Positions 1 through 64,000 of a DNA stretch of 64,000 nt are shown here, piece after piece. The stretch lies in NCBI RefSeq assembly GCF_041248615.1, contig NZ_CP158426.1. One strand, given 5' to 3'. How positions within the stretch are numbered: position 1 is the stretch's first letter; each line of letters starts with the position of its first letter. Under the pieces are notes generated by a model. That model saw nothing but the letters and a program-made list of their open reading frames with translations. It was not told the origin of the DNA and did not search any database. This DNA comes from Escherichia coli. GTDB lineage: Bacteria; Pseudomonadota; Gammaproteobacteria; Enterobacterales; Enterobacteriaceae. The position numbers and the translations under genes are program-made.

Positions 1-725
1 TTGTTTATCTTGACTGTATCGTCCTGAAAGTTCGGCAGGACAGTCGCATCATCAACAAATCGGTGTTCCTGGCACTGGGCATCAATATCGAAGGTCAGAA
101 AGAACTGCTGGGTATGTGGCTGGCCGAAAATGAAGGGGCGAAGTTCTGGCTCAATGTGCTGACTGAACTGAAAAACCGCGGTCTGAACGATATCCTCATC
201 GCCTGTGTGGATGGCCTGAAAGGCTTCCCGGATGCCATCAACACAGTATATCCGAAGGCCCGCATCCAGTTATGCATCGTGCATATGGTGCGCAACAGCC
301 TGCGCTTCGTGTCATGGAAGGACTACAAAGCCGTCACTCGCGACCTGAAAGCGATTTATCAGGCTCCCACGGAAGAGGCAGGTCAGCAGGCACTGGAAGC
401 GTTCGCTGCGGCCTGGGACAGTCGCTATCCTCAGATAAGCCGAAGCTGGCAGGCTAACTGGCCGAATCTTGCCACGTTCTTCGCTTATCCAACGGACATC
501 CGCAAAGTGATCTATACGACGAATGCCATCGAGTCGCTAAACAGCGTGATCCGCCATGCGATCAAAAAGCGTAAAGTGTTCCCGACAGACGACTCGGTGA
601 AAAAAGTGGTGTGGCTGGCAATCCAGTCTGCGTCCCAGAAATGGACGATGCCGTTGAAGGACTGGCGAATGGCAATGAGCCGCTTTATTATCGAGTTCGG
701 TGACCGCCTGGACGGTCACTTCTGA
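1..725 (+). CDS. IS256-family transposase, C-terminal part (5' end lies outside the window)
   Basis: Frame of ORF 63..725 stays open back to position 3; translation carries IS256/mutator-type transposase motifs (NEGAKFW, ACVDGL.GF, CIVHMVRNS). Recognised from memory, not searched. Confidence 0.85.
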   Translation, partial: VYLDCIVLKVRQDSRIINKSVFLALGINIEGQKELLGMWLAENEGAKFWLNVLTELKNRGLNDILIACVDGLKGFPDAINTVYPKARIQLCIVHMVRNSLRFVSWKDYKAVTRDLKAIYQAPTEEAGQQALEAFAAAWDSRYPQISRSWQANWPNLATFFAYPTDIRKVIYTTNAIESLNSVIRHAIKKRKVFPTDDSVKKVVWLAIQSASQKWTMPLKDWRMAMSRFIIEFGDRLDGHF

Positions 726-1044
726 GAAAAGGCATTTACACAGAATCCTAAACAGGCTCTACGACATGGCTATTCCGTATGAACCATACGGAGATTTAAC
801 CATGGCACATTCTTTACCATTCCTTCCGGCAACCGATACAGCACATCCTCCGATGTCCATCCCTGCCTGCTGACAGTTTTTTACGCCGGAGGGCCATTGT
901 GTGACAACCACAGTGCTGTAACAGCAACCAGCCTGCTTTACCCAAACTCCAGTCCAGATTTTAACTGAACCGCCATTCACACCCTGACCACACTGCCCGT
1001 ACCGGGACAGCTGTTGCCTGCGTGTCGTCTGGCTGCTGAGGAAT

Positions 1045-1434
1045 ATGACGATGTACGCAAAATCCTTTATTGCATTTGATGGCAACGGGCGTCTGACGGG
1101 TGCCCGTACCGCACAGACTGCACCTTACGATCGCTACACTTGCCACCTTTGCGGCAGTGCGCTCAGATACCACCCGCAATACGACACTGAGCGTCCCTGG
1201 TTTGAACACACTGACGACGGGCTGACGGAGCACGGTCAGCAGTGCCCTTATGTCAGACCGGAACGCAGGGAGATACAACTGATTAAGCGTCTGCAGCAAT
1301 TCGTACCGGATGCCTTACCCGTGGTGCGTAAAGCCAGCCGGCACTGCAGACAATGTCATCACGATTATTATGGGGAGCGGTACTGCACGCACAGCCATAC
1401 CGGGCACTTCAGTGAGGAGGGGGTGGCAGAATGA
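1045..1434 (+). CDS. hypothetical Cys-rich zinc-ribbon-like protein (129 aa)
   Basis: ORF with CxxC-x13-WFEH motif and a second Cys/His cluster (CRQCHHDYYGERYCTHSH); GAGG 3-4 nt before ATG 1045, alternative ATG at 1051; stop overlaps start of next ORF (ATGA). Confidence 0.5.
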   Translation: MTMYAKSFIAFDGNGRLTGARTAQTAPYDRYTCHLCGSALRYHPQYDTERPWFEHTDDGLTEHGQQCPYVRPERREIQLIKRLQQFVPDALPVVRKASRHCRQCHHDYYGERYCTHSHTGHFSEEGVAE

Positions 1435-1856
1435 ACGGTATAAAAACGGGGCTGGGGATCACGCCGGGTGAACACATTATCAGTGCTGATTCTGCGCTCA
1501 GCAGAAATATCCGGCAGTGTTTCTGCCTTTCCTGTCATGGCCGGTTGATTTTGCAGACAGATGCTCAGGGGGCGTGGTTTGAGCACGATTTACATGTCCT
1601 GAGCGAGCAACAGAAGGCAGCCTGCGTGGTGCTGAATCCGGAAAAGTCCCACCCTTACATTGAGGATATGGAGATGTTTTTATCGCCATTACCGGTCGTG
1701 CTGGAGTGGCATTGTGTGATGTGTGAGCAGTTTTTTCATGGGAAGAAATTCTGTGAGGCCTGTGGTACGGGGATTTATTGCAGAGCGGTATGTACGAAGT
1801 CTGTTTACAGCTACCAGCCAGACTTGTTTCAGGACTGCGGAGGTGCGAGTACTTAA
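1431..1856 (+). CDS. hypothetical Cys-rich zinc-ribbon-like protein (141 aa), paralog of upstream ORF
   Basis: CxxC-x12-WFEHDLH motif plus CxxC-x9-CxxC-x4-C-x3-C cluster; start codon overlaps upstream stop (ATGA at 1431-1434), suggesting translational coupling. Confidence 0.5.
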   Translation: MNGIKTGLGITPGEHIISADSALSRNIRQCFCLSCHGRLILQTDAQGAWFEHDLHVLSEQQKAACVVLNPEKSHPYIEDMEMFLSPLPVVLEWHCVMCEQFFHGKKFCEACGTGIYCRAVCTKSVYSYQPDLFQDCGGAST

Positions 1857-2057
1857 TCCGAAATGCCCGACCTGCTCAGGGCGTTCAGAAGTATCGGAAC
1901 CTGCATTTTATCTGGTGTTTCGCACCCACCCCGTTCGTGACACAAAGGCGCGACACCGGATATCCGCAGTCCTGCTTACCTGAATAAAACCCGGGGTATT
2001 GATTGTGTACTGTGGTGCGAAATCGCACCGTGATCGCGGATTCGCCGAATCCGCACT

Positions 2058-2300
2058 GTGGTGTCAACCAACCATACGCGAGAGTCCTCTCCGTATTTAT
2101 CAGTGCCTCAGGACGATTTCTGCATAGTTAATCCAGGGGGCTGCATTGTTTATTTCCCTGCTAATGGACGTGACATCCAGGATATTCATGATCCTGATTT
2201 CCCTGAGCAGTATCAGCGCTTATTGGAGCGTCTGGATTATCAGACGATGCCCGGTACTAAAGCATCAGGCCAGCGTAACTCTGGCTACAGCGGTTTTTGA
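2058..2300 (+). CDS. doubtful ORF (80 aa), possibly a gene remnant
   Basis: ORF begins with GTG, contains no ATG start, no clear ribosome-binding site; same frame as ORF 2328..2894 but separated by two in-frame stops. Confidence 0.25.
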   Translation: MVSTNHTRESSPYLSVPQDDFCIVNPGGCIVYFPANGRDIQDIHDPDFPEQYQRLLERLDYQTMPGTKASGQRNSGYSGF

Positions 2301-2327
2301 CCTGTTGTAACTGTAAGGTGATTTATT

Positions 2328-2894
2328 ATGTATACAGAATCAAATGTTAAGCTTTCCTGTAACGCCCTCTGGCAAAAGTGTGTCCTTGCAACTCTGTATC
2401 GGGCTGCAGCCACACATCCTGAAATTAAATTATTACAATTTAAATTAATACCAGGGCAGGGTATTAATAAGGCCATTCCCTCTCTGATGGCTGATTTTAC
2501 TGGTGAACTGCATAGACTCATTTCTGAATATTTGCAGTGTAAGCGACGTAAAGAGCAATCTGTTGAGCCCACCCCTTTATATTATCTCTGGAGTAGGGAA
2601 GCTGTGGCTAACGATACCACTCCTTATCTTATGGTGCTGCTACTTAATAACGATGTCTGGTGTAAGAGTCGTGAGGTGGTGGTTCTCAGAAATCTGATTG
2701 AGCAGGCGTGGGGAAAAGTATTGGGTGAAGATAACTCCATTACACATCTGGTTGTGTATCCTGAAGTGCTGTCGTTGGTATTTGATGCAGCTAACACATA
2801 CAACGCTGAGCCTGCTGTACTGGAACAGACGGCCCGGGCTTACATTGAATCACATGGTACCATTGAACGTCATCTTGGGTGTAGTGACTTTTAA
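2328..2894 (+). CDS. hypothetical protein (188 aa)
   Basis: ATG preceded by AAGG about 8 nt upstream; moderately AT-rich; followed by a stem-loop at 2911..2938. No family recognised. Confidence 0.45.
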   Translation: MYTESNVKLSCNALWQKCVLATLYRAAATHPEIKLLQFKLIPGQGINKAIPSLMADFTGELHRLISEYLQCKRRKEQSVEPTPLYYLWSREAVANDTTPYLMVLLLNNDVWCKSREVVVLRNLIEQAWGKVLGEDNSITHLVVYPEVLSLVFDAANTYNAEPAVLEQTARAYIESHGTIERHLGCSDF

Positions 2895-2910
2895 CGTCAG
2901 GTGATGCATA

Positions 2911-2938
2911 AGGGCCTTTCGCTGAGAGGCCCTGTTTA
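2911..2938 (+). terminator. putative intrinsic terminator after ORF 2328..2894
   Basis: 7-bp stem AGGGCCT/AGGCCCT with 9-nt loop followed by GTTT; T-run is weak. Confidence 0.3.
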
Positions 2939-3156
2939 CACAATTAAATAAATCGAGCCCGACCAACAATTTTGATGTTAACAGCAGGATTATTGAGGGG
3001 CAATCAATGTGTTCTTCGGTAGCGATTACGGTAGTGAACGGACCTGCTGTCTGAATGGCATCGATCCGCAAGCGTATCGGCGCCATATTCTGAGCGTACT
3101 ACTGAAATGGCTAATGGCAGTAAAGAGAGACTTTACGTATATTTGCATAAAGCAGG

Positions 3157-3186
3157 ATTTTACGACTAGTCAACATTCTTTATAAT
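3157..3186 (+). promoter_or_regulatory. putative sigma70 promoter of orphan gene
   Basis: TAGTCA (3157-3162), 18-bp spacer, perfect TATAAT (3181-3186), about 55 bp upstream of ATG 3240. Confidence 0.3.
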
Positions 3187-3239
3187 TCTTCAGGTTCAGA
3201 GTATCTGACATATAGGGTTATGTATTGGGGAGACATTTA

Positions 3240-3941
3240 ATGTTTGGCCATCTGTTACGATACTTTAGTTTCTGTAAAAAAGATTTATTAGTATTTCATC
3301 CTGAATCTGATTACTCAGATAATTTACATAAAGCCTTCTCTTTTACAAAAAGGCTAGGATTTAATGAAGAATGGAATGGGGTCACAAAAAACAAAGAATA
3401 TGATTATCAGGATGTATTCAGTCATGTCTGTCTGCAGTCTGGTGTGACAGACTTTTCCGCTTCAGCAGGACAATGCTTAAAGTGGAGTCATTATTTTCAG
3501 CCATATTTTGAGAATATCCTTGAATGTCGGGTATGGGTTACCGTTGGACAACTCTGGAAACAGGAACGATTTATTTACAATCCGTCAGTTGCGGATTTTC
3601 AGCGCTGGTCTGAAAAAGGGATTCAGCCTGAAGATTTTAGACATCACTCGGGGTTTAACTTTCATGCGTGGTTGACGACGGAAAATGGTGTGATTGTGGA
3701 TGTTTCCTTTATGAGTACGTTATCGCGGCGATTACCTGAACACCTGAGTGAAGTCAGTGGAAGTGTGATTATTGGCACGCCAGAGACGGTTCTTCCTGAG
3801 TATAAATATGTTCCCATGATTGTCGGTCAGAGGATTGTTGAGAAAATAGAAAAACGCTCTTTCATTGGTTTTCTGGCGCACGACGATATTGATTTATATA
3901 CAGTACCTGCAATCTTGGTTCCGGTATGGAAAGAATGTTAA
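3240..3941 (+). CDS. hypothetical protein (233 aa), AT-rich orphan cargo gene
   Basis: ORF 3225..3941 starts at TTG; in-frame ATG at 3240 sits 6 nt after GGGGAGA. Sampled stretches are clearly AT-rich versus neighbouring core genes. No family recognised. Confidence 0.55.
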   Translation: MFGHLLRYFSFCKKDLLVFHPESDYSDNLHKAFSFTKRLGFNEEWNGVTKNKEYDYQDVFSHVCLQSGVTDFSASAGQCLKWSHYFQPYFENILECRVWVTVGQLWKQERFIYNPSVADFQRWSEKGIQPEDFRHHSGFNFHAWLTTENGVIVDVSFMSTLSRRLPEHLSEVSGSVIIGTPETVLPEYKYVPMIVGQRIVEKIEKRSFIGFLAHDDIDLYTVPAILVPVWKEC

Positions 3942-4260
3942 AGCACGGAATAACACTATGCACTTACCGCTTTCCGGAACTCAGCTTGTTACCTGAGCGG
4001 TCAACAGAGCAGTCTTTCAGTGTCTGCACTTGGTTGCCACTAAACCGGAGTCATTTATCAGAAGTATATGTTCATGGAAGGATATTGTCAGCGCCAGTGA
4101 TATAAGACGGTAATGAGGATAGCCACCCCGCATGGGTTTCCTCAACACTGGTCACTGTGACAAGCGCACCATGATCGTCTTTGTATCGCTGATTGACTTT
4201 CGATAATAGAACATCTTCTGACATAAATTTTAGTACGGTAACAATTAACTAAATTTTCAT

Positions 4261-4527
4261 GTGGTAGCACTGAATCAGGAGACTGCGTTTCCTGATGTGT
4301 GCTTCTGCAGCCGTTACCGGATACAGACTTCGATACCAGTTACTTCGACATCCGCCATGTGTCCTGGGACCCGCTATAACGAAGTTGGAGGTAATCAGTA
4401 CAGCGTTCCCGAAATGCTGTGTGGTCAGCCAGTCTCGATACGAATATCGCTGAACGATGAGTTGCGGATCTACAGTAATGAGAAACTGGTGGCCTCACAT
4501 CGCCTCTGCTCAGTGTCGTCTGGCTAG
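4261..4527 (+). pseudogene. transposase C-terminal fragment (IS21 IstA-like?)
   Basis: Short ORF with C-terminus resembling transposase tails (ELRIYSNEKLVASHRL); weak, from memory only. Confidence 0.3.
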
Positions 4528-4671
4528 CAGATAGTACCGGAACCTCACGCCCCGCTCTGGCAGCAGATCAGTCAGGTGGAACATCGACCACTGAGTGCCT
4601 ATGAGGAGCTGTTGTGATGCATGTGTCAACGACGGATGAAAGTGGCTCTTCCGCAACCTGGGTGGAGATTT

Positions 4672-6098
4672 TCATGCCAGTGGACTCATTACCCTCTGCC
4701 TGAGTAGTTCAAATCCTGCTCGACCATACATCTGGCGTTTCAGCATCTTCAGGCGATTTACATGACCTTCGACAACACCATTACTCCAGTGACTACTGAT
4801 TGCCTCACATATAGCTGCAGCATCAGCTTCCATCCCCGCCGCCACGCGCCGAAATTCTGCTGAACCGCTTTCGTGGACTCGAGTGAACCAACTGCTTAGC
4901 TGTGATTTATTTTGGGTTTTCAGAATACGGTAGAACTCGAGTGCCAGTTGCTGCGCTATTTTCAGCTCAGGTTCTTTTTCACACATCAGACTAATAAATC
5001 GGGAAGCATAATTTTCTTCATCCCTGGTTATTCTCCAGGGCATCAACCAGCGGCTTACCCGGGACACTGAAGGAAGTCTGACGGCAGTAGTAACCGGTGG
5101 GTTCCAGCCTTTACGCCATTTGGCAACCGCATCCCTGACGATGGTTTCACTGCCTGTAAATCCCCGGGCCACCATTTCCCGCCATATCCGGCTGGCGTTA
5201 TAATTACCACTTTCTCGTTGCTCTTTTAACCACTCCCTCCATGGGTCCAGAAGCCCTCGCTTTGGCGGTCGGGTTGACATTTCAGGGAATGTTCCTGAAC
5301 GCACCCAGCGACTGACTGTCACACGCGACAGGCCTGTAATACGGGATATTTCCCTGAAACTACATCCCTTGTTATGCAGGGCCATAACCTCTGTCCAACG
5401 CTGATGCCGTTTTTTGCGGGTTTGTTGTTTTAGGCGTTCCGGACGACGGAGCGATGCTGCAGGCACAGATGGTTCTGGATCAGGTGATTTCTTTGGTGAC
5501 AACTCACTGGCAACAAGACGTATCAGAGGTATATGTCTATACATCATTCGTTCAGGCGCATCGCCAATATTTTTTAGCAGATGCCATCGATCGGCCACCT
5601 GTCTGGCCTGAGGTGCACCTTCACGTGCTGCTGTCGCATAGACTCCACTGCGATCACGCGAGACAATCTGTATTTCCGGATATTTTCTGAACCAGGTCGC
5701 CAGCGTACGCTGATCACGGCCGGGAAGCAGGACGAGGGGACGGTGAGTATCAAGATTGACGATTAACGTACCGTAACGGTGGCCCCGATGCCACGCCCAC
5801 TCATCAATACCGACATGAGGCGAGCCTGACTGTTTCGTCTCCGGGGTATTGATAACCCTGCGAAGGAGAGTATCAGCACTGCAACGGAGACCCACTGCCG
5901 TTGCTGCCCGTTTCCCGGCCTCACCTCCGGCGATTAATCCCAGTTGACGTTGTAAATTTTGTAACGCCTGTGAAGACTGTTGGTGTGAACCGGCGAAGGG
6001 AGCAAGCGACTCGGCAAAAATTTTACGTGAACAAGCCGGGTTACGGCAGTACCAGTGGCGGACAGAAAATACAAGCCATAGCGTATGTCCTGAGCAGG
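4672..6098 (-). pseudogene. ISL3-family transposase, C-terminal ~475 aa, interrupted by IS2
   Basis: C-terminus carries ISL3 signature (SNGVVEGHVNRLKMLKRQMYGRAGFELLRQRV); N-proximal zinc-finger-like RHWYCRNPACSRKIF; ORF runs 12 codons into IS2 end at 6099. Confidence 0.8.
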
Positions 6099-6109
6099 TG
6101 GATTTGCCC

Positions 6110-7015
6110 CTATATTTCCAGACACCTGTTATCACTTAACCCATTACTGGCCTGCTGCCGCAGATATTCCCGTGGCGAGCGATAACCCAGTGCACTATGC
6201 GGATGCCATTCGTTATAATGCTCGAACGCCTCTGCAAGGTTCTTTGCTGCCGTTAACCCGTCTGGTTTAGGCATGATACTGATGTAGTCACGCTTTATCG
6301 TTTTCACGAAGCTCTCTGCTATGCCGTTACTCTCCGGACTCCGCACCGCCGTGTTCTTCGGTTCAAGCCCCAATATCCGGGCAAACTGCCGTGTTTCATT
6401 AGCCCGGTAGCATGAACCATTATCCGTCAGCCACTCTACTGGAGACGCCGGAAGCTCGTTGCCGAAGCGGCGTTCCACCGCTCCCAGCATGACGTCCTGT
6501 ACTGTTTCACTGTCGAAGCCGCCCGTAGTGACTGCCCAGTGCAGTGCCTCACGGTCACAGCAGTCCAGCGCGAACGTGACTCGCAGTTTTTCTCCGTTAT
6601 CACAGCGGAACTCGAACCCGTCAGAGCACCATCGTTGATTGCTTTCTTTCACGGCCACTTTGCCAGTATGTGCCCGTTTCGATGGCGGTACAGCGGTTTT
6701 TCGCTCAAGCAACAGCGCATTCTGGCGCATGATCCGGTAAACACGTTTGGCATTGATCGCAGGCGTACCATCAAGTTCGGCCTGTCTGCGAAGCAGCGCC
6801 CATACCCGACGATAACCATACGTGGGCAGCTCTCCGATAACATGGTGTATACGGAGAAGCACATCCGTATCATCTGAGTGACGGCTGCGGCGACCATCTT
6901 TCCAGTCATCGGTTCGTCTGAGAATTACGTGCAACTGCGCACGCGACACCCGGAGACAACGGCTGACTAAGCTTACTCCCCATCCCCGGGCAATAAGGGC
7001 GCGTGCGCTATCCAC
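6110..7015 (-). CDS. insD: IS2 transposase InsD (orfB)
   Basis: 301-aa [19 protein letters not shown]... matches remembered IS2 InsD. Confidence 0.9.
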
Positions 7016-7338
7016 TTTTTTGCACGCCCGTATTCAACGGCTTCTTTAAGGAGTTCATTTTCCATCGTTTTTTTGCCGAGCAGGCGCTGGAGTTCTTTAA
7101 TCTGCTTCATGGCAGCAGCAAGTTCAGAGGCAGGAACGACCTGCTCTCCTGCGGCCACAGCAGTAAGACTTCCCTCCTGGTATTGCTTGCGCCAGAGAAA
7201 TAACTGGCTGGCTGCCACACCGTGTTGCCGGGCAACAAGGGAGACCTTCATTCCCGGTTCAAAACTCTGCTGAACAATAGCGATCTTTTCCTGTGTAGTA
7301 CGCCGTCTGCGTTTCTCCGGTCCTAAGACATCAATCAT
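6973..7338 (-). CDS. insC: IS2 InsC (orfA)
   Basis: ORF 6973..7383 contains [22 protein letters not shown]...; start placed at that Met (121 aa); overlaps insD as expected for frameshift fusion. Confidence 0.85.
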
Positions 7339-7429
7339 CTGCTCTCCAATGACTAGTCTAAAAACTAGTATTAAGACTATCACTTATTTAAGTGATATTG
7401 GTTGTCTGGAGATTCATGGGGCCAGTCTA

Positions 7430-7569
7430 CCTGTGTAGTACGCCGTCTGCGTTTCTCCGGTCCTAAGACATCAATCATCTGCTCTCCAATGACTAGTCTA
7501 AAAACTAGTATTAAGACTATCACTTATTTAAGTGATATTGGTTGTCTGGAGATTCATGGGGCCAGTCTA
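7430..7569. repeat. perfect tandem duplicate of the terminal 140 bp of IS2 (IRL end plus insC 5' end)
   Basis: 7430..7569 is base-for-base identical to 7290..7429. Confidence 0.85.
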
Positions 7570-7782
7570 ATGTGTATCCGGGATGGATGTTTACCAGAAC
7601 CTTCTCTGTTCCAGTGTGTGGAGTTTTACAGAAGAGGCGACTGTATGCAACTCTTGCCCCGTAACTGTCTTTATTCGTTTCTCCACACTCTCCGGACATT
7701 GTAAATTCCAGATGTGTGGCAGTGTGTTTTTCGTAAATCGTACACAATGCATTTTTACACGGAGTTCAGCCAGTCGTATCAC
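7570..7782 (-). pseudogene. probable N-terminal remnant of the ISL3-family transposase, beyond the IS2 insertion
   Basis: Short frameshifted minus-strand ORFs (7520..7747, 7591..7782) adjacent to the IS2 junction; assignment by position and weak similarity only. Confidence 0.35.
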
Positions 7783-8036
7783 TGAGAGTTTTTTTTCTGA
7801 TTTGTACCACTCATGCAGCAGTGATAAGGAGATATTTTCTCTGTCGGGCCAGCAGGGGCGGTGCCACCTGTTTAGTTTTCTTATGTTTGGTAAAAGAGAG
7901 GCTAAAATATATACAACAGGCGCATGTAATGATTCATATTGTTAATCATTAACCAGTAAGAATTAATGTAGTGGATCGGTAATTCAGGACACCTCGAAAT
8001 CCTGTTAATGTTAAAACAGTGAAAATGGGGTGATGC

Positions 8037-8354
8037 ATGAGCAAAACTCGTCGGACTAAACGCACCTTTTCCCCGGAGTTCAGGCTCGAAGCTATCGAGC
8101 AAGTAGTTAAATACCAGCGCGATGTCAGAGAAGTCGCGCTGGCACTTGAGCTCAATCCTGACCATTTGCGTAAATGGATACGGTTGTATAAGCTGGAACT
8201 TCAGGGTATTGAGCCCGCTGGTAATGCCATACCCCTGAACAGCGAGAAATTCAGCAGCTTAAAAGCGCAGATAAAGCGCCTTGAGATGGAAAAAGAAATA
8301 CTAAAGCAGGCTGCCGTGCTGATGAGCGAAATCCCCGGCAAGCTGTCGCGCTAA
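8037..8354 (+). CDS. IS3-family transposase OrfA (105 aa)
   Basis: MSKTRRTKRTFSPEFRLEAIEQV... with helix-turn-helix and leucine-zipper-like tail typical of IS3 OrfA. Confidence 0.75.
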   Translation: MSKTRRTKRTFSPEFRLEAIEQVVKYQRDVREVALALELNPDHLRKWIRLYKLELQGIEPAGNAIPLNSEKFSSLKAQIKRLEMEKEILKQAAVLMSEIPGKLSR

Positions 8355-8455
8355 TCACACTGCTGAAAGCAAAGCGGCCAGTGCGGATTATTTGTCATTT
8401 ATTCGGTGTTCACCGTAGCGTTTATTACGCGCAGGTGAAGCGTCCTGTTAATGTA
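8355..8455 (+). pseudogene. IS3-family orfB N-terminal remnant (truncated)
   Basis: Reads ...LFGVHRSVYYAQVKRP... typical of IS3 OrfB N-terminus, then ends at the junction near 8456. Confidence 0.45.
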
Positions 8456-8519
8456 TCAGCGCCAATGATATAAGACAGTAATTAGGATTCGGACGATTTC
8501 CTGGACTGCTTTATTATGC

Positions 8520-9229
8520 CAGCCCGCATTGTTGGCGGTACATTTCAGGGATGACTGCACCCAGCGAAAATTTTATACGCCGCTCGTTATACCATCTGAT
8601 GTAAGCATCCACATGCCGCATGAATTTTTCAGGCGTGATACCCAATCATTTACGCCCATAATATATTTCAGTTTTCAGTCTGCCGAAAAAGCCTTCGCAT
8701 GCAGCATTATCAGGCGAGCATCCTTTACGGGACATTGAGCGAATAAGGCCTGCTGTATTCACTCTTTCCAGCCAGGCCAGCGATAATGCCCACCTCTGTC
8801 ACTGTGTATCACCGGTCGTTCGCCAGCATTTAACGTTTCGACAGCGTTATCCAGCATAGTGTTGACCAGTTCAGCATCGGGGCGTGTACTGAGAGACCAG
8901 CTCACAACTTTTCTGTCGAAGCAGTCCACCACCGGTGATAGCCAGACTTTTCCTGCAGGAAGCTGGAACTCCGTGATATCTGTCAGCCATTTCTGATTAG
9001 GTTGCTCCGCCTTAAAATCTCTGGCGATAAGGTTATCCGGAGAAGGTCCGATTTCTCCGCAATATGAGCTGTAGCGGCGATGACGGTTACGGCTGACGAC
9101 AAGCTGTTCCTCCACCATAAGTCTGCGTACAACCTTTTCTGATAGCCGATCCCCCTCATGCCTGAGCATCGCATGCAGGCGACGATAGCCATAACACTGG
9201 TAATTACTGTTAAATATATCTGTCAGCAT
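8520..9229 (-). pseudogene. IS3-family transposase orfB (DDE), frameshifted
   Basis: ORF 8759..9229 has DDE-region motifs (WLTDITEF, HSDRGG); downstream out-of-frame segment encodes SMSRKGCSPDNAACEGFFGRLK. Confidence 0.75.
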
Positions 9230-9337
9230 CGTACGTATCGTGGCGTATTTATCACTGGCTTTCAGTGCAGCCCGGTGATAAAAATAACTGCTACGGGCAA
9301 GGCCCAGAACATGCAGTAATTCTGTCAGGGGATATGT

Positions 9338-10041
9338 TTATCTCAGGGCATCAGTAATCTTTGTTTTTTCTCTGTTGTTCAGGTGACTGATGCTGATGCC
9401 CGGGTCTTTTTTTATTATTTCCTCCGCTTTTTTCAGAATATCCAGTTCCATCTGCCGGCGGCGTATTTCCTGATTCAGTCGGGCGACTTCCTCCCGCAAC
9501 GCATCGCGTTCTGCCTCCAGGGAAGGGGCGTTATGTTTACGCATAGTCTGGTAAGCACTGTTGCCGATAATTTCATCTTTCCATTTATACAATACCGCGC
9601 GACTGACACCAATACGCCTGGCGATTTCACTGGCTGATCCTTGTCGTGTACAGAGTACCATGACAGCCTGACGTTTGACTTCTGGTTCAAAGGACGCAAC
9701 CGGATTGGTCTTACTGGTAAATACACGTCGTCTGTCGGGGGAACGTTCATTAACCCAGCGAGCGAGCATATCGGTACAGGGATAACCCAGAGTCCTGCTG
9801 GTAAACGCCAGGCAGCAGCCGTGGTTAAGATAATGTTCAACGGCAACCTGTTTTTGCTCATCGGAGTAACGGTGCTTATGACGAATGGATTCTTTTGATC
9901 CGCCACCTGCTTCCCATGAACGGATCCAACGCCGCAGATTTCTTTTCGAAGGGTAGCCCAGTTCGCGTACGACGGGGCCAGCTTCTTACCATATTTGAAA
10001 TAAAGCTCAATGGTGCGAATTTTTTGTTCTTCAGTAAACAT
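9338..10041 (-). pseudogene. IS3-family transposase orfA, frameshifted
   Basis: MFTEEQKIRTIELYFKYGKK at 10041 then a frame shift; ORF 9338..9769 carries the helix-turn-helix and coiled-coil tail. Confidence 0.6.
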
Positions 10042-10291
10042 GTTTCATCTCCTGAGAGTCCAGGAAATCGTCCGCATCCCCTAACGGTCAAAAATCGTGG
10101 CGTTGATACAGGGGAAATCCGTAGTTTTTGATGCCAGCCATAACGTGTTTGACTATAAAGTATTACGAAAGGACTTTAATGAGCCCCTGGAATAATTCAT
10201 TAAAGTAATTTACTTCGCTATCCTTTTCCCAGTTACTCACAAAGAAAAATATTCATAAAATAATTCCCGGGCTGGCAGCCCGGGATGATTA

Positions 10292-11554
10292 CTATTTTAA
10301 TGGATTGTTAATCTTTGCATATTCAAACGGGCTGATACATTGTTCTCTGTTCGCACCCAGAAAATCTGCCCACCACTGTAGCATCAGTCGACGTTCTTCC
10401 AGATGTTCTGCTTTATGGATATATGCAGCACGTACACCATTACGCTCCTGATGGCTCATCTGACGTTCCACAGCATCGCGGGACCACAAACCTGATTCAA
10501 TCAATGCACTGCACGCCATCGCCCGGAATCCATGACCACAGACTTCCTGGGTTGTGTCATATCCCATCACCCTCAGGGCTTTATTTACAGTATTTTCACT
10601 GATCGGTTTACGCGGGTCATGTGCTCCCGTAAAGATCAGACCATTTTCACCAGCCCATGTCTGTAGTTCTGTCAGTATGGCTACAGCCTGTTTGCTGAGT
10701 GGCACAAGATGTGGTGTTCGCATCTTGGAGCCCCGGTGTGAGTATTTTACGCCTGGCAGAGGTTCGCGTTCGGCTGGAATAGTCCACATGGCATTGTCAA
10801 TATCAATTTCAGACCAGCGGGAATATCTGAGTTCACTGGAACGAATAAAAACCAGTAAATTCAGCATAACTGCCAGTCGGGTGACAGGCTGACCTTTATA
10901 ACCGTCAATACGCGACAGAAGTTCAGGCAGGCGTGAAAGATCCAGAGCAGGGCGATGCTGGCGTTTTACCGTGGTCAATGCACCAGCCATATCCAGAGCC
11001 GGGTTATATCTGATGATGCCAGACTGTACGGCATAACGCATTACAGCAGATATTCTTTGCTGCAGACGACTGGCGATTTCATAAATTTGTTTTGCTTCTG
11101 CAGCACGAACAGGGATAAGCAGGTCCGGGGTATTGAGTGTTGTGATATCCCGGTTGCCGATAAAGGGGAAAACGTGTGTCTCGAGGCTTTTGATTACTTT
11201 ATCGCTGTGTGATTGTGCCCATTGTTTATTACTGGCATGCCAGCGTCGTGCAATATGTTCAAAAGAGAGTTGTAAATCAGGGACTACTTTTTTAGCTCTT
11301 TTTTGTTCGCAAGGGTCAATCCCCTCTGAAATCAGTTTTCGGGCCTCATCCCGTTTTGTACGAGCTTCGGAGAGAGAAACTTCTGGATATACACCAAGTG
11401 CCAGAGTCTTCTCCTTACCCAGAATACGATAACGGAGACGCCAGTAACGGGAACCATTAGGATGAACCAGCAGGAACATGCCAGCCCCGTCAGTGAGTTT
11501 ATAAGCCTTGTCAGTGTGCTTTGCAGCCCGGATTTTTGCGTCAGTCAGTGCCAT
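10292..11554 (-). CDS. P4-type tyrosine integrase (420 aa)
   Basis: MALTDAKIRAAKH... N-terminus and length typical of P4/CP4-57-like integrases; about 200 bp from the tRNA-Phe 3' end, same orientation. Confidence 0.9.
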   Translation of the reverse strand: MALTDAKIRAAKHTDKAYKLTDGAGMFLLVHPNGSRYWRLRYRILGKEKTLALGVYPEVSLSEARTKRDEARKLISEGIDPCEQKRAKKVVPDLQLSFEHIARRWHASNKQWAQSHSDKVIKSLETHVFPFIGNRDITTLNTPDLLIPVRAAEAKQIYEIASRLQQRISAVMRYAVQSGIIRYNPALDMAGALTTVKRQHRPALDLSRLPELLSRIDGYKGQPVTRLAVMLNLLVFIRSSELRYSRWSEIDIDNAMWTIPAEREPLPGVKYSHRGSKMRTPHLVPLSKQAVAILTELQTWAGENGLIFTGAHDPRKPISENTVNKALRVMGYDTTQEVCGHGFRAMACSALIESGLWSRDAVERQMSHQERNGVRAAYIHKAEHLEERRLMLQWWADFLGANREQCISPFEYAKINNPLK

Positions 11555-11751
11555 AGTTCAGCCTTCTGAATGCGTTAAAGAGGGTACAAATTCTGTCGAA
11601 CTGGGGTATACCCGCAATTATACCCACACAATGGGGTTGATGTGGGGGGAATCTGGTTGAGTTCGGTAGAATTGATTTGGAGGCAGAACGCTTAAATTGT
11701 GGCGTTCTGAAACGAAAAACGGACCTCCGTGGAGGTCCGTTGATATGAATT

Positions 11752-11827
11752 TGGTGCCCGGACTCGGAATCGAACCAAGGACACGGGGATTTTCAATCCC
11801 CTGCTCTACCGACTGAGCTATCCGGGC
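11752..11827 (-). tRNA. pheV: tRNA-Phe (anticodon GAA)
   Basis: Reverse complement reads GCCCGGATAGCTCAGTCGGTAGAGCAGGGGATTGAAAATCCCCGTGTCCTTGGTTCGATTCCGAGTCCGGGCACCA (76 nt); pheV assigned by yqgA-speC context. Confidence 0.95.
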
Positions 11828-11932
11828 AACGGGGCGCATTAAACCTGATTCGCCTCGTCTCGTCAATCAAATTTCTTCAATTTAGTGCAGACTGCACAAT
11901 CTATCATCACTTTGCCGCTATTGCACACATTG

Positions 11933-12640
11933 TCAGGCAAACCAGGCGGTCCAGGCGGCGGAAAGCGGCATTGCCAGAAGGAGTGCTGGAAGCATGTTGA
12001 CCACCGGGAACATTTTAATACCACAGATGCGTAATCCGGTTGCCAGCAGCAATAAACCGCCTACGGCGCTGAAGTCTGCCATCATCGACGGTGTGGTCAG
12101 CGGTAATATCAGCGCGGCAGCCCACGCCAGTGTTAACTGGATGATCAGTAATGGAATGCTAATCACCGACACCGCAATACCCAGCGAGCAGGCGAAGATC
12201 ATCGCCGTAAAGAAATCAAGAAATGACTTGGCGATTAAAATACTCGGATCGCCGGTCATCCCTTCGTTCATCGCCCCGAAGATTCCGGTGCCGCTGGCGC
12301 AAAACAGAACAATAATCGCGACAAAATTCTGAATAAAAGATTCATGCGCTGGCTTCTTACGCGAGTGGTGAAACAGATTATGCGCTTTGACGACCACTGT
12401 ATTGACGCCTTTTTCCAGCAGACAAATTTCGCCGATTAATGCTCCGAGTAAGGTTGCTAAAACCATCGCCGGAAGGTTGGCGCATTTCACCACCAGTAAA
12501 ATACCAATCCCCAGCGATGCCAGACCAAAAATTGATGTCATGGAGACGCGGATACGTTCCGGTAAGCGTTGGCTAAGGAGTGCGCCGAAAACGCCACCCA
12601 GTAAGACTGCACTTGCGTTGATAAAAGGGCCGATGACCAC
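11933..12640 (-). CDS. yqgA: DUF554-family inner membrane protein
   Basis: 235-aa hydrophobic ORF at the K-12 yqgA position. Confidence 0.85.
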
Positions 12641-13038
12641 AAGAGTTCCTGTTAGCTGTATTGTTTGATTTTCTTATTATGAACTTTTGGCGCCGTCGAT
12701 GGCTTGTTTGTTCGCAAAGTCCTGGCTTGCACGCTTTAGCGAAAGGTGCCATGATTGCGCGAATTTTCTCCTCTCTGTACGGAGTTTGCCCGATGCACGC
12801 CACCTCCTTACATTCTCTCGCTTATCGCCGTTTTGCGCGAAACTCTTCTCTTTTTATGCTACTGCTCATGCGGTGAAGTTAACGCACGCTCACTGCAGGA
12901 CAACAGTAAAATCAGAGCGTTTCTGCTTTTACTGATGTCTGGTGGTCGGAGCTGGTGACCAGTTTGACCCATATCTCATGGGGCAGGGTTTTCCACCTTG
13001 TCCGGTATTCTTACTTCCCCTAAACGGGTTTTGCGCTT

Positions 13039-15174
13039 ATGAAATCAATGAATATTGCCGCCAGTAGTGAACTGGTATCCCGACTTTCTACTCATCGCCG
13101 CGTGGTGGCGTTGGGAGATACTGATTTTACGGACGTCGCGGCAGTCGTCATTACCGCTGCGGATAGTCGCAGTGGCATTCTTGCGTTGCTTAAGCGCACC
13201 GGTTTTCATCTACCGGTGTTTTTGTATTCCGAACATGCTGTTGAATTACCTGCGGGCGTTACGGCGGTAATCAACGGCAACGAGCAGCAGTGGCTGGAGC
13301 TGGAATCCGCAGCCTGTCAGTATGAAGAGAATTTGCTGCCACCGTTTTATGACACGCTGACGCAGTACGTTGAGATGGGTAATAGCACCTTTGCTTGCCC
13401 TGGACATCAACATGGTGCGTTCTTTAAAAAGCATCCTGCCGGACGCCATTTTTACGATTTCTTTGGCGAGAACATCTTTCGCGCCGATATGTGTAACGCT
13501 GACGTAAAATTGGGCGATCTGCTTATTCATGAAGGATCGGCGAAAGATGCGCAGAAATTTGCAGCCAAAGTCTTTCATGCCGATAAAACCTATTTTGTGC
13601 TGAACGGCACATCGGCAGCGAATAAAGTGGTGACGAATGCGCTGTTAACGCGTGGCGATCTGGTGCTCTTCGACCGTAACAACCATAAGTCGAATCATCA
13701 TGGCGCGTTGATTCAGGCGGGGGCGACGCCGGTCTATCTGCAAGCTTCACGTAACCCGTTTGGTTTCATTGGCGGTATTGATGCGCACTGTTTTAATGAA
13801 GAGTATCTGCGCCAGCAAATTCGCGACGTTGCGCCAGAAAAAGCCGACCTGCCGCGCCCGTTTCGCCTGGCGATTATTCAGCTGGGAACCTATGACGGCA
13901 CTGTCTATAACGCCCGTCAGGTGATCGATACCGTTGGGCATCTGTGTGATTACATTCTGTTTGATTCCGCGTGGGTCGGTTACGAACAGTTTATCCCGAT
14001 GATGGCGGATAGCTCGCCGCTGCTGTTAGAACTTAACGAAAACGATCCGGGGATCTTTGTGACTCAGTCGGTGCACAAACAGCAGGCGGGATTCTCACAG
14101 ACGTCGCAGATCCATAAAAAAGATAACCATATCCGTGGACAGGCGCGTTTTTGCCCACATAAGCGGTTGAATAATGCCTTTATGCTCCATGCTTCTACCA
14201 GCCCGTTCTATCCGCTGTTCGCCGCCCTGGACGTTAACGCCAAAATTCATGAAGGGGAGAGTGGGCGTCGGCTGTGGGCTGAGTGCGTTGAGTTGGGTAT
14301 TGAGTCGCGCAAGGCTATTCTTACGCGCTGTAAGCTGTTCCGCCCGTTTATCCCGCCCGTTGTTGATGGCAAATTGTGGCAGGATTATCCGACGTCAGTG
14401 TTAGCCAGCGACCGCCGTTTTTTCAGTTTTGAGCCGGGGGCGAATTGGCACGGCTTTGAAGGATATGCCGCGGATCAGTATTTTGTTGATCCGTGCAAGC
14501 TGTTACTCACCACGCCGGGTATCGATGCCGAAACCGGCGAATATAGCGACTTTGGCGTTCCGGCGACGATTCTGGCGCACTACCTGCGTGAGAACGGCAT
14601 TGTGCCGGAGAAGTGCGATCTCAACTCCATTCTGTTCTTATTAACTCCGGCGGAAAGCCACGAGAAGCTGGCACAACTGGTGGCGATGCTGGCGCAGTTT
14701 GAACAGCATATTGAGGATGATTCGCCGCTGGCTGAGGTGTTGCCGAGCGTTTATAACAAATATCCGGTGCGCTATCGCGACTACACCCTGCGCCAGTTGT
14801 GTCAGGAGATGCACGATTTGTATGTCAGTTTCGACGTCAAAGACCTACAAAAAGCGATGTTCCGCCAGCAGAGTTTCCCGTCAGTGGTGATGAATCCCCA
14901 GGATGCGCATAGCGCTTATATTCGCGGTGAAGTGGAGTTGGTGCGGATTCGTGATGCCGAAGGGCGAATTGCGGCAGAAGGGGCGTTGCCTTATCCACCT
15001 GGCGTGCTTTGCGTGGTACCCGGGGAAGTCTGGGGTGGGGCGGTTCAACGTTATTTCCTTGCGCTGGAAGAAGGCGTGAATTTGTTGCCGGGATTTTCGC
15101 CGGAGTTGCAAGGTGTCTATAGCGAAACCGATGCGGATGGCATGAAACGGTTGTACGGTTATGTGTTGAAGTAA
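13039..15174 (+). CDS. speC: ornithine decarboxylase, constitutive
   Basis: 711-aa ORF MKSMNIAASSELVSRL...; length and sequence match remembered SpeC. Confidence 0.95.
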   Translation: MKSMNIAASSELVSRLSTHRRVVALGDTDFTDVAAVVITAADSRSGILALLKRTGFHLPVFLYSEHAVELPAGVTAVINGNEQQWLELESAACQYEENLLPPFYDTLTQYVEMGNSTFACPGHQHGAFFKKHPAGRHFYDFFGENIFRADMCNADVKLGDLLIHEGSAKDAQKFAAKVFHADKTYFVLNGTSAANKVVTNALLTRGDLVLFDRNNHKSNHHGALIQAGATPVYLQASRNPFGFIGGIDAHCFNEEYLRQQIRDVAPEKADLPRPFRLAIIQLGTYDGTVYNARQVIDTVGHLCDYILFDSAWVGYEQFIPMMADSSPLLLELNENDPGIFVTQSVHKQQAGFSQTSQIHKKDNHIRGQARFCPHKRLNNAFMLHASTSPFYPLFAALDVNAKIHEGESGRRLWAECVELGIESRKAILTRCKLFRPFIPPVVDGKLWQDYPTSVLASDRRFFSFEPGANWHGFEGYAADQYFVDPCKLLLTTPGIDAETGEYSDFGVPATILAHYLRENGIVPEKCDLNSILFLLTPAESHEKLAQLVAMLAQFEQHIEDDSPLAEVLPSVYNKYPVRYRDYTLRQLCQEMHDLYVSFDVKDLQKAMFRQQSFPSVVMNPQDAHSAYIRGEVELVRIRDAEGRIAAEGALPYPPGVLCVVPGEVWGGAVQRYFLALEEGVNLLPGFSPELQGVYSETDADGMKRLYGYVLK

Positions 15175-15184
15175 GAATAAAAAA

Positions 15185-15212
15185 ACGGGTCACCTTCTGG
15201 CGACCCGTTTTT
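15185..15212. terminator. bidirectional intrinsic terminator between speC and nupG
   Basis: ACGGGTC ... GACCCGT stem followed by TTTTT; A-run on the opposite side. Confidence 0.6.
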
Positions 15213-15222
15213 CTTTGCGTAA

Positions 15223-16479
15223 TTAGTGGCTAACCGTCTGTGTACCTGTCGGGACACGAACGTGTTTATATTTGAACATCGCCATGAACGCGAAGGCCAG
15301 AACCACGGAGTAACCTGCGAAAATCAGCCATACGGTCTGCCAGTCGGTAATGCCGTTTTGGGTGTACATCTCAACCACTTTACCGCTCACGATGCCGCCG
15401 AGGATACAGCCGAAGCCGTTGGTCATCATCAGGAACATCCCCTGCGCGCTGGCGCGAATTGCCGGGCTAACTTCTTTTTCGACAAACACCGAACCAGAGA
15501 TGTTGAAGAAGTCGAATGCGCAACCGTAAACGATCATCGACAGTACCAGCAGTACAGTACCGAACGGAGTCGGGTCGCCGTAAGCAAACAGAGCAAAACG
15601 CAGGATCCACGCCACAATACTGATCATCATTACGTTCTTAATACCGTAGCGGCTTAAGAAGAACGGGATGGTCAGAATGAACAGGGTTTCAGAGATCTGC
15701 GAAATCGACATGATGATTGACGCATGCTGCACGATGAAGCTGCTGGCAAACATCGGATCTTTGTCGAAGCTGTGCAGGAAGGTATTACCGAACATGTTGG
15801 TAATCTGCAGTTCCGCGCCCAGCAGCATTGAGAAGATGAAGAAGATTGCCATGCGCTTGTTTTTAAACAGAGCGAATGCATCGAGGCCCAGCAGGGTTGT
15901 CCAGCTCTGATTCGCTTGCTGTTTAGCAACCGGAATATGCGGCAGAGTCAGGGTAAACAGAACCAGAATGGCGGAAAGCGCTGCGCCAATATACAGCTGC
16001 ATGTGGCTTAATTCGAAGCCGGACAGGCTCACCACCCACATTGCCATGATAAAGCCGATGGTGCCCCAGATACGGATTGGCGGGAAGTCAGTAACGATAT
16101 CCATCCCGGCATTTTGCAGGCGATAGTAAGAGATGGTGTTGATTAACCCAAGCGTTGGCATATAAGCAAACGAGTTAATCAATATCACAAGGAACATCGC
16201 CTCCGGCGTAGTGACCTCTGCCGCCATGAACAGCGTGATAGCGCCAATGGTGTGGCAAATGGCATAGACCCATTTCGCACTTAACCATTTGTCGGCCACA
16301 ATCCCCAGCAGCGCAGGCATAAAGACCGCGGCGATACCCAGTGAGCTATAAACTGCGCCGATAGAAGCACCGTCAAACTTCAGGGTAACAAACATATAGG
16401 AGCCGAGGGTCGTCAGCCAACTTCCCCACAGACAGAACTGCAGAAAAGAGAGGATTTTCAGCTGCAGCTTAAGATTCAT
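15223..16479 (-). CDS. nupG: nucleoside:H+ symporter
   Basis: Start set at MNLKLQLKILSFLQF with GAGGA upstream (418 aa); the longer ORF start is unlikely. Confidence 0.95.
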   Translation of the reverse strand: MNLKLQLKILSFLQFCLWGSWLTTLGSYMFVTLKFDGASIGAVYSSLGIAAVFMPALLGIVADKWLSAKWVYAICHTIGAITLFMAAEVTTPEAMFLVILINSFAYMPTLGLINTISYYRLQNAGMDIVTDFPPIRIWGTIGFIMAMWVVSLSGFELSHMQLYIGAALSAILVLFTLTLPHIPVAKQQANQSWTTLLGLDAFALFKNKRMAIFFIFSMLLGAELQITNMFGNTFLHSFDKDPMFASSFIVQHASIIMSISQISETLFILTIPFFLSRYGIKNVMMISIVAWILRFALFAYGDPTPFGTVLLVLSMIVYGCAFDFFNISGSVFVEKEVSPAIRASAQGMFLMMTNGFGCILGGIVSGKVVEMYTQNGITDWQTVWLIFAGYSVVLAFAFMAMFKYKHVRVPTGTQTVSH

Positions 16480-16680
16480 GTTAATTTCCTCACATCGTGA
16501 TGCGGATGAGTGTTTGAAAAAGCACATTTGACCGTGCGAGATGATGCGATTCTATCAACTTCGCGGACTGGTTTTTTGTTACCTGTGGCAAATAATTGCA
16601 AACATTCCCAATTTGCAAAACGAAATTGTGATGTGGATAACATTTTTACCCCTGGGCATCGTCAGGGGCGGTTAGTGGAA

Positions 16681-17787
<1,107 letters not shown>

Positions 17788-17824
17788 TTATGCAAGTTGC
17801 CGGAGGCGTGCTCCGGCACTGTTT

Positions 17825-18103
<279 letters not shown>

Positions 18104-18127
18104 TCATCCTCTTTATCGACTCACGCG

Positions 18128-19180
18128 CTAAACCGGCGCGCCAGTGCGTAACTGCTGTAACAAACGCTCCACGGGAGCCGCCAGGCCAACTGACGGCGGT
18201 TGCGCTAAGTTATACCAGAGCGCATTGTCTTCATCCATGCAGCCGATGAATGACGACACGGGAAGCCACATAGGCACAATATCTAAGTGGAAATGGCTGA
18301 AGGTATGCCGAAACGCTGTCAGCTGTGTCAGGTTATCGGCAGCAATCTGCCGTTGCGCCAGCCACTGCCGCAAACTTTCTTCATCGGCAAACTGCGGGAA
18401 ACAGTATAAACCGCCCCACAATCCGCTCGGCGGACGCTGCGCCAGCAATACTTCATCTTCGTGCTGTAACAGCAAAAAGTAGCCGGTGCGCTCTGGCAGC
18501 GTCTGTTTCGGTTTTTTGCCCGGATAAAGCGACCAGCTATTGTTGGCGGCGGCAATACATCCGTTTTGTAGCGGACAGAGCGAGCATTTCGGCTTAGAGC
18601 GCGTACAAATCATCGCGCCCAAATCCATCATCGCCTGATTAAACCGCTCCACGCCGACCGCGGGCGTCACCTGCTCGCTCAAACTCCACAGTTTATTCTC
18701 GACCTCTTTTTTCCCAGGCCAGCCGCTTACAGCATAGCAGCGCGCCAGCACCCGTTTGACGTTACCGTCGAGAATCGGAAAGTGCTTACCTAGAGAAAGC
18801 GAGAGAATCGCGCCTGCGGTGGAACGCCCGACGCCCGGTAACGCCGCGACTTCTTCAAAGGTTTCCGGGAATTTACCGCCGTGTAAGGTCGCCACTTGTT
18901 GTGCCGCTTTATGCAGATTGCGCGCGCGGGCGTAATAGCCAAGCCCGGTCCACAAGTGGAGAACTTCGTCGAGCGGCGCATTGGCGAGATCGGTCACCGT
19001 TGGGAAGCGCGCCATAAAGCGTTCAAAATAGGGGATAACGGTCGCAACCTGAGTTTGTTGCAACATCACTTCTGAGAGCCATACTTTGTAGGGCGTCTTG
19101 TCAATTTGCCAGGGCAGCGTTTTCCGCCCGTATTTATCGTACCAGTCCAGAACCTGGGCTGAAAATTGCGACGCTTGCAT
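18128..19180 (-). CDS. mutY: adenine DNA glycosylase
   Basis: Start set at [25 protein letters not shown] (350 aa). Confidence 0.95.
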
Positions 19181-19340
19181 GGTCACCGAATTCACTGTTG
19201 TTGGGGGCAAGATTGCAGCACAGCGACGGCAGGGTGTAAACCGGAACTTTCCGCAGCCACGGCCTTATCATGCTTGCATCCGGCAACTAACTTTGGATAA
19301 TGCCCGTTTTCAGAACACTTTCACAAGCGACTAAATCTTT

Positions 19341-20060
19341 ATGAAAAACGACGTCATCTCACCGGAATTTGATGAAAACGGCCGCCCGCTGCGCCGTATC
19401 CGTAGTTTTGTGCGCCGCCAGGGGCGACTGACCAAAGGCCAGGAACATGCGCTGGAAAACTACTGGCCGGTGATGGGCGTTGAGTTCAGCGAAGATATGC
19501 TGGATTTCCCTGCGCTTTTTGGCCGTGAAGCGCCGGTGACGCTTGAGATTGGTTTTGGCATGGGCGCGTCGCTGGTGGCAATGGCTAAAGATCGCCCCGA
19601 GCAGGACTTCCTCGGCATTGAAGTGCATTCACCGGGCGTTGGTGCGTGCCTGTCTTCTGCGCATGAAGAGGGCTTAAGCAACCTGCGCGTGATGTGTCAC
19701 GATGCGGTTGAAGTGCTGCATAAAATGATTCCTGACAATTCATTGCGCATGGTGCAGCTCTTTTTCCCTGACCCGTGGCACAAAGCGCGCCATAATAAAC
19801 GCCGTATCGTTCAGGTGCCGTTTGCCGAGCTGGTAAAAAGCAAACTGCAGCTGGGGGGCATATTCCATATGGCGACCGACTGGGAACCTTATGCGGAACA
19901 TATGCTTGAAGTGATGTCTTCTATTGACGGTTATAAAAACCTGTCAGAGAGCAATGATTACGTACCGCGTCCGGCATCACGTCCGGTGACGAAATTTGAA
20001 CAACGTGGTCATCGTCTTGGTCACGGAGTATGGGACTTAATGTTCGAGAGGGTGAAATAA
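19341..20060 (+). CDS. trmB: tRNA (guanine46-N7)-methyltransferase
   Basis: 239-aa [26 protein letters not shown]... Confidence 0.95.
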
Positions 20061-20386
20061 TGGCAAAGAACCGTAGCCGTCGTCTGCGTAAAAAAATGCA
20101 CATCGACGAATTCCAGGAATTAGGATTTTCGGTGGCATGGCGATTCCCGGAAGGTACATCGGAAGAACAGATTGATAAAACCGTTGATGACTTTATTAAC
20201 GAGGTTATCGAACCGAACAAACTGGCCTTTGACGGCAGCGGTTATCTGGCCTGGGAAGGTCTGATCTGCATGCAGGAAATCGGCAAATGCACCGAAGAAC
20301 ATCAGGCGATTGTGCGTAAGTGGCTGGAAGAACGCAAACTGGAAGAGGTACGCACCAGCGAACTTTTCGACGTTTGGTGGGACTAA
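20060..20386 (+). CDS. yggL: DUF469 protein
   Basis: Start at [18 protein letters not shown] (108 aa), overlapping the trmB stop (TAATG). Confidence 0.9.
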   Translation: MAKNRSRRLRKKMHIDEFQELGFSVAWRFPEGTSEEQIDKTVDDFINEVIEPNKLAFDGSGYLAWEGLICMQEIGKCTEEHQAIVRKWLEERKLEEVRTSELFDVWWD

Positions 20387-20418
20387 GAAAGCATACGGGC
20401 GATGACAAATGCAAAACT

Positions 20419-20500
20419 GCCTGATGTGCTACGCTTATCAGGCCTATAAAGATGCACGATCGAGTAGGCTGGATAAGGCGTTTACGCCGCATCCGGCATG
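20419..20500. repeat. REP/BIME palindromic repeats
   Basis: GCCTGATGTGCTACGCTTATCAGGCCTA and GGATAAGGCGTTTACGCCGCATCCGGCA units. Confidence 0.6.
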
Positions 20501-20569
20501 GAAAACGCGCACTTTGTTATCAATCTGGGGCCAGCAAATGCTGGCCTGATTTGTTCTTGAGGGAAGACT

Positions 20570-21289
20570 ATGATGCGCAAAATGCTGCTGGCGGCAGCAC
20601 TTTCAGTGACGGCAATGACCGCTCACGCCGACTACCAGTGCAGCGTCACGCCGCGTGACGATGTGATTGTCAGCCCGCAAACCGTGCAGGTGAAGGGCGA
20701 AAACGGCAATCTGGTGATCACGCCAGACGGCAACGTGATGTATAACGGTAAGCAATATTCCCTGAATGCCGCCCAGCGCGAGCAGGCGAAGGATTATCAG
20801 GCTGAACTACGTAGCACCCTGCCGTGGATTGATGAAGGCGCGAAAAGCCGCGTCGAGAAAGCCCGTATTGCGCTGGATAAAATTATCGTTCAGGAGATGG
20901 GCGAAAGCAGCAAAATGCGCAGCCGTCTGACCAAACTTGATGCGCAGCTGAAAGAGCAGATGAACCGCATTATCGAAACGCGCAGCGATGGCCTGACGTT
21001 TCACTATAAAGCCATTGATCAGGTTCGTGCCGAAGGCCAGCAATTAGTGAATCAGGCAATGGGCGGAATTTTACAGGACAGCATTAATGAAATGGGCGCG
21101 AAAGCGGTGCTGAAAAGCGGCGGTAACCCATTACAGAACGTGCTGGGAAGCCTGGGCGGTCTGCAATCCTCAATCCAAACAGAGTGGAAAAAGCAGGAAA
21201 AAGATTTCCAGCAGTTTGGCAAAGATGTTTGTAGCCGCGTTGTGACTCTGGAAGATAGCCGCAAAGCCCTGGTCGGGAATTTAAAATAA
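20570..21289 (+). CDS. yggN: DUF2884 periplasmic protein
   Basis: 239-aa ORF with signal peptide at the K-12 yggN position. Confidence 0.85.
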   Translation: MMRKMLLAAALSVTAMTAHADYQCSVTPRDDVIVSPQTVQVKGENGNLVITPDGNVMYNGKQYSLNAAQREQAKDYQAELRSTLPWIDEGAKSRVEKARIALDKIIVQEMGESSKMRSRLTKLDAQLKEQMNRIIETRSDGLTFHYKAIDQVRAEGQQLVNQAMGGILQDSINEMGAKAVLKSGGNPLQNVLGSLGGLQSSIQTEWKKQEKDFQQFGKDVCSRVVTLEDSRKALVGNLK

Positions 21290-21393
21290 TCCTCTATTTT
21301 AAGACGGCATAATACTTTTTTATGCCGTTTAATTCTTCGTTTTGTTACCTGCCTCTAACTTTGTAGATCTCCAAAATATATTCACGTTGTAAA

Positions 21394-21407
21394 TTGTTTA
21401 ACGTCAA
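21394..21407 (+). promoter_or_regulatory. putative FNR box in ansB promoter
   Basis: TTGTTTAACGTCAA approximates TTGAT-N4-ATCAA about 58 bp upstream of the ansB ATG; ansB is known to be anaerobically activated. Confidence 0.4.
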
Positions 21408-21464
21408 ATTTCCCATACAAAGCTAAGGGATAATGCGTAGCGTTCACGTAACTGGAGGAATGAA

Positions 21465-22511
21465 ATGGAGTTTTTCAAAAAGACGGCACTTGCCGCACTG
21501 GTTATGGGTTTTAGTGGTGCAGCATTGGCATTACCCAATATCACCATTTTAGCAACCGGCGGGACCATTGCCGGTGGTGGTGACTCCGCAACCAAATCTA
21601 ACTACACAGCGGGTAAAGTTGGCGTAGAAAATCTGGTTAATGCGGTGCCGCAACTGAAGGACATTGCGAACGTTAAAGGCGAGCAGGTAGTGAATATTGG
21701 CTCCCAGGACATGAACGATGATGTCTGGCTGACACTGGCGAAAAAAATTAACACCGACTGCGATAAAACTGACGGCTTCGTCATTACCCACGGTACCGAC
21801 ACGATGGAAGAAACCGCTTACTTCCTCGACCTGACGGTGAAATGCGACAAACCGGTGGTGATGGTCGGTGCAATGCGCCCGTCCACGTCTATGAGCGCAG
21901 ACGGTCCATTCAACCTGTATAACGCGGTAGTGACCGCAGCTGATAAAGCCTCCGCTAATCGTGGCGTACTGGTAGTGATGAACGACACCGTGCTTGATGG
22001 CCGTGATGTCACCAAAACCAACACCACCGACGTAGCGACCTTCAAGTCTGTTAACTACGGTCCTCTGGGTTACATTCACAACGGTAAGATTGACTACCAA
22101 CGTACCCCGGTACGTAAGCACACCAGCGACACGCCGTTCGATGTCTCTAAGCTGAATGAACTGCCGAAAGTCGGCATTGTTTATAACTACGCTAACGCAT
22201 CCGATCTTCCGGCTAAAGCACTGGTAGATGCGGGCTATGATGGCATCGTTAGCGCTGGCGTGGGTAACGGCAACCTGTATAAAACCGTATTTGACACCCT
22301 TGCAACCGCTGCGAAAAACGGCACTGCAGTAGTGCGTTCTTCCCGCGTACCGACGGGCGCTACCACTCAGGATGCCGAAGTGGATGATGCGAAATACGGC
22401 TTCGTCGCCTCTGGCACGTTGAACCCGCAAAAAGCGCGCGTTCTGCTGCAACTGGCTCTGACGCAAACTAAAGATCCGCAGCAGATCCAGCAGATCTTCA
22501 ATCAGTACTAA
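21465..22511 (+). CDS. ansB: L-asparaginase 2 (periplasmic)
   Basis: 348-aa ORF with signal peptide and TGGTIAG active-site motif. Confidence 0.95.
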   Translation: MEFFKKTALAALVMGFSGAALALPNITILATGGTIAGGGDSATKSNYTAGKVGVENLVNAVPQLKDIANVKGEQVVNIGSQDMNDDVWLTLAKKINTDCDKTDGFVITHGTDTMEETAYFLDLTVKCDKPVVMVGAMRPSTSMSADGPFNLYNAVVTAADKASANRGVLVVMNDTVLDGRDVTKTNTTDVATFKSVNYGPLGYIHNGKIDYQRTPVRKHTSDTPFDVSKLNELPKVGIVYNYANASDLPAKALVDAGYDGIVSAGVGNGNLYKTVFDTLATAAKNGTAVVRSSRVPTGATTQDAEVDDAKYGFVASGTLNPQKARVLLQLALTQTKDPQQIQQIFNQY

Positions 22512-22627
22512 TCACTTCGCCCCGGTATCGTGCCGGGGCTTATTCACTTCAGACTCACGTCCATTGCCAATTTTTATTACCCTAATGATAATCACCGGAA
22601 TAAATTATTCCGCGCGAGGGTTTTCGG

Positions 22628-23635
22628 GTGAAAAAGCAATGGATTGTTGGTACGGCGCTGTTTATGTTGATGACTGGTAATGTCCGGGCAGATGGTGAAC
22701 CGCCAACTGAAAATATCTTAAAAGATCAATTCAAAAAGCAGTATCACGGCATTCTCAAGCTTGATGTCATCACCTTAAAAAATCTTGATGCTAAGGGTAA
22801 TCAGGCCACCTGGTCAGCGGAAGGCGATGTCTCTTCCAGTGACGATCTCTATACCTGGGTCGGTCAGTTGGCAGATTACGAGCTGCTCGAACAGACCTGG
22901 ACGAAAGATAAACCGGTGAAATTCTCGGCGATGTTAACCAGTAAAGGAACGCCCGCGTCTGGCTGGTCGGTGAACTTTTACTCTTTTCAGGCGGCAGCCA
23001 GCGATCGTGGGCGGGTGGTTGACGATATCAAAACCAATAATAAATATCTGATCGTGAATAGCGAAGATTTCAATTATCGCTTTAGTCAGCTTGAGTCTGC
23101 GTTGAATAACCAGAATAACTCGATTCCTGCACTGAAAAAGGATGTAAAAGCGCTTGATAAGCAAATGGTGGCGGCGCAGAAAGCAGCGGATGCATATTGG
23201 GGAAAAGATGCAAACGGTAAGCAAATGACCCGCGAAGACGCCTTTAAAAAAATTCACCAACAGCGTGATGATTTTAATAAACAGAACGATAGTGAGGCGT
23301 TCGCGGTTAAATATGACAAAGAGGTTTATCAACCGGCGATTGCGGCATGTCATAAACAGAGTGAAGAGTGTTATGAAGTGCCAATTCAGCAGAAACGAGA
23401 TTTTGATATCAATGAACAACGGCGACAGACTTTTCTGCAATCACAAAAACTTAGCCGTAAATTGCAGGATGACTGGATAACGCTCGAAAAAGGGCAATAT
23501 CCGTTAACGATGAAAGTTTCAGAAATAAACAGTAAAAAAGTCACGATTTTGATGAAAATTGACGATATCAACCAGGCTAATGAACGCTGGAAAAAAGATA
23601 CCGAACAATTGCGGCGCAATGGGGTGATTAAGTAA
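22628..23635 (+). CDS. yggM: DUF1202 protein
   Basis: 335-aa ORF with signal peptide; GTG start. Confidence 0.85.
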   Translation: MKKQWIVGTALFMLMTGNVRADGEPPTENILKDQFKKQYHGILKLDVITLKNLDAKGNQATWSAEGDVSSSDDLYTWVGQLADYELLEQTWTKDKPVKFSAMLTSKGTPASGWSVNFYSFQAAASDRGRVVDDIKTNNKYLIVNSEDFNYRFSQLESALNNQNNSIPALKKDVKALDKQMVAAQKAADAYWGKDANGKQMTREDAFKKIHQQRDDFNKQNDSEAFAVKYDKEVYQPAIAACHKQSEECYEVPIQQKRDFDINEQRRQTFLQSQKLSRKLQDDWITLEKGQYPLTMKVSEINSKKVTILMKIDDINQANERWKKDTEQLRRNGVIK

Positions 23636-23656
23636 TTTTTGCGATGACGCAAGAGT

Positions 23657-23693
23657 TGTAGCCGGATGTTGCGTACACGCCGCATCCGGCAAT
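23657..23693. repeat. REP element
   Basis: TGTAGCCGGATGTTGCGTACACGCCGCATCCGGCAAT palindromic unit between convergent yggM and hemW. Confidence 0.5.
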
Positions 23694-23699
23694 ACAAAT

Positions 23700-24836
23700 T
23701 TACTCAGCCAGAAAAAGCTCCAGCAGCGAATTTAAAAACAACTTCCCATGTTCCGTTATCTGCCAGTAATCCGCACATTCTGTGAGATAACCCTGAGCGA
23801 TAGCCTCGTCTAACTGTGGGCGAATAACCTCTTCTGAAAGGCCAGTATACTGGCTAAACTCCACGCGCGGCGCGGCTTCCAGCAAACGGAAGCGATTCAT
23901 AAAGAACTCAAATGGTTTATCTGCGGCTTCGACATCACGCTGGCTTTCCAGATACCGCCCCTGCATAAAACCACGTGGATGACGCGTTTTGGTGGTACGC
24001 AGAATGCGCCCATCCGGGAAGGTCACTTTGCCATGCGCGCCGCAGCCAATACCGATGTAGTCACCAAAGCGCCAGTAGTTGAGATTGTGCTGGCACTGAT
24101 AACCGGGTTTGGCGTAAGCGGAAGTTTCATATTGCTGATAACCCGCTGCGGTTAATAACTGATGCCCCTGTTCGAAAATGTCCCACAGCGCGTCATCGTC
24201 CGGCAGTACAGGAGGGCGCGAGCCAAACAGCGTATTGGGTTCGATGGTCAGTTGATACCAGGAAAGATGCGGCGGATTCAGTTCAATGGCCTGGCGTAGA
24301 TCGCCTAGCGCCTCTTCCAGTGATTGATCCGGTAGCCCATGCATCAAATCGAGGTTAAAGCTACGTAACCCTAAACCGCTCGCCAGATTTGCCGCTCGTT
24401 TCGCTTCTTGCGGGCCATGAATGCGCCCAAGTCGTTTCAGCTTTTCTTCGCTAAAACTCTGTACGCCAATGGAGATGCGGTTCACACCAGCACGCTGATA
24501 ATCAACAAAGCGATCGGCTTCAACCGTACCAGGGTTCGCTTCCATCGTAATTTCTGCATCCGCTGCCAGCGGCAAACGCGCACGTACGCCGTTCAGCAGC
24601 GTTTGCATCGCCGGGCCGGAAAGCAGGCTCGGCGTACCACCGCCAATAAAGATTGTCTTTACTTCACGGCCCTGAGCGTAAGCCACATCGTTGTCCAGAT
24701 CGTTAAGCAGATGCTGAACATAATCGTCGTGCGGCACTTCTCCTTTCAACGCGTGAGAGTTGAAATCGCAGTACGGGCATTTCTGCACGCACCACGGGAT
24801 GTGAATGTAGAGACTCAGCGGCGGTAATTTAACCAT
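23700..24836 (-). CDS. hemW: heme chaperone, radical SAM family
   Basis: 378-aa ORF with CxxxCxxC radical-SAM motif (CVQKCPYC). Confidence 0.9.
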
Positions 24837-25422
24837 TACGTAAAGCGTCCAGCAGCAGTTTCAACGCCTGACCACGGTGGGAAATGGCGCTCTTTTCTTC
24901 GCGGGTCAGTTCGGCAGCGGTTTTCCCTTCGGAAGGTACGAAGAAGATTGGATCATAACCAAAGCCACCAGTGCCCGCTGGTTCACGAGTAATCACGCCT
25001 GGCCAGCTACCGTGGCATACCAGCGGAGTGGGATCTTCCGCGTGACGCAGATATACCAGCACGCAGTGGAAACGCGCCTGACGTTGGTCGTCCGGTACGT
25101 CTTTCATTGTTTCCAGCAGTTTTTGCAGATTCTTTTGATCGGTCGCGTCTTCACCGGAATAACGCGCGGAGTAAATACCCGGCGCGCCACCCAGCGCATC
25201 TACCGCCAGACCGGAGTCGTCGGCAATTGCCGGTAAACCGGTCACTTTTGCCGCATGGCGCGCTTTCAGAATCGCGTTTTCGATAAAGGTCAGGCCGGTT
25301 TCTTCAGCGGAATCTACGCCGAGGTCTGTTTGGGCAACGATATCAAGACCGAAGTCGCTAAGCAGCGACGCCAGCTCACGCACTTTACCGGCATTGCCGG
25401 TTGCGAGGACAACTTTTTGCAT
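24829..25422 (-). CDS. rdgB: dITP/XTP pyrophosphatase
   Basis: 197-aa [20 protein letters not shown]...; overlaps hemW by 8 bp. Confidence 0.9.
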
Positions 25423-25429
25423 AGGATAC

Positions 25430-25732
25430 CTAATTAATTAACGCCGCGATTTCTGGCGGGATTTGTTGCGGATTAATGATTTTAATTTGTTTGTGGCGGC
25501 CAAGTTCGCCTTTTTCAATCACCACCTGGCTTTTGGCAACCCGGAATAGCTTACCGAGAAACTTCACCAGATGGCTGTTGGCCTGGCCGTCAACCGGCGG
25601 CGCGGTAATGGCGACTTTTACCTCGTCGCCATGTAAACCGACAATAGAATCACGGCTGGCTTTCGGCTGAATATAGAGCCGTAAAACCAGACCGTCATCA
25701 TTAACTGTTACGGCACTCATAACGCCATCCAC
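25430..25732 (-). CDS. yggU: DUF167 protein
   Basis: 100-aa ORF at the K-12 yggU position; overlaps yggT. Confidence 0.8.
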
Positions 25733-26283
25733 AGCCCCGGCAGCAGCATATTTCCGGTCGCCTGCAAGACTTCTGCGACACCCATATTGATGACATACAG
25801 CAGCAGAACGAGGATCATCGGCGAGAAATCAATCCCACCCATTGCCGGTAGCAAGCGGCGAATCGGGCGCAGCAGCGGATCGGCCAGCTGAATCAGCACG
25901 TATTCAATCGGGCTACGACCCTGGCTTACCCAGCTCATAATCGCCATCACCAGCAGGACCCAGAAAATCAGCAGGCCGATGGTTTTCAGCAGAATTAATA
26001 AACCGGCAATCCAAATGATTGGCAGGAAGGTCACCACTTTAAACAGCACGATGGCTTTAATGAAACTGAGAATATAGGCAACCAGCAGCGAGGCGCTATC
26101 AATGGGTCCCATTGCCGGAATAACGCGGCGCAGTGGCCCGATAATCGGCTGCGTTACCTTCACTACAAACTGTGAGAAGGGGTTGTAAAAATCACAATGA
26201 GCCCACTGCATCCAGATGCGTAATAACAGCACCATGGTATACAGCTCAATGACCGTTGAAAGCAGGAAAGTCAACGTATTCAT
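25717..26283 (-). CDS. yggT: YggT-family membrane protein
   Basis: 188-aa hydrophobic ORF. Confidence 0.85.
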
Positions 26284-26300
26284 GGCGTTCCTTTAATTCC

Positions 26301-27005
26301 TTATTTTTTAGAGTAATCACGCGCACCAAAAATTGCAGTGCCGATACGAACCATCGTGCTACCTGCCGCAATGGCGGCTTCCATATCGTCCGACATTCCC
26401 AGAGAGAGCGTGTCGATATGCGGGTAGCGCGTTTTCAGTCCGGCAAATGCTACAGCCATTTGGCGTGCAACTTCAAACTGCCTTACATATTCTGACTCAG
26501 GCGCAGGGATTGCCATCAGCCCGCGCAGACGTAAACGCGGTAGTTCAGCGACCGCAGCTGCCAGCTCGTCCAGTTCAGCCAGTTGAATCCCGGACTTACT
26601 GTTTTCATCACTAATATTAATTTGAATCAGTACGTTAAGAGGGGGAAGTTCTGCCGGGCGCTGGTCGTTCAGACGGGTAGCGATGCGCAAACGGTCGATG
26701 GTATGACACCAGTCGAAATGCTCTGCCACCAGGCGGCTTTTATTAGACTGCAACGGGCCAATAAAATGCCATTCTAATCCTGTTACGCCCAGTTCCTGAA
26801 AGTGGCGAATTTTATCTACCCCTTCCTGAACGTAGTTTTCACCAAATTGACGCTGCCCGGCATCAATGGCTTCTGCGATGGCGCTCGCAGGTTTTGTTTT
26901 ACTGACTGCAAGCAGCGTAATTTCTTCTGGAGAACGGCCGCAACGCGTTGCAGCCGCTGAGATTTTGTCCCGGACCTGTGCCAGGTTATGCGCAATATCG
27001 TTCAT
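26301..27005 (-). CDS. yggS: pyridoxal phosphate homeostasis protein
   Basis: 234-aa ORF MNDIAHNLAQVRDKI... Confidence 0.9.
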   Translation of the reverse strand: MNDIAHNLAQVRDKISAAATRCGRSPEEITLLAVSKTKPASAIAEAIDAGQRQFGENYVQEGVDKIRHFQELGVTGLEWHFIGPLQSNKSRLVAEHFDWCHTIDRLRIATRLNDQRPAELPPLNVLIQINISDENSKSGIQLAELDELAAAVAELPRLRLRGLMAIPAPESEYVRQFEVARQMAVAFAGLKTRYPHIDTLSLGMSDDMEAAIAAGSTMVRIGTAIFGARDYSKK

Positions 27006-27022
27006 TTTCCGAGGATCTTAGT

Positions 27023-28003
27023 ATGAATATGGAAGAAATTGTGGCCCTTAGTGTAAAGCATAACGTCTCGGATCTACACCTGTGCAGCGCCTGGCCCGCA
27101 CGATGGCGTATTCGCGGGAGAATGGAAGCTGCGCCGTTTGACGCGCCGGACGTCGAAGAGCTACTGCGGGAGTGGCTGGATGACGATCAGCGGGCAATAT
27201 TGCTGGAGAATGGTCAGCTGGATTTTGCTGTGTCGCTGGCGGAAAACCAGCGATTGCGCGGCAGTGCGTTCGCACAACGGCAAGGTATTTCTCTGGCGTT
27301 ACGGCTGTTACCTTCGCACTGCCCGCAGCTCGAACAGCTTGGCGCACCACCGGTATTGCCGGAATTACTCAAGAGCGAGAATGGCCTGATTCTGGTGACG
27401 GGGGCGACGGGGAGCGGCAAATCTACCACGCTGGCGGCGATGGTTGGCTATCTCAATCAACATGCCGATGCGCATATTCTGACGCTGGAAGATCCTGTGG
27501 AATATCTCTATACCAGTCAGCGATGTTTGATTCAGCAGCGGGAGATTGGTTTGCACTGTATGACTTTCGCATCGGGATTGCGGGCTGCATTGCGGGAAGA
27601 TCCTGATGTGATTTTGCTCGGAGAGCTGCGTGATAGCGAGACAATCCGTCTGGCGCTGACGGCGGCAGAAACCGGGCATCTGGTGCTGGCGACATTACAC
27701 ACGCGCGGCGCAGCGCAGGCAGTTGAGCGACTGGTGGATTCATTTCCTGCGCAGGAAAAAGATCCCGTGCGTAATCAACTGGCAGGTAGTTTACGGGCAG
27801 TGTTGTCACAAAAACTGGAAGTGGATAAACAGGAAGGACGCGTGGCGCTGTTTGAATTACTGATTAACACACCCGCGGTGGGGAATTTGATTCGTGAAGG
27901 GAAAACCCACCAGTTACCGCATGTTATTCAAACCGGGCAGCAGGTGGGGATGATAACGTTTCAGCAGAGTTATCAGCAGCGGGTGAAAGAAGGGCGCTTG
28001 TGA
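27023..28003 (+). CDS. yggR: PilT-like type IV pilus retraction ATPase homolog
   Basis: Start at MNMEEIVALSVKH (326 aa); Walker A GATGSGKST. Confidence 0.85.
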   Translation: MNMEEIVALSVKHNVSDLHLCSAWPARWRIRGRMEAAPFDAPDVEELLREWLDDDQRAILLENGQLDFAVSLAENQRLRGSAFAQRQGISLALRLLPSHCPQLEQLGAPPVLPELLKSENGLILVTGATGSGKSTTLAAMVGYLNQHADAHILTLEDPVEYLYTSQRCLIQQREIGLHCMTFASGLRAALREDPDVILLGELRDSETIRLALTAAETGHLVLATLHTRGAAQAVERLVDSFPAQEKDPVRNQLAGSLRAVLSQKLEVDKQEGRVALFELLINTPAVGNLIREGKTHQLPHVIQTGQQVGMITFQQSYQQRVKEGRL

Positions 28004-28034
28004 CGTTGCTGTGTCTGATACGAATTGTAAATAT

Positions 28035-28131
28035 GCCCGATGCGCAAGCTTATCGGGCCTACAAGGGAAGCGTAACTTTGAATTCGCACTCACTGTAGGT
28101 TGGATAAGGCGTTTACGCCGCATCCAACATG
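28035..28131. repeat. REP/BIME repeats
   Basis: GCCCGATGCGCAAGCTTATCGGGCCTACA and GGATAAGGCGTTTACGCCGCATCCAACA units. Confidence 0.5.
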
Positions 28132-28176
28132 AAACAATGAGCACATTGTCAGAAATCTGTGCGCTAGTAAATCGCC

Positions 28177-28593
28177 TTAATATCCCTGCTCGAAATAGCT
28201 TTCGAGAATAATAACCGCAGAGGCAGAGTCGACTTTGCCTTTGTTGAGCGCCCGATAGCCGCCCTGTTCAAACAGACCGGAACGTGCCTCCACGGTGCTA
28301 AGTCGCTCGTCATGGAGCTTTACTTCAACACCGAAACGACCATGAATACGGTTGGCAAATTTACGCGCTCTGGCGGTTAACGGCTGTTCGGTGCCGTCCA
28401 TATTCAGCGGCAAACCGACGATGATTTCGTCCGGCTGCCACTCTTTCAGTAAACGCTCGATAATGTTCCAGTCCGGCGTACCGTCCTGCGCTTTAATTGC
28501 AGGCAAAGGGCGAGCGGTGCCGGTAATGCGTTGGCCGACCGCTACGCCAATGCTTTTGGTGCCGAAGTCGAAGGCGAGTAAGGTTCCACTCAT
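28177..28593 (-). CDS. ruvX: Holliday-junction-resolvase-like pre-16S rRNA nuclease
   Basis: Start at [20 protein letters not shown] (138 aa). Confidence 0.9.
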
Positions 28594-29156
28594 CAGGCGT
28601 GTCCTGCCACACCAGGCATGGTGAGAATATCCACACCAATCAGTTTTGCCGCCTCGCGCCAGCGGTCGGCAATCGGCGTTTTGAACAGAATATTCAGATC
28701 TGCCGGGGCCGTTAGCCACGCGTTATCGAGAATTTCTTGTTCCAGTTGACCTTTCTCCCAGGAGGCATAACCCAGAGCCACCAATACGTCAGACGGTTGT
28801 TTATCGGTGCCGAGCGTTTCCAGCACATCGCGGGAAGTGGTCATCACTGTGTTGTCTGAAATGCGAATGCTGGAAGCAAAATTGGAGGGCGGAGTATGCA
28901 AAATAAACCCGCGATCTTCAGCCAGCGGACCGCCGAGCATAACCGGTTTATCCAGACGGATTGATTCATCACGCGGCTCCGGCGTGATCTTCAGCTTTTC
29001 CAGAATCCCTTCAATTTTGAGATTTTCCAGCGGCTTGTTGACGATGATCCCCATTGCACCATTGGTATTATGTTCGCAAATGTAGACCACGGAACGACGG
29101 AAAATCGGATCCTGGAGAGCAGGCATGGCAATAAGAAAGTGATGCTGTAAATTCAT
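28593..29156 (-). CDS. yqgE: DUF179 protein
   Basis: Start at [15 protein letters not shown] (187 aa). Confidence 0.85.
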
Positions 29157-29264
29157 TGTCAGAGGTTCTGTTTCCTGGTTCAAAAAAGCAACAGCGCCCA
29201 GTATGCGTGGAAAGAAGGGCGCTGTCACTCAGAGTCTCAACGAGATCCTTCTCGCTAAGGTGGG

Positions 29265-30215
29265 TTACTGCTGCTGTAAACGTGCTTCGATGGCATCCAT
29301 TAACATTCCGGTGATCGACACCGGAAACTCTGCTTCAATCTCACGAATACAGGTTGGGCTGGTGACGTTAATTTCAGTCAGACGGTCGCCGATGATATCC
29401 AGACCAACAAAAATCAGCCCTTTTTCTTTCAGCGTCGGCCCAATCTGACGGGCGATTTTCCAGTCACTTTCCGTCAGCGGACGAGGTTCACCGCGACCAC
29501 CGGCAGCCAGATTGCCACGGGTTTCGCCCCCCTGCGGAATACGCGCCAGGCAATACGGCACCGGCTCGCCATCCACTACCAGCACGCGTTTGTCGCCATC
29601 TTTAATGGCTGGCAGGTAATTTTGCGCCATGCAGTAGCGAGTGCCATGCTCAGTCAGGGTTTCGGCAATCACGCCGAGGTTTGGATCACCTTCTTTCACG
29701 CGGAAAATCGACGCGCCGCCCATACCGTCCAGCGGCTTAAGAATGATGTCGCTGTGTTTTTCCCAGAAAGCTTTTAGCTGCGCTTTATTGCGTGTGACCA
29801 GCGTTTCTGGTGTTAAGTCAGAGAACCAGGCAGTGAACAGTTTTTCGTTACAATCGCGCAGGCTCTGCGGCTTGTTAACGATCAGCGTCCCTTTATCTTC
29901 GGCACGTTCCAGAATATAGGTCGCGTAGATAAACTCGGTATCAAACGGCGGGTCTTTACGCATCAGGATCACATCGAGATCGGCCAGCGGCAGATCCTGC
30001 TCACCCGTGAACTCGTACCATTTATCGTAGTTCTGTTCGACGCTCAAAGTACGGGTACGAGCGCGAGCCTCACCATTGATCAAATAGAGATCGGCCATCT
30101 CCATATAGTGAAGTTCGTAACCACGACGCTGTGCTTCCAGCAACATAGCGAAACTGGAATCTTTCTTGATGTTGATGTTTGCGATGGGGTCCATCACGAT
30201 GCCGAGCTTGATCAT
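29265..30215 (-). CDS. gshB: glutathione synthetase
   Basis: 316-aa ORF MIKLGIVMDPIANINIKKDSSFAM... Confidence 0.95.
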   Translation of the reverse strand: MIKLGIVMDPIANINIKKDSSFAMLLEAQRRGYELHYMEMADLYLINGEARARTRTLSVEQNYDKWYEFTGEQDLPLADLDVILMRKDPPFDTEFIYATYILERAEDKGTLIVNKPQSLRDCNEKLFTAWFSDLTPETLVTRNKAQLKAFWEKHSDIILKPLDGMGGASIFRVKEGDPNLGVIAETLTEHGTRYCMAQNYLPAIKDGDKRVLVVDGEPVPYCLARIPQGGETRGNLAAGGRGEPRPLTESDWKIARQIGPTLKEKGLIFVGLDIIGDRLTEINVTSPTCIREIEAEFPVSITGMLMDAIEARLQQQ

Positions 30216-30227
30216 TATTCTTCTCCG

Positions 30228-30959
30228 TTAGCCCAAATCGCCAAAACGCACTTGTAGCGCGGTAATGGCGGTGAGCGCAGTTGTCTCAGTACGCAAAACG
30301 CGAGGTCCCAACAGGATATCAGTAAATTGATAGCGGGCAGTCATGGCAATTTCATCTGCCGATAAACCGCCTTCCGGGCCAATCAGCAGGCGGACGCGTT
30401 CGACCGGTAACGGCAACGTATTGATGCTGTTGCTGGCGCGCGGGTGAAGATTCAGTTTCAGTCCTTCATCCTGCTCTGCACACCAGGCTTCCAGATCCAT
30501 CGCTGGACGGATTTCCGGCACCCGGTTACGGCCACACTGCTCACAGGCAGCAATTGCAATCTTCTGCCACTGCTGGAGCTTCTTGTTCAGACGTTCACTA
30601 TCCAGTTTAACGCCGCAGCGCTCAGAAAAAAGTGGCGTAATGAGGCTTACACCGAGTTCGATCGATTTCTGGATAGTAAATTCCATTTTTTCACCACGCG
30701 ACATCACCTGACCGAGGTGAATATGCAGCGGAGATTCGCGATCGTCGATCTGGCCTTCCAGCACCTTCACTTCCACGCTTTTTTTGCTGGCGCTGGTAAT
30801 TTCGGCGTCAAAGACCTGGTTGCTGCCGTCAAACAATTGCAGCGCCTGTCCCGGCCCCATACGCAGTACGCGCCCGATATGGTTGGCGGCATCTTCGCAA
30901 AGCGCGATGTGAGAATGGCTGGTCAGTGGTTCAGGATGATAAATGCGGGGGATACGCAT
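30228..30959 (-). CDS. rsmE: 16S rRNA m3U1498 methyltransferase
   Basis: Start at [12 protein letters not shown] (243 aa). Confidence 0.9.
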
Positions 30960-31038
30960 AGTTAAAAATCCGCGTCGTCTCCCCACGCGGTTGTACGCGT
31001 GGGGTAGGGGTTAACAAAAAGAATCCCGCTAGTGTAGG

Positions 31039-31746
31039 TTAGCTCTTTCGCGCCTGGCAAGCGCGTTGCACATACGGGTTATGATTGCCCTGCACCTTCG
31101 CGATGCGTTCATCACGCTCGCACTCCCAGTCGGTAACTGGATACATCTTGTCCCATGCGTTGAACAGCTGCGTTTGCTGACGAGAGAGTGTCAGGTTGTA
31201 TTGGTCACGCATATAGAAGTAGGTGCGCGCAATGGCACCGCGTGCACGCGCTGGTGGCTCGGCAACTTTTTCTTTGAAATCGACCTTCATGGCGCATTGA
31301 CCGTACTGGCCTTCACCGCCATTCCACTGGCTGTACATAAAGTTGCCGCGATCGCCATTCACCTCACCGACTGACGGCTGCAGGTTATGCATATCGCTTT
31401 CCATCTTGCGATAGACCGGATCTTTGGCGCAATTTTTACGTCCACCGTCCTGCCAGCACTGGCGCTGGTGACCGAATTGCCAGGCAGGAACGACGTGTTC
31501 CCACTCTACGCGGCTGGCACGGTTTTCATTTTTTCGCACCTGATAGCCGCACGATTGCAGATCAACAACGCCTTTTTTGCCCTGCCAGTTAATTTTACAT
31601 CCGCAATAAAACGTACCGGGCGCGTCAGCGTGGACTTTTACCGCCGCGGCTTTCGCTTGAGAAAAACTATTGATACCTTCGGCCAATGCCGGGCCGGAAA
31701 ATGCTGCGCTCAGTACCACCGCAGCAATAGACAAATAACGGTACAT
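31039..31746 (-). CDS. endA: periplasmic endonuclease I
   Basis: Start at [22 protein letters not shown] (235 aa). Confidence 0.95.
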
Positions 31747-31840
31747 CACTTACTCCGTGTTAAAACGAGCCAGCAACGTAGCGAAAGTTGTTTTGGTATG
31801 CAATCAGCCAGATCAGGAAAGTTCCTGATAGTTCAGGTGG

Positions 31841-32338
31841 TTATTTCGCAACCAGCTGTTCGCCGCAGTGAACACAGCGATAGACGGCTTCGCCACGAAC
31901 TACGCGATTATGACGGCGTACGGTAAGCTGATGCTCCTGGCACTTGCAGCGGTAGGGGAAGGTGTTGCGGCGCACGGATTGCAGTTCGAACTGATGCGTA
32001 CGGCGGGCGGGAACGCCCAGCACGCTTTCCATCATCCACTTCCACTCTTTGCCATGTGGCGCTACGCGGCCGAAATGTTTCCATACCAGCAAATGTGCCA
32101 GTTCGTGCGGCACCACTTCTTCAATAAAGGCTTCACTGTTTTCCAACAGCAAAACGGGATTGAGACGAATTTCATAGCTTTCCAGCCAGGCTGTTCCGGC
32201 AGAGGTTCCGCGCTGGGTGTAAGAGAGTTTTGGCTCCGGGTAGTTACGCCCTAGCTTCAGGTTGGCCTGGGCGAGTTTTTCCCGCAGGCGACGCATAACG
32301 GCCTGTTGGATGGCGATAGGGAGACGGGATGTTTTCAT
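31841..32338 (-). CDS. sprT: SprT-family protein
   Basis: Start at [14 protein letters not shown] (165 aa); HELAH zinc motif. Confidence 0.85.
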
Positions 32339-32414
32339 AGCGGCAGAGGATAGAGCGAAGAAAAGATGACTGCAAGAGGTGGCTTCCTCCATGATGGGAG
32401 GAAGCCTGAGGAGA

Positions 32415-33809
32415 TTAATCGTGAGCGCCGATTTCGCGCAGTTTACGACCTTTCATCAGATTACGTTCAATATGTTCCAGCGAAACGTGTTTGGTTTCCG
32501 GTACCAGCCACAATGTCAGCAGGATAAACAGTACGTTCAGAGCAGCATACACCCAGAAGGTGTTGGCGTTACCCAGCGTGTTGAGCATGGTCAGGAACGT
32601 TGCGCCAACGATCATGTTGGCAATCCAGTTGGTGGCAGTGGAGCAGGTGATGCCAAAATCGCGGCCTTTCAGCGGCTGAATTTCGGAGCACAGTACCCAA
32701 ATCAGCGGACCGGCACTCATGGCAAAACCGACAATAAACATCAGCAGCATGGCGATGGCGAAATACTGCGCCGACGGAGAGTGGATACCGATATGCATCA
32801 TTGTACCGAGTACGCCCATACCAGCAGCCATCACCAGGAAGCCCAGCGTTAGCGTTGGTTTACGTCCCCAGCGGTCAACAAGGCCGATTGCGATAAAGGT
32901 GGCAAGTACGTTGGTCAGGCCGACAATCACTGTCCCCCACATTTGCTCGGTGGTGTTGGTATAACCCGCCAGTTCGAAGATTTTCGGCGCGTAATACATG
33001 ATGACGTTCATCCCGGTGAATTGCTGCATTACCTGCAATAGTACGCCAAGGAACACCGCGCGGCGGAAGTTGCTATTCTCTTTAAACAGCGCCCAGCCAC
33101 TCTGTTTAACCTGCAAACTTTCACGGATTTCATCCAGTTCGCGTTTCGCTTCCGCGCTGGTGTCACGCAGGCGTAGCAGCACGCGTTCGGCATCAACAAA
33201 ACGGCGTTTGGCGGCAAACCAACGTGGGCTGTCTGGCAGGAAGAAGACACCAATCAGCAGCAAAATTGCCGGGATGATAATCACACCCAGCATCCAGCGC
33301 CATGCACCGGTGTAGCTGAAGGCGGTATCAGAAAGATAAGCGCCGAGGATCCCGATAGTGATCATCAACTGATACATCGAGATCATACTGCCGCGAATTT
33401 TTTCCGGCGCAATTTCAGAGAGGTACAGCGGTGCGGTATAAGAGGCCACACCCACTGCCAGCCCCAGCAAAACGCGGGAAAGAATCAGTACTTCAACGTT
33501 TGGCGCAGCAGCAGAGAACAGTGAACCGGCAACAAACAAGATTGCGCCGATCATCAGGCTCTTTTTGCGCCCGAGTTTAAAGGAGAGCCAGCCGCTGCCC
33601 ACCGCACCGACTGCCGCACCGAACATCATGGAGCTTACGACCCATTCTTGCGTGTGCGAAGTAATCTGGAATTCATCTGCAATAAACGGCAGTGCGCCAG
33701 CAATTACACCGATATCCAGGCCAAAGAGTAATCCCGCCAGAGCGGCAAGGAAGCAGACGAAAAACGTCATTGCCTTGTTTGACCGCCCCTGTTTTTTAGC
33801 GTCAGGCAT
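32415..33809 (-). CDS. galP: galactose:H+ symporter
   Basis: Start at [18 protein letters not shown] (464 aa); major facilitator sugar-porter motifs. Confidence 0.95.
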
Positions 33810-34189
33810 GATGCCCTCCAATATGGTTATTTTTTATTGTGAATTAAGATAGGTGAGTACGACGTAAAAAGATGTGAAGCAAATCACATCAGTGTAATCG
33901 CTTACACTAACATTTATCTTAGTTATGATTTAAGTGCATGAAAATAATTGAGTTATATCATCATAGATTAAACGCTGTTATCTGCAATTAAGACTTTACT
34001 GAAAAGAAATGTAACAACTGTGAAAACCGAATAATAATATGAAAATATTACAAATCTTTGTCTGGTGTGGTTGGTGTAATCGGTTTCAGTAGCGATGATA
34101 ATTTGCGGTAAAACGTGTTCAGGAAGAATGATGTTATTGTGCGGGCAGCTTTTTGCCGGATGCCGCGTGAACGCCTATCCACCGCGGTG

Positions 34190-34222
34190 AGGTAAAAGAA
34201 AAAGGCCAGCGCGAGGCTGGCC
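34190..34222 (-). terminator. metK intrinsic terminator
   Basis: GGCCAGC-GCGAG-GCTGGCC hairpin followed on the minus strand by a T-run. Confidence 0.5.
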
Positions 34223-34244
34223 TTTGAAAGCAGGTGAAGAAAGA

Positions 34245-35399
34245 TTACTTCAGACCGGCAGCATCGCGCAGCAGCTGCGCTTTGTCGGTTTTTTCCCACG
34301 GGAAATGTTCGCGACCAAAGTGACCGTATGCTGCGGTTTCTTTGTAGATCGGGTGCAGCAGATCCAGCATCTGAATCAGACCGTATGGACGCAGGTCAAA
34401 GAACTCACGTACCAGCAGAGTCAGTTGTTCAGAAGGCACTTTCTCGGTACCGAAAGTTTCCACCATGATAGAGGTCGGTTCAGCCACGCCGATTGCGTAG
34501 GAAACCTGAATTTCACAACGATCGGCCAGGCCAGCAGCAACGATGTTTTTCGCGACATAACGTGCTGCGTACGCTGCGGAACGGTCCACTTTTGATGGAT
34601 CTTTACCAGAGAATGCACCACCACCGTGACGTGCCATGCCGCCGTAGGTATCAACGATAATTTTACGACCAGTCAGACCGCAGTCACCCATCGGGCCACC
34701 GATAACAAAACGACCGGTCGGGTTGATGAAGAATTTGGTGGCAGAAGTCAGCCATTCAGCCGGCAGAATCGGCTTGATGATCTCTTCCATTACCGCTTCT
34801 TGCAGCGATTTCTGGTCGATTTCTTCAGAGTGCTGAGTGGAAAGCACGACAGCATCGATACCAACGATTTTGCCGTCGTCATACTGGAAAGTCACCTGGC
34901 TTTTCGCGTCCGGGCGCAGCCACGGCAGAGTGCCGTTTTTACGCACTTCAGCCTGACGCTGTACCAGACGGTGTGCATAGGTGATAGGCGCTGGCATCAG
35001 CACGTCGGTTTCATTGGTTGCGTAGCCAAACATCAGACCCTGGTCACCCGCGCCCTGTTCCAGCGGATCGGCACGGTCAACGCCCTGGTTGATGTCAGGA
35101 GACTGTTTGCCGATAGCGCTCAGAACCGCACAGGAGTTAGCGTCAAAGCCCATGTCGGAATGTACATAGCCAATTTCGCGAACGGTGTTACGGGTGATCT
35201 CTTCGATGTCTACCCAGGCGCTGGTGGTGATTTCGCCGCCAACTAAAACCATGCCGGTTTTTACGTAGGTTTCGCAAGCAACGCGTGCTTTCGGATCCTG
35301 TTCGAGGATCGCGTCTAAAACGGCATCAGAGATTTGGTCAGCAATTTTGTCAGGATGCCCTTCAGAGACGGACTCGGACGTAAAAAGGTGTTTTGCCAT
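34245..35399 (-). CDS. metK: S-adenosylmethionine synthetase
   Basis: Start at [18 protein letters not shown] (384 aa). Confidence 0.95.
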
Positions 35400-35702
35400 A
35401 TTTAATATCACCTAAAGAGAATTTGGTTAGCTCAAACTGTTGTGTGGATTTTCTGTGGTAGCGGATCCTACCACGACTCTGCAGGTTAAAAACACTGGCA
35501 GTCTGAGTGTTAATCGGTATGGATGGATTAACATCTGGATGGCTATTTTAGGTCAGTTCTTCACCCAATTTCCACTTTTTTTTGAATCGTGTCTCATTCT
35601 GTTAAAAACGTGGCTGGAAATTTTTCCTGACAATGCTGGCATTCTGCGTATTTATCTTTTGCAATTTTCTGCCATTGTGGGGTATAAAACGCGGCGCGCG
35701 GC

Positions 35703-35918
35703 TTAAATAAAAAGCACACGACGTTTCTTTCGTGTTGCCACTTCCAGCCGGGTTGAAATCAGAGTTTTGGCTTGTGGGTTCGTCTTAACAGGCGGCCGTG
35801 GAGGTGATACGAAATAATGAACCGTTGTCTGCTGCTTAACCTGTCTCACCGTTCTGGTGAAGATTCGTTCCCCGCACTCTGCATCTCTGCTTTGCATACC
35901 TGCCGATGTTATACCCAT
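35703..35918 (-). CDS. yqgC: small ORF matching K-12 yqgC in position and length (71 aa); doubtful gene
   Basis: 71-aa ORF in the metK-speA divergent region; coding status uncertain. Confidence 0.3.
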
Positions 35919-36053
35919 CTCGGCGCTTCTCAGGATTCAAGAGCTGGTTACAGTTACTGAGGACTGAACAAGGGCGCTCTTGTAAAAACAAGAGTTTTCT
36001 CGTGGTTTCGCCGAACTGTCACACTTACGTTCGGTTATGTGCTTAATAATGTT

Positions 36054-36185
36054 ATGAAAAAGAAACCGGTTGCGCAGTTGGAGCGTCAGCATTCACTGCT
36101 GGAAAATCCATGTGCTTATGGGTTGTTATCGCAGTTCCAGGCTGCGATAGTCGTTAACTGTTTTACACTTAATAAAATAATTTGA
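36054..36185 (+). CDS. yqgB: small protein YqgB (43 aa)
   Basis: [43 protein letters not shown] immediately upstream of speA, as in K-12. Confidence 0.6.
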
Positions 36186-36193
36186 GGTTCGCT

Positions 36194-38170
36194 ATGTCTG
36201 ACGACATGTCTATGGGTTTGCCTTCGTCAGCGGGCGAACACGGTGTACTACGCTCCATGCAGGAGGTTGCAATGAGCTCCCAGGAAGCCAGCAAGATGCT
36301 GCGTACTTACAATATTGCCTGGTGGGGCAATAACTACTATGACGTTAACGAGCTGGGCCACATTAGCGTGTGCCCGGACCCGGACGTCCCGGAAGCTCGC
36401 GTCGATCTCGCGCAGTTAGTGAAAACTCGTGAAGCACAGGGCCAGCGTCTGCCTGCACTGTTCTGTTTCCCACAGATCCTGCAGCACCGTTTGCGTTCCA
36501 TTAACGCCGCGTTCAAACGAGCGCGGGAATCCTACGGCTATAACGGCGATTACTTCCTCGTTTATCCGATCAAAGTTAACCAGCACCGCCGCGTGATTGA
36601 GTCCCTGATTCATTCGGGCGAACCGCTGGGCCTGGAGGCCGGTTCCAAAGCGGAGTTGATGGCGGTGCTGGCACATGCTGGCATGACCCGTAGCGTCATC
36701 GTCTGCAACGGTTATAAGGACCGCGAATATATCCGCCTGGCATTAATTGGCGAGAAGATGGGCCACAAGGTCTATCTGGTCATTGAGAAGATGTCAGAAA
36801 TTGCCATTGTGCTGGATGAAGCAGAACGTCTGAATGTCGTTCCTCGTCTGGGCGTGCGTGCACGTCTGGCTTCGCAGGGCTCGGGTAAATGGCAGTCCTC
36901 TGGCGGGGAAAAATCGAAGTTCGGCCTGGCGGCGACTCAGGTACTGCAACTGGTTGAAACGCTGCGTGAAGCCGGGCGTCTCGACAGCCTGCAACTGCTG
37001 CACTTCCACCTCGGTTCGCAGATGGCGAATATTCGCGATATCGCGACAGGCGTTCGTGAATCCGCGCGTTTCTATGTTGAGCTGCACAAGCTGGGCGTCA
37101 ATATTCAGTGCTTCGACGTCGGCGGCGGTCTGGGCGTGGACTATGAAGGCACCCGTTCGCAGTCCGACTGTTCGGTGAACTACGGCCTCAATGAATACGC
37201 CAACAACATCATCTGGGCGATTGGTGATGCGTGTGAAGAAAATGGTCTGCCGCATCCGACGGTAATCACCGAATCGGGTCGTGCGGTGACTGCGCATCAC
37301 ACCGTGCTGGTGTCGAATATCATCGGCGTGGAACGTAACGAATACACGGTGCCGACCGCGCCTGCAGAAGACGCACCGCGCGCCCTGCAAAGCATGTGGG
37401 AAACCTGGCAGGAGATGCACGAACCGGGAACTCGCCGTTCTCTGCGTGAATGGTTACACGACAGCCAGATGGATCTGCACGATATTCATATCGGCTACTC
37501 TTCCGGCACCTTTAGCCTGCAAGAACGCGCATGGGCTGAGCAGCTTTATTTGAGCATGTGCCATGAAGTGCAAAAGCAGCTGGATCCGCAAAACCGTGCT
37601 CATCGTCCGATTATCGACGAGCTGCAGGAACGTATGGCGGACAAAATGTACGTCAACTTCTCGCTGTTCCAGTCGATGCCGGATGCGTGGGGGATCGACC
37701 AGTTGTTCCCGGTTCTGCCGCTGGAAGGGCTGGATCAAGTGCCGGAACGCCGCGCTGTGCTGCTGGATATTACCTGTGACTCTGACGGTGCTATTGATCA
37801 CTATATTGATGGTGATGGTATTGCCACGACAATGCCAATGCCGGAGTACGATCCAGAGAATCCGCCGATGCTCGGTTTCTTCATGGTCGGCGCATATCAG
37901 GAGATCCTCGGCAACATGCACAACCTGTTCGGTGATACCGAAGCGGTTGACGTGTTCGTCTTCCCTGACGGCAGCGTAGAAGTAGAACTGTCTGACGAAG
38001 GCGATACCGTGGCGGATATGCTGCAATATGTACAGCTCGATCCGAAAACGTTGTTAACCCAGTTCCGTGATCAAGTGAAGAAAACCGATCTTGATGCTGA
38101 ACTGCAACAACAGTTCCTTGAAGAGTTCGAGGCAGGTTTGTACGGTTATACCTATCTTGAAGATGAATAA
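36194..38170 (+). CDS. speA: biosynthetic arginine decarboxylase
   Basis: Start at [17 protein letters not shown] (658 aa). Confidence 0.95.
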
Positions 38171-38187
38171 TTAAGATTATTCCGCTG

Positions 38188-38228
38188 GCGGGTCGATTTA
38201 TTTACGTAAATCGGCCCGCTTTCTTTTT
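38188..38228 (+). terminator. putative intrinsic terminator after speA
   Basis: Imperfect long hairpin GCGGGTCGATTTA...TAAATCGGCCCGC followed by TTTCTTTTT. Confidence 0.45.
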
Positions 38229-38315
38229 ATATATTCTTAAAAATAATTTAGCTGCTTTTCTTATTAAATAATCCCCCTACAATCGCTGCATTAATTAAAT
38301 ACAGAGGGAACGGTT

Positions 38316-39047
38316 ATGAAAAAATGGAAAGTACGTAGCGCGTTGATAGCATTAGTCGTGCTGCTGGCCGGTTGTTCCAGTAATGCGCAGTATAATAGCA
38401 GTACATCGGGCAATGTCGGCACCGCCTGGGGTGGGGATGTGCACTCATCGGTTCAGGGCGTATCTGCTGAGCGAGCCTGGCGCGATCCGGCAGAGATGAT
38501 CGTTATTAGTTATTCGACTACTGTTCCTTCGGGCTACGACCGCGTTTATAGCATTCGTATTAACGAACTGGAATATGCTATTCGCGATGGTAATTTTAAT
38601 TCTCTACCTATTACGCGGGTTTATGATTCATCCAATAATGAACCACGCTATATTGTCCATGCCAGAATCGGAATGAATTATCAATTATATATCCGTAATT
38701 ACAGTCGTAACACCAACTACGAGATCGTTGCTACGGTTGATGGCCTGGATGTGCTGAACGGCAAGCAAGGTTCGCTGAATAACAATGGCTATATTGTGAA
38801 TGCCGGAGATTCGTTAGCGATTAAAGGATTCCGCAAAGATAAACATACCGAAGCGGCTTTTCAGTTCGCCAACGTTGCTGATTCCTACGCAGCCAATTCG
38901 GCGCAAGGCGATGTGCGTAATACCGGTGTAATCGGCTTTGCCGCCTTTGAATTACAAGGCACGGCGCAAAACGCGCTGCCACCGTGCTCTGGACAAGCGT
39001 TTCCGGCGGACAACAATGGCTATGCGCCGCCACCGTGTCGGAAATAG
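38316..39047 (+). CDS. hypothetical lipoprotein (243 aa), not in K-12 at this position
   Basis: Signal peptide with lipobox LLAGCSS; sits in an enlarged speA-speB spacer; C-terminal PPC...PPPC motif. Confidence 0.6.
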   Translation: MKKWKVRSALIALVVLLAGCSSNAQYNSSTSGNVGTAWGGDVHSSVQGVSAERAWRDPAEMIVISYSTTVPSGYDRVYSIRINELEYAIRDGNFNSLPITRVYDSSNNEPRYIVHARIGMNYQLYIRNYSRNTNYEIVATVDGLDVLNGKQGSLNNNGYIVNAGDSLAIKGFRKDKHTEAAFQFANVADSYAANSAQGDVRNTGVIGFAAFELQGTAQNALPPCSGQAFPADNNGYAPPPCRK

Positions 39048-39182
39048 TAACCTCGCTTGATGCCTCGCCCATTTAAGGCGATAATTAGCACAAAATTGTG
39101 TTTCGCAAATCCAACCCTTCCTCGTCGGGCCTAACGACGCGGAAGGGTTTTTTTATATCGACTTTGTAATAGGAGTCCATCC

Positions 39183-40103
39183 ATGAGCACCTTAGGTCAT
39201 CAATACGATAACTCACTGGTTTCCAACGCCTTTGGTTTTTTACGCCTGCCGATGAACTTCCAGCCGTATGACAGCGATGCTGACTGGGTAATTACCGGCG
39301 TGCCGTTCGATATGGCCACTTCTGGTCGTGCGGGTGGACGCCACGGTCCGGCGGCGATCCGTCAGGTTTCGACGAATCTGGCCTGGGAACACAACCGCTT
39401 CCCGTGGAATTTCGACATGCGCGAGCGTCTGAACGTGGTGGACTGCGGCGATCTGGTGTATGCCTTCGGCGATGCTCGTGAGATGAGCGAGAAGCTGCAG
39501 GCGCATGCCGAAAAGCTGCTGGCTGCCGGTAAGCGTATGCTCTCCTTCGGTGGTGACCACTTTGTTACCCTGCCGCTGCTGCGTGCTCATGCGAAGCATT
39601 TCGGCAAAATGGCGCTGGTACACTTTGACGCCCACACCGATACCTATGCGAACGGTTGTGAATTTGACCACGGCACCATGTTCTATACCGCGCCGAAAGA
39701 AGGTCTGATCGACCCGAATCACTCCGTACAGATTGGTATTCGTACCGAGTTTGATAAAGACAACGGCTTTACCGTACTGGACGCCTGCCAGGTGAACGAT
39801 CGCGGCGTGGATGACGTTATCGCCCAAGTGAAACAGATTGTGGGTGATATGCCGGTTTACCTGACCTTTGATATCGACTGCCTGGATCCTGCTTTCGCGC
39901 CGGGAACCGGTACGCCAGTAATTGGCGGCCTGACCTCCGATCGCGCTATTAAACTGGTACGCGGCCTGAAAGATCTCAACATTGTTGGGATGGACGTAGT
40001 GGAAGTGGCTCCGGCATACGATCAGTCGGAAATCACCGCTCTGGCTGCGGCGACGCTGGCGCTGGAAATGCTGTATATCCAGGCGGCGAAAAAGGGCGAG
40101 TAA
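39183..40103 (+). CDS. speB: agmatinase
   Basis: 306-aa [32 protein letters not shown]... Confidence 0.95.
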
Positions 40104-40150
40104 GCGCCGGATAAGATGCGTTATGCGTCAAATCCGGCGTAATAAAATGC

Positions 40151-40909
40151 TTACTTAACTCCATCCGCGCTCATACGATCGCGAATATGCTGGGCGCGTT
40201 CGGCGGATGCTGGATGGTCGTCAAACATTGAGCTTTGACGGCCTTCTTCCAGCTTCGCCAGTTTTTCAAAGCTGGTGGCAAGACCTGCCGGGCTGATGCC
40301 GCGTTGGCGCAGAAGATCGTAAGAATAATCATCGGCTTCTGCTTCCTGGCGCTGGGAGAATTGCGAATTAACTAATTTCTCGCCCAGATCACCGAGTTGT
40401 GATTGAGATAAACTGCCGACAATCCCGCCCGCAGAGGCCGCAGCTACTCGTACGGCATTTGTACCAAGTGCCACCTGCATCCCTTTTTTCACATGGCCCA
40501 ACGCTACGTGCCCCATCTCGTGACCGATCACCGCTTCGACTTCGTTATCTGTCATCATATCCATCAGCCCGCTATAGACGCGGATACAGCCGTTAGCCAT
40601 TGCAAAGGCGTTCACATCCTTCGCCATATACACTTTGTAATTCACCGGCTGACCGTTGATATTGTTGCCTAGCGCATTGGCAATAGTTGTCAGACGTTTA
40701 GCGTATTCGCTATTGGCTGGCGCAATCGTCGCCTTGCTGTCCATCTCCTGACATGCCTGATCGCTCAGGGTTTTCACCTGCGCATCACTCAAACTGTAAG
40801 CCTGAAAAGCTTCCGCTCCTGATGAGAGCAGTCCGTTGGCGTCCATATTCTGGCAACCGCTCAGTACCGTTGCCACGCTCATTGCTACCAATAAGGCGCG
40901 AATTTTCAT
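40151..40909 (-). CDS. loiP: M48-family metalloprotease lipoprotein
   Basis: Start at MKIRALLVAMSVATVLSGCQ (252 aa); HEMGH zinc motif. Confidence 0.9.
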   Translation of the reverse strand: MKIRALLVAMSVATVLSGCQNMDANGLLSSGAEAFQAYSLSDAQVKTLSDQACQEMDSKATIAPANSEYAKRLTTIANALGNNINGQPVNYKVYMAKDVNAFAMANGCIRVYSGLMDMMTDNEVEAVIGHEMGHVALGHVKKGMQVALGTNAVRVAAASAGGIVGSLSQSQLGDLGEKLVNSQFSQRQEAEADDYSYDLLRQRGISPAGLATSFEKLAKLEEGRQSSMFDDHPASAERAQHIRDRMSADGVK

Positions 40910-41186
40910 GTTTTCTCTTCCGCACAAGGTCAGGATTATTCTAAAAATGCGCCGTTTGCAGGTGAATCGACGCTCAGTCTCAGTATAAGGAAAAGCGCAG
41001 CGGACGGGCGAGCAGATTGCGCAACATGCGAGCATGATCCAGAGATTTCTGAAGCGGCAAAAGGATGTTCCATGTACATGACGCGCGGCTTGCGGTAAAT
41101 TGTTGGCAAATTTTCCGGCGTAGCCCAAAACGCGCTGTCGTCAAGTCGTTAAGGGCGTGCCCTTCATCATCCGATCTGGAGTCAAA

Positions 41187-43178
41187 ATGTCCTCACGTAA
41201 AGAGCTTGCCAATGCTATTCGTGCGCTGAGCATGGACGCAGTACAGAAAGCCAAATCCGGTCACCCGGGTGCCCCTATGGGTATGGCTGACATTGCCGAA
41301 GTCCTGTGGCGTGATTTCCTGAAACACAACCCGCAGAATCCGTCCTGGGCTGACCGTGACCGCTTCGTGCTGTCCAACGGCCACGGCTCCATGCTGATCT
41401 ACAGCCTGCTGCACCTCACCGGTTACGATCTGCCGATGGAAGAACTGAAAAACTTCCGTCAGCTGCACTCTAAAACTCCGGGCCACCCGGAAGTAGGTTA
41501 TACCGCTGGTGTGGAAACCACCACCGGTCCGCTGGGTCAGGGTATTGCCAACGCAGTCGGTATGGCGATTGCAGAAAAAACGCTGGCGGCGCAGTTTAAC
41601 CGTCCGGGCCACGACATTGTCGACCACTACACCTACGCCTTCATGGGTGACGGCTGCATGATGGAAGGCATCTCCCACGAAGTTTGCTCTCTGGCGGGTA
41701 CGCTGAAGCTGGGTAAACTGATTGCGTTCTACGATGACAACGGTATCTCTATCGATGGTCACGTTGAAGGCTGGTTCACCGACGACACCGCAATGCGTTT
41801 CGAAGCTTACGGCTGGCACGTTATTCGCGACATCGACGGTCATGACGCGGCATCCATCAAACGCGCAGTAGAAGAAGCGCGCGCAGTGACTGACAAACCG
41901 TCCCTGCTGATGTGCAAAACCATCATCGGTTTCGGTTCCCCGAACAAAGCCGGTACCCACGACTCCCACGGTGCGCCACTGGGCGACGCTGAAATTGCCC
42001 TGACCCGCGAACAGCTGGGCTGGAAATATGCACCGTTCGAAATCCCGTCTGAAATCTATGCTCAGTGGGATGCGAAAGAAGCAGGCCAGGCGAAAGAATC
42101 CGCATGGAACGAGAAATTCGCTGCTTACGCGAAAGCTTATCCGCAGGAAGCCGCTGAATTTACCCGCCGTATGAAAGGCGAAATGCCGTCTGACTTCGAC
42201 GCCAAAGCGAAAGAGTTCATCGCTAAACTGCAGGCTAACCCGGCGAAAATCGCCAGCCGTAAAGCGTCTCAGAATGCGATTGAAGCGTTCGGCCCGCTGT
42301 TGCCGGAATTCCTCGGCGGCTCTGCTGACCTGGCACCGTCTAACCTGACCCTGTGGTCTGGTTCTAAAGCAATCAACGAAGATGCTGCGGGTAACTACAT
42401 CCACTACGGTGTTCGCGAGTTCGGTATGACCGCGATTGCTAACGGTATCTCCCTGCACGGTGGCTTCCTGCCGTACACCTCCACCTTCCTGATGTTCGTG
42501 GAATACGCACGTAACGCCGTACGTATGGCTGCGCTGATGAAACAGCGTCAGGTGATGGTTTACACCCACGACTCCATCGGTCTGGGCGAAGATGGCCCGA
42601 CTCACCAGCCGGTTGAGCAGGTCGCTTCACTGCGCGTGACCCCGAACATGTCTACATGGCGTCCGTGTGACCAGGTTGAATCTGCAGTGGCATGGAAATA
42701 CGGCGTTGAGCGTCAGGACGGCCCGACTGCGCTTATCCTCTCCCGTCAGAACCTGGCGCAGCAGGAACGTACTGAAGAGCAGCTGGCAAACATCGCGCGC
42801 GGTGGTTATGTGCTGAAAGACTGTGCCGGTCAGCCGGAACTGATCTTCATCGCGACCGGTTCTGAAGTTGAACTGGCGGTTGCTGCCTACGAAAAACTGA
42901 CTGCTGAAGGCGTGAAAGCGCGCGTGGTTTCCATGCCGTCTACCGACGCGTTCGACAAGCAGGATGCGGCTTACCGTGAGTCTGTACTGCCGAAAGCGGT
43001 TACTGCACGCGTTGCGGTGGAAGCGGGTATTGCTGACTACTGGTACAAGTATGTTGGCCTGAACGGTGCTATCGTCGGCATGACCACCTTCGGTGAATCT
43101 GCTCCGGCAGAGCTGCTGTTTGAAGAGTTCGGCTTCACCGTTGACAACGTTGTTGCGAAAGCAAAAGAACTGCTGTAA
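41187..43178 (+). CDS. tktA: transketolase 1
   Basis: Start at [28 protein letters not shown] (663 aa). Confidence 0.95.
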
Positions 43179-43200
43179 TCGGTAAGATGCTTTGTGAGAA

Positions 43201-43225
43201 GGGCCGCGAAAGCGGCCCTTTTTTT
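43201..43225 (+). terminator. tktA intrinsic terminator
   Basis: GGGCCGC-GAAA-GCGGCCC hairpin followed by TTTTTTT. Confidence 0.6.
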
Positions 43226-44132
43226 ACTTAGTAGAGATAAACGGAACTGTGCTGCCGGGGATCATGGTATCGGGCAGTTTACCGTCCCAACGTTCGGCAG
43301 TGGTGAGGGCTACAAGTCCGGGATTATCCCGCAGAGCTTCACCGCGCAGGCGGATCGCTTCTGCTTCAGCCGCACTTTTTAAACGAATAGTTTCAGCCTC
43401 TGCCGCGCCTCTTACGCGAATAGTTTCCGCTTCTGCTTTAGCTGCCGCCAGTTTACTGTCTGCTTCTGCCTGGGCCTGAGTTACCGCTATTTGCGCCTGG
43501 ATTTTCTCTGTTTCCAGATTTTGCTTACGCGTGGCAATGGCGACTTCTGCTTTCATTCGGTCTTCAATCGACTTTTCATAAGCGTCAGAAAAATCAATAT
43601 TTTCAATCTGGACCCCGTCAATTACCACTGGCCCAACAACGGCTTTGCGCATGGCATTTTGCAGATCCTGAACCAGTTTTGTACGATCCTGTACCGCGCT
43701 GATGGCGGTATATTGGCCGAAAACGTTCTCCAGTTGAGTTGGCAACTGACGGACAATCAGACGATCTTTTAATGCTTCAATGGTGTTGTAGGTGGTATAA
43801 ACCGCGCCTGCTTCTGAAGGTTTAATGTGGAAGCTGACTGATACTGTCATTTGTGCCGGTTGCTGGTCGCGGCTGTAGGCCTGTAATCCCTGATAGACCA
43901 CAGCCTGATTACGCGTGGAAATTTTCTCCACGCTTTCCATAAACGGGATCTTAAAACCCAGACCCGGCTCGGCAACTTTTACGATTTTTCCGTAGCGCAG
44001 CAAAATGCCGCGTTCACCTTCATTAACGGTGTAATACGAGAGAAATGGCAGCACAACCACGGCAAGCACGCCAATGGCGATAGCAAGAGATTTTTGTGGG
44101 CGAAATGAGGTTAATGAAACAGGTGCTTTCAT
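43224..44132 (-). CDS. SPFH/band-7 (prohibitin-like) membrane protein, not in K-12 at this position
   Basis: Start at MKAPVSL with AAGGAAG upstream (302 aa); N-terminal TM helix, SPFH-like core, Ala/Glu-rich repeats at the C-terminus. Confidence 0.7.
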   Translation of the reverse strand: MKAPVSLTSFRPQKSLAIAIGVLAVVVLPFLSYYTVNEGERGILLRYGKIVKVAEPGLGFKIPFMESVEKISTRNQAVVYQGLQAYSRDQQPAQMTVSVSFHIKPSEAGAVYTTYNTIEALKDRLIVRQLPTQLENVFGQYTAISAVQDRTKLVQDLQNAMRKAVVGPVVIDGVQIENIDFSDAYEKSIEDRMKAEVAIATRKQNLETEKIQAQIAVTQAQAEADSKLAAAKAEAETIRVRGAAEAETIRLKSAAEAEAIRLRGEALRDNPGLVALTTAERWDGKLPDTMIPGSTVPFISTK

Positions 44133-44508
44133 ATGAATCTTCCTTGAGTAAAGTGGGGAATATGTCACATGAGGTAAGGAGAAAATAGCCGACAGGTGAG
44201 AATTCAGAATCTATAAAGGGGTATAGCGAAAAAACGTTGCATTAAAAAAGTATGTTTTCGGATATTCAATAAATAAATGGCGATATGCATCACAAATACA
44301 ATAACAAACAAAATGTTGATTTTGTGATAAACATAACAAATACAAAGTTGACTTTAAAAATATCAATTTCATATTGTTGTTATTTAAGGTTTTATTATTT
44401 TGGTTTATGGGGTTTTTCTTCTCGCGTACCCAATTGCTTTCATTAAACCGCACGAGTATTTTATTTTTACCGCCGGACGGTACCCTAAAAATAAAATAAG
44501 GATAATTT

Positions 44509-44952
44509 ATGCGGCTTAGTGATTATTTTCCAGAATCATCAATCTCAGTTATACATTCAGCAAAAGATTGGCAGGAAGCTATCGATTTCTCGATGGCATC
44601 ATTGCTGGATAAAAACTATATCAGCGAGAATTACATTCAGGCAATTAAAGATTCCACCATTAACAATGGCCCTTATTATATTCTCGCGCCAGGTGTGGCA
44701 ATGCCTCATGCGCGACCGGAATGTGGGGCGCTTAAAACCGGGATGTCTTTGACGTTACTTAAACAAGGCGTTTATTTTCCGGGGAATGACGAACCGATTA
44801 AATTACTCATCGGGCTTTCTGCTGCCGATGCCGATTCGCACATTGGCGCTATTCAGGCGTTAAGTGAATTACTGTGCGAAGAAGAAATACTCGAACAACT
44901 CTTAACAGCATCATCAGAAAAACAATTAGCGGACATTATCAGCTGCGGATAA
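44509..44952 (+). CDS. cmtB: PTS mannitol-type IIA component (cryptic)
   Basis: 147-aa ORF at the K-12 cmtB position. Confidence 0.85.
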   Translation: MRLSDYFPESSISVIHSAKDWQEAIDFSMASLLDKNYISENYIQAIKDSTINNGPYYILAPGVAMPHARPECGALKTGMSLTLLKQGVYFPGNDEPIKLLIGLSAADADSHIGAIQALSELLCEEEILEQLLTASSEKQLADIISCG

Positions 44953-44979
44953 TGACTCTCTCCTCTACAGGATAATATT

Positions 44980-46368
44980 ATGGAAAACAAGTCTGCTCGT
45001 GCAAAGGTCCAGGCTTTTGGGGGCTTTTTGACGGCAATGGTCATCCCCAATATCGGTGCTTTTATTGCCTGGGGTTTTATTACTGCATTATTTATTCCTA
45101 CTGGTTGGCTGCCGAATGAACATTTCGCCAAAATTGTCGGCCCGATGATTACCTATTTATTGCCCGTGATGATTGGTTCTACCGGTGGTCATCTGGTCGG
45201 CGGTAAACGCGGCGCGGTCATGGGCGGAATTGGTACGATTGGTGTGATCGTCGGCGCAGAGATCCCGATGTTCCTTGGCTCAATGATTATGGGGCCGCTC
45301 GGTGGGCTGGTCATAAAATATGTCGATAAGGCACTGGAAAAACGCATACCTGCTGGTTTTGAGATGGTTATCAATAACTTCTCATTAGGTATCGCGGGGA
45401 TGCTCCTTTGTCTGCTGGGTTTTGAAGTGATCGGCCCGGCGGTGTTAATTGCCAATACTTTCGTCAAAGAGTGTATTGAGGCGCTGGTACATGCGGGTTA
45501 TCTGCCTCTGCTGTCAGTCATCAATGAACCGGCGAAAGTGCTTTTCCTTAATAATGCGATCGATCAGGGCGTCTATTATCCGCTGGGAATGCAACAGGCT
45601 TCGGTTAACGGTAAATCCATCTTCTTTATGGTGGCCTCTAACCCAGGTCCGGGCCTGGGGCTGCTGCTGGCGTTTACCTTGTTTGGTAAAGGGATGAGTA
45701 AACGTTCTGCGCCCGGGGCGATGATTATTCACTTCCTCGGTGGGATCCACGAACTGTATTTCCCATATGTGCTGATGAAGCCGCTGACTATTATTGCCAT
45801 GATTGCGGGCGGTATGTCTGGCACCTGGATGTTTAACTTACTGGACGGTGGTCTGGTGGCTGGCCCAAGTCCGGGGTCTATCTTTGCTTACCTGGCGCTG
45901 ACGCCGAAAGGTTCGTTCCTGGCGACAATTGCCGGTGTTACGGTAGGTACCCTGGTGTCCTTTGCTATCACTTCGCTGATACTGAAGATGGAAAAAACGG
46001 TGGAAACGGAGAGCGAAGATGAGTTTGCTCAGTCAGCCAATGCGGTTAAGGCGATGAAACAAGAGGGTGCATTCTCGTTAAGCCGGGTTAAGCGTATCGC
46101 CTTTGTTTGCGATGCGGGGATGGGCTCCAGCGCGATGGGCGCAACCACCTTCCGTAAACGTCTGGAAAAAGCGGGGCTGGCAATTGAAGTAAAACATTAC
46201 GCGATAGAAAACGTGCCTGCGGATGCGGATATCGTCGTTACTCATGCCAGTCTGGAAGGGCGCGTGAAACGTGTGACGGATAAATCACTGATATTGATTA
46301 ATAACTATATTGGCGATCCAAAACTCGACACTTTATTTAATCAATTAACCGCAGAACATAAACACTGA
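44980..46368 (+). CDS. cmtA: PTS mannitol-type IICB component (cryptic)
   Basis: 462-aa membrane ORF. Confidence 0.85.
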   Translation: MENKSARAKVQAFGGFLTAMVIPNIGAFIAWGFITALFIPTGWLPNEHFAKIVGPMITYLLPVMIGSTGGHLVGGKRGAVMGGIGTIGVIVGAEIPMFLGSMIMGPLGGLVIKYVDKALEKRIPAGFEMVINNFSLGIAGMLLCLLGFEVIGPAVLIANTFVKECIEALVHAGYLPLLSVINEPAKVLFLNNAIDQGVYYPLGMQQASVNGKSIFFMVASNPGPGLGLLLAFTLFGKGMSKRSAPGAMIIHFLGGIHELYFPYVLMKPLTIIAMIAGGMSGTWMFNLLDGGLVAGPSPGSIFAYLALTPKGSFLATIAGVTVGTLVSFAITSLILKMEKTVETESEDEFAQSANAVKAMKQEGAFSLSRVKRIAFVCDAGMGSSAMGATTFRKRLEKAGLAIEVKHYAIENVPADADIVVTHASLEGRVKRVTDKSLILINNYIGDPKLDTLFNQLTAEHKH

Positions 46369-46382
46369 TTACAGAGGTAAAA

Positions 46383-47660
46383 ATGAAAACCAAAGTTGCT
46401 GCTATTTATGGCAAGCGGGATGTCCGTCTGCGCGAATTTGAATTGCCCGAAATTACCGATAATGAACTGTTAGTGAGTGTAATTTCTGACAGCGTCTGTT
46501 TATCGACCTGGAAAGCGGCGTTACTCGGTAGTGAACATAAACGCGTACCCGACGATTTAGAAAATCATCCGGTCATTACCGGGCATGAATGTGCCGGGGT
46601 TATTGTTGAAGTGGGTAAAAATCTCACCGACAAATATAAAAAAGGCCAGCGTTTTGTATTGCAACCGGCGATGGGGTTACCAAGCGGATATTCAGCGGGC
46701 TACAGCTACGAATATTTTGGCGGTAACGCCACCTATATGATTATTCCTGAAATAGCCATTAACCTGGGCTGCGTATTACCGTATCACGGCTCTTATTTTG
46801 CTGCGGCGTCGCTGGCAGAGCCTATGTGCTGCATTATTGGCGCTTATCATGCCAATTATCACACCACGCAATATGTTTATGAGCATCGCATGGGCGTTAA
46901 ACCTGGCGGCAATATTGCGCTGCTGGCATGTGCTGGCCCGATGGGCATTGGCGCTATCGATTATGCCATTAACGGCGGCATACAACCGTCGCGGGTGGTG
47001 GTGGTCGATATCGACGACAAACGCCTGGCCCAGGTACAGAAGCTGCTGCCGGTGGAGCTGGCGGCCAGTAAAGGCATTGAGCTGGTGTATGTGAATACCA
47101 AAGGGATGAGCGATCCGGTACAGAAGCTGCGGGCGCTGACAGGAGATGTCGGGTTCGATGACATTTTTGTTTATGCGGCGGTGCCTGCTGTCGTTGAGAT
47201 GGCTGACGAATTACTGGCGGAAGATGGCTGCCTGAACTTCTTTGCCGGGCCGACGGATAAAAACTTCAAAGTGCCGTTTAATTTCTACAACGTCCATTAC
47301 AACAGCACGCACGTCGTCGGTACATCCGGCGGTTCAACGGACGACATGAAAGAGGCGATTACCCTTAGCGCCACGGGACAGTTACAGCCGTCGTTTATGG
47401 TGACCCATATTGGTGGCCTGGATGCGGTGCCAGAAACCGTGCTCAATCTGCCGGATATCCCAGGCGGTAAAAAACTCATTTATAACGGCGTGACCATGCC
47501 GCTCACTGCCATTGCCGATTTTGCCGAAAAAGGCAAAACCGATCCGCTGTTTAAAGAGCTGGCGCGGCTGGTTGAGGAAACGCACGGCATCTGGAATGAG
47601 CAGGCCGAGAAATATCTGCTGGCGCAATTTGGCGTTGATATCGGGGAGGCCGCACAATGA
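46383..47660 (+). CDS. yggP: zinc-dependent dehydrogenase-like protein
   Basis: 425-aa ORF at the K-12 yggP position. Confidence 0.8.
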   Translation: MKTKVAAIYGKRDVRLREFELPEITDNELLVSVISDSVCLSTWKAALLGSEHKRVPDDLENHPVITGHECAGVIVEVGKNLTDKYKKGQRFVLQPAMGLPSGYSAGYSYEYFGGNATYMIIPEIAINLGCVLPYHGSYFAAASLAEPMCCIIGAYHANYHTTQYVYEHRMGVKPGGNIALLACAGPMGIGAIDYAINGGIQPSRVVVVDIDDKRLAQVQKLLPVELAASKGIELVYVNTKGMSDPVQKLRALTGDVGFDDIFVYAAVPAVVEMADELLAEDGCLNFFAGPTDKNFKVPFNFYNVHYNSTHVVGTSGGSTDDMKEAITLSATGQLQPSFMVTHIGGLDAVPETVLNLPDIPGGKKLIYNGVTMPLTAIADFAEKGKTDPLFKELARLVEETHGIWNEQAEKYLLAQFGVDIGEAAQ

Positions 47661-48622
47661 TGTCCCTGGCGTGGCCATTATTTCGCGTTACGGAACAGGC
47701 AGCGTTGGCTGCCTGGCCGCAAACCGGATGTGGCGACAAAAATAAAATTGATGGCCTGGCGGTCACCGCGATGCGCCAGGCATTAAACGATGTCGCTTTT
47801 CGTGGGCGAGTGGTTATCGGCGAGGGAGAGATTGACCATGCGCCGATGCTGTGGATTGGCGAAGAGGTGGGCAAAGGCGATGGGCCAGAAGTCGATATCG
47901 CGGTTGACCCGATTGAAGGCACGCGGATGGTGGCGATGGGGCAGAGCAATGCGCTGGCGGTGATGGCCTTCGCCCCACGAGGCAGCCTGCTACACGCGCC
48001 CGATATGTATATGAAAAAGCTGGTTGTTAATCGACTGGCGGCGGGCGCGATTGATCTGTCTTTGCCTCTGGCGGACAACTTGCGTAACGTGGCGCGGGCG
48101 TTAGGTAAACCGCTGGACAAGCTGCGCATGGTTACGCTTGATAAACCGCGCCTGAGTGCCGCAATTGAGGAAGCAACACAGCTGGGCGTGAAGGTTTTTG
48201 CCCTGCCGGATGGCGATGTCGCCGCCAGCGTGCTGACCTGCTGGCAGGATAATCCTTACGACGTGATGTACACCATTGGCGGTGCGCCGGAGGGCGTGAT
48301 TTCTGCCTGTGCCGTTAAAGCATTAGGCGGGGATATGCAGGCCGAGCTGATTGACTTTTGTCAGGCTAAAGGGGATTACACGGAAAATCGGCAGATTGCA
48401 GAGCAGGAGCGCAAGCGTTGCAAGGCAATGGGCGTTGACGTTAACCGTGTGTATTCGGTCGATGAACTGGTGAGGGGGAACGATATCCTCTTTAGCGCTA
48501 CGGGCGTGACGGGCGGCGAGCTGGTGAACGGTATCCAACAGACGGCGAATGGGGTGCGGACGCAGACATTACTGATCGGCGGCGCGGACCAAACGTGTAA
48601 TATAATAGACTCCCTGCATTGA
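47657..48622 (+). CDS. yggF: fructose-1,6-bisphosphatase class II (GlpX-like)
   Basis: 321-aa ORF; start overlaps yggP stop. Confidence 0.85.
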   Translation: MMSLAWPLFRVTEQAALAAWPQTGCGDKNKIDGLAVTAMRQALNDVAFRGRVVIGEGEIDHAPMLWIGEEVGKGDGPEVDIAVDPIEGTRMVAMGQSNALAVMAFAPRGSLLHAPDMYMKKLVVNRLAAGAIDLSLPLADNLRNVARALGKPLDKLRMVTLDKPRLSAAIEEATQLGVKVFALPDGDVAASVLTCWQDNPYDVMYTIGGAPEGVISACAVKALGGDMQAELIDFCQAKGDYTENRQIAEQERKRCKAMGVDVNRVYSVDELVRGNDILFSATGVTGGELVNGIQQTANGVRTQTLLIGGADQTCNIIDSLH

Positions 48623-48643
48623 TGGTGATCTATCGGAAGACCA

Positions 48644-49153
48644 ATGGCGACGCTGACAGAAGATGATGTGCTTGAGCAACTGGAGGCACAGGACAATTTA
48701 TTTTCATTTATGAAAACTGCGCATACCATTTTGCTCCAGGGGATACGCCAGTTTCTGCCGTCGCTGTTTGTCGATAACGATGAAGAGATCGTCGAATATG
48801 CAGTGAAGCCGTTACTCGCCCAAAGCGGCCCGCTTGACGATATTGATGTTGCACTGCGTTTGATTTATGCGTTGGGGAAAATGGATAAATGGTTGTACGC
48901 CGATATCACGCATTTTTCCCAGTTCTGGCATTACCTGAACGAACAGGATGAAACGCCCGGATTTGCCGATGACATGACCTGGGATTTTATCAGCAACGTC
49001 AATAGCATAACCTGCAATGCGACGCTCTATGACGCATTGAAAGCGATGAAGTTCGCCGATTTCGCCGTCTGGTCAGAGGCGCGTTTTAGCGGAATGGTCA
49101 AAACGGCGCTGACGCTGGCAGTAACGACCACCTTAAAGGAATTAACGCCGTGA
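48644..49153 (+). CDS. yggD: MtlR-like putative transcriptional regulator
   Basis: 169-aa ORF at the K-12 yggD position. Confidence 0.8.
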   Translation: MATLTEDDVLEQLEAQDNLFSFMKTAHTILLQGIRQFLPSLFVDNDEEIVEYAVKPLLAQSGPLDDIDVALRLIYALGKMDKWLYADITHFSQFWHYLNEQDETPGFADDMTWDFISNVNSITCNATLYDALKAMKFADFAVWSEARFSGMVKTALTLAVTTTLKELTP

Positions 49154-49863
49154 AAATTGAATTAACGGTGAATGGGCTGAAGATACAGGCACAGTACCAG
49201 AACGAAGAGATTGAAAATGTACATAAACCGTTGCTGCACATGCTGGCGGCCTTACAGACGGTAAATCCGCAGCGGCGTACGGTGGTTTTTCTTTGCGCTC
49301 CGCCGGGGACGGGTAAATCAACCCTAACCACCTTCTGGGAATATCTCGCGCAACAAGACCCGGAACTGCCCGCTATTCAGACGCTCCCGATGGATGGTTT
49401 TCACCATTACAATAGCTGGCTGGATGCGCATCAATTGCGCCCCTTCAAAGGCGCACCAGAGACATTTGACGTTGCGAAACTGACGGAAAATCTGCGCCAG
49501 GTCGTGGAAGGGGATTGTACGTGGCCGCAGTACGATCGACAAAAGCATGATCCTGTTGAAGATGCGTTGCACGTTACCGCACCACTCGTCATCGTCGAAG
49601 GAAACTGGTTGTTACTGGATGATGAAAAGTGGCTGGAGTTGGCATCTTTCTGCGATTTTTCTATTTTTATTCATGCACCTGCTCAAATTCTGCGGGAGCG
49701 CTTGATTAGTCGTAAAATTGCGGGAGGATTAACGCGGCAAGTAGCCGAAGCATTTTATGCCCGCACCGATGGCCCCAATGTCGAGCGTGTGCTGATGAAT
49801 AGCCGTCAGGCCAATCTGATAGTAGAGATGACTGAAGAAGGCCGGTATCACTTCACAAGCTGA
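49150..49863 (+). CDS. yggC: P-loop nucleoside/pantothenate-kinase-like protein
   Basis: 237-aa ORF with Walker A APPGTGKST; ATGA overlap with yggD. Confidence 0.8.
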   Translation: MKIELTVNGLKIQAQYQNEEIENVHKPLLHMLAALQTVNPQRRTVVFLCAPPGTGKSTLTTFWEYLAQQDPELPAIQTLPMDGFHHYNSWLDAHQLRPFKGAPETFDVAKLTENLRQVVEGDCTWPQYDRQKHDPVEDALHVTAPLVIVEGNWLLLDDEKWLELASFCDFSIFIHAPAQILRERLISRKIAGGLTRQVAEAFYARTDGPNVERVLMNSRQANLIVEMTEEGRYHFTS

Positions 49864-50147
49864 CAATTTATTCCAGTTATTGTAGGGTTATTATTACGCC
49901 AGCCTGGAATAAAGCTTCCCACAAAAGGGGATAAAAGTGTGATGTGAGTCAGATAAATGTCTTCTTCGGCTGGACAAACATTCCTTTTATTCCACGTTTC
50001 GCTTATCCTAGCTGAAGCGTTTCAGTCGATTAAATGTTCGACAATTAACCAATCAGTCGCAGTTTGCGACAGGTAAGGTTTCCCCGGACGATTTGCTGGA
50101 TTACTCTGTCTGGCAAATTTGCTCAGGGAAAACCTTGCAGGAGATCT

Positions 50148-51167
50148 ATGACCGTACGCGTAGCGATAAATGGCTTCGGTCGCATCGGGCGTAATGTGGT
50201 TCGTGCTTTGTATGAATCCGGACGTCGGGCGGAAATTACCGTGGTGGCAATCAACGAACTGGCGGATGCTGCGGGCATGGCGCATTTGTTGAAATATGAC
50301 ACCAGCCATGGCCGTTTTGCATGGGAAGTACGACAGGAACGCGATCAACTTTTTGTTGGTGATGACGCCATCCGCGTATTGCATGAACGTTCACTGCAAT
50401 CGCTCCCCTGGCGTGAACTTGGCGTTGATGTAGTCCTCGACTGCACCGGCGTATATGGCTCCCGCGAACATGGCGAAGCGCATATTGCCGCCGGGGCTAA
50501 AAAAGTGCTCTTTTCACATCCTGGCAGTAACGATCTCGATGCGACCGTTGTTTACGGCGTCAATCAGGATCAACTTCGTGCGGAACACCGCATCGTTTCT
50601 AACGCTTCCTGTACCACGAATTGCATAATTCCCGTCATCAAATTGTTAGATGATGCGTACGGTATTGAGTCCGGCACTGTGACCACAATTCACTCCGCCA
50701 TGCACGATCAACAGGTTATTGATGCATACCATCCTGACCTGCGTCGCACCCGGGCAGCCAGCCAGTCGATCATTCCGGTCGATACTAAACTGGCCGCCGG
50801 TATCACACGATTTTTTCCGCAATTTAACGATCGCTTTGAAGCGATTGCGGTACGTGTGCCAACCATAAATGTGACGGCAATCGATTTAAGCGTGACGGTG
50901 AAGAAACCTGTAAAAGCCAATGAAGTCAACCTGTTGCTGCAAAAAGCAGCACAAGGTGCATTTCATGGTATAGTTGACTATACGGAATTGCCGTTGGTCT
51001 CTGTAGATTTTAACCACGATCCGCATAGTGCCATTGTCGATGGTACTCAAACCCGGGTCAGTGGCGCACACCTGATCAAAACGTTGGTCTGGTGCGATAA
51101 CGAATGGGGCTTTGCTAACCGAATGCTCGACACGACGTTAGCTATGGCTACTGTTGCTTTCAGGTAA
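50148..51167 (+). CDS. epd: erythrose-4-phosphate dehydrogenase
   Basis: Start at [21 protein letters not shown] (339 aa). Confidence 0.9.
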
Positions 51168-51216
51168 GACGCAAGCAGCGTCTGCAAAACTTTTAGAATC
51201 AACGAGAGGATTCACC

Positions 51217-52380
51217 ATGTCTGTAATTAAGATGACCGATCTGGATCTTGCTGGGAAACGTGTATTTATCCGTGCGGATCTGAACGTACCAGTAAAAGAC
51301 GGGAAAGTAACCAGCGATGCGCGTATCCGTGCTTCTCTGCCGACCATCGAACTGGCCCTGAAACAAGGCGCAAAAGTGATGGTAACTTCCCACCTGGGTC
51401 GTCCTACCGAAGGCGAGTACAACGAAGAATTCTCTCTGCTGCCGGTTGTTAACTACCTGAAAGACAAACTGTCTAACCCGGTTCGTCTGGTTAAAGATTA
51501 CCTCGACGGCGTTGACGTTGCTGAAGGTGAACTGGTTGTTCTGGAAAACGTTCGCTTCAACAAAGGCGAGAAGAAAGACGACGAAACCCTGTCCAAAAAA
51601 TACGCTGCACTGTGTGACGTGTTCGTAATGGACGCATTCGGTACTGCTCACCGCGCGCAGGCTTCTACTCACGGTATCGGTAAATTCGCTGACGTTGCGT
51701 GCGCAGGCCCGCTGCTGGCAGCTGAACTGGACGCGCTGGGTAAAGCACTGAAAGAACCTGCTCGCCCGATGGTGGCTATCGTTGGTGGTTCTAAAGTATC
51801 TACCAAACTGACCGTTCTGGATTCCCTGTCTAAAATCGCTGACCAGCTGATTGTTGGCGGTGGTATCGCTAACACCTTTATCGCGGCACAAGGCCACGAT
51901 GTGGGTAAATCCCTGTACGAAGCTGACCTGGTTGACGAAGCAAAACGTCTGCTGACCACCTGCAACATCCCGGTTCCGTCTGATGTTCGTGTAGCAACTG
52001 AGTTCTCTGAAACTGCACCGGCTACCCTGAAATCTGTTAACGATGTGAAAGCTGACGAGCAGATCCTGGATATCGGTGATGCTTCCGCTCAGGAACTGGC
52101 TGAAATCCTGAAGAATGCGAAAACCATTCTGTGGAACGGTCCGGTTGGCGTGTTCGAATTCCCGAACTTCCGCAAAGGTACTGAAATCGTGGCTAACGCT
52201 ATCGCAGACAGCGAAGCGTTCTCCATCGCTGGCGGCGGCGACACTCTGGCAGCAATCGACCTGTTCGGCATTGCTGACAAAATCTCCTACATCTCCACTG
52301 GCGGCGGCGCATTCCTCGAATTCGTGGAAGGTAAAGTACTGCCTGCAGTAGCGATGCTCGAAGAGCGCGCTAAGAAGTAA
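51217..52380 (+). CDS. pgk: phosphoglycerate kinase
   Basis: Start at [25 protein letters not shown] (387 aa). Confidence 0.95.
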
Positions 52381-52389
52381 AAAATCACA

Positions 52390-52413
52390 GGGCAGGGAAA
52401 CCTGCCCTTGTTT
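52390..52413 (+). terminator. putative terminator after pgk
   Basis: GGGCAGG-GAAA-CCTGCCC hairpin followed by TTGTTT. Confidence 0.45.
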
Positions 52414-52594
52414 CAGCGCGCTTTTAAAGCACGCACTTTTTCATACTCTAAATAATTCGAGTTGCAGGAAGGCGACAAGAGAGTGAATCCCCAGGAGCTT
52501 ACATAAGTAAGTGACTGGGGTGAGCGAACGCAGACGCAGCACATGCAACTTGAAGTATGACGAGTATAAGGCCCGACGATACAGGACAAGAGAC

Positions 52595-53674
52595 ATGTCT
52601 AAGATTTTTGATTTCGTAAAACCTGGCGTAATCACTGGTGATGACGTACAGAAAGTTTTCCAGGTAGCAAAAGAAAACAACTTCGCACTGCCAGCAGTAA
52701 ACTGCGTCGGTACTGACTCCATCAACGCCGTGCTGGAAACCGCTGCTAAAGTTAAAGCGCCGGTTATCGTTCAGTTCTCCAACGGTGGTGCTTCCTTTAT
52801 CGCTGGTAAAGGCGTGAAATCTGACGTTCCGCAGGGTGCTGCTATCCTGGGCGCGATCTCTGGTGCGCATCACGTTCATCAGATGGCTGAACATTATGGT
52901 GTTCCGGTTATCCTGCATACCGACCACTGCGCGAAGAAACTGCTGCCGTGGATCGACGGTCTGCTGGACGCGGGTGAGAAACACTTCGCTGCTACCGGTA
53001 AGCCGCTGTTCTCTTCTCACATGATCGACCTGTCTGAAGAATCTCTGCAAGAGAACATCGAAATCTGCTCTAAATACCTGGAGCGCATGTCCAAAATCGG
53101 CATGACTCTGGAAATCGAACTGGGTTGCACCGGTGGTGAAGAAGACGGCGTGGACAACAGCCACATGGACGCTTCTGCACTGTACACCCAGCCGGAAGAC
53201 GTTGATTACGCATACACCGAGCTGAGCAAAATCAGCCCGCGTTTCACCATCGCAGCGTCCTTCGGTAACGTACACGGTGTTTACAAGCCGGGTAACGTGG
53301 TTCTGACTCCGACCATCCTGCGTGATTCTCAGGAATATGTTTCTAAGAAACACAACCTGCCGCACAACAGCCTGAACTTCGTATTCCACGGTGGTTCCGG
53401 TTCTACTGCTCAGGAAATCAAAGACTCCGTAAGCTACGGCGTAGTAAAAATGAACATCGATACCGATACCCAATGGGCAACCTGGGAAGGCGTTCTGAAC
53501 TACTACAAAGCGAACGAAGCTTATCTGCAGGGTCAGCTGGGTAACCCGAAAGGCGAAGATCAGCCGAACAAGAAATACTACGATCCGCGCGTATGGCTGC
53601 GTGCCGGTCAGACTTCGATGATCGCTCGTCTGGAGAAAGCATTCCAGGAACTGAACGCGATCGACGTTCTGTAA
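52595..53674 (+). CDS. fbaA: fructose-bisphosphate aldolase class II
   Basis: Start at MSKIFDFVKPGVITGDDVQKVF (359 aa). Confidence 0.95.
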   Translation: MSKIFDFVKPGVITGDDVQKVFQVAKENNFALPAVNCVGTDSINAVLETAAKVKAPVIVQFSNGGASFIAGKGVKSDVPQGAAILGAISGAHHVHQMAEHYGVPVILHTDHCAKKLLPWIDGLLDAGEKHFAATGKPLFSSHMIDLSEESLQENIEICSKYLERMSKIGMTLEIELGCTGGEEDGVDNSHMDASALYTQPEDVDYAYTELSKISPRFTIAASFGNVHGVYKPGNVVLTPTILRDSQEYVSKKHNLPHNSLNFVFHGGSGSTAQEIKDSVSYGVVKMNIDTDTQWATWEGVLNYYKANEAYLQGQLGNPKGEDQPNKKYYDPRVWLRAGQTSMIARLEKAFQELNAIDVL

Positions 53675-53698
53675 GATATTCCTTTCTGCTTATCTCAA

Positions 53699-53722
53699 GG
53701 CCCGCTCTGCGGGTCTTTTTTT
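53699..53722 (+). terminator. fbaA intrinsic terminator
   Basis: CCCGC-TCT-GCGGG hairpin followed by TCTTTTTTT. Confidence 0.6.
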
Positions 53723-53738
53723 CGCCAAAAGCAAAATT

Positions 53739-53840
53739 GCCTGATGCGCTACGCTTATCAGGCCTACACGTATCCTGCAATATATTGAATTTGCAGGTTT
53801 TTGTAGGCCGGATAAGGCGTTCACGCCGCATCCGGCATGA
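53739..53840. repeat. REP/BIME repeats
   Basis: GCCTGATGCGCTACGCTTATCAGGCCTAC and GTAGGCCGGATAAGGCGTTCACGCCGCATCCGGCA units. Confidence 0.55.
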
Positions 53841-54031
53841 CAAAGCGCACATTGATATCTGTCTGAGCCCCGCTCTGCGGGGATTTTTTCGCCAAAAGCA
53901 AGGTGATTCAGATGAGAAATCTGTGATCTATTTGGCAAAATTATGCTTTATTGTTTACCCTTGTCAGACTGCCCGTCATAAGGCGGCGGAGTGTATTTCT
54001 CCATTTTGAGTCAGTTGAAAAGGAATATTGA

Positions 54032-54892
<861 letters not shown>

Positions 54893-54900
54893 TCAACGCT

Positions 54901-54935
54901 GAGGCCAGATAATACTCTCTGGCCTCTCTCTTATT
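54901..54935 (+). terminator. putative terminator after mscS
   Basis: GAGGCCAGA ... TCTGGCCTC 9-bp stem; weak T-run. Confidence 0.4.
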
Positions 54936-55030
54936 AGTTTTTCTGATTGCCAATTAATATTATCAATTTCCGCTAATAACAATCCCGCGATATAGTCTCT
55001 GCATCAGATACTTAATTCGGAATATCCAAC

Positions 55031-55666
55031 GTGTTTTCTTATTACTTTCAAGGTCTTGCACTTGGGGCGGCTATGATCCTACCGCTCGGTCCACAAAATG
55101 CTTTTGTGATGAATCAGGGCATACGTCGTCAGTACCACATTATGATTGCCTTACTTTGTGCTATCAGCGATTTGGTCCTGATTTGCGCCGGGATTTTTGG
55201 TGGCAGCGCGTTATTGATGCAGTCGCCGTGGTTGCTGGCGCTGGTCACCTGGGGCGGCGTAGCCTTCTTGCTGTGGTATGGTTTTGGCGCTTTTAAAACA
55301 GCAATGAGCAGTAATATTGAGTTAGCCAGCGCCGAAGTCATGAAGCAAGGCAGATGGAAAATTATCGCCACCATGTTGGCAGTGACCTGGCTGAATCCGC
55401 ATGTTTACCTGGATACTTTTGTTGTACTGGGCAGCCTTGGCGGGCAACTTGATGTGGAACCAAAACGCTGGTTTGCACTCGGGACAATTAGCGCCTCTTT
55501 CCTGTGGTTCTTTGGTCTGGCTATTCTCGCAGCCTGGCTGGCACCGCGCCTGCGCACGGCAAAATCACAGCGCATTATCAATCTGGTAGTGGGATGTGTC
55601 ATGTGGTTTATAGCCTTGCAGCTGGCGAGAGACGGTATTGCTCATGCACAAGCCTTGTTCAGTTAG
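55031..55666 (+). CDS. argO: arginine exporter
   Basis: 211-aa LysE-type [28 protein letters not shown]... Confidence 0.9.
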
Positions 55667-55758
55667 GCGCTATCTGATGGAAAAATAAAACAGAGGCGCT
55701 AAGCTTGCCTCCAGAGGTCCTGAATTTTGGGCAAGTCAATTAACACGGAGAGACTAAC

Positions 55759-56499
55759 GTGAAGTTCAAAGTTATCGCCCTGGCGGCATTAATGGGTATT
55801 AGCGGGATGGCAGCGCAGGCTAACGAATTGCCGGATGGACCGCATATTGTCACCTCCGGTACGGCAAGCGTGGATGCGGTGCCAGACATTGCCACTCTTG
55901 CGATTGAAGTTAACGTGGCCGCGAAGGATGCCGCTACTGCCAAGAAACAGGCAGATGAGCGCGTCGCACAATACATTTCCTTCCTTGAACTCAATCAGAT
56001 CGCGAAAAAAGATATCAGCTCAGCGAACTTACGCACCCAGCCAGATTATGATTATCAGGATGGTAAAAGTATCCTGAAAGGCTACCGCGCTGTGAGAACG
56101 GTGGAAGTCACGCTCCGTCAGTTAGACAAACTGAATTCCTTGCTGGATGGCGCGCTGAAGGCGGGTCTTAACGAAATTCGTTCTGTGTCGCTGGGCGTGG
56201 CGCAGCCGGATGCCTATAAAGACAAAGCGCGTAAGGCAGCGATTGATAACGCGATTCATCAGGCGCAGGAACTGGCGAACGGCTTTCATCGTAAACTGGG
56301 GCCGGTATATAGCGTGCGCTACCATGTTTCCAACTATCAGCCCAGCCCAATGGTGCGGATGATGAAAGCCGATGCCGCGCCGGTGTCCGCCCAGGAAACT
56401 TACGAGCAGGCCGCTATTCAGTTTGATGATCAGGTCGATGTGGTCTTCCAGTTAGAACCTGTGGATCAACAACCCGCTAAAACACCTGCAGCACAATAA
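55759..56499 (+). CDS. yggE: DUF541 periplasmic protein
   Basis: 246-aa ORF with signal peptide. Confidence 0.85.
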   Translation: MKFKVIALAALMGISGMAAQANELPDGPHIVTSGTASVDAVPDIATLAIEVNVAAKDAATAKKQADERVAQYISFLELNQIAKKDISSANLRTQPDYDYQDGKSILKGYRAVRTVEVTLRQLDKLNSLLDGALKAGLNEIRSVSLGVAQPDAYKDKARKAAIDNAIHQAQELANGFHRKLGPVYSVRYHVSNYQPSPMVRMMKADAAPVSAQETYEQAAIQFDDQVDVVFQLEPVDQQPAKTPAAQ

Positions 56500-56665
56500 T
56501 ACTTGTAGCCCGACGTATTCGTCGGGCTAATGCCTTTACCCGATATTGCCTCCTTTTTCTGTAATTTTCTGTAAAACCATGACGTAATCACCTATCTTTG
56601 CTCGCGGTTTCATCAAGGATAGGCTGACTGAAACGGTTAAGCGGACAAGGATGCGGGGGAGGGGG

Positions 56666-57562
56666 ATGGACATTTTTATTTCGAAAAAGATGCGCAATTT
56701 CATTTTATTAGCGCAAACCAATAATATTGCCCGGGCGGCAGAAAAAATCCATATGACGGCTTCGCCATTTGGTAAAAGCATTGCCGCGCTGGAAGAACAA
56801 ATTGGCTATACGCTATTTACCCGCAAAGATAATAATATCAGCCTCAATAAAGCCGGACAGGAACTGTATCAAAAACTGTTCCCGGTTTATCAACGGCTTT
56901 CTGCGATTGATAATGAAATCCATAACTCAGGACGTCGTTCACGAGAAATTGTGATTGGCATAGATAATACTTATCCGACAATTATTTTCGATCAGTTGAT
57001 TAGTCTCGGAGATAAGTATGAAGGCGTGACCGCCCAGCCAGTTGAGTTCAGCGAAAACGGCGTTATCGATAATCTTTTTGACCGCCAGTTAGATTTTATT
57101 ATCTCCCCACAGCATGTATCTGCACGAGTTCAGGAACTGGAAAACCTGACTATCAGTGAACTACCACCGCTGCGATTAGGCTTTCTCGTTTCTCGCCGTT
57201 ATGAAGAGCGTCAAGAGCAAGAGCTGCTTCAGGAGCTGCCCTGGCTACAAATGCGCTTTCAGAACCGGGCCAACTTCGAAGCAATGATTGATGCGAATAT
57301 GCGACCTTGTGGGATCAATCCAACCATTATTTATCGTCCCTACAGTTTTATGGCCAAAATCAGCGCCGTGGAGCGCGGACATTTTCTGACGGTGATCCCG
57401 CATTTTGCCTGGCGACTGGTGAATCCGGCAACGCTGAAATATTTTGATGCACCGCACAGGCCGATGTATATGCAGGAATATCTTTATTCAATCAGAAATC
57501 ATCGTTATACCGCCACGATGCTTCAGCATATTGCTGAAGATCGTGACGGGACGAGTCATTAA
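56666..57562 (+). CDS. ygfI: LysR-family transcriptional regulator
   Basis: Start at MDIFISKKMRNFILLAQTNNIARAAEKIHMT (298 aa); 3' end overlaps scpC 3' end by 4 bp. Confidence 0.8.
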   Translation: MDIFISKKMRNFILLAQTNNIARAAEKIHMTASPFGKSIAALEEQIGYTLFTRKDNNISLNKAGQELYQKLFPVYQRLSAIDNEIHNSGRRSREIVIGIDNTYPTIIFDQLISLGDKYEGVTAQPVEFSENGVIDNLFDRQLDFIISPQHVSARVQELENLTISELPPLRLGFLVSRRYEERQEQELLQELPWLQMRFQNRANFEAMIDANMRPCGINPTIIYRPYSFMAKISAVERGHFLTVIPHFAWRLVNPATLKYFDAPHRPMYMQEYLYSIRNHRYTATMLQHIAEDRDGTSH

Positions 57563-59037
57563 CCCAGCATCGAGCCGGTTGCAATTAAATTACGGTGTAA
57601 GTCGAAGACGTGGCTAAGATCGTGGTGAATATGTCCGCCAGGCGCATTTTCCAGATAGCGATGCAGATAATCCCGATACATAGGATGTGCACAATTATCA
57701 ATGATAGTGCGGGCGCGTTGAAGCGGGGAAAGACCGCGCAGATCGGCGATCCCTTGTTCGGTGATGATCACTTTGACGCTGTGTTCGCTGTGATCAACAT
57801 GGCTGCACATTGGCACGACGGTTGAGATCTTGCCTTCTTTAGCAATCGACGGGGCCATAAAGATCGACAGATACGCGTTGCGTTCAAAATCACCGCTGCC
57901 GCCGATGCCGTTCATCAGATCGACCCCGGCTACGTGTGTTGAGTTGGCATGCCCGTAAATATCAAACTCCAGGCCGACGTTCAGAGCGATGACGCCCAGA
58001 CGACGGATGATTTCCGGGTTATTGGAAATCTCCTGCGGACGCAACACAATGCGGCTGGCAAAGTAATCCATATTGTCGTAAATCTTGCGCAGGGAATCGG
58101 CCGAGATTGTCAGGCTGGAGGCGCTGGCCCCGCTGATTTTGCCGGTTTCCAGTAAATGCACCACCGATTCCTGTAGCACTTCCGAATACATCATAAACGG
58201 AGGAATTACCGGGTTTTCCCCCAGACGCGCCATTACCGCATTATTGATATTGCCCACGCCACTTTGCAGCGGCAGAAATTCCGGCGGAATACGCCCATGC
58301 GCCATTTCCTGCAATAAGAACGTGACCACGTTATCGGCAATCTGCTGGCACATGGGATTTTGCTTATCCAGCATATTACCGGCGTCGGGCAAGTTGGTTT
58401 CCACGACGGCGACAATCTTTTTCGGATCGATTTGCACATAGCGGGTACCGACGCGATCCATTGCATGGAAGATCGACACGCTATTGCGCCGCGGTGGCGC
58501 GCCAGGAATCACAATATCCGCCAGTTCTGCAACGCGCGGATCGTGATAGTGATTGAGTTCAATGATCACTTTCTTCGCCCGCAGCAGCCAGGTCGGCGCA
58601 TTACCGATCCCGCTGGTTAACCAGACTCGACCATCCGGTGCCAGTGCCGATGCTTCAATGACGGCAACATCAATGTCGCCGAAGAAACCGTAATTGACCA
58701 TTTGCGCCACTTCGCTCAAATGCAGGTCAACGAAACTCACCGCGCCCTGATTGATCTTTTTACGTAAACCGGACGATGTTTGATATGGCGCACGCCAGGA
58801 AACAGCATCGGCGTCAGAAAGTACATCGTCAGCGGCGGCGCTGATTGACGCACCCGTCAGAAGGCGAATTTGATACGGCTTTTTGGCCTCATGCTGTTCG
58901 TTAGCTCTGCGGGCAATCGCGGTGGGTAGGGCTTTCGGCGAACCCGCCGGGGTAAAGCCGCTAAATGCCACCATGTCGTTATGCTGGATAATTTCTGCCG
59001 CTTCATTGGCGGTCATCCTTGTCCACTGAGTTTCCAT
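57559..59037 (-). CDS. scpC: propionyl-CoA:succinate CoA transferase
   Basis: 492-aa ORF METQWTRMTANEAAEIIQHNDMV... Confidence 0.9.
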   Translation of the reverse strand: METQWTRMTANEAAEIIQHNDMVAFSGFTPAGSPKALPTAIARRANEQHEAKKPYQIRLLTGASISAAADDVLSDADAVSWRAPYQTSSGLRKKINQGAVSFVDLHLSEVAQMVNYGFFGDIDVAVIEASALAPDGRVWLTSGIGNAPTWLLRAKKVIIELNHYHDPRVAELADIVIPGAPPRRNSVSIFHAMDRVGTRYVQIDPKKIVAVVETNLPDAGNMLDKQNPMCQQIADNVVTFLLQEMAHGRIPPEFLPLQSGVGNINNAVMARLGENPVIPPFMMYSEVLQESVVHLLETGKISGASASSLTISADSLRKIYDNMDYFASRIVLRPQEISNNPEIIRRLGVIALNVGLEFDIYGHANSTHVAGVDLMNGIGGSGDFERNAYLSIFMAPSIAKEGKISTVVPMCSHVDHSEHSVKVIITEQGIADLRGLSPLQRARTIIDNCAHPMYRDYLHRYLENAPGGHIHHDLSHVFDLHRNLIATGSMLG

Positions 59038-59060
59038 TTTTACTCCTTCGTTCGCAGGGA

Positions 59061-59846
59061 TTAATGACCAACGAAATTAGGTTTACGTTTTTCGAGGAAA
59101 GCGTTCATCCCTTCCTGGTAATCTTCGCTGTCATACACCGCGCGGCGCATCCCCTGAATACGTTCAAATTCATCGGAGTTCATGGTGTGTGCTTCGCCCA
59201 GTACACGCAGCTCTTCTTTGATAACGGCAATGGCTAACGGCGCTTTCTCAGAGATGTGGTGCGCCATTTGTAAGGTGAAATCTTCCAGTTCTTCCACTTC
59301 CACAACATGGTTGAGGATGCCGACAGCCAGCGCGCGCTGGGCGGTGATTGGCGAAGCGGTAAAAATCAGCTCTTTGACAATGTGGAAGCCCGCGTCGCGG
59401 GTCAGGTTGTGAATGCCGACCAGGTTATACGGGACGCCGAGGTTTACAGGCGTCATTGAGAAGGTTGAGGTACTGGCGGCGATGATCAGATCGGAACTCA
59501 TGATCATTTCAAATGCGCCACCCCAAACACTACCTTCCACCATCGAAATGATCGGTTTCGGGAATTTTTGGATCATGCGGGTGATTTGACGCAATGGATC
59601 ATCATAGGAGAGCGGATCGCGACCGCCAGACGGCAGTTCGTGAATATCGTGACCTGCGGAGAAGACTTTGGATCCACTCGGTGCGCGCAAAATGATACAG
59701 CGAATTTCCGGCCGGTTGAGATCGCTTAACGCCTGCATAAGATCATCAATAAAGACTTTACTTAAGGCATTAAGTTTTCGGCCATAGTTAAACTCAATGA
59801 CCGCCACTTTGTTGATAGTGACAACGTTAACATACTGATAAGACAT
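59061..59846 (-). CDS. scpB: methylmalonyl-CoA decarboxylase (crotonase fold)
   Basis: Start at MSYQYVNVVTINKVAVIEFNYG (261 aa). Confidence 0.9.
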   Translation of the reverse strand: MSYQYVNVVTINKVAVIEFNYGRKLNALSKVFIDDLMQALSDLNRPEIRCIILRAPSGSKVFSAGHDIHELPSGGRDPLSYDDPLRQITRMIQKFPKPIISMVEGSVWGGAFEMIMSSDLIIAASTSTFSMTPVNLGVPYNLVGIHNLTRDAGFHIVKELIFTASPITAQRALAVGILNHVVEVEELEDFTLQMAHHISEKAPLAIAVIKEELRVLGEAHTMNSDEFERIQGMRRAVYDSEDYQEGMNAFLEKRKPNFVGH

Positions 59847-59856
59847 AAAAATTCCT

Positions 59857-60852
59857 TTAATCAAAATATTGCGTCTGGATAAATTCACTGAGCTGCCGCA
59901 GGCCGGTGCGCGGTGAGAGCGTATTGTTTTTGACCGCTAAAAGCGTCTGGCGGTAATAGCGATCGAAATCTTCATTCGCGAACAGGTGATTCAGTACTTC
60001 TTCTTCGGTCTGCTTACGCAGCCATTCCACCGATTGTTGTTGCCGCACTTGTTGTAAACGACCACTGGCAGTTAGCGCGGTTTTGAAGTCGATGATGGCG
60101 TGCCAGATCTCATCGATTCCACGTTTTTCCAGTGCGCTACAAGTCAGAACCCGTGGCTGCCATTCGTCGTATTTACGTCGCAGAATATGCAGGGCACTCT
60201 CGTACATATGCCGGGCAATGGCGACATTGGTATGGTTATCGCCATCGTCTTTGTTGATAACGATCAGATCAGCCACTTCCATCAGCCCTTTTTTAATGCC
60301 CTGCAGATCATCGCCGCCACCGGCAATTTGCAACGAGATAAAACAGTCCACCATGCGGGCGACTTCTGTTTCCGACTGCCCGACGCCAACCGTTTCGACA
60401 ATCACTACGTCATAACCCGCTGCTTCGCATAACAGCATTAATTCCCGCGCTCGCTGACTGGCACCGCCCAGATGACCGGAGGATGGTACCGGGCGAATAA
60501 ACGCCGCTTCGGCACGCGCCAGGTCATTCATGCGGGTTTTATCCCCGAGAATGCTACCGCCAGTGACCGGGCTGCTGGGATCGACCGCAATAACCGCGAC
60601 CTTTAATCCCTCTCGAATCAACAACATGCCAAAGGCCTCAAGAAAGGTACTTTTCCCCGCGCCGGGGGTGCCGGTAACGCCCAGTCGCAGGGTGTTACCG
60701 CAGTACGGCATAATGGCATCAAGCAGCTGCGTACTTAGTGCCTGATGACGCGGGTGACGGCTTTCCACCAGCGTCATGGCCTGGGCGAGTGTGGCACGCT
60801 CACCCTGACGTAAGCGGCGAATACTTTCTGCCAGCGTGGCTTCATTAATCAT
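59857..60852 (-). CDS. argK: methylmalonyl-CoA mutase-associated GTPase (MeaB-like)
   Basis: 331-aa ORF with P-loop GTPGAGKST; overlaps scpA by 8 bp. Confidence 0.9.
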
Positions 60853-62989
60853 GATGCTGGCTTATCAGATTCAGTACGTCGCGCACACTGTCGAGCATAG
60901 GTGTACCTGGACCATAAATCGCCGCCACGCCGCGCTCTTGCAGGAAGGCGTAATCCTGCGGCGGAATGACGCCACCCGCGACCACGCAGATATCTTCGCG
61001 TCCCCATTTTTTCAGCGCTTCGACCAGTTCCGGGATCAGCGTTTTATGACCGGCAGCCAGTGAGGATGCGCCCACTACGTGAACGTCGTTTTCTACGGCC
61101 AGGCGGGCGATCTCTTCAGGTGTAGAGAACATCGGGCTTAAATCTACGTCGAAACCGAGATCGGAATAGGCGCTGGCGATCACTTTCGCGCCGCGATCGT
61201 GTCCATCCTGGCCCATCTTAGCGATCAGAATGCGCGGGCGACGACCATTGTCGGCAAGGAACTGCTCCGTTTGCGCAACAATGGCATCGAACTCGGAGGC
61301 CGATTTCTCAGACTGATGATAGCTTTGCGCAATCACGCCGGTAACACACTGGCTTGGCACCAGATAACGGTCGAAAGCGGCTTCCAGCGCATCGGAAATT
61401 TCACCCAGGGTGGCGCGAACGCGAGCGGCATTAACAGCGGCAGCCAGCAGGTTTTCGTTATGCTGTGCGGCGTGAGTCAGGGCGTTCAACGCGGCGGTTA
61501 CGGCGGCATCATCACGGGTGGCGCGAATGCGTTCCAGCGAAGCAATTTGCTCGTTACGCACCATCACGTTGTCGATCTCAAGTACATCGGTTTCGTCTTC
61601 GTGATCCAGTTTGTACTTGTTGACACCAACGATGACACGCTTGCCCTGGTCGATCAGCGACTGTTCGCGCGCTGAGGCCTCTTCGATCATTCGTTTTGGC
61701 AGACCTGCTTCGATCGCTTTCGCCATGCCACCGGCTTCGTCGATCTGTTGGATAATAGCTCTGGCTTGTTTGACGATTTGATCGGTCAGCGACTCAATGT
61801 AATAGGATCCGGCCAGTGGATCGACGGTGCGGCAGAGTTCTGATTCTTCCTGGATGATGATCTGGGTGTTGCGGGCAATGCGTGCTGAGAAATCGGTAGG
61901 CAAACCAAGCGCTTCGTCAAAGGCGTTGGTATGCAGTGACTGAGTACCGCCCAGCGTCGCAGCCAGCGCTTCAATGGTGGTGCGGATAACGTTGTTATAC
62001 GGATCCTGTTCAGTCAGGCTCCAGCCTGAGGTCTGGCAGTGGGTACGCAGCGCCAGTGATTTCGGGTCCTGTGCGCCAAATCCACTGACCGCTTCGCTCC
62101 ATAAATAACGTGCCGCACGCAACATGGCGACGTTCATAAACAGATCCATGCCGATGCCGAAGAAGAACGACAGGCGAGGAGCGAAGTCATCAATTTTCAG
62201 TCCGGCAGAGATTGCTGCTTTGATGTACTCAATCCCATCAGCGAGCGTAAATGCTACCTGCTGCACGCAGTTGGCACCCGCTTCACCCATGTGGTAACCG
62301 CTGATACTGATGGTATTAAATCGCGGCATGTTGCCGGAACACCAGGCGATGATGTCGGCGATAATGCGCATTGACGGTTTTGGTGGGTAAATATAGGTGT
62401 TGCGGCAGAGGTACTCTTTGAGAATATCGTTTTGAATGGTGCCGGTCAGTTTATCAGGTGTAACACCTTGCTCTTCTGCGGCGACGATATAAAACGCCAG
62501 TACTGGTAGCACTGCGCCATTCATGGTCATCGAAACCGACATTTTATCCAGCGGGATCTGGTCGAACAGGACTTTCATATCTTCCACGGTGTCGATAGCG
62601 ACGCCCGCTTTGCCGACGTCGCCCGCCACGCGCGGGTTATCGGAGTCGTAGCCACGGTGGGTGGCAAGGTCAAACGCAACGGAAAGACCTTTTTGCCCGG
62701 CGGCCAGGTTACGGCGATAAAAAGCGTTGGACTCTTTTGCTGTTGAAAAACCAGCATACTGACGGATGGTCCACGGTTGGGCGGTATACATAGTGGCACG
62801 CGGGCCACGAACGTAGGGCGGCAAACCAGGAAGGGTACCTGTCACCTCCAGATTATCGAGATCGGCTTCGGTATACAGCGGCTTGATGGCGATCCCTTCC
62901 GCGGTTTGATGAACCAGCGAGTCGACAGTTTTCTCCCGACGGCTCAATTCCTTGTTGGCAAGCTGTTGCCACTCCTGCACGTTAGACAT
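60845..62989 (-). CDS. scpA: methylmalonyl-CoA mutase
   Basis: Start at [25 protein letters not shown] (714 aa). Confidence 0.9.
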
Positions 62990-63192
62990 TATTTGCTCCG
63001 TAAAACGCAATCAAAATGAGGGTATTTGCGCCTACGGTGAGCTTTTTACGTGGGTTTGTCGCCAGCAAAAAAAATGCATTCAGACGTCGTTTTTTGCCGC
63101 CTGAGATTTGTCTATTTTGTGATGTGATTCAAGGAATACAAAAAGAAGTGAGGACAACGCCTGATATGTGCTATCAGGCATTATTTGATGGA

Positions 63193-64000
63193 TTAATCCT
63201 GACGAAGGACTTTGTGACCATAATCGAGTAACGCATCAGTGACTTTACGCATCATGCGGCTTTCAGGAGCAAAGCGGTGCCAGTAGAGCATCCGTCGTTG
63301 AAATAGCCCAGGCGTTAAGTCAATCAGTTCACCGCTGGCCAGCTCTTTCTCGATTTGCAGGTGCGGGATCATACAGCAGGTGGTGCCCTGGCGAGCAAGT
63401 TGTACGAACGCTTCTGAAGAATTAACGATATGGCAGGGCACGCTGCCTGGAGGCAGATCGAAGTTTTGCTGCAAAAAGGCCTGGTGCATATCGTCAAGAT
63501 GGTCAAACGCGACCACTGGCGCTTTCAGTAATGCCGAACGCGTTACGCCGTTAGGGAAATATTTTTCGGCAAAGGGTTTTGAGCTGACGAACAGATAGTC
63601 GAGCGCACCAAGTTTATCGACAAGACAACTCGGCAGCGCCTGATGTTGAATACTCACCGCGCCGACCACTTCGCCGCGGCGCAGACGTTCCTGAGTGCGG
63701 GTTTCATCTTCTACCTGCAAGTTGAGGCGGATAGGCGAATCAGCCAACACAGGAGCCAGTGCAGGAAGCAACCACGTCGCCAGACTGTCGGCGTTGACCG
63801 CCAGTGAAAGCAGCAGCGGAGTCGAACCGGTTTGTTCATCGCCCAGCCACTCTTCTTCCAGCAACTCCACCTGGCGCAGCAGTGCCAGCAGTTTTTGCCC
63901 TTGTTCCGTCGGGCGCGGCGGTACGGTACGCACCAACAGCGGCTGCCCGAACATATTTTCCAGTTGCTTAATGCGCTGTGAGACGGCTGATTGTGTAATG
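63193..64000 (-). CDS. argP: LysR-family regulator ArgP/IciA, C-terminal part (5' end outside the window)
   Basis: Minus-strand frame open to the window edge; full gene would need about 894 nt from its stop at 63193. Confidence 0.85.

Follow-up and report, generated by a model that had tools for sequence, protein, structure and literature searches.

In the chromosome of Escherichia coli NRZ14408, the left end of a complete IS2 element is followed directly by a second copy of the element's own terminal 140 bp. This duplication is probably a real structural variant of the NRZ14408 lineage, made by the transposase of IS2 itself. It lies in a stretch of 64,000 nucleotides (the window), which corresponds to positions 960001-1024000 of NZ_LT599825.1; coordinates given below are those of the window unless stated otherwise. 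Positions 7290-7429 and 7430-7569 are identical at all 140 of 140 bases and stand in direct tandem, which confirms the perfect 140-bp repeat of an IS2 end, free of mismatches, that had been reported in a preliminary description of this DNA. TRF scored the array at 560, with a period of 140 and about 2.1 copies, and found no other long-period tandem array in the 64-kb window. A perfect tandem repeat of this length cannot be a product of chance.

The duplication contains a single novel junction, A7429 to C7430, at which the exact left terminus of IS2 (the last base of the terminal inverted repeat IRL) is joined to an internal IS2 position, that of C7290. An IS terminus joined to an arbitrary target without homology is a signature of transposase strand transfer. 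Three origins had been suggested in the preliminary description, and aberrant transposition is the best supported of them, since the IRL terminus meets internal IS2 sequence with no microhomology.

The IS2 element and its duplicated left end

The complete element occupies positions 6099-7429 on the minus strand. It is 1331 bp long, gives a gap-free alignment with the annotated K-12 IS2A at 95.5% identity, and is an iso-form of that element with the same termini (TAGACTGG... and ...CAAATCCA). Its inverted repeats are imperfect, 42 and 41 bp long, and both arms were detected. The right-hand repeat, IRR (41 bp, right terminus TGGATTTGCCCC..., positions 6099-6139, minus strand), was recognized as part of the inverted repeat I1/I2 and by its match to the K-12 IS2A terminus, and its outer edge coincides with the limit of homology to strain 746 described below. 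The orfA (insC) gene, encoding the IS2 repressor of 121 aa, lies at 6973-7338 on the minus strand and was identified from its translation and from its match to NCBIfam NF006928 ("IS2 repressor TnpA"; 273.5 bits, cut-off 229). The orfB (insD) gene, an open reading frame of 301 aa at 6110-7015 on the same strand, matches NCBIfam NF006918 ("IS2 transposase TnpB"; 700.8 bits, cut-off 597). The A6G window for the -1 frameshift that yields the OrfAB DDE transposase can be read directly on the minus strand at 7015-7021, as AAAAAAG (CTTTTTT on the plus strand), and RefSeq annotates the element as an intact IS3-family transposase with programmed frameshift.

In length, termini, sizes of IRR and IRL, orfA and orfB, the A6G window and the NCBIfam matches, this copy is like canonical IS2 as represented by K-12 IS2A. 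Apart from its sequence divergence, it differs in the extra direct copy of nt 1-140 outside its left end, and in lacking a 5-bp target-site duplication because it bridges a deletion.

The duplicated unit is IS2 nt 1-140 and takes in the 42-bp IRL, the 5' leader and codons 1-16 of orfA/insC. Both copies are on the minus strand. The first (7290-7429) lies inside the complete element, and the second (7430-7569) is an extra left-end fragment that is missing from the orthologous locus of strains TUM9803 and GF43. The inner IRL (42 bp, 7388-7429, minus strand), which forms the left terminus of the complete IS2, was recovered both by inverted-repeat detection and by alignment to K-12 IS2A, and departs from the IRL of K-12 only at IS2 nt 13. 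The outer IRL (42 bp, 7528-7569, minus strand) is arm I2 of the detected inverted repeat and adjoins the non-IS flank, where homology to strain E500002 begins. The duplication also gives rise to a truncated gene, orfA' (7380-7478, minus strand), whose translation runs from 16 codons of OrfA into 16 codons read through the inner IRL, for a product of 32 aa followed by a stop. Neither this 32-aa orfA' nor a 100-aa open reading frame on the plus strand at the junction is recorded in the public gene-position index or in other assemblies.

Orthologous loci, flanking DNA and the assembly

The IS2 element sits in the distal part of an island adjoining tRNA-Phe (pheV), amid other IS remnants. In a collection of 5,426 complete E. 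coli genomes, only two strains other than NRZ14408, TUM9803 (Japan) and GF43 (Switzerland), share this IS2 together with its right flank; at the orthologous IS2, which occupies the same site, each has the 140 bp once. When positions 7430-7569 are set aside, the NRZ14408 locus is collinear with these two over 10.4 kb at 99.92-99.97% identity, with 3 mismatches and 0 gaps relative to TUM9803 and 6 mismatches and 2 gaps relative to GF43. The junction was searched for with a 50-mer (7405-7454) built from 25 nt on either side of the point where A7429 joins C7430, a query that can seed solely across the junction. It was present in 1 of the 5,426 genomes, NRZ14408 itself, and in none of 72,556 plasmids. 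A 90-bp junction query was uninformative, because out-of-order half-matches from ordinary IS2 copies were merged into one place. The duplication is thus private to the NRZ14408 assembly.

The neighborhood of this part of the island varies among the three strains. The 10.4-kb island end (99.9% identity, IS2 included) lies beside tRNA-Phe and yqgA in NRZ14408, beside an annotated tRNA-Ser in TUM9803, and beside a module of RelE/ParD and DUF4942 genes in GF43; these differing neighbors suggest recent movement of the island, or of its end, between chromosomal sites. In the window, the region concerned (approximately 1-11830) contains an integrase gene (10292-11554) and the tRNA-Phe gene (11752-11827). 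The debris within it (1-725, 8037-10041 and 10106-10195) includes IS1414 (IS256-like) at the start of the window, two transposase pseudogenes with frameshifts and, beside the integrase, a 90-bp piece of a phosphoethanolamine transferase gene (10106-10195).

The left flank of IS2 is an ISEc38 (ISL3-like) transposase gene (4672-6096, minus strand, annotated in RefSeq) that is truncated by IS2 and has an intact copy in strain 746. Beyond the intact ISEc38, that strain has GntR, amidohydrolase, MFS and citC genes. The right flank (7570-8036, plus strand) consists of DNA other than ISEc38; strain E500002 has this DNA, free of IS2, downstream of a MarR-family gene. Homology to strain 746 stops exactly at 6098, and homology to E500002 starts exactly at 7570, so that both IS2 termini are fixed without reference to any consensus. 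The pentamers at these limits are GCAGG (6094-6098) and ATGTG (7570-7574), with CCTGT following the inner end, and no two of them match. The absence of a 5-bp target-site duplication at either possible end, previously noted for GCAGG and ATGTG, therefore extends to the comparison with the inner CCTGT.

A target-site duplication is expected at a simple IS2 insertion, and its absence here is no argument against the identification of the element as IS2. It is explained by the flanks themselves: with ISEc38 on the left and unrelated DNA on the right, IS2 spans a deletion. Judged from the sequences on its two sides, the element bridges two formerly separate sites, through an IS2-bounded deletion or IS2 x IS2 recombination. 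The state without target duplication is common to NRZ14408, TUM9803 and GF43, and because the latter two share the deletion and possess the 140 bp only once, the deletion is older than, and unrelated to, the duplication. Either IS2 x IS2 recombination or a transposase-mediated adjacent deletion could account for this older event. The presumed ancestors, namely an IS2 within ISEc38 flanked by a GCAGG duplication and an IS2 at the right-hand site flanked by an ATGTG duplication, are absent from the 5,426 genomes.

The occurrence of the duplication in only one assembly among 5,426 genomes favors another of the origins considered in the preliminary description, an assembly or finishing artefact. 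Pieces overlapping by the last 140 bp of IS2 would have been joined untrimmed, or consensus or gap-filling steps would have re-inserted the IS end, and the real genome would have a single copy, as TUM9803 and GF43 do. Also in favor of this explanation, the two copies are perfectly identical (sequence cannot tell a recent event from an artefact), their boundary is the edge of an IS repeat, where untrimmed contig overlaps fall, and the record, flagged as linear, dates from a 2016-era submission to ENA.

Several properties of the assembly argue against an artefact. In a later publication, the same group refers to the NRZ14408 genome paper for the PacBio RSII (SMRT) sequencing protocol, and the pipeline stated for that later work itself is HGAP3 or SMRT-Link assembly, a Bridgemapper check, circularisation, and Illumina correction (BWA/VarScan) to QV60; on this basis, the NRZ14408 assembly is consistent with PacBio RSII/HGAP finishing followed by Illumina correction. 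Reads of the PacBio type are long enough to cross a 1.3-kb IS, and a contig break is not to be expected there. Since long-read assemblers are not broken by an element of this size, transposase chemistry explains the coincidence of the junction with a repeat edge better than contig joining does. In addition, the chromosome is a single record that opens with the start codon of dnaA and whose two ends do not overlap, the 137-kb plasmid with its several IS26 copies is resolved and closed, and the 10.4-kb comparison with TUM9803 shows the near-identity described above.

TRF found no other long-period perfect duplication in 254 kb of NRZ14408 chromosome and plasmid. This sample includes boundaries of IS1414, ISEc12, ISEc31, IS26, ISKpn6 and ISCfr1, but none of the approximately 12 sibling IS2 copies in the genome, and it is therefore a weak test. 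Outside the window, the chromosome also contains a 291-bp repeat of about 19 copies with 84% matches in iatC (inverse autotransporter; NZ_LT599825.1 51,641-57,163), an array of ordinary domain repeats. The locus is like an untrimmed contig overlap in being a perfect tandem duplicate at a repeat boundary in one assembly; it differs in that the assembly is apparently long-read and has no second case in the 254 kb. The earlier concern over the assembly thus holds as far as the restriction to one genome goes, and is weakened by the signs of a PacBio-finished assembly without comparable errors. We regard an artefact as unlikely, though as an explanation to be taken seriously.

The 7429/7430 junction and possible routes to it

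At the novel junction, ...GGGGCCAGTCTA is joined to CCTGTGTAGTAC.... The bases at the borders of the two copies differ when compared in register (T7289 vs. A7429, and C7290 vs. A7570), and microhomology is zero. As no border base is shared, the duplicated unit is uniquely defined and the junction is blunt.

These features bear on slipped replication, also put forward in the preliminary description, and more broadly on a transposase-independent tandem duplication through replication slippage or unequal sister-chromatid exchange. Short tandem duplications are known to arise spontaneously, and the hexamer TGTGTA is found just outside both IRL copies (7432-7437 and 7571-7576). However, these hexamers are 1 base out of register and predict a unit of 139 bp with the junction ...GTCTAATGTGTA..., where ...GTCTACCTGTGTA... 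is observed, and the unit borders share no microhomology in register. It is also very unlikely that an end point would by chance fall exactly on an IS terminus. Slippage is disfavored, as it does not predict a blunt junction at such a terminus, and we judge an origin of this kind to be extremely improbable. The hexamer is separated from the inner IRL by 2 nt and from the outer IRL by 1 nt, a placement that may be chance or may reflect a target or flank preference of IS2.

IS2 transposes by copy-out/paste-in. In step I, the formation of the figure-of-eight and minicircle, IRL acts only as recipient and has no donor function, while in step II cleavage and transfer to the target involve both ends of the abutted junction, IRL as well as IRR (PMC3299598). 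Since IRL is a donor in step II alone, a junction between the IRL terminus and a target is a signature of paste-in (PMC3299598). At the NRZ14408 locus the paste-in would have been directed at IS2 itself, into a copy of matching orientation whose nt 136-140 (CCTGT) would have served as the 5-bp target.

Two routes from such an event to the present structure can be envisaged. In the first, an IS2 minicircle would integrate into a resident IS2 to give IS2(1-140)/IS2(1-1331)/IS2(136-1331), and homologous recombination between the approximately 1.2-kb direct repeats would then collapse this nested structure. In the second, a transient tandem dimer, (IS2)2, would form, and its reactive IRR-IRL junction would attack the interior of one of the dimer's own two copies, with deletion of nt 141-1331 of that copy. 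By either route, a remnant of 140 bp from the left end would come to lie directly against the IRL terminus of a full IS2 that appears intact. Both lead to the same product. The structure, its restriction to one assembly, the blunt junction at the terminus and the integrity of the element are observed; the pathway and the order of its steps we infer. On balance, the locus is probably a natural fossil of IS2 auto-integration, arising either from paste-in to the element's own copy or a sibling, or from decay of a dimer. It is also possible that the NRZ14408 state is ancestral and that the single-copy state was produced from it when the 140-bp repeats recombined; the three loci are too similar to root.

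The nested intermediate was not found at the NRZ14408 locus, nor was an (IS2)2 dimer. The true locus could be larger than the assembled one, i.e., a nested IS2-in-IS2 or a tandem dimer in which the assembler collapsed a tandem repeat of approximately 1.2 kb and left the 140 bp as a trace. Assemblers are able to collapse tandem repeats, and collapse of IS2(1-140)/IS2/IS2(136-1331) would give exactly the observed sequence. Multi-kb PacBio reads, however, normally resolve a structure of 2.7 kb, and instability of such intermediates has been reported (PMC9333248). A larger locus is accordingly given very little credence here, and slippage and a collapsed larger structure, taken jointly, are still quite unlikely.

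Self-integration by IS2 can be compared with what is known of IS dimers. IS2 is among the elements listed with known dimers, and for IS30 dimers inner IS sequences were recovered as targets (PMC9333248). The decay of (IS2)2 or (IS30)2 dimers through deletions that run from the IR-IR junction into an IS copy predicts a full IS abutting a truncated direct copy, joined bluntly, which is the arrangement seen here; in contrast to those cases, NRZ14408 has no dimer or IRL-IRR junction at the locus, and the pathway is deduced from its product alone. In a tandem dimer or minicircle, IRR and IRL abut with a spacer of 1-2 bp, whereas the 7429/7430 junction connects IRL to nt 140 and contains no IRR. The NRZ14408 structure is therefore not itself a dimer and could represent only what is left after one has decayed.

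A query of abutted IRL and IRR ends gave single-piece matches in few genomes, and in about 9 of the 5,426 did a place cover at least 80% of the query. In strains KD0845, 13C1079T and 405, a degenerate IS2-like relic has an IRL-like end that is separated by 1-2 bp from the IRR terminus of an IS2 (approximately positions 3045-3047, 3044-3046 and 3041-3044 of the respective extracted loci). The IS2 at the relic is full-length in KD0845 and 13C1079T and truncated to approximately 0.3 kb in strain 405, and the relics have approximately 73-90% identity to IS2 over matching stretches. By their sequence, these junctions look like natural IR-targeted insertions of IS2, and they resemble both the IR-targeting of IS911 and IS30 and the recipient geometry of step I. 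The presence of IS2 beside IS2-related sequence in these three strains shows that there is no effective barrier to self-targeting.

The NRZ14408 junction differs from these IR-targeted cases in that IRL is joined to a point 140 bp inside the element. IR-targeting was rejected as its origin, as no IRR is present there. Spontaneous small rearrangements and duplications at an IS2 end are reportedly known from gal alleles such as IS2-6 and IS2-7, which are attributed to Ghosal and Saedler and to Besemer and colleagues at around 1978-1980; unlike the NRZ14408 duplication, these are said to have been inverted duplications and deletions, selected for gene expression.

Consequences for the element and its host

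The inner, complete IS2 appears intact and could still transpose. The outer fragment would add a second IRL with its weak promoter P_IRL and OrfA-binding region, both of which have been described for IS2 (PMC3299598), as well as the 32-aa orfA' reading frame. If so, both left ends of the element would be usable, the P_IRL/OrfA-operator module would be present twice and a 32-aa OrfA' peptide would be encoded, and either IRL might act as recipient end, giving minicircles of 1332 and 1472 bp. Recombination is expected to make the 140-bp direct repeat unstable, through loss or reversion, and the zero divergence between its copies is in keeping with this. Because both flanks are IS debris in the pheV-associated island, no host gene is hit and no host phenotype is expected.

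IS elements that transpose by copy-out/paste-in are not known to have target immunity. If real, the duplication is a clean natural case of self-integration by an IS3-family element, consistent with this absence, and it marks the NRZ14408 lineage. Elements with a double IRL would then be a simple genomic marker for how frequently copy-out/paste-in elements hit themselves. If it is an artefact, there is a 140-bp error in the reference genome of a clinically used test strain. The duplication is either a private by-product of known IS3-family chemistry or a small assembly error, mechanistically ordinary and probably real, and as such it is a minor curiosity that matters little beyond bookkeeping.

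A consensus scan for promoters and terminators over positions 7200-7700 gave no matches; the weak extended -10 P_IRL of the literature does not fit the consensus used. A 20-nt near-perfect palindrome, TATCACTTATTTAAGTGATA, lies across the inner edge of IRL and is present in two copies (7378-7397 and 7518-7537), where it overlaps the reported OrfA-binding region (IRL residues 39-48).

Follow-up and report, generated by a model that had tools for sequence, protein, structure and literature searches.

The stretch of DNA analyzed here (hereafter, the window) is 64,000 nucleotides of the Escherichia coli contig NZ_CP158426.1. Its region from 7967 to 10195 consists of inert mobile-element remains at the integrase end of the pheV (tRNA-Phe) island and comprises the remnants of three defective mobile elements, two of the IS3 family and one IS21-family shell. 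RefSeq already annotates transposase pseudogenes for the plus-strand and the minus-strand IS3 pieces, and the same 2.2-kb arrangement was found in 34 E. coli genomes. No part of the region is now able to transpose alone or to encode a functional protein. The features are listed below, with element names that are the NCBI product names of relatives and do not come from a curated IS collection.

7967 to 8454, plus strand: 5′ fragment of an IS3-family element resembling ISKpn37, with ~487 of its 1257 bp, delimited by blastn to near-complete copies.
8037 to 8354, plus strand: orfA of the ISKpn37-like element, 105 amino acids (Pfam HTH_Tnp_1, 2.5e-14; N-terminal part of NCBIfam transpos_IS3).
8452 to 8481: left half of a mini-IS21 shell, an ISEc62-type first terminal repeat with the tip TGTATCA, assigned by its match to ISEc62.
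8482 to 10081, minus strand: full-length, dead IS3-family element (the inner IS) of 1600 bp, belonging to the IS1353/ISKpn38/ISBmu11 single-ORF group, delimited by alignments of relatives.
8482 to 8507: transposase-distal inverted repeat of the inner IS, with a mutated tip (TTAGGATTCGG where relatives have TGGGGATGCGG).
8514 to 10041, minus strand: transposase pseudogene of the inner IS.
10056 to 10081: transposase-proximal inverted repeat of the inner IS, with the last base lost (...CATCCCC versus ...CATCCCCA).
10082 to 10110: right half of the mini-IS21 shell, IS21-type, with the tip ...TGATACA, assigned by comparison with the IS21 right end and by a pattern match at 10085 to 10106.
10109 to 10195, plus strand: 3′ end (~87 bp) of a phosphoethanolamine transferase gene truncated by the composite, assigned by homology to islands with the intact gene.

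The plus-strand fragment was compared by blastn with three near-complete copies (L004, L009, and L010), to which it is 93.7 to 93.9% identical from 7966/7969 to 8454. Its left terminus (TGTAGTGGATCGG..., starting with TGTAGTGG) has its first base at 7967, and the end of homology at 8454 was upheld when a longer query sequence was used. A full copy measures 1257 bp and has the 3′ end ...CCACTACA. The orfB product of the relatives is 94% identical to a protein that NCBI names “IS3-like element ISKpn37 family transposase,” and rve domains are present in these relatives, which are also annotated with a programmed frameshift. The E. coli copies share ~94% DNA identity with the window fragment, and all those examined are pseudogenes. 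The earlier note had placed an IS3-family orfA at 8037 to 8354, followed by a truncated orfB, and both are present: the 105-residue product carries the HTH_Tnp_1 domain, the short fragment after it matches the orfB of the relatives, and the DDE part is missing from the window. The orfA frame is open because a 1-nt deletion (~8229/8230) is offset by a 1-nt insertion in a run of A (~8260), leaving ~10 codons out of frame between the two indels. PGAP labels 8037 to 8455 as “transposase; frameshifted; incomplete.” No further sequence of this element was detected downstream of 8454 or beyond 10110 by blastn against the same three copies.

The inner IS shares 94 to 95% nucleotide identity with copies in other contexts and 95.0% identity with a relative in L002 that has an intact frame of 510 amino acids. 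This intact relative matches NCBIfam transpos_IS3 at 3e-127 (424.9 bits, against a cutoff of 160) and the Pfam domains rve, rve_2, HTH_21, and HTH_Tnp_1, and it thus encodes the DDE (rve) transposase of the IS3 family. The previous assignment of two IS3-family elements in opposite orientations is supported; for neither element did the NCBIfam and Pfam profiles return anything more specific than “IS3 family.” At the amino acid level, the intact E. coli relative is 61% identical to ISKpn38, 53.5% to ISBmu11, and 51.5% to IS1353, and a specific (ISfinder) name for the inner IS is absent from the NCBI and plasmid annotations.

Compared with the L002 copy, the inner IS has deletions of 1 nt near 9977 and 4 nt near 8776, both frameshifting, and two stop codons, CAA to TAA within 9330 to 9349 and TGG to TGA within 8641 to 8660. 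The frameshifts reported before in this element are thus real, but their allocation to an orfA and an orfB was mistaken, given that the transposase of the relatives is one frame of 510 to 512 amino acids, likewise in metagenome calls. These relatives lack overlapping frames with programmed −1 frameshifting; there is an A7G run, but it lies in frame. The single frame is a mark of the subgroup common to IS1353, ISKpn38, and ISBmu11, and membership of the IS3 family still holds. The “programmed frameshift” that PGAP reports on the L045 copy is not a slippage site, the label being the rescue of a 2-nt insertion.

The ends of the inner IS are marked by an inverted repeat, seen in the window itself as 23 nt that are 96% complementary between 8485 to 8507 and 10057 to 10079. 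Among 200 shuffles of 7300 to 10400, none produced an inverted repeat of 23 nt with one mismatch or fewer. Alignment to the relatives extends the repeats to 26 bp, at 8482 to 8507 and 10056 to 10081, so that the pair previously placed at 8487 to 8513 and 10056 to 10084 is genuine, with limits a few bases off. The repeats resemble known IS3-family termini, that of IS1353 (TGGGGGTGCGGACGATTTCTTGGAC) being almost the same. The relatives have TG...CA ends (TGGGGATGCGG...CCGCATCCCCA), and independent copies terminate precisely at TGGGG...CCCCA, bare in L003 and within other shells in L043 to L046; the proximal end is intact in L044 (GACCGTTA/TGGGGATG). As the earlier note had it, the minus-strand element is complete and has recognizable terminal repeats, which match the ends of the independent copies in L003 and L045. 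In the window, its tips have decayed to TT... and ...CCCC, the final A being absent, and TG...CA is no longer present. A target duplication within the 3- to 4-bp range surrounds the inner IS, TAA at 8479 to 8481 and TAA at 10082 to 10084; no target duplication was found around IS2. The element would have decayed after insertion, through the two frameshifts, the two stops, and the mutations at both tips.

Outside these repeats, the inner IS is bordered on both sides by ~30 bp of IS21-family termini. On the left, 8456 to 8483 is identical at 28/28 positions to positions 3 to 30 of ISEc62 (L035), a 2125-bp istA/istB parent type, and the same segment also flanks the IS in L002. On the right, the reverse complement reads TGTATCAACGCCACGATTTTTGACCGTTA and, apart from the tip, differs by one mismatch from the IS21 right end (TGTCAACGCCACGATGTTTGACCGTTA). 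The shell has the TGT...ACA termini of the IS21 family, with two extra bases in its tips (TGTATCA). No istA/istB genes lie between the shell ends, where only the inner IS3 element is found, and each end keeps the outermost ~28 nt, in place of the two direct repeats within each terminal inverted repeat (L1/L2 and R1/R2) that IS21-family elements have (PMC10122671). The shell can be no more than a non-autonomous IS21 derivative, and the literature yielded no description of a mini-IS21 of this kind.

These segments bear on the earlier reading of the region as two IS3 elements directly back to back, in which the minus-strand element, by insertion or by a deletion, disrupted the plus-strand one at ~8456. 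That reading set the outer limits of the minus-strand element at its inverted repeats (~8487 and ~10084). It is roughly right about the orientation, the family, the inverted repeat, and the point of truncation, and the plus-strand homology does end close by, at 8454; the neighbor at this junction is, however, an IS21-derived end and not the other IS3 element. The stretches between the repeats so placed and the junction, 8455 to 8481 and 10082 to 10110, match IS21/ISEc62 termini. Truncation by simple insertion is further contradicted by the absence of the remainder of the plus-strand element past the minus-strand one (beyond 10110), by the other flank, which is the 3′ end of a transferase gene, and by the lack of a target duplication. 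We regard direct contact between the two IS3 elements as improbable.

The shell also occurs without a passenger. The joined flanks match contiguous sequences of ~52 to 55 bp in 311 E. coli records (counted where the match covers 80% or more of these flanks), at up to 14 places per genome. These empty shells consist of the IS21 left end (1 to 28) and 27 nt of the right end, joined via a common TAA. The 52-bp shell is MITE-like in being small and non-coding, with inverted repeats, many copies, and target duplications; 4-bp duplications were seen at 2 of the 4 empty copies examined, CAGG (L005) and TTTG (L006). An alternative reading, in which the empty sequence of 55 bp is a MITE without a known parent, with TGTGTCA...TGACACA ends and a 3-bp duplication, was replaced once IS21 and ISEc62 were identified as the parents; with these, the ends are TGTCA...TGACA and a 4-bp duplication results. 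The filled shell is found at a disrupted gene in L002, where it splits a DUF5983 gene, with TGTCA...TGACA ends and the 4-bp duplication CACG; the empty site, when reconstructed, matches intact DUF5983 genes at 302/302 positions. Shell and passenger together (1659 bp, 8452 to 10110 in the window) would thus act elsewhere as a single transposable unit, presumably moved in trans by IstA/IstB of the IS21 type. In vitro, integration of the IS21-family element IS5376 requires both direct repeats of the terminal inverted repeat (PMC10122671). With one repeat at each shell end, mobilization in trans is not assured, and the shell duplications could alternatively stem from insertions of full-length elements that subsequently shrank at the same site.

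The recurrence of the full 1.66 kb in L002, with a duplication, would also be expected if the outer segments were integral to the minus-strand element, making it a self-transposing IS of 1659 bp with an outer 13-bp repeat, TGTATCA(A/G)CGCCA, and an inner 26-bp repeat. The outer tips are indeed mutual inverted repeats (8452 to 8464 and 10098 to 10110, 92%), and ACGATTT..GAC is common to the outer and inner repeats. Against this, the L003 copy lacks the outer segments and has clean TG...CA ends, the IS is reversed within the shell in L045 and L046, the shell is empty in the 311 records, and istA/istB elements have ends of the same sequence as the outer segments. The target duplication of IS21 is 4 bp, as found around the shells, versus 3 bp around the inner IS. 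The outer 13-bp repeat was accordingly rejected as the true TG...CA ends of a 1659-bp IS3 element, on the bare copies, the copies in opposite orientation, and the ISEc62 match, and we consider integral outer segments highly improbable.

Taken together, the region is probably nested in three layers: an IS3-group IS within an IS21 shell, the mobile unit that these two form, and junctions made by deletion. In the first layer, an IS of the IS1353/ISKpn38 group would have inserted 28 bp inside an IS21-family terminus, generating the 3-bp TAA duplication, in a host that now comprises only its two outermost terminal repeats, the ~52-bp mini-IS21 shell. Several observations count against this nesting. 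The window tips are TGTATCA/TGATACA, a symmetric 2-nt difference from all the reference ends examined, which are TGTCA/TGACA. The two halves of the shell are of different types, ISEc62-type on the left and IS21-type on the right, which makes it a hybrid. Finally, the triplets around the inner IS in L002 are TAA and AAA, both native to ISEc62 ends, and they fit two insertions followed by recombination equally well as insertion into an existing mini-element.

The same anatomy could also have arisen from separate IS insertions 28 bp inside each end of an IS21-family element, with istA/istB lost by recombination and the empty shells produced by later precise loss of the IS between the TAA repeats. 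A precedent for the first step is an istA/istB element of Alkalilimnicola ehrlichii with a related IS at both of its ends. This route would account for the coincidence of the internal junction of the shell with the preferred insertion point of the IS at both ends, and the native TAA and AAA of L002 agree with it. The two TAA copies in the window are, however, identical, as a single insertion predicts; the empty shells are numerous and of pure IS21 type on either side, in contrast to the ISEc62-type or hybrid filled shells, and precise excision is rare. We hold this route to be possible but rather unlikely.

In the third layer of the nested arrangement, the truncated ISKpn37-like element lies on one side of the unit and the 3′ stump of the transferase gene on the other. 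No target duplication surrounds the shell in the window (...TTAA on one side versus GGGG... on the other), which suggests that the neighbors were joined to the shell by deletion. The trinucleotide TGT at 8452 to 8454 is common to the ISKpn37-like fragment and the IS21 end, placing the break between 8451 and 8455. At the other junction, homology to the transferase begins at 10109, as determined against islands with the intact 1674-bp gene beside the same integrase, and CA at 10109 to 10110 is common to the stump and the IS21 tip; PGAP labels 10106 to 10195 as “missing N-terminus.” We infer that the junctions at 8451 to 8454 and ~10110 were made by at least one deletion rather than by recombination, and deletion(s) starting at the ends of the unit would have shortened the ISKpn37-like element by ~770 bp and the transferase gene by ~1.59 kb.

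For the genome of the window, the consequences are small, since the remains are inert and already annotated as pseudogenes; what they record is the loss of the transferase gene at the integrase-proximal end of the pheV island. Annotation pipelines overlook solo IS21-family ends of 28 bp, and such junctions are consequently misread as IS3-to-IS3 contacts.

The position of the inner IS within its host recurs across its subgroup, in other bacteria as well. In 19 of the 22 insertion contexts, with the IS ends in L051 masked by Ns and the ISKpn38 repeats located by a motif anchor, the element is inserted 28 to 30 bp from the TGT tip, within the end of a host of the IS21 family or ISNCY type. This raises the tentative possibility that the single-ORF IS3 subgroup (IS1353, ISKpn38, ISBmu11, and the E. 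coli element) prefers a fixed point 28 to 30 bp inside the TGT termini of other elements, between the first and second transposase-binding repeats, with IS21 and a 466-amino-acid ISNCY_2-type family as hosts, and that the outcome in E. coli is an IS in a 52-bp IS21 shell movable by IS21-type enzymes. Since the hosts vary widely in end sequence yet share a constant distance, what is recognized may be the way in which the terminal nucleoprotein complex of the host is built, rather than a DNA motif. No description of a target preference for this subgroup was found in the literature. If such targeting is true, it would account for the long-known IS1326::IS1353 arrangement of class 1 integrons, make the locations of further such elements predictable, and provide a natural probe of the in vivo organization of IS21-type ends.

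Among known systems, ISKpn37, of the IS3/IS911-like group, is the counterpart of the plus-strand fragment, whose relatives share its two frames and annotated programmed frameshift at 1257 bp, whereas the window keeps only the first ~487 bp. The shell halves correspond to the terminal ~28 nt of IS21 and ISEc62, and the shell is comparable to MITE-type derivatives of insertion sequences; it has TGT...ACA-type ends and, in other copies, 4-bp duplications. Unlike IS21 and ISEc62, the shell is without istA/istB and has one terminal repeat per end.

The inner IS itself is closest to ISKpn38 and ISBmu11, its nearest named relatives, which have the same length and the same single frame; the identities are too low for either name to fit. 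The copies of both that were examined also lie 28 to 29 nt from a TGT terminus, but the ISKpn38 hosts examined are ISNCY_2-type, whereas that of the inner IS belongs to the IS21 family. A known configuration like that in the window, a single-frame IS3-family element within an IS21-family element, is IS1326::IS1353 of In2 in Tn21 on R100, which is already in the literature (PMC11470574). In it, IS1353, with its nearly identical repeat and a transposase of 514 amino acids (51.5% identity with that of the intact E. coli relative), lies 28 nt from the IS1326 tip (TGTTGAGTTGCATCTAAAATTGACCCAC/TGGGGG). In R100, IS1326 retains istA/istB, whereas the host in the window is reduced to its two outermost ~28-bp ends, and the passenger in the window is another, unnamed species and is dead.

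A recurrent fixed position in the terminus of another element is also known for IS4321/IS5075 of the IS1111 family, which insert in the repeats of Tn21-family elements, and IS911 inserts beside sequences resembling its own repeat. The hosts of the single-ORF IS3 subgroup differ from both in that their ends vary in sequence, and what stays constant is the distance from the tip.

The insertion sequence debris sits in the pheV (tRNA-Phe) island, just in from its integrase end. Over its first 20 kb, the window matches Escherichia coli NRZ14408 (NZ_LT599825.1, 960001-980000) at 100% identity, and the 2.2-kb region recurs, identical or almost so, in 34 of 5,426 complete E. coli genomes. The two IS3-family copies of the earlier note are a real and ordinary observation, the basic content of which is already in public annotation:

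8037-8455, transposase, frameshifted, incomplete (RefSeq)
8514-10041, minus strand, IS3 family transposase, frameshifted, internal stop (RefSeq)
10106-10195, phosphoethanolamine transferase fragment (RefSeq)
yqgA, then tRNA-Phe at 11752-11827, then P4-type integrase at 10292-11554 (local order)

Further debris lies upstream (1-6096): IS1414 (1-725) runs off the start of the window, and an ISEc38 without its N-terminus (4672-6096) adjoins a complete IS2 (6099-7429; 1,331 bp, frameshifted transposase intact). The orfA-proximal end of this IS2 is perfectly duplicated in tandem over 140 bp (7290-7429 = 7430-7569), which gives the element two successive left termini of identical sequence; a 5-bp target duplication is not visible.

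The ends of the minus-strand element were set by copies in unrelated contexts (one bare, L003; four in other shells, L043-L046) as TGGGGATGCGGACGATTTCCTGGACT ... AGTCCAGGAAATCGTCCGCATCCCCA. By alignment the window copy spans 8482-10081 (1,600 bp), with both tips mutated. Its inverted repeat (8485-8507 versus 10057-10079; 23 nt, one mismatch) had no equal in 200 shuffled sequences and is near-identical to that of IS1353, a known IS3-family terminus; the repeat proposed earlier (8487-8513 and 10056-10084) is thus real, and its limits shift by a few bases. The element is bracketed by TAA (8479-8481 and 10082-10084), a 3-bp duplication as expected of IS3-family insertion. Relative to L002, where an intact copy (WP_446851591.1, 510 aa) is 95.0% identical, the window copy carries four lesions:

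near 9977, minus-strand element, 1-nt deletion
within 9330-9349, minus-strand element, CAA>TAA stop
near 8776, minus-strand element, 4-nt deletion
within 8641-8660, minus-strand element, TGG>TGA stop

The two deletions are the frameshifts noted before; their assignment to separate orfA and orfB does not hold, since one 510-aa frame encodes the intact protein. That protein is a clear IS3-family transposase (3e-127), with thousands of 510-512-aa homologues across Proteobacteria. It is 61% identical to ISKpn38, 53.5% to ISBmu11, 51.5% to IS1353 and, over the catalytic part only, ~43% to IS150. NCBI annotation holds no specific name for the E. coli element.

The plus-strand orfA (8037-8354) is present, contains an HTH_Tnp_1 domain and is still open only because −1 and +1 changes compensate each other. 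Near-complete relatives in other E. coli genomes (L009, L010) measure 1,257 bp, with ends TGTAGTGG...CCACTACA; their orfB shares 94% identity with proteins labelled ISKpn37 family by NCBI and ~47-50% with IS911 and IS222. The window matches such copies at ~94% identity from 7967 to 8454, and the rest of the element has no further match anywhere in 7800-10400. Homology does stop where one IS3 copy was proposed to truncate the other (about 8456), and the partner there is an IS21-derived shell tip. The two copies are therefore not back to back: shell segments separate them.

These segments (8452-8481 and 10082-10110) are kept with the IS in L002 and absent around the bare copy. Joined, they match contiguous ~52-55-bp sequences in 311 E. 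coli records, and four such empty shells were located in different surroundings. The empty 52-bp sequences correspond exactly to IS21 left end 1-28 plus the last 27 nt of the right end, with a common TAA. When one genome per species was scanned, this sequence turned up at many contig ends of Escherichia sp. MOD1-EC7003 and on a 2,125-bp contig of that genome at ~27-fold excess coverage (L035), which encodes IstA and IstB and has 100% identity to an element annotated ISEc62 and 85.6% to IS21. In the window, the left segment agrees with the ISEc62 left end at 28/28 positions, and the right is IS21-type with one mismatch. The shell tips are TGTATCA (8452-8458) and TGATACA (10104-10110), not TGTCA and TGACA, a symmetric 2-nt difference; no source element having these tips was found.

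ISEc62 apparently has ~27 copies in MOD1-EC7003 (contig coverage 2968 versus ~110; L035, L016-L039) and breaks its assembly at ~25 contig ends, an unusual expansion for an IS21-family element. A half copy of the shell at 4086-4114, TGTCAGCGCCAGTGATATAAGACGGTAA, stops exactly at the central TAA and lacks an adjacent IS3-group element; a C-terminal remnant of IstA (4301-4623; 79% identical to ISEc62), which the annotation lists as a "Mu transposase domain" pseudogene, follows after ~190 bp.

A DUF5983 gene is split by the filled shell in L002; once TGTCA-to-TGACA and one CACG copy are removed, the remaining 302 nt match intact genes of many genomes at 100% identity. Perfect 4-bp duplications (CAGG, TTTG) flank two of the four empty shells. 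These sites are evidence that shell and passenger move as one unit. IstA and IstB may mobilise the shell in trans, a reading weakened by the in vitro requirement of a related IstA for the two direct repeats at each end (PMC10122671). In E. coli 100117 the filled shell has its ISEc62-type end in tandem duplicate (L002 1473-1520; 24 nt, CGTGTCAACGCCAAGATTATTGGC, twice).

In the window, the left shell tip meets the ISKpn37-like orfB at 8451-8454, with TGT common to both, and the right tip joins the 3'-terminal ~87 bp of the phosphoethanolamine transferase gene at 10109-10110, with CA common to both; that gene is intact (1,674 bp) beside the same integrase in other strains. Neither matching flanks around the shell nor resumption of either interrupted partner on its far side was found, which argues for deletion, not simple insertion, with at least one deletion or rearrangement having made these junctions.

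The position of the passenger is recurrent. TGT lies 28-30 nt from the G-rich tip of the IS terminal repeat in 19 of 22 distinct contexts, not all independent, with a chance expectation of ~9% per context by our own rough estimate (three distances, two sides, 1/64 each); the exceptions are L003, L057 and L066. Relatives were sampled from Klebsiella (ISKpn38, several host-end variants), Burkholderia (ISBmu11; a B. diffusa copy flanked on both sides), Pseudomonas, Cupriavidus (three of four copies), Salmonella and Alkalilimnicola. The host elements belong to the IS21 family or encode a 466-aa ISNCY_2-type transposase. Both flanks carry direct repeats of one motif in several contexts (e.g., Alkalilimnicola, AATGGCCATTTATTCTGACCC and ACTGGCCATCAGAACTGACCC), which puts the insertion point after the first terminal repeat and before the second. 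Within the E. coli shell the IS has one orientation in the window, L002 and L044 and the opposite one in L045 and L046, and therefore arrived by separate insertion events at the same point.

At the ISKpn38 loci (L048, L072-L080) host termini differ in sequence, TTATGCGCAC is conserved 5-8 nt outside TGT in all, and the transposase-distal end always faces the host tip. Alkalilimnicola ehrlichii (CP000453.1, 1742104-1748420; L065/L066) carries two identical related copies, inverted, at both ends of one istA/istB element, one 29 nt inside the left tip and the other directly adjoining the TGT terminus at the right end.

We found no description of this positional preference in the literature; the IS1326::IS1353 arrangement itself, in which 28 nt separate IS1353 of plasmid R100 from the IS1326 tip, is well known. 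The B. diffusa copy (L064), flanked on both sides by inverted ~28-29-nt TGT termini, shares with E. coli the layout of an IS inside a miniature shell, its ends being ISNCY-type.

Follow-up and report, generated by a model that had tools for sequence, protein, structure and literature searches.

The passage from a tRNA-Phe gene to an integrase gene on an Escherichia coli chromosome raises the question of where the chromosome gives way to the inserted island, and to which of the two a strong hairpin lying between these genes belongs. The locus is contained in a 64,000 nt stretch (the window) that corresponds to positions 960001-1024000 of NZ_LT599825.1 (E. coli NRZ14408). The left 11.7 kb of the window are 100% identical to 960001-971751 of that record, and the DNA to the left of the window was read from it as well (stretches L003 and L004, both to the left of the window start). 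The tRNA gene is complete, is located at 11752-11827 on the minus strand and specifies tRNA-Phe(GAA) (ARAGORN; Rfam tRNA, 68.3 bits). ARAGORN reports it as the sole tRNA of the window, and Rfam finds no RNA family besides tRNA between 11300 and 12100. Its neighbors, yqgA and speC, are those of pheV in K-12, and the locus is therefore pheV, which the earlier note had only guessed. Genome matches are contiguous from the adjacent yqgA into the tRNA, and the window from ~11.9 to 64 kb is ordinary core chromosome running from yqgA to argP. A probable pheV promoter, read from the sequence as TTGACG-17 nt-TTTAAT followed by a GC-rich discriminator, is at 11838-11866 (minus strand); the putative promoter region is chromosomal DNA in common with K-12, conserved relative to the DNA upstream of K-12 pheV. 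A strict promoter scan of 11000-12500 gave no match, either to this putative promoter or to an int promoter.

The first island gene after the tRNA encodes a P4-type tyrosine integrase of 420 aa (intP4; 10292-11554, minus strand, as pheV), annotated as a tyrosine-type recombinase/integrase. Its three Pfam domains all score above the cut-offs (Arm-DNA-bind_3, PF13356, 1.7e-29; Phage_int_M, PF22022, 1.2e-27; Phage_integrase, PF00589, 6.4e-17), and the open reading frame begins 163 nt past the hairpin on the same strand.

The hairpin begins 10 nt past the pheV CCA, on the same strand, at the end of the transcription unit. The tRNA strand after CCA reads AATTCATATC-AACGGACCTC-CACG-GAGGTCCGTT-TTTCGTTTC, in which a 10 bp stem containing six GC pairs is formed by 11741-11732 and 11727-11718, closed by a 4 nt loop (11731-11728) and followed by a T-run at 11717-11710; TTTTTCGTTT is directly 3' of the hairpin. 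Folded alone it reaches -17.6 kcal/mol (z = -5.0, with 0 of 200 shuffles folding as well), and in a 71 nt context -21.3 kcal/mol (z = -4.4). The identical stem forms on the plus strand without a T-run after it, so that as a terminator the structure would be one-directional. A strong hairpin with a T-run on the tRNA strand, 3' of tRNA-Phe and before the integrase, had been described from the sequence beforehand, and ARAGORN, folding and the integrase open reading frame all agree with that description. The parsing given then, ACGGACCTCC-ACGG-AGGTCCGT, has unequal arms and is shifted by one base, but it denotes the identical hairpin. The 10 nt between CCA and the stem form an AU-rich 3' trailer, AAUUCAUAUC (11742-11751, minus strand), which comparison with K-12 pheV and pheU identifies as the first island-derived DNA. 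It differs from the trailer of K-12 pheV (CTAATTCTTA) and is identical to that of K-12 pheU over AAUUCAUAU.

Comparison with an uninterrupted locus places the proximal junction. E. coli K-12 MG1655 pheV is island-free, its attB consisting of pheV followed by CTATTCTAAAGAACCCGCC, and the DNA after CCA reads CTAATTCTTAAGAACCCGCC-CACAA-GGCGGGTTTTTGC. The window is near-identical to K-12 upstream of and through tRNA-Phe, but homology stops at CCA: the window continues with AATTCATATCAACGGACCTC-CACG-GAGGTCCGTTTTTCG and diverges from K-12 pheV at the first base past CCA. Since K-12 pheV diverges at this point and carries another terminator, the tRNA 3' end marks the junction and the hairpin is part of the island. 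The earlier note had placed the island junction here, with the hairpin between tRNA and integrase, and had allowed that it would shift left were the hairpin and the following 200 bp to be identical at island-free loci; they are not identical in K-12, and the junction stays where it was. The only block common to K-12 attB and to the proximal and distal junctions is a core of 23 nt, TTCGATTCCGAGTCCGGGCACCA, which extends exactly from the first T-loop nucleotide to CCA; its proximal copy (attL), identified by shared-block comparison, is the last 23 nt of pheV (11752-11774, minus strand). When positions 11560-12000 were compared with 5,426 complete E. coli genomes, a full-length match was found in 3,040, and the remaining matches, those of island-free genomes, begin at query position 185, 187 or 193 (window 11744-11752) and run rightwards.

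The distal junction lies outside the window, in keeping with the caution voiced beforehand that the window by itself does not suffice to fix the boundary. No second copy of the 23 nt tRNA 3' end, allowing up to three mismatches, is present in the 64 kb of the window, and the same search extended 50 kb leftwards missed the distal copy because that copy carries an indel. It was found by blastn with the K-12 pheV flank together with a fuzzy regular expression, ~22.6 kb to the left of the window start; the earlier note had proposed to look for such a repeated 3' tRNA segment at the distal end of the island. The copy is at L003 12408-12429 (937408-937429 of NZ_LT599825.1) and reads TTCGATTCCGATTCCGGCACCA, a degenerate, 22 nt version of the final 23 nt of pheV in which one G is replaced by T and one G is deleted; it is the only one in the 95 kb searched. 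The full junction reads GAAATT TTCGATTCCGATTCCGGCACCA CTATTCTAAAGAACCCGCCCACAAGGCGGGTTTTTGCTTTTGGATCT, the K-12-type pheV terminator following directly after the repeat and being displaced by ~34 kb. By blastn, L003 12361-12429 matches K-12 from tRNA position 54 to 48 nt past CCA (K-12 54-124) at 94%. The distal segment maps onto the pheV 3' end in island-free genomes, and the full distal junction is present in 1,153 genomes. The distance of the distal copy from the window gives the island a length of ~34.3 kb, and its boundaries are fixed precisely, at CCA proximally (core 11752-11774) and at this repeat distally.

The integrase-proximal part of the island interior occupies window positions 1-10291, continuing past the left window edge (NZ_LT599825.1 annotation), and at least 80% of this stretch is found in only 10 genomes. 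It consists mostly of IS debris and pseudogenes, including IS1414, a truncated ISEc38, two IS3-family copies and a Mu-transposase fragment, and also holds YagK/YfjJ and zinc-ribbon genes; a 90 nt fragment of a phosphoethanolamine-transferase gene is located just behind int at ~10106-10195. Present-day mobility of the island is doubtful, given the imperfections of the distal repeat (a substitution and a deletion) and the many IS elements. Past the distal repeat are an IS110 fragment, a group 2 capsule cluster (kps) and then yghD, from which point the DNA is again homologous to K-12; the kps and IS110 fragment region spans L003 3308-12209 and L004 40289-43426, and ~113 nt of K-12 sequence are missing there. 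As kps is outside the distal repeat, the capsule region is a separate insertion layer beyond the integrase-delimited island, and the two, often lumped together as 'PAI-pheV', can now be set apart.

These features correspond to those of a known island family. In GI-pheV, attL is the last 23 bp of pheV and the attR copies are imperfect (PMC11537424). GI-pheV and PAI-pheV islands (intP4; PMC11537424, PMC7545054) share with the present one the pheV-yqgA locus, a P4-type integrase directly 3' of the tRNA and the 23 bp attL, and likewise have an imperfect attR and Ag43 and yee-type (CbtA/CbeA, DUF4942) modules towards the distal end. Position directly 3' of pheV, an intP4-type first gene, a distal repeat and backbone after attR are all present here. 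Relative to GI-pheV the island is small, at 34.3 kb, and IS-ridden, and its attR, TTCGATTCCGATTCCGG-CACCA, unites the T substitution and the single-G deletion that PMC11537424 gives in separate attR types; on searching, the text of that paper gave neither the combined string nor any match for 'terminator' or 'hairpin'. The segment 11700-11830 is thus the known GI-pheV attL junction, and its arrangement is ordinary and already described. We regard it as highly probable that the region is the attL of a ~34 kb GI-pheV-type island, with a P4-type integrase and the last 23 nt of pheV as core, and that the hairpin is an island-borne terminator.

The hairpin has a close counterpart elsewhere in K-12. 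An identical hairpin follows K-12 pheU, beside the decayed integrase pseudogene yjdQ (L002 1692-2127), and over 43 nt after CCA the window and K-12 pheU have a single difference (TATC in the window, TATA in pheU); stem, loop, U-tract and the AAUUCA RNase E region are identical. The pheU terminator differs in that it sits at the other tRNA-Phe locus and that its adjacent integrase is a pseudogene. Both pheU and pheV are monocistronic with their own terminators, that of pheU being a Rho-independent terminator (PMC5291269; PMC8860583), and RNase E cuts have been mapped in K-12 pheU at CACCAA|A|UUCA (PMC5291269). The status of the window's hairpin as a terminator and the processing by RNase E are taken from this literature, on the near-identical K-12 pheU trailer; by the same analogy, the AU-rich trailer is probably where RNase E cuts the pre-tRNA. 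Of the 5,426 genomes, 5,418 contain part of the island-side sequence, and the K-12 pheU terminator itself appears to be an island relic. The 4 kb stretch around K-12 pheU, which reaches into cadC, contains no distal repeat, so the native pheU terminator was not recovered. The native K-12 pheV terminator has a like job and a like position relative to CCA and is similarly stable, folding to -18.4 kcal/mol, as against -17.6 kcal/mol for the island hairpin; it is of unrelated sequence (CCCGCC-CACAA-GGCGGG), and it survives ~34 kb away in NRZ14408.

A broader comparison is provided by relatives of the integrase. E. coli F1053, which carries a divergent pheV island with ~75% identity here, and three Providencia species have the sequence AACAGACGTC-AACC-GACGTCTGTT-TTTTG after the tRNA, in which the stem has two compensatory pair changes relative to the window, the T-run is kept and the flanks have drifted. 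Over the ~230 nt from tRNA-Phe to the integrase start, this junction is near-identical between Providencia heimbachae, P. alcalifaciens, P. rettgeri and E. coli F1053, which suggests that this island type has recently passed between genera. A scan of contigs for a tRNA end, a gap and the arm motif (see below) gave four loci, in three Providencia species and one MAG, and contributed one further hairpin type from this narrow sample. Integrase relatives from IMG/VR (54-69% identity) beside Leu-like tRNA remnants and tRNA-Asn all have a stem and T-run 10-15 nt past CCA. Twelve distinct junctions with integrases of 54-98% identity and Phe, Leu-like and Asn tRNA targets were aligned; the sequences are related, and several of the IMG/VR contigs have only partial tRNAs upstream and an ambiguous integration state. 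In this alignment 97.5% of cells are paired, and at seven of the ten pairs both positions have changed; the observed score was not reached in any of 500 shuffles, and pairing falls to 28-58% when the register is slid. In one relative (L016) the architecture is alike and the stem unrelated in sequence. The presence of homologous hairpins next to related integrases with different tRNA targets indicates that the hairpin belongs to the int/attP module and not to the chromosomal locus.

Between the hairpin and the integrase, at 11580-11627 (minus strand), there is a cluster of the motif GGGTAYA, made up of two direct copies whose starts are 12 nt apart, an inverted copy and a palindromic overlap; four of the eight matches in the 64 kb window are within the 44 nt from 11582 to 11625. 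In the reconstructed attP, a tandem pair, GCGGGTATAAT-TGAGGGTACA, precedes the core at a distance of ~55-75 nt (L003 12482-12500), and the cluster, GTGGGTATAAT-TGCGGGTATACCCC and then the inverted TGTACCCTC, follows it (window 11580-11627). The motif shifts with integrase subgroup among the relatives, to TGGTAYA, GAGTATA or TGGTAA, and the inverted copy shifts likewise. A short motif on both arms around the core is thus combined with an integrase that has an arm-binding domain, and judged by sequence these repeats are good candidates for arm-type integrase sites, the window cluster lying on the int-proximal arm. In phage P4 and P4-like elements the attP core is at a tRNA 3' end, with int beside attP and repeated arm sites, and P4 itself targets leuX. 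The present element is similar in its arm-binding, central and catalytic integrase domains, its core starting from the T-loop and its short repeats on both arms, and differs in targeting pheV; the likeness is one of general organization.

Three other interpretations of the hairpin have to be weighed against an island-borne terminator. That it is the native chromosomal terminator of pheV, with the true junction further left between hairpin and int, might be thought likely from its location exactly where a tRNA terminator is expected and from the presence of the sequence somewhere in nearly every E. coli genome. The near-universal copies, however, are at pheU, beside an integrase remnant; the same genome retains the K-12-type terminator, behind the distal repeat; and related integrases at Leu and Asn tRNAs have homologous hairpins beside them. 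Compared as sequence, the hairpin has no identity to the DNA downstream of island-free pheV and does not class with the native terminators. With a different terminator at K-12 pheV and homology ending at CCA, the K-12 comparison refutes this interpretation, to which we give almost no credence. Only marginally more credible, and still very improbable, is a chance palindrome or a decaying remnant lacking present function. The island is heavily degraded by IS elements, and although a consensus terminator scan makes a minus-strand call at the hairpin, this single site compares with 1.7 that such a simple pattern is expected to produce by chance in 1.5 kb and is not significant alone. The folding statistics (z = -5; 0/200 shuffles folding equally well) speak against chance, as does conservation of the structure across genera and tRNA targets with compensatory changes. 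No loss of the stem was seen among the otherwise intact pheV or pheU islands compared here, and with its own terminator 34 kb away pheV still requires a 3' end signal.

The remaining interpretation, which we consider improbable but less so than either of these, is that the palindrome acts mainly on DNA, as a site for a dimeric protein (an excisionase, an int repressor or a host factor) or as an att cruciform, with termination incidental. A perfect 10 bp inverted repeat 10 nt from the core, inside attL and attP, would suit such a role; the nearby putative arm-type repeats would mark a region dense in protein sites, symmetric protein sites can mimic covariation, and a GACGTC palindrome is common to the stems of many relatives. 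Against this, pairing has been maintained through free variation of the stem sequence (7 of 10 pairs), the T-run always follows the stem and does so on the tRNA strand only, and L016 retains the same architecture with its unrelated stem. Experimental work, moreover, treats the K-12 pheU copy as a Rho-independent terminator. We thus retain the reading of the hairpin and T-run (11710-11741, minus strand; 10 bp stem, CACG loop and U-tract) as an island-borne intrinsic terminator, to which they conform in stem-loop, U-tract, position and compensatory pairing, in addition to being absent from island-free pheV; that transcripts would end here in vivo is argued by analogy with pheU.

A plausible scenario starts from what the present comparisons established, namely where the junction lies, that the hairpin came with the island, that a distal repeat is followed by the displaced terminator and that the stem is conserved by compensatory change. 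With integration the tRNA 3' end was rebuilt, island DNA replacing everything past CCA, and the native pheV terminator came to lie ~34 kb off, behind the degenerate core copy. Transcription of pheV would then start at the chromosomal promoter and pass through the rebuilt tRNA, with polymerase halting at the island terminator, such that the transcript would end ~35-42 nt past CCA at the hairpin and U-tract; RNase E may cut the AU-rich trailer and exonucleases trim the product to mature tRNA-Phe. Lacking the island terminator, the pheV transcript would enter int on the same strand. Since int is downstream in this orientation, the terminator probably also shields it against read-through transcription starting at the strong tRNA promoter, an insulating role that is pure inference.

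Whether this applies beyond pheV is less certain. On balance we favor the view that the terminator is a conserved, co-travelling part of the P4-type attP/int module, in which tRNA 3' end, RNase E trailer and terminator are placed between the core and the arm sites, keeping the tRNA expressible and int silent, and that the pheU terminator is island-derived too. This generalization draws on the junctions of the relatives, and a literature search for a general statement of attP-borne replacement terminators returned nothing usable. The feature as such is already known, as the attL of a known island family with a terminator known from K-12 pheU, and the current understanding of tRNA-associated islands is unchanged. 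The additions are modest: the pheV terminator here is island-derived, as by extension that of K-12 pheU appears to be, and a terminator supported by covariation extends across P4-type att modules. They show that an essential tRNA gene can owe its downstream processing signals wholly to a mobile element, and suggest that termination of the tRNA transcript together with insulation of int may be a simple reason for the conserved layout.

Among the other features of these junctions, we note that a second inverted repeat, CAGAACGC-N10-GCGTTCTG (11684-11709, minus strand), is predicted in a 196 nt fold directly 3' of the terminator. K-12 pheU retains it with a G-U pair, and one MAG with a single compensatory change; the type-B junction of F1053 and Providencia lacks it. 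A role as part of a tandem terminator or as an RNA element was considered and dropped, as the repeat has no T-run and is not conserved in the type-B junction. At L010 1255-1500 a 98%-identical integrase follows a tRNA-Phe fragment that consists of the 3' 50 nt only, from the anticodon stem, and that PGAP labels tRNA-Ser; a ParA-family gene is just upstream and the arrangement is found in 98 E. coli genomes as well. It has the appearance of a second element, perhaps an ICE, that entered the same tRNA in tandem via a longer identity block. At L011 1150-1330 the DNA ahead of a 69%-identical integrase contains the C-terminal end of a further P4-type integrase gene and a degenerate leuX-like 3' end, which suggests tandem or nested islands at a Leu tRNA.

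Follow-up and report, generated by a model that had tools for sequence, protein, structure and literature searches.

Small reading frames and RNA structure between metK and speA of Escherichia coli point to a translation-gated speA leader

The metK-speA intergenic region and its annotated frames

The divergent genes metK (minus strand, start at 35399) and speA (plus strand, ATG at 36194-36196) of E. coli are separated by 794 nt (35400-36193) in the window, by which we mean the whole 64,000-nt stretch of contig NZ_CP158426.1 that was analyzed. In E. coli the main putrescine pathway begins with speA, which for decades has been known to be repressed by polyamines and by cAMP, to our knowledge without a molecular mechanism having been assigned. 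Nine ORFs reach 41 aa or more within these AT-rich ~800 nt. As ORF size alone is no better than chance, comparative data are needed to tell real from spurious frames, and the comparison set consisted of 77 orthologous loci from Enterobacteriaceae and Erwiniaceae. The first-pass annotation of this DNA had placed a 43-aa yqgB frame next to the speA start and a 71-aa frame on the other strand; both are present, the latter being yqgC. Two further annotated ORFs in 35400-36195, yqgG (35817-35960, plus strand) and yqgD (35455-35706, plus strand), went unmentioned there. The features of the region are as follows.

35455..35706, plus strand: yqgD ORF, 83 aa with a GTG start, an apparent artefact over the metK 5'UTR and promoter, upstream of the speA TSS
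35513..35550, minus strand: metK promoter and met-box-like array, from a promoter scan and a scored 4-box scan
35659..35696, plus strand: speA promoter, with -35 TTGCAA (35659-35664), -10 TATAAA (35683-35688), a GC-rich discriminator and the TSS at 35696
35696..36193, plus strand: speA 5' leader, 498 nt, highly structured, carrying yqgG and yqgB
35703..35918, minus strand: yqgC ORF, 71 aa, an antisense reading of conserved yqgG and leader sequence
35714..35738, plus strand: P1 hairpin at the leader 5' end, with compensatory changes in 9 of 10 pairs
35739..35806, plus strand: SD-sequestering domain (RNAalifold consensus), enclosing P2 and P3 (35777-35797)
35817..35960, plus strand: yqgG, a translated leader ORF of 47 aa with a strong SD, GGAGGTGAT (35800-35808), antisense to yqgC
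35976..35995 and 36010..36035, plus strand: H3 and H4, two conserved hairpins in the yqgG-yqgB spacer
36054..36185, plus strand: yqgB, a 43-codon uORF without an SD, its stop 8 nt before the speA ATG
36187..36239, plus strand: hairpin burying the speA start, in which GUUCGCUAUGUCUGAC (36187-36202) pairs with GUCAGCGGGCGAAC (36226-36239), speA codons 11-16

On the metK side, the promoter scan gave a -10 element TAAAAT at 35550-35545 (minus strand), adjoined at 35544-35513 (minus strand) by a four-unit met-box-like array, AGCCATCC AGATGTTA ATCCATCC ATACCGAT. The array agrees with four copies of the AGACGTCT consensus at 18 of 32 positions, a score found at only two positions in the whole 64-kb window; a strict search for two consensus boxes with at most three mismatches found nothing, and the scored 4-box scan was needed. 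Nowhere else in the intergenic region is conservation as high as over promoter and array (0.88-0.98 identity), and metboxes at metK have been reported in 119 of 122 Enterobacteriales (PMC3228920). This side comprises a sigma-70 promoter, a MetJ operator, whose exact position here is a putative one, and a 5'UTR of ~140 nt. The yqgD frame, which reads the opposite strand of this DNA, has a homologous start codon in 15 of 71 loci and is full-length in four of 71, with a median open length of 18 codons and no match in Pfam or NCBIfam. Its conservation is limited to the promoter/operator core (the -10 and the met boxes), and just past that core the frame is often interrupted. yqgD looks like a chance other-strand reading of metK promoter/operator DNA, that is, an annotation artefact and no gene.

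yqgC matches the Pfam family PF17430 (YqgC-like) with 133.9 bits (E=2e-39), and it is full length in only 11 of 76 loci (median open length 26 codons). It is missing from current PGAP annotations. Ribosome profiling, which the first-pass annotation had proposed as a check on the small ORFs, has been reported by Weaver et al. and divides them: yqgG gave a Ribo-seq start peak, and its SPA-tagged protein was detected, whereas for yqgC neither ribosome density nor a tagged protein was seen. Like yqgD, yqgC looks like an annotation artefact, here over leader DNA, rather than a conserved coding ORF, and neither should count as a gene. The earlier view that only yqgB was recognizable and that the others may be artefacts thus holds for yqgC and yqgD and fails for yqgG, which had been overlooked and is conserved as a peptide.

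On the speA side, the -35 and -10 hexamers were assigned by direct reading of the sequence, and GGTATAAAACGC(C/G)GCGCGCGGCT at this promoter is conserved across genera. The TSS at 35696 follows from the forward primer of a published "entire 5' UTR" construct, which starts there (Adams et al., 2021, PMC7815308); the published name of the transcript is yqgG-yqgB-speAB. The leader has a near-constant length and ORF spacing across 57 genera/species, and the segment 35696-36260 has an MFE z-score of -3.36. The earlier description of the region as promoter/leader DNA holds, although far from being an inert spacer the leader is an elaborate RNA that covaries and carries translated uORFs.

Conservation of the yqgG and yqgB frames

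yqgG begins 121 nt past the speA TSS, behind an SD that is invariant. Its ATG is found at the homologous position in 69 of 74 loci and the other five use an adjacent TTG, as in Buttiauxella, where the lost start codon is compensated by a TTG at ideal SD spacing. At least 80% of the length is open in 68 of the 74 loci (lengths 35-57), and the peptide matches PF23505 with 129.9 bits against a cut-off of 27. The C-terminal motif GASQDSRAG (G36-A-S-Q-D-S-R-A-G44, encoded at 35922-35948) has a pN/pS of 0.09 with a pS of 0.41, to be compared with 0.03 for speA and metK and 0.80 for YqgG residues 1-28. In the motif 61 of 72 codon changes are synonymous, and third-position changes exceed second-position changes by 57 to 4. 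D40 never changes across the two families, and conservation is 90% or higher at R30, G36, A43 and G44; in Erwiniaceae the peptide ends in D[TS]xAG directly before the stop, with the Arg not conserved. Only the last ~15 residues are conserved, and the N-terminal ~30 evolve almost freely at a fixed length. The motif is under selection at the amino-acid level, and YqgG is a candidate regulatory nascent peptide. An exhaustive profile search for distant YqgG relatives returned only Enterobacteriaceae and Erwiniaceae, plus one unrelated repeat protein, and PDB sequence searches with YqgG and with YqgB gave no meaningful match. An H-x-C-x-C-x2-H stretch of YqgG was considered as a zinc knuckle and rejected: its codons are invariant even at third positions, they form a hairpin (H1), and the stretch is not kept in Erwiniaceae. 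We read its conservation as a constraint at the RNA level.

YqgB matches PF11036 with 113.3 bits (cut-off 24, E=4e-33) and NF033844 small_YqgB with 90.1 bits (cut-off 35). The ATG is present in 59 of 59 Enterobacteriaceae, the frame contains no stops where the others have 2.4-3.6 per sequence, and about 470 codon changes include none to a stop. The pN/pS stands at 1.00, and the codon positions account for 212/225/191 changes with no third-position excess, so the codon-level (amino-acid) conservation on which the first-pass annotation had let the credibility of yqgB as a gene depend is absent. The variable half of the peptide reaches 1.22. In the conserved blocks pS is depressed to 0.13 and pN/pS is 0.54; A6, V32 and V33 are among the few codons that vary only synonymously, and a weak peptide-level constraint on these blocks is possible. 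The blocks are the arms of RNA helices (36064-36070/36118-36124, 36074-36077/36112-36115 and 36127-36132/36144-36149), whose covariation includes a change of Q7 from CAG to CGG paired with GCT to GCC. In all 59 loci the stop either precedes the speA ATG by 8 nt or is the TGA of an overlapping ATGTCTGA, and this position is kept despite in-frame insertions of 12-48 codons; in E. coli the TGA (36183-36185) overlaps the speA SD (TGAGG). Erwiniaceae retain an open frame that ends at the overlapping TGA and encodes an unrelated peptide. YqgB is not supported as a protein selected for its amino-acid sequence; its open frame, ATG and end position are conserved. The start codon of yqgB has been detected by INRI-seq, and its initiation was undetectable in vivo by Ribo-RET. 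TTTTACAATGAT, immediately ahead of the yqgB ATG, was considered as a promoter and rejected, since its spacing to the TSS is wrong and it has no -35. The region illustrates that codon-position statistics can tell apart small ORFs of three sorts, namely real peptides, positional uORFs and artefacts.

That no small ORF matters, with RNA structure and transcription-factor sites accounting for the conservation and chance for the open frames, is true of yqgC and yqgD, and chance would account for nine ORFs of this size in such AT-rich DNA; RNA helices also explain much of the conservation of yqgB. As an account of the whole region we regard it as very improbable. Among 57 distinct sequences the yqgG and yqgB frames are open throughout, whereas stops in the other frames of these columns number 0.7-3.6 per sequence, and the stop-free codon changes of yqgB, the replacement of the Buttiauxella start codon and the third-position excess in the yqgG motif all argue against it, as does the experimentally shown translation of both frames.

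A different proposal makes YqgB and YqgG independent small proteins with functions in trans, YqgB being the annotated "acid stress response protein / virulence promoting factor" and the place of both genes upstream of speA reflecting co-transcription only. The curated family matches to PF11036, NF033844 and PF23505 (113, 90 and 130 bits) are in keeping with this; tagged YqgG accumulates, which makes a function in trans possible, and strong amino-acid selection on its motif would also be expected of a trans-acting peptide. However, conservation confined to the last ~15 residues is a pattern typical of nascent-chain regulators. For YqgB, acid, colistin and virulence phenotypes of the deletion have been described, and the purified protein reportedly binds ranitidine. 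The neutral pN/pS of YqgB overall and the still higher value of its variable half speak against selection on such a protein, as do the coincidence of its conserved residues with helix arms of depressed synonymous rate, the Erwiniaceae frames without the peptide and the tolerance of insertions of 12-48 codons. Overproduced YqgB induces an aggregation heat-shock response, and in Salmonella the yqgB deletion lowers speA and speB mRNA, enzyme and spermidine; polyamines rescue it, and complementation was not reported. We consider the trans reading unlikely. The original yqgB acid phenotype is said to go back to Hobbs et al. in 2010, and the phenotype of this "acid stress protein" is probably a cis effect on speA. 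If so, that cis effect underlies both the name "acid stress response protein YqgB" and the recent choice of YqgB as a drug target, and a 2026 drug screen against a "conserved pocket" of YqgB, like the functional name, probably reflects a polar effect on speA.

RNA structure and Rho-dependent termination in the leader

In the 5' domain an anti-SD, CACUUCCA (35739-35746), pairs with UGGAGGUG (35799-35806) of the yqgG SD, and this helix is paired in 97.4% of cells. The anti-SD heptamer is found 59-112 nt upstream of the SD in 54 of 77 loci, as against a chance of 7.7% anywhere in the region. P3 shows compensatory changes in five of seven pairs, and the covariation score of the whole 5' structure, 0.306 as compared to 0.157, beats 500 of 500 shuffles. 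Read on the minus strand, P1 is a terminator-like hairpin. Further downstream, compensatory changes occur in four of seven pairs of H3 and two of four pairs of H4, and together the two hairpins have 36 cells changed on both sides where 9.5 were expected (0/500 shuffles). H3 has a fold energy of -13 kcal/mol (z -3.5) and is followed by UUUUCUCGUGGUUU. The speA-start hairpin amounts in E. coli to 14 bp and -21.2 kcal/mol; it is paired in 98.5% of cells, and its one-sided changes are wobble-compatible in 45 of 45 cases. This hairpin and the anti-SD:SD helix are almost invariant and so have no compensatory changes, and the 3' arm of the former falls in speA coding sequence that is conserved anyway. 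Covariation, assessed on the same sequences from which the structures were derived, supports P1, P3, H3, H4 and the helices within yqgB.

Such a leader could be a trp-type attenuator, in which a terminator of H3 and its U-tract is set by the ribosome on yqgG, or a riboswitch whose 5' domain binds a ligand. The covarying H3, which with its U-rich tract follows the yqgG stop at a distance of 16 nt, would suit the former, as would E. coli yqgG codons 41-43 (CAAGAGC), which pair perfectly with the H3 5' arm; across 43 species, however, this pairing is no better than in shuffled sequences (mean z -0.1; none below -1.64), and we rejected it as an antiterminator. YqgG also lacks a run of regulatory codons. 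H3 was likewise rejected as an efficient intrinsic terminator, since the reported Term-seq data have no 3' end at H3 and termination in this leader is Rho-dependent. A riboswitch would agree with a conserved multi-helix 5' domain closed by the SD-sequestering helix, but an Rfam 15 scan of 34900-36700 at E<=10 returned no riboswitch family, its sole match being a chance snoRNA (E=3.1; 16.6 bits, gathering score 40). Attenuator and riboswitch together appear improbable to us.

A Rho-dependent Term-seq 3' end has been mapped to window position 36251, 57 nt into speA, with a Rho score of 3.09 and a uORF flag (PMC7815308); it lies 12 nt past the speA-start hairpin. A Rho termination region has also been reported at K-12 position 3086055, which is 36050 in the window (p=8.7e-20), just 3' of H4. 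The only stretch of the leader with more C than G, and thus rut-like, is inside yqgG, where C/G rises to 2.1; among the orthologs the median C/G is 1.42 in this region versus 0.82 elsewhere in the leader.

A model for speA control and its closest known relatives

That small ORFs and Rho attenuation occur at speA is already known; what follows is a proposed mechanism. The best explanation overall, to which we give a probability of about 60%, is that the interval consists of two back-to-back regulatory regions, one on the metK side and one on the speA side, rather than four small genes, and that in the structured speA leader translation of the uORFs counteracts Rho while yqgB couples ribosomes into the hairpin-buried speA start. 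Most likely, then, yqgG and yqgB gate the expression of arginine decarboxylase. The model draws on ORF conservation patterns, RNA covariation and geometry computed here and on the published TSS, translation of yqgG and yqgB and Rho dependence; the rut location, the coupling, nascent-peptide sensing and the ligand are what we infer.

The 5' domain would gate translation of yqgG by pairing the anti-SD with its very strong SD. Once yqgG is translated, its ribosomes would cover the sole C-rich, G-poor part of the leader, and, as this is the only rut-like part, would exclude Rho there. The C-terminal peptide of YqgG (R30..G36..D40..A43-G44) probably acts inside the ribosome, by pausing or arresting on a metabolite of the polyamine pathway. 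yqgB would be a "positional" uORF with an unimportant peptide, whose ribosomes cross the structured segment to a stop abutting the speA start, close the untranslated gap in which Rho terminates and, on arrival, melt the hairpin over the speA SD and AUG by translational coupling. With the uORFs untranslated, Rho would terminate around yqgB and early speA. The geometry is that of a translationally coupled uORF, with a stop near or overlapping the downstream start and an RBS occluded by a predicted hairpin, and from this arrangement initiation at speA would depend on yqgB translation; in view of the Ribo-RET result the coupling may be weak in rich medium. A leader with one uORF under peptide constraint, a putative coupling uORF indifferent to its peptide, an SD-sequestering domain and documented Rho termination offers a concrete model for speA control. 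More tentatively, and with the odds somewhat against it, YqgG may be the third metabolite-sensing nascent peptide of the enterobacterial polyamine network after SpeFL and MdtU and, jointly with the SD-sequestering domain, set the level of Rho termination ahead of speA, with YqgB serving as a coupling uORF only and its "acid stress" role being the cis effect on speA. Putrescine, spermidine, agmatine and arginine would then be candidate ligands, and D40..A43-G44 the candidate arrest motif.

YqgG resembles the arrest leaders TnaC, SpeFL and MdtU in being a translated leader ORF with a conserved C-terminus and a free N-terminus. speFL reportedly encodes an ornithine-sensing arrest peptide upstream of the inducible ornithine decarboxylase gene speF, in work said to be that of Herrero del Valle et al. 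from 2020. Its Salmonella counterpart is orf34 (PMC6386406). As at speFL-speF, a short translated ORF with a conserved C-terminal peptide lies in the long structured leader of an enterobacterial polyamine-synthesis decarboxylase, and premature termination is Rho-dependent. Unlike SpeFL, to which it has no sequence similarity, YqgG is only a candidate for stalling and ligand binding, and its motif is followed by 0-7 variable codons and not always by a stop; the speA leader adds a second, peptide-indifferent uORF, yqgB, and the SD-sequestering 5' domain. The spermidine-responsive uORF of mdtU-mdtJI with its Rho termination comes from the study that lists yqgB-speA as an uncharacterized candidate; start-codon mutants and spermidine were examined there for mdtU, and for speA the Rho dependence of the leader only (Adams et al., 2021, PMC7815308). 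In both systems the uORF is translated, a Rho-dependent 3' end follows it by less than 200 nt and the operon relates to polyamines, but speA has two uORFs, and the flagged one, yqgB, is without peptide conservation.

Similarities to tnaC-tnaAB are the spaced conserved residues near the C-terminus of a leader peptide of ~25-50 aa and a rut-type region at or after the ORF with a Rho-dependent terminator. TnaC senses tryptophan and blocks Rho; it arrests on its own stop codon, Pro occupying the P site, and the rut overlaps the stop. In yqgG, by contrast, the ORF itself contains the C-rich region, and the motif lies at varying distances from the stop. The Enterobacteriaceae YqgG block ends in S-Q-x-S-R-A-G, which recalls SQAQGIRAG of SecM. 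However, SecM continues GIRAG with Pro, whereas in the 57 Enterobacteriaceae YqgG ORFs examined RAG is followed by Y, N, Q, T, K, R, H, M, I, F or L or by the stop, never by Pro; in Erwiniaceae AG stands directly before the stop with the Arg replaced, and the gene context is not related to secretion. We therefore rejected YqgG as a SecM-type RAGP arrest peptide, and the resemblance is a loose one.

yqgB is closest to the coupled leader ORFs that open a sequestered RBS, as with overlapping stop-start pairs in operons: its stop falls 8 nt short of the speA ATG or overlaps it, the speA SD and AUG lie in a stable conserved hairpin, and its peptide is free to vary. speA differs in that it also has an SD-driven internal start at Met27, which would need no coupling. 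On the more tentative reading above, the balance between long and short SpeA isoforms may also depend on coupling through yqgB.

Small ORFs in the metK-speA spacer

metK runs leftward from 35399 and speA rightward from its ATG at 36194, leaving an intergenic region of 794 nt in the E. coli window, in which we placed four small ORFs by mapping RefSeq annotations:

35455-35706, plus strand: yqgD, 83 aa
35703-35918, minus strand: yqgC, 71 aa, annotated in K-12 only
35817-35960, plus strand: yqgG, 47 aa
36054-36185, plus strand: yqgB, 43 aa

The first-pass annotation had rightly described yqgB as ending a few bases before speA (its TGA lies 8 nt upstream of the speA ATG) and a 71-aa ORF on the opposite strand, which is yqgC; yqgG and yqgD were both absent from it. 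Nine ORFs of at least 41 aa are listed in this region and such sizes are expected by chance, therefore conservation and published expression data were needed to decide which are genes. A scan with the first 250 SpeA residues as the query gave 80 loci, drawn from different Enterobacteriaceae and Erwiniaceae species. The divergent neighbour is metK in 77/80, with a spacer of 633-959 nt, mostly about 800.

The suspicion that the ORFs other than yqgB might be artefacts held for yqgC, which is full length in only 11/76 loci (median 26 codons open) and for which neither ribosome density nor tagged protein was found (Weaver et al.); its ATG is kept in 55/76 loci because it is complementary to a conserved yqgG codon. 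The yqgD start codon is present at the homologous position in 15/71 loci and the full-length frame in 4/71 (median open length 18 codons), and the ORF lies wholly upstream of the speA transcription start site (TSS), covering the metK 5′ UTR and promoter. We conclude that yqgC and yqgD are annotation artefacts, not genes. The sole conserved part of 'YqgD' (SLSVNQYRWINIWTAILG) corresponds to 35500-35555, where conservation within the spacer is highest. Read on the metK strand, this segment gives a -10 element, TAAAAT, and after it an array of four degenerate met boxes that agrees with the consensus at 18/32 positions, a score reached at only 2 positions in the whole 64-kb window. Met boxes at metK have been reported in 119/122 Enterobacteriales (PMC3228920), and we infer that this array is the exact metK operator.

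Transcript and RNA architecture of the speA leader

The 'entire 5′ UTR' speA construct of Adams et al. (2021; PMC7815308) starts with GCGCGGCTTAAATAAAAAGC, which sets the speA TSS at 35696. This position is seven bases past a TATAAA -10 element and places both yqgG and yqgB within a 498-nt leader. A GC-rich discriminator (CGCGGCGCGC, 35689-35699), conserved across genera, lies between the -10 and the TSS; such discriminators are typical of ppGpp/DksA-sensitive promoters. The same authors use the term 'yqgG-yqgB-speAB transcript', showed with a reporter and northern blots that readthrough of the speA leader depends on Rho, and entered yqgB-speA under 'uncharacterized potential uORFs' (PMC7815308). 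Converting coordinates (K-12 = 3122105 minus window), their Rho-dependent 3′ end 57 nt inside speA falls at 36251 (Rho score 3.09; flag 'uORF'), their Rho termination region at 36050 (p=8.7e-20) and a further Term-seq 3′ end at 35810 (K-12 3086295). The last of these lies between the SD and ATG of yqgG, 4 nt past the helix that pairs this SD, and a stable ~115-nt 5′ leader fragment (35696-35810) may accumulate.

The leader folds better than its shuffles (z -3.36), and contains the following elements, all on the plus strand:

35714-35738: helix P1 of the 5′ domain (35714-35806)
35739-46 with 35799-806: 8-bp anti-SD helix, CACUUCCA with the yqgG SD
35777-35797: helix P3 of the 5′ domain
35902-08 with 35916-24: hairpin H1, inside yqgG
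35976-35995 and 36010-36035: hairpins H3 and H4, in the yqgG-yqgB spacer
36187-202 with 36226-39: speA-start hairpin, GUUCGCUAUGUCUGAC with speA codons 11-16, 14 bp, -21.2 kcal/mol

Compensatory changes occur in 9/10 pairs of P1 and 5/7 pairs of P3, the anti-SD helix is 97.4% paired, and every covariation measure of the 5′ domain lies above 500/500 shuffles (0.306 versus 0.04-0.09 for slid controls). An anti-SD heptamer is found 59-112 nt 5′ of the yqgG SD in 54/77 loci. H3 and H4 also covary, with both-side changes in 36 cells versus 9.5 expected. In the speA-start hairpin every change among the comparative loci is wobble-compatible, with no double changes, and the Rho-dependent 3′ end lies 12 nt past it. 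Within the leader, a C>G stretch occurs only inside yqgG. The leader region matched no Rfam family.

The Klebsiella oxytoca group (L013, L015, L018) carries about 45 extra nt in the loop of P2, another 5′ domain helix. A conserved A-run (AAAAAGC) lies 5′ of the P1 hairpin, the two together spanning 35710-35738. On the minus strand this sequence is scored as an intrinsic terminator, a hairpin with GCUUUUUAUU, aimed at the metK promoter, and may insulate the speA leader from antisense transcription.

Selection on yqgG and yqgB

The suspicion of artefacts does not extend to yqgG, a genuine coding ORF whose peptide contains a motif under selection. Start-site ribosome profiling and a chromosomal SPA tag both document that it is translated (Weaver et al.). 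The SD (GGAGGTGAT) is essentially invariant and the ATG is kept in 69/74 loci, while the five Buttiauxella-type sequences that lack it start at an ideally spaced TTG in the preceding codon; the ORF is 35 to 57 codons long. When substitutions were mapped on a tree, changes in codons G36-G44 (GASQDSRAG) fell 57 times at third positions, 17 times at first positions (six of these being synonymous AGR/CGR) and 4 times at second positions, and 61/72 codon changes were synonymous. Here pN/pS is 0.09 with a pS of 0.41, near the 0.51-0.53 of speA and metK; for the N-terminal 28 residues pN/pS is 0.80. Just before the motif, third positions of the CRCYTH codons are frozen too (pS 0.07); these codons form H1, so the constraint there is RNA-level. 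In Erwinia, Pantoea and Mixta the SD is unchanged and the ORF, 44-46 codons long, ends in ...D[TS]xAG-stop. Taking the two families together, M1 and D40 never vary, and N2, R30, G36, A43 and G44 are at least 90% conserved. Database searches returned YqgG relatives from Enterobacteriaceae and Erwiniaceae only, unnamed or as 'protein YqgG'. Leader location, translation and C-terminal amino-acid conservation are shared with arrest leader peptides, and we regard yqgG as a strong candidate for a regulatory nascent peptide. A SecM-type mechanism was ruled out, as Pro after RAG is never found in YqgG, and so was a trp-type attenuator, whose antiterminator pairing is not conserved.

R30 (35904-35906) is encoded by the rare codon CGA in 57/57 sequences, and R42 (35940-35942) by the four rare Arg codons only (AGG 22, AGA 18, CGG 14, CGA 3); CGT and CGC are absent at R42. 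Selection for slow decoding immediately ahead of A43-G44 could explain this usage, as could an RNA-level purine requirement.

The first-pass annotation recognised only yqgB and took missing codon-level conservation as the sign against it; for the peptide such conservation is lacking: pN/pS over the whole ORF is 1.00, with 212/225/191 changes by codon position. The ATG and open frame are nevertheless kept in 59/59 Enterobacteriaceae loci, with 0 stops, whereas the remaining frames over these columns have 2.4-3.6 per sequence; selection against stops and for ORF position is still evident. The variable half has a pN/pS of 1.22, while in the conserved blocks pS is strongly depressed at 0.13 (ratio 0.54); these blocks are arms of RNA helices, all on the plus strand:

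36064-70 with 36118-24: codons 3-5 with codons 22-24
36074-77 with 36112-15: codons 7-8 with codons 20-21, compensatory changes in three pairs (Q7 CAG>CGG goes with GCT>GCC)
36127-32 with 36144-49: codons 25-27 with codons 31-32, UAUCGC/GCGAUA

Two TGAs account for every end of the frame, one of them 8 nt short of the speA ATG and the other overlapping the start (ATGTCTGA). Lineages in which 12, 17 or about 47 codons have been inserted in frame are no exception. In Erwiniaceae an open frame of 37-115 codons, encoding an unrelated peptide, terminates at the overlapping TGA. yqgB is conserved as an open frame and not as a peptide: a positional uORF, for which the name 'protein' is doubtful.

In two Enterobacter species (L027, L039) an insertion of ~141 nt within yqgB preserves the frame and introduces no stop, leaving 90-91 codons that run to the speA-overlapping TGA, though the two have diverged; a remnant of 12 codons persists in L040. 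Some deposited proteins, 115-121 aa long (P0051, P0053), are frameshift fusions of yqgG into the yqgB frame, possible because ~120 codons upstream of yqgB are open in the Klebsiella oxytoca group, and are probably strain-level mutations or gene-caller artefacts.

Proposed control of speA

We read the metK-speA region as a translation-gated, Rho-dependent speA leader. The closest analogues are speFL-speF and mdtU-mdtJI, which both control polyamine genes, and tnaC; all three combine a leader peptide with Rho termination. The anti-SD helix would gate yqgG translation, which would cover a rut-like stretch, and the conserved C-terminal peptide probably tunes ribosome dwell time to a polyamine-pathway metabolite. 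yqgB would bring ribosomes over the structured distal leader, closing the gap of Rho action, and these ribosomes would stop atop the hairpin burying the speA SD/AUG, coupling into speA translation. The ORFs, the translation of yqgG and yqgB, and Rho-dependent attenuation were already published, as was the basis for the TSS; new here are yqgC and yqgD as artefacts, yqgB as a positional uORF, yqgG as a candidate nascent peptide, and the covarying leader structure.

Deleting yqgB in Salmonella reduces speA/speB mRNA, enzyme and spermidine, and polyamines rescue the deletion (PMC13159126). This 2026 study credited the phenotypes to the protein, with drug docking and screening on a 'conserved pocket' of the 43-aa YqgB, and its main text contains no complementation (PMC13159126); excess YqgB elicits an aggregation heat-shock response. 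The proposed leader mechanism would account for both the deletion phenotype and the rescue, and the yqgB conservation pattern argues for a cis effect over protein action.

speA also has a second in-frame start, Met27 (ATG 36272), after a strong SD, AGGAGG (36261-66), which yields a cytoplasmic isoform (INRI-seq paper). As the hairpin burying the first AUG sits between the two starts, its opening, if dependent on yqgB, could determine how much long relative to short SpeA is made.

Follow-up and report, generated by a model that had tools for sequence, protein, structure and literature searches.

A lipoprotein gene at a variable site between speA and speB in Escherichia coli

In Escherichia coli K-12 the genes for biosynthetic arginine decarboxylase (speA) and agmatinase (speB) lie close together (137 bp apart in strain AB1157, with no ORF between them). 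In another E. coli genome (RefSeq assembly GCF_041248615.1, contig NZ_CP158426.1) we analysed a stretch of 64 000 nt, hereafter the window, in which the spacer from the speA stop codon (38168-38170) to the speB ATG (39183) measures 1012 bp and holds an ORF of 243 aa. Has a foreign gene recently been wedged into a polyamine operon, or is the short K-12 spacer only one of two common arrangements? An earlier reading of the window, made from its letters only (the sequence-only reading), had favoured the former: it put the K-12 spacer at roughly 140 bp, set this against a spacer of about 1 kb with its ORF in the window, and concluded that an accessory envelope protein had been inserted, with a possible effect on speB expression. 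Its distances are accurate. We consider it very probable, however, that the segment is an old and self-contained gene for an outer-membrane-anchored periplasmic lipoprotein of a large uncharacterised proteobacterial family, located at a variable spot just downstream of speA.

The locus and its lipoprotein

The genes in the window follow the order metK (-), speA (+), the 243-aa ORF (+), speB (+), loiP (-) and tktA (+), and the features discussed here are collected in Table 1. The ORF starts with ATG behind an AGAGGG ribosome-binding site (38303-38308), and the identical ORF of O157:H7 carries the RefSeq/PGAP label 'lipoprotein' (WP_000758914.1). It is a real gene that is maintained by purifying selection, with a dN/dS of 0.06-0.13 against eight relatives, which were drawn from further Escherichia lineages and from five additional genera.

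Table 1. Features of the speA-speB region (window coordinates).
Feature	Position	Strand	Basis
speA, biosynthetic arginine decarboxylase; left flank of the variable segment	36194..38170	+	ORF; matching RefSeq records annotate speA
Dimorphic 935-bp segment (cassette)	38171..39105	+	Alignments; K-12-type genomes have an unrelated-looking 60-bp segment instead
Intrinsic-terminator-like hairpin and T-run (TTCTTTTT)	38187..38230	+	15 pairs; RNA folding; cross-genus alignment
Putative -10 hexamer TACAAT of the lipoprotein gene promoter	38278..38283	+	Conservation in nine loci from seven genera
Lipoprotein gene, 243 aa	38316..39047	+	ORF; RefSeq annotation; alignment; AlphaFold2 model
speB promoter-like site, TTGATG-17 nt-GATAAT	39057..39085	+	Consensus scan; conservation
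speB leader hairpin and U-run	39113..39156	+	Folding; inverted repeat; conservation
speB, agmatinase; right flank	39183..40103	+	ORF; matching RefSeq records

The lipoprotein signal, described as clear in the sequence-only reading, is well defined. Residues 1-19 (MKKWKVRSALIALVVLLAG, followed by C) form the signal peptide, the lipobox LAGC occupies residues 17-20, and Cys20 (codon 38373-38375), with Ser-Ser next to it, is the predicted site of lipid modification. The protein has the positive n-region, the hydrophobic h-region and a lipobox of the pattern [LVI][ASTVI][GAS]C that characterize signal peptidase II substrates. Among 28 aligned relatives the lipobox Cys is kept in at least 90%, and none has Asp at position +2, where the window protein has Ser. 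According to the Lol sorting rule, a lipobox with Ser at +2 implies Sec export, lipidation by Lgt, LspA and Lnt, and transfer to the outer membrane. By this avoidance rule, outer-membrane sorting of the protein would be implied.

For the mature protein AlphaFold2 yields a confident all-beta model (pLDDT 81.5, pTM 0.78) in which a predicted beta-sandwich body spans about residues 33-213 and the linker and tail are disordered. The C-terminal Cys/Pro motif to which the earlier reading had drawn attention reads LPPC(224)SGQAFPADNNGYAPPPC(241)RK (protein terminus LPPCSGQAFPADNNGYAPPPCRK), so that the Pro-rich tail holds Cys224 and Cys241. In the full-length family members that we aligned, the mature tail contains either no Cys or two, and such an absent-or-paired pattern fits disulfides formed in the periplasm. 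Conserved in the 28-member alignment are the lipobox Cys, a GTxWGE segment and an FPxD..YAPPP tail, together with a strongly conserved core, YEIVATVDGLDVLxGKPGS...GFRKS...AAFRFS...YAAN...NVGVIGxAxFE. The residues W38, Y66, Y122, E136, D142, D145, R173 and K174 may form a conserved acidic and aromatic surface on the mature protein.

Two forms of the site in E. coli and their age

Of 5426 complete E. coli genomes, 5425 gave a match to a 2-kb query across the region, with full coverage in 3548 and matches to the flanks only in the rest. The 935-bp cassette itself is present at a coverage of at least 80% in 3550 of the 5426 genomes (65%), in one copy each and at 96-99% identity, and these copies are nearly all intact (3550 of 3557 matches reach that coverage). 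The K-12 junction was found in 1867 genomes (34%), and together the two forms account for all but about ten of the genomes. Among the carriers are O157:H7, O111:H11 and ST131 strains, and the non-carriers include derivatives of K-12 as well as numerous commensal and ETEC strains. The lipoprotein gene is the majority state in E. coli, and K-12 represents the minority state. The sequence-only reading had itself allowed for K-12 and most E. coli sharing this ORF, which turns out to be half right: most E. coli carry it, K-12 does not.

On the left the two E. coli forms diverge immediately past the speA stop (the last 900 nt of speA are 97.7% identical to K-12 at the nucleotide level), and on the right they are identical from position 39106 (CAAATCCAACCC...), the next 100 nt, to and into speB, agreeing at 100%. 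Between these points K-12 has 60 nt where carriers have 935. These 60 nt are organized like the final 60 nt of the cassette, with a TTGAnn-17-GATAAT promoter-like site and a small palindrome, but are only about 68% identical to them, compared with 97-100% in the flanks. In the speB promoter segment the distance between the two E. coli forms equals that between separate genera. We do not claim trans-species haplotypes, as the allele-class signal in this segment is weak (class comparison 69.0% versus 64.5% for the window; 67.5% versus 66.4% for K-12).

This structure bears on the idea that the gene is ancestral and was deleted recently by K-12 and its relatives. In Escherichia, Salmonella, Citrobacter and Klebsiella the gene is indeed seen to follow speA directly, and the near identity of the flanks of the two E. 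coli forms agrees with such a loss. However, after a clean deletion in the recent past one would expect a remnant that is nearly identical, and with a 60-nt segment so far from the carrier promoter segment, directly next to 100 identical nucleotides, the K-12 form does not seem to be one. The same split into two forms also occurs within Citrobacter, Klebsiella and Kluyvera, and most genera have the short form only. Taken together, we regard a recent deletion as unlikely. A deletion between the TTTTTATAT repeats that follow both hairpins was also considered as the origin of the K-12 form and rejected, because it would not yield the K-12 structure.

To place the site in a wider context, the speA loci of 80 Enterobacteriaceae species representatives (up to 4 kb each, some loci shorter) were screened for the lipoprotein and speB. 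The gene lies between speA and speB in 10 of the 80 (three Escherichia, Citrobacter portucalensis, Citrobacter sp. FP75, Klebsiella spallanzanii, Kluyvera georgiana, Enterobacter sp. BIGb0383, Phytobacter ursingii and Kosakonia sp. S29). In 52 representatives speA and speB are adjacent (about 100-290 bp), 2 have a HipA-like toxin-antitoxin pair between them, and in 16 speB lies outside the fetched sequence (up to 4 kb). Counted over the 64 representatives with speB within about 2 kb downstream of speA, the gene is missing in 52 and is not a constant companion of the pathway. Additional Klebsiella carry it at the same site; in Salmonella enterica it follows speA directly, with a sugar-acid island before speB, and S. 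enterica subsp. diarizonae is without it. Carrier and non-carrier species coexist in Citrobacter, Klebsiella, Kluyvera, Enterobacter and Salmonella, with further examples on metagenome contigs. In other species the position next to speA is taken by a PrlF antitoxin gene or by large unknown ORFs. The site downstream of speA is a variable spot in Enterobacteriaceae, and of all its occupants the lipoprotein gene is the most widely distributed; since the spot also holds toxin-antitoxin genes and other cargo, position alone is weak evidence of function.

Part of these data could be taken to indicate that this strain or its lineage received an accessory gene in the speAB operon through a recent horizontal insertion: the gene is absent from K-12 and from 34% of E. 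coli, only 10 of the 80 representatives carry it between speA and speB, and other species have other cargo at the same spot. Base composition points in the same direction, with a GC content of 42-46% in the cassette versus 53-59% in the flanks, and a GC3 of 47-51% in the gene versus 63-74% in speA (in six of seven genera). Composition is, however, the sole island-like trait. No IS, integrase, tRNA or flanking direct repeats were found at the cassette, each genome has a single copy, and the same site and cassette layout recur at nine loci that represent seven genera. At the nucleotide level the window copy shares 65-72% identity with the copies of other genera, compared with 84-87% for the flanking speA and speB, and synonymous sites are saturated in these comparisons (dS > 2), which is the opposite of what recent transfer would produce. 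A gene that is more diverged than its flanks and saturated at synonymous sites has probably occupied this site from the separation of these genera or earlier, and we see no sign of recent transfer between genera. Its presence in 65% of E. coli is also at odds with a late arrival. The recent-insertion reading is largely refuted by these data, and we give it very little probability. What had looked like an unusual accessory insertion in an operon is, by these comparisons, common in E. coli and found right behind speA in at least eight other genera, and its presence or absence appears to reflect an old dimorphism and not a recent insertion that disrupts polyamine synthesis.

Predicted signals for transcription around the gene and speB

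The terminator-like hairpin after speA, also noticed in the sequence-only reading, begins 17 nt past the speA stop (38187-38220) and folds as RNA at -26.5 kcal/mol (z = -6.05 versus shuffles). With its GC-rich stem-loop, U-run and stability above chance it has the sequence features that define an intrinsic terminator and is predicted to act as one. It is kept, with compensatory changes, in the cassettes of nine loci from seven genera. All nine carrier loci show the same order of elements: speA stop, terminator hairpin, ATTCT(T/G)AAA, GCTGCTTTT, TAnnnT, ribosome-binding site and ORF. The TAnnnT columns of the putative -10 element are invariant among them, the GCTGCTTTT block is conserved about 18 nt upstream of TACAAT, and the ATTCT(T/G)AAA block lies further upstream. 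This arrangement suggests that the lipoprotein gene has its own sigma-70-type promoter with a weak -35 element. A simple consensus promoter scan did not call this promoter, because its -35 is weak.

Downstream of the gene, the TTGATG of the speB promoter-like site starts 8-10 nt past the stop of the lipoprotein ORF. About 60 Enterobacteriaceae loci, carriers and non-carriers of the lipoprotein gene alike, have CTTGAA-N17-GATAAT and the leader hairpin ahead of speB. In the window the site is followed by this hairpin, which consists of 15 pairs (39113-39149) and seven U; the 105-nt leader folds at -33.9 kcal/mol (z = -4.09). The 32-nt core of this hairpin is nearly invariant in 47 loci and identical in K-12, and the hairpin is predicted to double as terminator of the upstream gene. 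As the promoter-like site and the leader hairpin lie downstream of the lipoprotein gene and are kept in both forms, speB most likely retains independent transcription with and without the cassette, which bears on the earlier question whether speB keeps a promoter of its own. By eye, no convincing match to ArgR, PurR, sigma-E or sigma-32 sites was found in the upstream regions, and Rfam gave no match at E<=1 across 35400-40200.

As to co-transcription, a strong terminator hairpin parts speA from the lipoprotein gene, which has its own -10-like element, and the speB promoter-like site comes after it. The lipoprotein gene would then be a separate transcription unit outside the putrescine pathway, which operates without it in K-12 and the majority of Enterobacteriaceae species. 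Its chief effect on the neighbours may be an insulation of speB from speA read-through: it is plausible that the extra terminator of the cassette reduces the read-through that reaches speB, whereas speB expression as such would probably not be lost.

The protein family and its possible roles

Searches for relatives uncovered a large family of 2899 clusters (50% identity) at E<=1e-3, or 855 at E<=1e-10, which extends across the gamma-, beta- and alphaproteobacteria and into some Verrucomicrobia. The relatives are labelled lipoprotein, membrane protein or uncharacterised, without exception, and those in AFDB lipoprotein or uncharacterised. Pfam gave no usable match for the window protein, 28 relatives and one phage homolog, NCBIfam only signal-peptide-level matches far below cut-off, and a sequence profile search of the PDB found no relative; the family is absent from PHROGs. 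A literature search by gene order and guessed locus tags returned nothing on the lipoprotein gene, and a paper on polyamines in APEC does not mention it. The tag c3522 was considered for this gene and rejected, being speB of CFT073.

Fold matches of the model are generic beta-sandwiches or unannotated proteins. The MATH/TRAF and Ig-like beta-sandwiches of the PDB score at the level expected for any such sandwich, with 2-16% identity and no common motif. The matches to DUF7918, a fungal domain with no assigned role, and to other unannotated eukaryotic beta-sandwich proteins come without detectable sequence similarity to the lipoprotein, and Pfam stays empty even at E<=10. DUF7918-type proteins are eukaryotic and cytoplasmic, in contrast to the bacterial lipoprotein, and the fold match to these equally uncharacterised proteins gives no mechanism. 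A resemblance also exists to small enterobacterial outer-membrane lipoproteins that have no assigned role and are encoded as single genes, such as YnfC, which is encoded next to the Trabulsiella paralog described below. They share the signal peptide with lipobox, the lack of Asp at +2, a size of about 25 kDa and the organization as a single-gene unit with its own promoter and terminator (the promoter of the window gene being a prediction). They are unrelated in sequence, and the family described here is far wider, from alpha-, beta- and gammaproteobacteria to Verrucomicrobia, and has no Pfam or NCBIfam model. By its sequence features the window protein belongs in the general class of Lol-sorted outer-membrane lipoproteins and in no named family.

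Relatives are also found in phages. On 40 IMG/VR contigs we identified proteins of 230-370 aa without signal peptide, whose core domain, equivalent to about residues 106-215, is 35-50% identical to that of the bacterial proteins (E values as low as 1e-32) and which likewise have the GTxWG segment and the FPxxYAxPP tail. In contrast to the bacterial proteins, in which the GTxWG segment is N-terminal, the phage relatives are circularly permuted: the core is followed by a His-rich low-complexity linker, the GTxWG segment and the FPxxYAxPP tail. The bacterial-family profile matches the phage proteins in this permuted order in nearly every case. One of the contigs is from a genuine phage, with genes for ribonucleotide reductase, DnaB, UvsX and endonuclease VII.

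For the role of the protein, gene neighbourhoods are the sole handle, and those of relatives in Enterobacterales hint weakly at a connection with arginine and polyamine metabolism. Besides the gene between speA and speB, one divergent member (42% identity) sits between speB and loiP, another (44%) in Trabulsiella between ynfD and ynfC-speG, one gene from speG, and a 70% relative of the Trabulsiella protein directly after arcD-arcA, the genes for the arginine-ornithine antiporter and arginine deiminase. These are four placements within two genes of arginine or polyamine genes by members that are 41-70% identical to one another. In Kosakonia/Phytobacter, moreover, the lipoprotein gene and a divergent speB are both present or both absent, which looks like joint gain or loss, and acidic and aromatic side chains are frequent among the invariant residues. 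The lipoprotein could then be a working part of arginine, agmatine or polyamine physiology, for instance as an envelope protein that binds or gates these cations, and its location between speA and speB would be accounted for. However, the sample is small and the category was picked after seeing the data. The terminator parts the gene from speA, strains and species without it have the full pathway, and the site is a general cargo spot. Outside Enterobacterales the neighbours vary by taxon and have nothing to do with polyamines, both in other gammaproteobacteria and in all beta- and alphaproteobacterial contexts: they include cls, hemN, mltG, infB, queF and recO, sucAB beside a PAAR-Rhs gene, an aldehyde dehydrogenase/creatininase cluster, the his operon and, for unplaced relatives with 40-44% identity, gal/modF and apaH-ksgA. 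On balance a role in arginine or polyamine physiology seems rather doubtful to us.

The his operon context is the only stable pattern outside Enterobacterales. In Comamonadaceae (at least 15 contigs) the homolog is always followed by a gene for a secreted Rap1a-like protein (PF18602, a weak match with E = 1e-4), and the pair lies between hisD and hisC. Together with the homolog that adjoins a PAAR-Rhs toxin gene, the patchy distribution within species and genera, the low GC3 of the gene and the toxin-antitoxin genes found as cargo at the same spot in other species, this might hint at envelope protection, either as orphan immunity against periplasm-acting toxins or as a determinant of phage or colicin susceptibility, with opposing costs and benefits keeping the polymorphism. 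The products of Rap1a-type T6SS immunity genes are likewise periplasmic and of patchy distribution. The lipoprotein, however, has no similarity to Rap1a or known immunity families, and the Rap1a match concerns the neighbour and not the lipoprotein. PADLOC gave no match to it, its neighbours in the window are speA, speB, loiP and tktA with no effector nearby, and no effector gene adjoins it in Enterobacteriaceae. The strong conservation across Proteobacteria under purifying selection is also unlike that of fast-evolving immunity proteins, and we think it improbable that the gene serves such protection.

Within our preferred reading of an old, self-contained lipoprotein gene, the mature protein would be a beta-sandwich with a disulfide-stapled Pro-rich tail that binds a periplasmic ligand or partner. 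A more specific proposal, which we put forward as speculation with a low chance of being correct, is that the family is an envelope component for arginine-derived cationic amines, e.g. an outer-membrane-anchored binder or gatekeeper of agmatine or putrescine. If true, this would account for the independent settlement of divergent members beside speA/speB, speB/loiP, speG and arcDA in Enterobacterales, and for the gene travelling with speB in Kosakonia/Phytobacter. The dimorphism would then give E. coli lineages (K-12 versus O157, ST131 and others) a different polyamine physiology, and within the host cell the permuted, His-rich phage proteins, as cytoplasmic versions, would employ this binding fold as well.

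As originally posed the finding is an ordinary one, a common hypothetical lipoprotein gene that had been annotated before and that is, as it happens, absent from K-12, and the speA-speB pathway is probably not broken by it because speB keeps its own control region. Nevertheless, work on speA/speB regulation that is based on K-12 misses the extra predicted terminator and the gene found in most E. coli. The family is very large and without a domain model, and its conservation under purifying selection from alpha- to gammaproteobacteria, together with its permuted phage relatives, makes it a sensible choice for further study. That its members repeatedly lie beside arginine and polyamine genes offers a testable lead.

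Gene content downstream of speA

The site 3' of speA is occupied by other cargo in other species, e.g. by toxin and antitoxin genes (see the table) and by large unknown ORFs. In several Kosakonia, Phytobacter and Enterobacter species the locus lacks speB altogether, speA being followed directly by loiP and tktA (L027, L036, L038, L040, L049 and L053). Relatives of these species (L045, L055 and L172) carry the lipoprotein gene together with a divergent speB (86-88% identity), which has a different leader without the conserved hairpin described below. For the window itself, speA begins with a TTG at 36182 in the mechanical ORF list (window 36182-36196), and the annotated product of 658 aa fits an ATG at 36194. 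A 325-aa loiP ORF from the same list was rejected; loiP comprises 252 aa (40151-40909).

Features at the speA-speB site and of lipoprotein relatives; the divergent family members listed are enterobacterial; L-numbers denote comparison loci or contigs from other genomes, metagenomes and IMG/VR
Feature	Position relative to genes	Source	Coordinates
speB leader: promoter-like CTTGAA-17-GATAAT, then hairpin and U-run	upstream of speB	window	39057-39182
speB leader, same layout	upstream of speB	L001	2001-2137
HipA-like toxin pair	3' of speA	L026 and L044	6007-7688
PrlF antitoxin and partner ORF	3' of speA	L065	6193-7016
Salmonella GntR/mannitol-dehydrogenase island	between lipoprotein gene and speB	L003/L004	5886-10732
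Divergent lipoprotein-family member	between speB and loiP	L180	2839-3585
Divergent lipoprotein-family member	one gene away from speG	L093	6001-6759
Divergent lipoprotein-family member	immediately 3' of arcD-arcA	L222	3645-4376
Truncated lipoprotein gene copy (one metagenome contig)		L177	4451-5143
Comamonadaceae homolog and Rap1a-like gene (example)	between hisD and hisC	L008	6001-7187
Phage-encoded lipoprotein relative (example)		L104	5929-7044

Composition, decay and relatives of the lipoprotein gene

Comparing the window gene (38316-39047) and its orthologs in L004, L005, L037, L041 and L054, we found a GC3 of 47-51%, against 63-74% for the host speA, and this low GC3 persists despite saturated synonymous divergence. 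The sole copy nearing its host speA is that of Enterobacter sp. BIGb0383 (68% versus 71%). Truncated copies, of 174-181 aa in Shigella dysenteriae (AFDB entries A0A090NIM7 and A0A0A6ZYV3) and one more in a metagenome contig, suggest that the gene decays occasionally.

In Comamonadaceae (Variovorax and relatives; L008-L011, L095, L096 and L188-L220) a homolog lies with a gene for a 115-aa secreted Rap1a-like protein inside the histidine operon. As the ORFs of this region abut or overlap, both genes are probably co-transcribed with the his genes. The IMG/VR phage contigs L102-L141 encode relatives without a signal peptide that are circularly permuted and contain His-rich linkers; no PHROGs or Pfam entry was found for them.

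A conserved hairpin in the speB leader

The layout of a promoter-like site followed by a hairpin upstream of speB recurs in about 60 loci among L005 and L013-L092. The hairpin has a 32-nt core, CCCTTCCTCGTCGGGnnTAACGACGCGGAGGG, that hardly varies across 47 Enterobacteriaceae loci, while changes in the leader around it are saturated; variation within the core is limited to two loop positions, and the two basal pairs covary. The leader had no match in Rfam. Agmatine reportedly induces speB (Satishchandran & Boyle 1986; Szumanski & Boyle 1992). Since a terminator-like hairpin within a 5' leader has been kept in both sequence and shape, its conservation suggests that it may serve as a regulated attenuator or as a protein or ligand site.

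Follow-up and report, generated by a model that had tools for sequence, protein, structure and literature searches.

The movement of REP elements has been an unsolved problem since the 1980s; one of their arrangements, BIME-1, also goes by the names RIB, RIP and E. coli REPIN. In 1997, Bachellier et al. reportedly described, in Genetics 145:551, 'excisions of a whole BIME-1' among strains. A BIME-1 consists of a z1 and a y unit with a long conserved L linker, which frequently carries an IHF site, and it occurs in single copy (PMC3333891). The proposed mobiliser of REP and BIME sequences is RAYT (TnpA-REP), which acts on DNA hairpins and cleaves at the hairpin feet (PMC3333891); RAYT is related to IS200/IS605 and is described without flanking direct repeats (PMC3333891, PMC2817692), so that a hairpin-length duplication is not predicted for this group unless separate cuts are made in the two strands, at opposite feet of the target hairpin. 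This description of the presumed REP/BIME mover stands against a target duplication.

A published analogue is YPAL/RU-2 of Yersinia, a palindromic sequence of 168 bp that, as far as De Gregorio et al. 2006 is rendered in PMC2229807, is non-AT-rich, has no TA ends and makes target duplications of 3-26 bp at targets that span or adjoin a dyad symmetry. The similar size and the variable duplication at dyad symmetry fit BIME-1, and the two are likened here by behaviour only. YPAL/RU-2 belongs to another sequence family and another genus, and the 37 nt found at fbaA exceeds the 3-26 bp range given in that account. Tandem intrinsic terminators and REP-containing 3' UTRs offer a further likeness, with two hairpin and U-tract signals following one another behind a highly expressed gene, both at RNA 3' ends. 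The fbaA pair differs from ordinary tandem terminators in that its second member repeats the sequence of the first, arose together with a repeat element and is not an independent signal.

BIME-1 itself is a known kind of element. The duplication of a terminator or hairpin by BIME-1 is mentioned neither in Ton-Hoang 2012, Nunvar 2010 and Bertels & Rainey 2011 nor in Park 2021, Delihas 2011 and a 2026 preprint on REP 3' UTR function, and no description of a hairpin-sized target duplication for E. coli BIME-1 was found; the BIME, RIB and RIP papers of the 1990s lie outside this scope, and an earlier description is therefore possible.

The locus studied here lies in a 64-kb stretch of E. coli DNA, referred to as the window. 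Its fbaA-mscS stretch is identical to E. coli K-12 MG1655 3069700-3070300, and the end of the fbaA stop codon at 53674 corresponds to K-12 3070165. The RefSeq K-12 annotation contains no repeat features here. The features, in window coordinates, are the following:

52595-53674, plus strand: fbaA, coding sequence of class II fructose-bisphosphate aldolase (open reading frame; annotated as fbaA in matching E. coli genomes)
53697-53722, plus strand: intrinsic terminator 1 (terminator scan, fold, Term-seq)
53698-53734, plus strand: direct-repeat copy 1, 37 nt, AGGCCCGCTCTGCGGGTCTTTTTTTCGCCAAAAGCAA, which holds the fbaA terminator (homologous single terminator at the same place in Klebsiella and Entomohabitans)
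53735-53865, no strand assigned: BIME-1 element, the inserted DNA, 131 nt (missing en bloc with one repeat copy in short alleles; parts match other BIME-1 loci)
53739-53767, plus strand: Y-type REP (palindromic unit), GCCTGATGCGCTACGCTTATCAGGCCTAC (inverted repeats; the same unit at 27 other BIME-1 loci)
53768-53802, no strand assigned: L linker of BIME-1 with the conserved core GCAATATATTGAATTTGCA (Rfam ES036 match; 19-mer core)
53803-53836, plus strand: Z1-type REP, GTAGGCCGGATAAGGCGTTCACGCCGCATCCGGC (inverted repeat; the same unit at other BIME-1 loci)
53837-53865, plus strand: BIME-1 right-end motif, 29 nt, ATGACAAAGCGCACATTGATATCTGTCTG (recurs beside the Z1-type REP at other loci)
53866-53901, plus strand: direct-repeat copy 2, 36 nt, AGCCCCGCTCTGCGGGGATTTTTTCGCCAAAAGCAA (absent wherever the BIME is absent)
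53868-53889, plus strand: intrinsic terminator 2 (terminator scan, fold, Term-seq)
54032-54892, plus strand: mscS, coding sequence of the gene downstream of fbaA (open reading frame; annotation in matching genomes)

Both hairpins have the make-up of intrinsic terminators, a GC-rich hairpin with an adjoining U-tract. Hairpin 1 (AAGGCCCGC-TCT-GCGGGTCTT, 53697-53717) has a 9-bp stem and a TCT loop, with T7 at 53716-53722, and hairpin 2 (CCCCGC-TCT-GCGGGG, 53868-53882), located 168 nt 3' of hairpin 1, has a 6-bp stem and a TCT loop, followed by A and T6 (53884-53889). Both were scored as terminator-like in a scan that returned 5 sites in 900 nt against 1.1 expected, and RNA folding gave -14.1 kcal/mol (z -4.3) for hairpin 1 and -11.6 kcal/mol (z -1.85) for hairpin 2.

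The direct repeat around these hairpins consists of the terminator hairpin, the T-run and CGCCAAAAGCAA, the 12 bases past the T-run, and because the T-run and these 12 nt are included, each copy forms a complete terminator. An exact block of 18 nt, TTTTTTCGCCAAAAGCAA, is common to both; they are set apart by 3 substitutions and 1 T (identity 89% across 36-37 nt), and two of the three substitutions change a G-T pair into a C-G pair. With 3 mismatches permitted, the 18-mer TTTTTTCGCCAAAAGCAA was found at exactly 2 sites in the 64-kb window (expected 0.15), and two or more matches occurred in none of 100 shuffles. The original prediction, which saw the fbaA terminator reappearing near 53867-53889 with two REP units in between, is thus confirmed in both respects, with a repeat that is longer than was noted (37/36 nt, including T-run and 12 bases) and with REP units that are the inverted Y and Z1 of a BIME-1 around an ES036 linker.

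The element between the terminators resembles BIME-1 in REP composition, order and orientation, in its L linker, in its single copy and in its position at the 3' end of a transcription unit. Its REP units, each itself palindromic, are inverted relative to one another (arms 53754-53768 and 53802-53816, 93% complementary) and align with the units from 27 other BIME-1 loci; the labels Y and Z1 follow the classification summarised in PMC3333891. Rfam ES036 was matched on the minus strand at 53760-53802 with 47.3 bits against a gathering score of 37.6, and the naRNA4 match at the Z1-type REP was partial and below threshold. The L linker (~34 nt) has in common with other BIME-1 loci the 19-mer GCAATATATTGAATTTGCA, which retrieves BIME-1 loci from metagenomes and is a putative IHF-site region by its sequence, IHF binding being taken from the family literature. 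The element is a single extragenic unit between the fbaA stop and the mscS start.

At the ends of the element the fbaA copy departs from the family. The left-end motif of BIME-1 (..ACTGATGACAAACGCAAAA) is absent at fbaA or replaced by T7-CGCCAAAAGCAA, and the right-end motif (..GCGCACTTTGTCAACAATCTG) is present in a diverged form, ATGACAAAGCGCACATTGATATCTGTCTG, compared with the consensus ATGAACAAAGCGCACTTTGTCAACAATCTG at other BIME-1 loci. Since both end motifs were found in only 13 of 28 BIME-1 loci, they are no strict requirement. When the Z1 REP with its tail was used as query, ~1,180 genomes without the fbaA copy had another place covering at least 80% of the query; three such places are other REP clusters with the same tail CATGAACAAAGCGCACTTTGTCAACAATCTG (yggL-yggN, aldB-yiaW and yhjE-yhjG), and many metagenome loci have it as well. 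The 29 nt right of the Z1 REP are thus a family motif, all 131 nt are BIME-1 material, and the direct repeats abut the element exactly, its right boundary being the end of the right-end motif and its left boundary lying 4-5 nt before the Y REP. A longer duplication, linking the 3' UTR of fbaA with the stretch ahead of hairpin 2 (GATAT..CTG..TCT), had also been considered and was rejected, as this stretch is the BIME-1 right-end motif known from other loci.

Both T-runs contain RNA 3' ends in the Term-seq data of MG1655 (Adams et al. 2021, PMC7815308, supplementary file 1):

K-12 3070119 / 3070118 (window 53720 / 53721): inside the T7 after hairpin 1; mean reads 160,555 in LB 0.4, 54,607 in LB 2.0 and 120,854 in M63 (PMC7815308)
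K-12 3069950 (window 53889): last T of the T6 after hairpin 2; mean reads 44,903, in LB at OD 2.0 only (PMC7815308)

Since the ends fall inside both T-runs, genuine RNA 3' ends lie at both terminator copies. Most fbaA transcripts end at copy 1, the main stop. Copy 2, seen in late growth, is either a secondary or back-up stop reached by read-through or a processed end that is stable, and in LB at OD 2.0 part of the fbaA mRNA has BIME-1 in its 3' UTR.

To compare the locus among strains, the fbaA-mscS region was matched in complete E. coli genomes and was found in 5,425 of 5,426, with the full 551-nt query in 3,725 of the 5,425. The remaining E. coli genomes in a spread sample had a 384-nt form, one repeat period (167 nt) shorter; this short form, with one terminator and no BIME, accounts for ~1,700 E. 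coli genomes (~31%). The nine short alleles read consist of the copy-1 hairpin, T7 and CGCCAAAAGCAA, followed by GGTGAT, the flank found 3' of copy 2 in the long form. In every allele read, the BIME and the second repeat copy were present together or both missing (with the second hairpin degraded in E. whittamii), and two terminators without a BIME were not found in any of the E. coli, Escherichia and outgroup sequences examined. A search for three terminators in E. coli gave, as its best 25 matches, only matches spanning 412 nt, which is the two-terminator form, by a coverage measure that joins overlapping pieces.

Outside E. coli, the full terminator-BIME-terminator arrangement was observed in E. 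albertii and E. whittamii, the latter with a degraded second hairpin and with the T-run and CGCCAAAAGCAA kept, and in MOD1-EC7003 as far as its contig reaches, which ends inside the second hairpin. In Escherichia sp. E1V33 there are three terminator copies with two BIMEs, identical to each other but for 1 nt; among the sequences examined, this two-unit form is unique to E1V33. The short form occurs in a divergent record labelled E. coli (L006). This Escherichia comparison set was made up without E. fergusonii, E. marmotae and E. ruysiae. A single terminator directly 3' of fbaA and no BIME were found in Salmonella enterica (L016) and Klebsiella pneumoniae (L017), and Entomohabitans (L007) likewise lacks a BIME and has one terminator, TCTCAGGCCCGC...GCGGGCTTTTTATTGCCAA, whose homology to copy 1 is clear. 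The scan of GTDB by the codon pattern of the fbaA C-terminus yielded 8 loci only, as the FKELNAIDVL ends of Salmonella and Klebsiella escape the pattern; these two outgroups were obtained from cluster members and an exact-protein look-up, and a search for MscS homologues gave only near-identical E. coli proteins.

Because Salmonella, Klebsiella and Entomohabitans have one terminator at the copy-1 position, the single-terminator state is ancestral; direct-repeat copy 1 is the original target sequence and copy 2 is the duplicated target. Judged from these alleles, the BIME and the second terminator probably arose together on the Escherichia stem, in an old event and not at strain level. Presence and absence among E. 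coli strains fit the 'excision of a whole BIME-1' of 1997.

The same arrangement was looked for at other BIME-1 copies. A metagenome scan with the 19-mer linker core gave 120 loci, which were reduced to 28 enterobacterial BIME-1 loci by removing duplicates and unrelated matches. Many of the 28 carry a locus-specific GC-rich hairpin on each side, just beyond the conserved end motifs (left ..GAGACTGATGACAAACGCAAAA, right ..GCGCACTTTGTCAACAATCTGAG), which are imperfect inverted repeats of one another. With local alignments of 756 cross-locus pairs as control, the left and right flanks of the same locus aligned at or above the 99th percentile in 8 of 28 loci, fbaA being the highest, and in these eight the repeat copies lie at the ends of the element, the left one stopping 25-28 nt short of the Y REP and the right one beginning 30-33 nt beyond the Z1 REP. 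Among loci with both end motifs, the 40 nt outside the motifs exceeded the 99th percentile in 7 of 13; as the hairpins are palindromic, direct and inverted orientation are inseparable at three of these seven. About half of the complete BIME-1 loci have no recognisable duplication. Loci of this kind, a point against the insertion reading, would need decay or a different insertion mode.

Empty and filled forms were found at three further loci:

metE-ysgA: empty in K-12, with one hairpin, CCGGGTGGTAATACCACCCGG; filled in a related contig, hairpin-BIME-hairpin, +170 nt
ymdF-rutG: empty in E. coli W; filled in 1,734 genomes including K-12, +174 nt, with the repeat CACCGCCGGTAAyCCCGGCGGT
mog-satP: empty in strain AR_451; filled in 467 genomes

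In all three, the filled form is the empty form with BIME-1 and one more copy of the complete hairpin added, and the element sits between the hairpin and the T-run. The repeats abut both ends of the element, an empty site with one copy exists, and the pattern recurs at independent insertions, as in a target duplication. On these alignments, duplication of a locus-specific terminator hairpin appears to be a recurrent mark of BIME-1 insertion. The duplicated hairpin at the other loci measures 20-25 nt and consists of the hairpin only, whereas the fbaA repeat has 37 nt with T-run and 12 further nt, and the left-end motif of complete BIME-1 copies is missing at fbaA. The fbaA locus is atypical in both respects, the longer repeat and the absent left-end motif, and this counts against it as a standard case. 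Part of the fbaA repeat could derive from the element and not from the target, as CGCCAAAAGCAAAA loosely resembles the left-end motif GACAAACGCAAAA.

The proposal that a REP/BIME insertion had duplicated the terminator is supported by the outgroups, the element boundaries and the recurrence at other loci with empty sites, and the comparison with fbaA-mscS spacers of other strains, suggested with it as a check, agreed with it, since the BIME and the second repeat copy were both present or both absent, with a difference of 167 nt. Two refinements concern timing: the event is placed on the Escherichia stem, and at least one short allele of E. coli (A3024) would be a secondary loss.

Probably, BIME-1 inserted 3' of the fbaA terminator and duplicated a 37-nt target, leaving a recombining pair of terminators, and such a duplication is a mark that recurs at BIME-1. 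A resemblance of two independent terminators by chance or convergence has practically no probability left and is already refuted: intrinsic terminators by definition share a GC-rich stem and a T-run, but the 18-nt exact match, the 89% identity over 36-37 nt that includes non-structural bases, the result of the 100 shuffles and the perfect linkage of the second copy with the BIME are not accounted for in this way. It is very unlikely that an ordinary local duplication, or a pair of tandem terminators already in place, preceded a BIME-1 that landed between them later. Tandem terminators are common after highly expressed genes, and unequal exchange does occur at the fbaA locus, as the three-terminator allele of E1V33 illustrates; however, the outgroups have one terminator, the sequences examined include none with two terminators and no BIME, the repeats stop exactly at the element boundaries, and hairpin-BIME-hairpin with single-hairpin empty sites is found at three unrelated loci.

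An origin from the element side also seems unlikely, either as a tandem duplication of the terminator and BIME together with later deletion of the second BIME, or with CGCCAAAAGCAA as a remnant of the left end of the BIME, so that the repeat would be partly element. The unit is indeed amplified in tandem in E1V33, the proper left-end motif is missing at fbaA, and CGCCAAAAGCAAAA is similar to the consensus of that motif; but a counterpart of the motif, TTGCCAAC, stands 3' of the single terminator in the BIME-free Entomohabitans, the tandem duplication takes two events where one suffices, and both versions leave the hairpin-only duplications at other loci unexplained. A rather doubtful but more serious alternative concerns the short alleles, which would be the never-occupied original kept in basal E. 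coli, the long allele having spread by homologous recombination without any deletions. Most short alleles are basal in the tree of the 799-nt flanks, the divergent L006 is short as well, and the sequence of a short allele is indistinguishable from an unoccupied site. Against this, the long form is common to E. albertii, E. whittamii and the E1V33 lineage, all outside E. coli, and the short allele of A3024 lies on a long-type haplotype, 1 SNP away. This alternative touches the later history only and leaves the reading of an insertion with duplication unchanged.

For that later history, the flanks were compared over 799 positions in 16 E. coli sequences and 4 other Escherichia. The A3024 short allele is 1 SNP in 799 flank positions from the SI-NP020 long allele and is nested in the long clade, while the remaining short alleles fall into two or three groups at the base. 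With A3024 so close to a long haplotype, the data call for one or more independent losses of recent date (or else a very short conversion tract), and its short allele appears to be a secondary loss and not an unoccupied site; the remaining short alleles are explained as well by several losses as by one old loss with re-import of the long form. The copy-1 hairpin is retained in every short allele read, which is what an exchange within the 18-nt identical block would give, as this block lies 3' of the hairpin differences. We infer from the allele structures that recombination or replication slippage between the copies, through the shared 18-nt block, would change the number of 167-168-nt units, which is 0 in ~31% of E. 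coli, 1 in the window and most E. coli, and 2 in E1V33, whose allele has the structure expected of a reciprocal exchange product.

In the preferred reading, an ancestor of the genus Escherichia received BIME-1 just 3' of the intrinsic terminator of fbaA, and the duplication would have arisen in the insertion event itself, with the 37-nt target (terminator hairpin, T-run and 12 nt) copied so that the element came to lie between two terminators. The mechanism favoured here is a pair of strand breaks at opposite feet of the target hairpin, one per DNA strand, followed by fill-in; a single-strand nuclease that recognises hairpins and acts once on each strand would produce a stagger of exactly hairpin length. 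Alternatively, an extruded cruciform might be cut at its base, the capped ends opened and the gaps filled in. To our knowledge, no transposase makes staggered cuts of the length of such a hairpin duplication. As a general rule of integration in Escherichia, we suggest only tentatively that BIME-1 may integrate at GC-rich terminator hairpins through opposite-foot breaks, one per strand, giving a duplication of 20-37 nt whose length is defined by structure.

For E. coli, the result at fbaA-mscS explains a common 167-nt length polymorphism and means that transcripts of fbaA really end at two points, the second of which was made by a mobile repeat. For the family, a hairpin-length duplication is a checkable footprint of BIME-1/REPIN entry, which suggests that these elements prefer terminator hairpins as targets and limits how the enzyme that moves them can cut. 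Such footprints lend themselves to a genome-wide count. The duplicated hairpins are built-in direct repeats that would make BIME-1 insertions reversible, and the opposite-foot rule, if true, would explain both the siting of BIME-1 at gene 3' ends and its precise loss.

The fbaA-mscS stretch of the window is identical to that of E. coli K-12 MG1655, and colinearity between the window and K-12 is not kept throughout. K-12 coordinates would place the tandem repeat listed below within yghJ. Among the matches listed, only NZ_LT599825.1 matched the tandem-repeat part of the window over its full length at 100%.

7290-7576, tandem repeat, 140-nt unit in 2.1 copies
11755-11827 (-), tRNA gene
53952-53961, short motif TTGTTTACCC, 5' of mscS within the spacer 53902-54031

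Copies 1 and 2 of the 140-nt unit are identical, and the surroundings are annotated in matching genomes as an IS3-family (IS2-like) transposase region. Of 5,426 genomes, only 6 had at least 80% coverage of a query containing the duplication; the remaining matches listed for this query had a span shorter by about one 140-nt unit. The window is probably derived from a strain other than K-12 that has an IS insertion at a distance of about 4.2 kb from this tRNA gene.

The motif TTGTTTACCC upstream of mscS was also retained in Klebsiella and Entomohabitans, its counterpart in Salmonella being TTGTTTACCT and that in Chimaeribacter being only GTTAGTTACCC. The motif is conserved although the rest of the spacers are unrelated, and it probably belongs to the mscS promoter or to a regulator site.

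In complete copies of BIME-1, the palindromic repeat element of the fbaA-mscS spacer, from metagenome contigs (L031-L132), the outer ends were imperfect terminal inverted repeats, with GAGACTGATGACAAA at the left end and CTCAGATTGTTGACAAA at the right end, read as the reverse complement. These ends make the complete element a single long, imperfect palindrome, about 150 nt in length, and in this BIME-1 resembles a MITE.

The arrangement 3' of metE was different in E. coli Eco_24-2013 (L150:440-780), where the BIME-1-like element was degraded and its linker altered (GCAATTTATTGAATTTTTAGG), and where a different hairpin and a different downstream gene came after it.

At the fbaA locus, the BIME-1 linker, the stretch between the two REPs, was CGTGATCTCTGCAATATATTGAATTT[G/T]CATGCTT in Escherichia sp. 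E1V33 (L009:7819-8400) and E. whittamii (L011), whereas E. coli and E. albertii had CACGTATCCTGCAATATATTGAATTTGCAGGTTTT in common. Despite this match, the flanks placed E. albertii farther from E. coli than the E1V33 and E. whittamii lineages. The discordance between linker and flanks may reflect conversion of the BIME sequence or its exchange between lineages.
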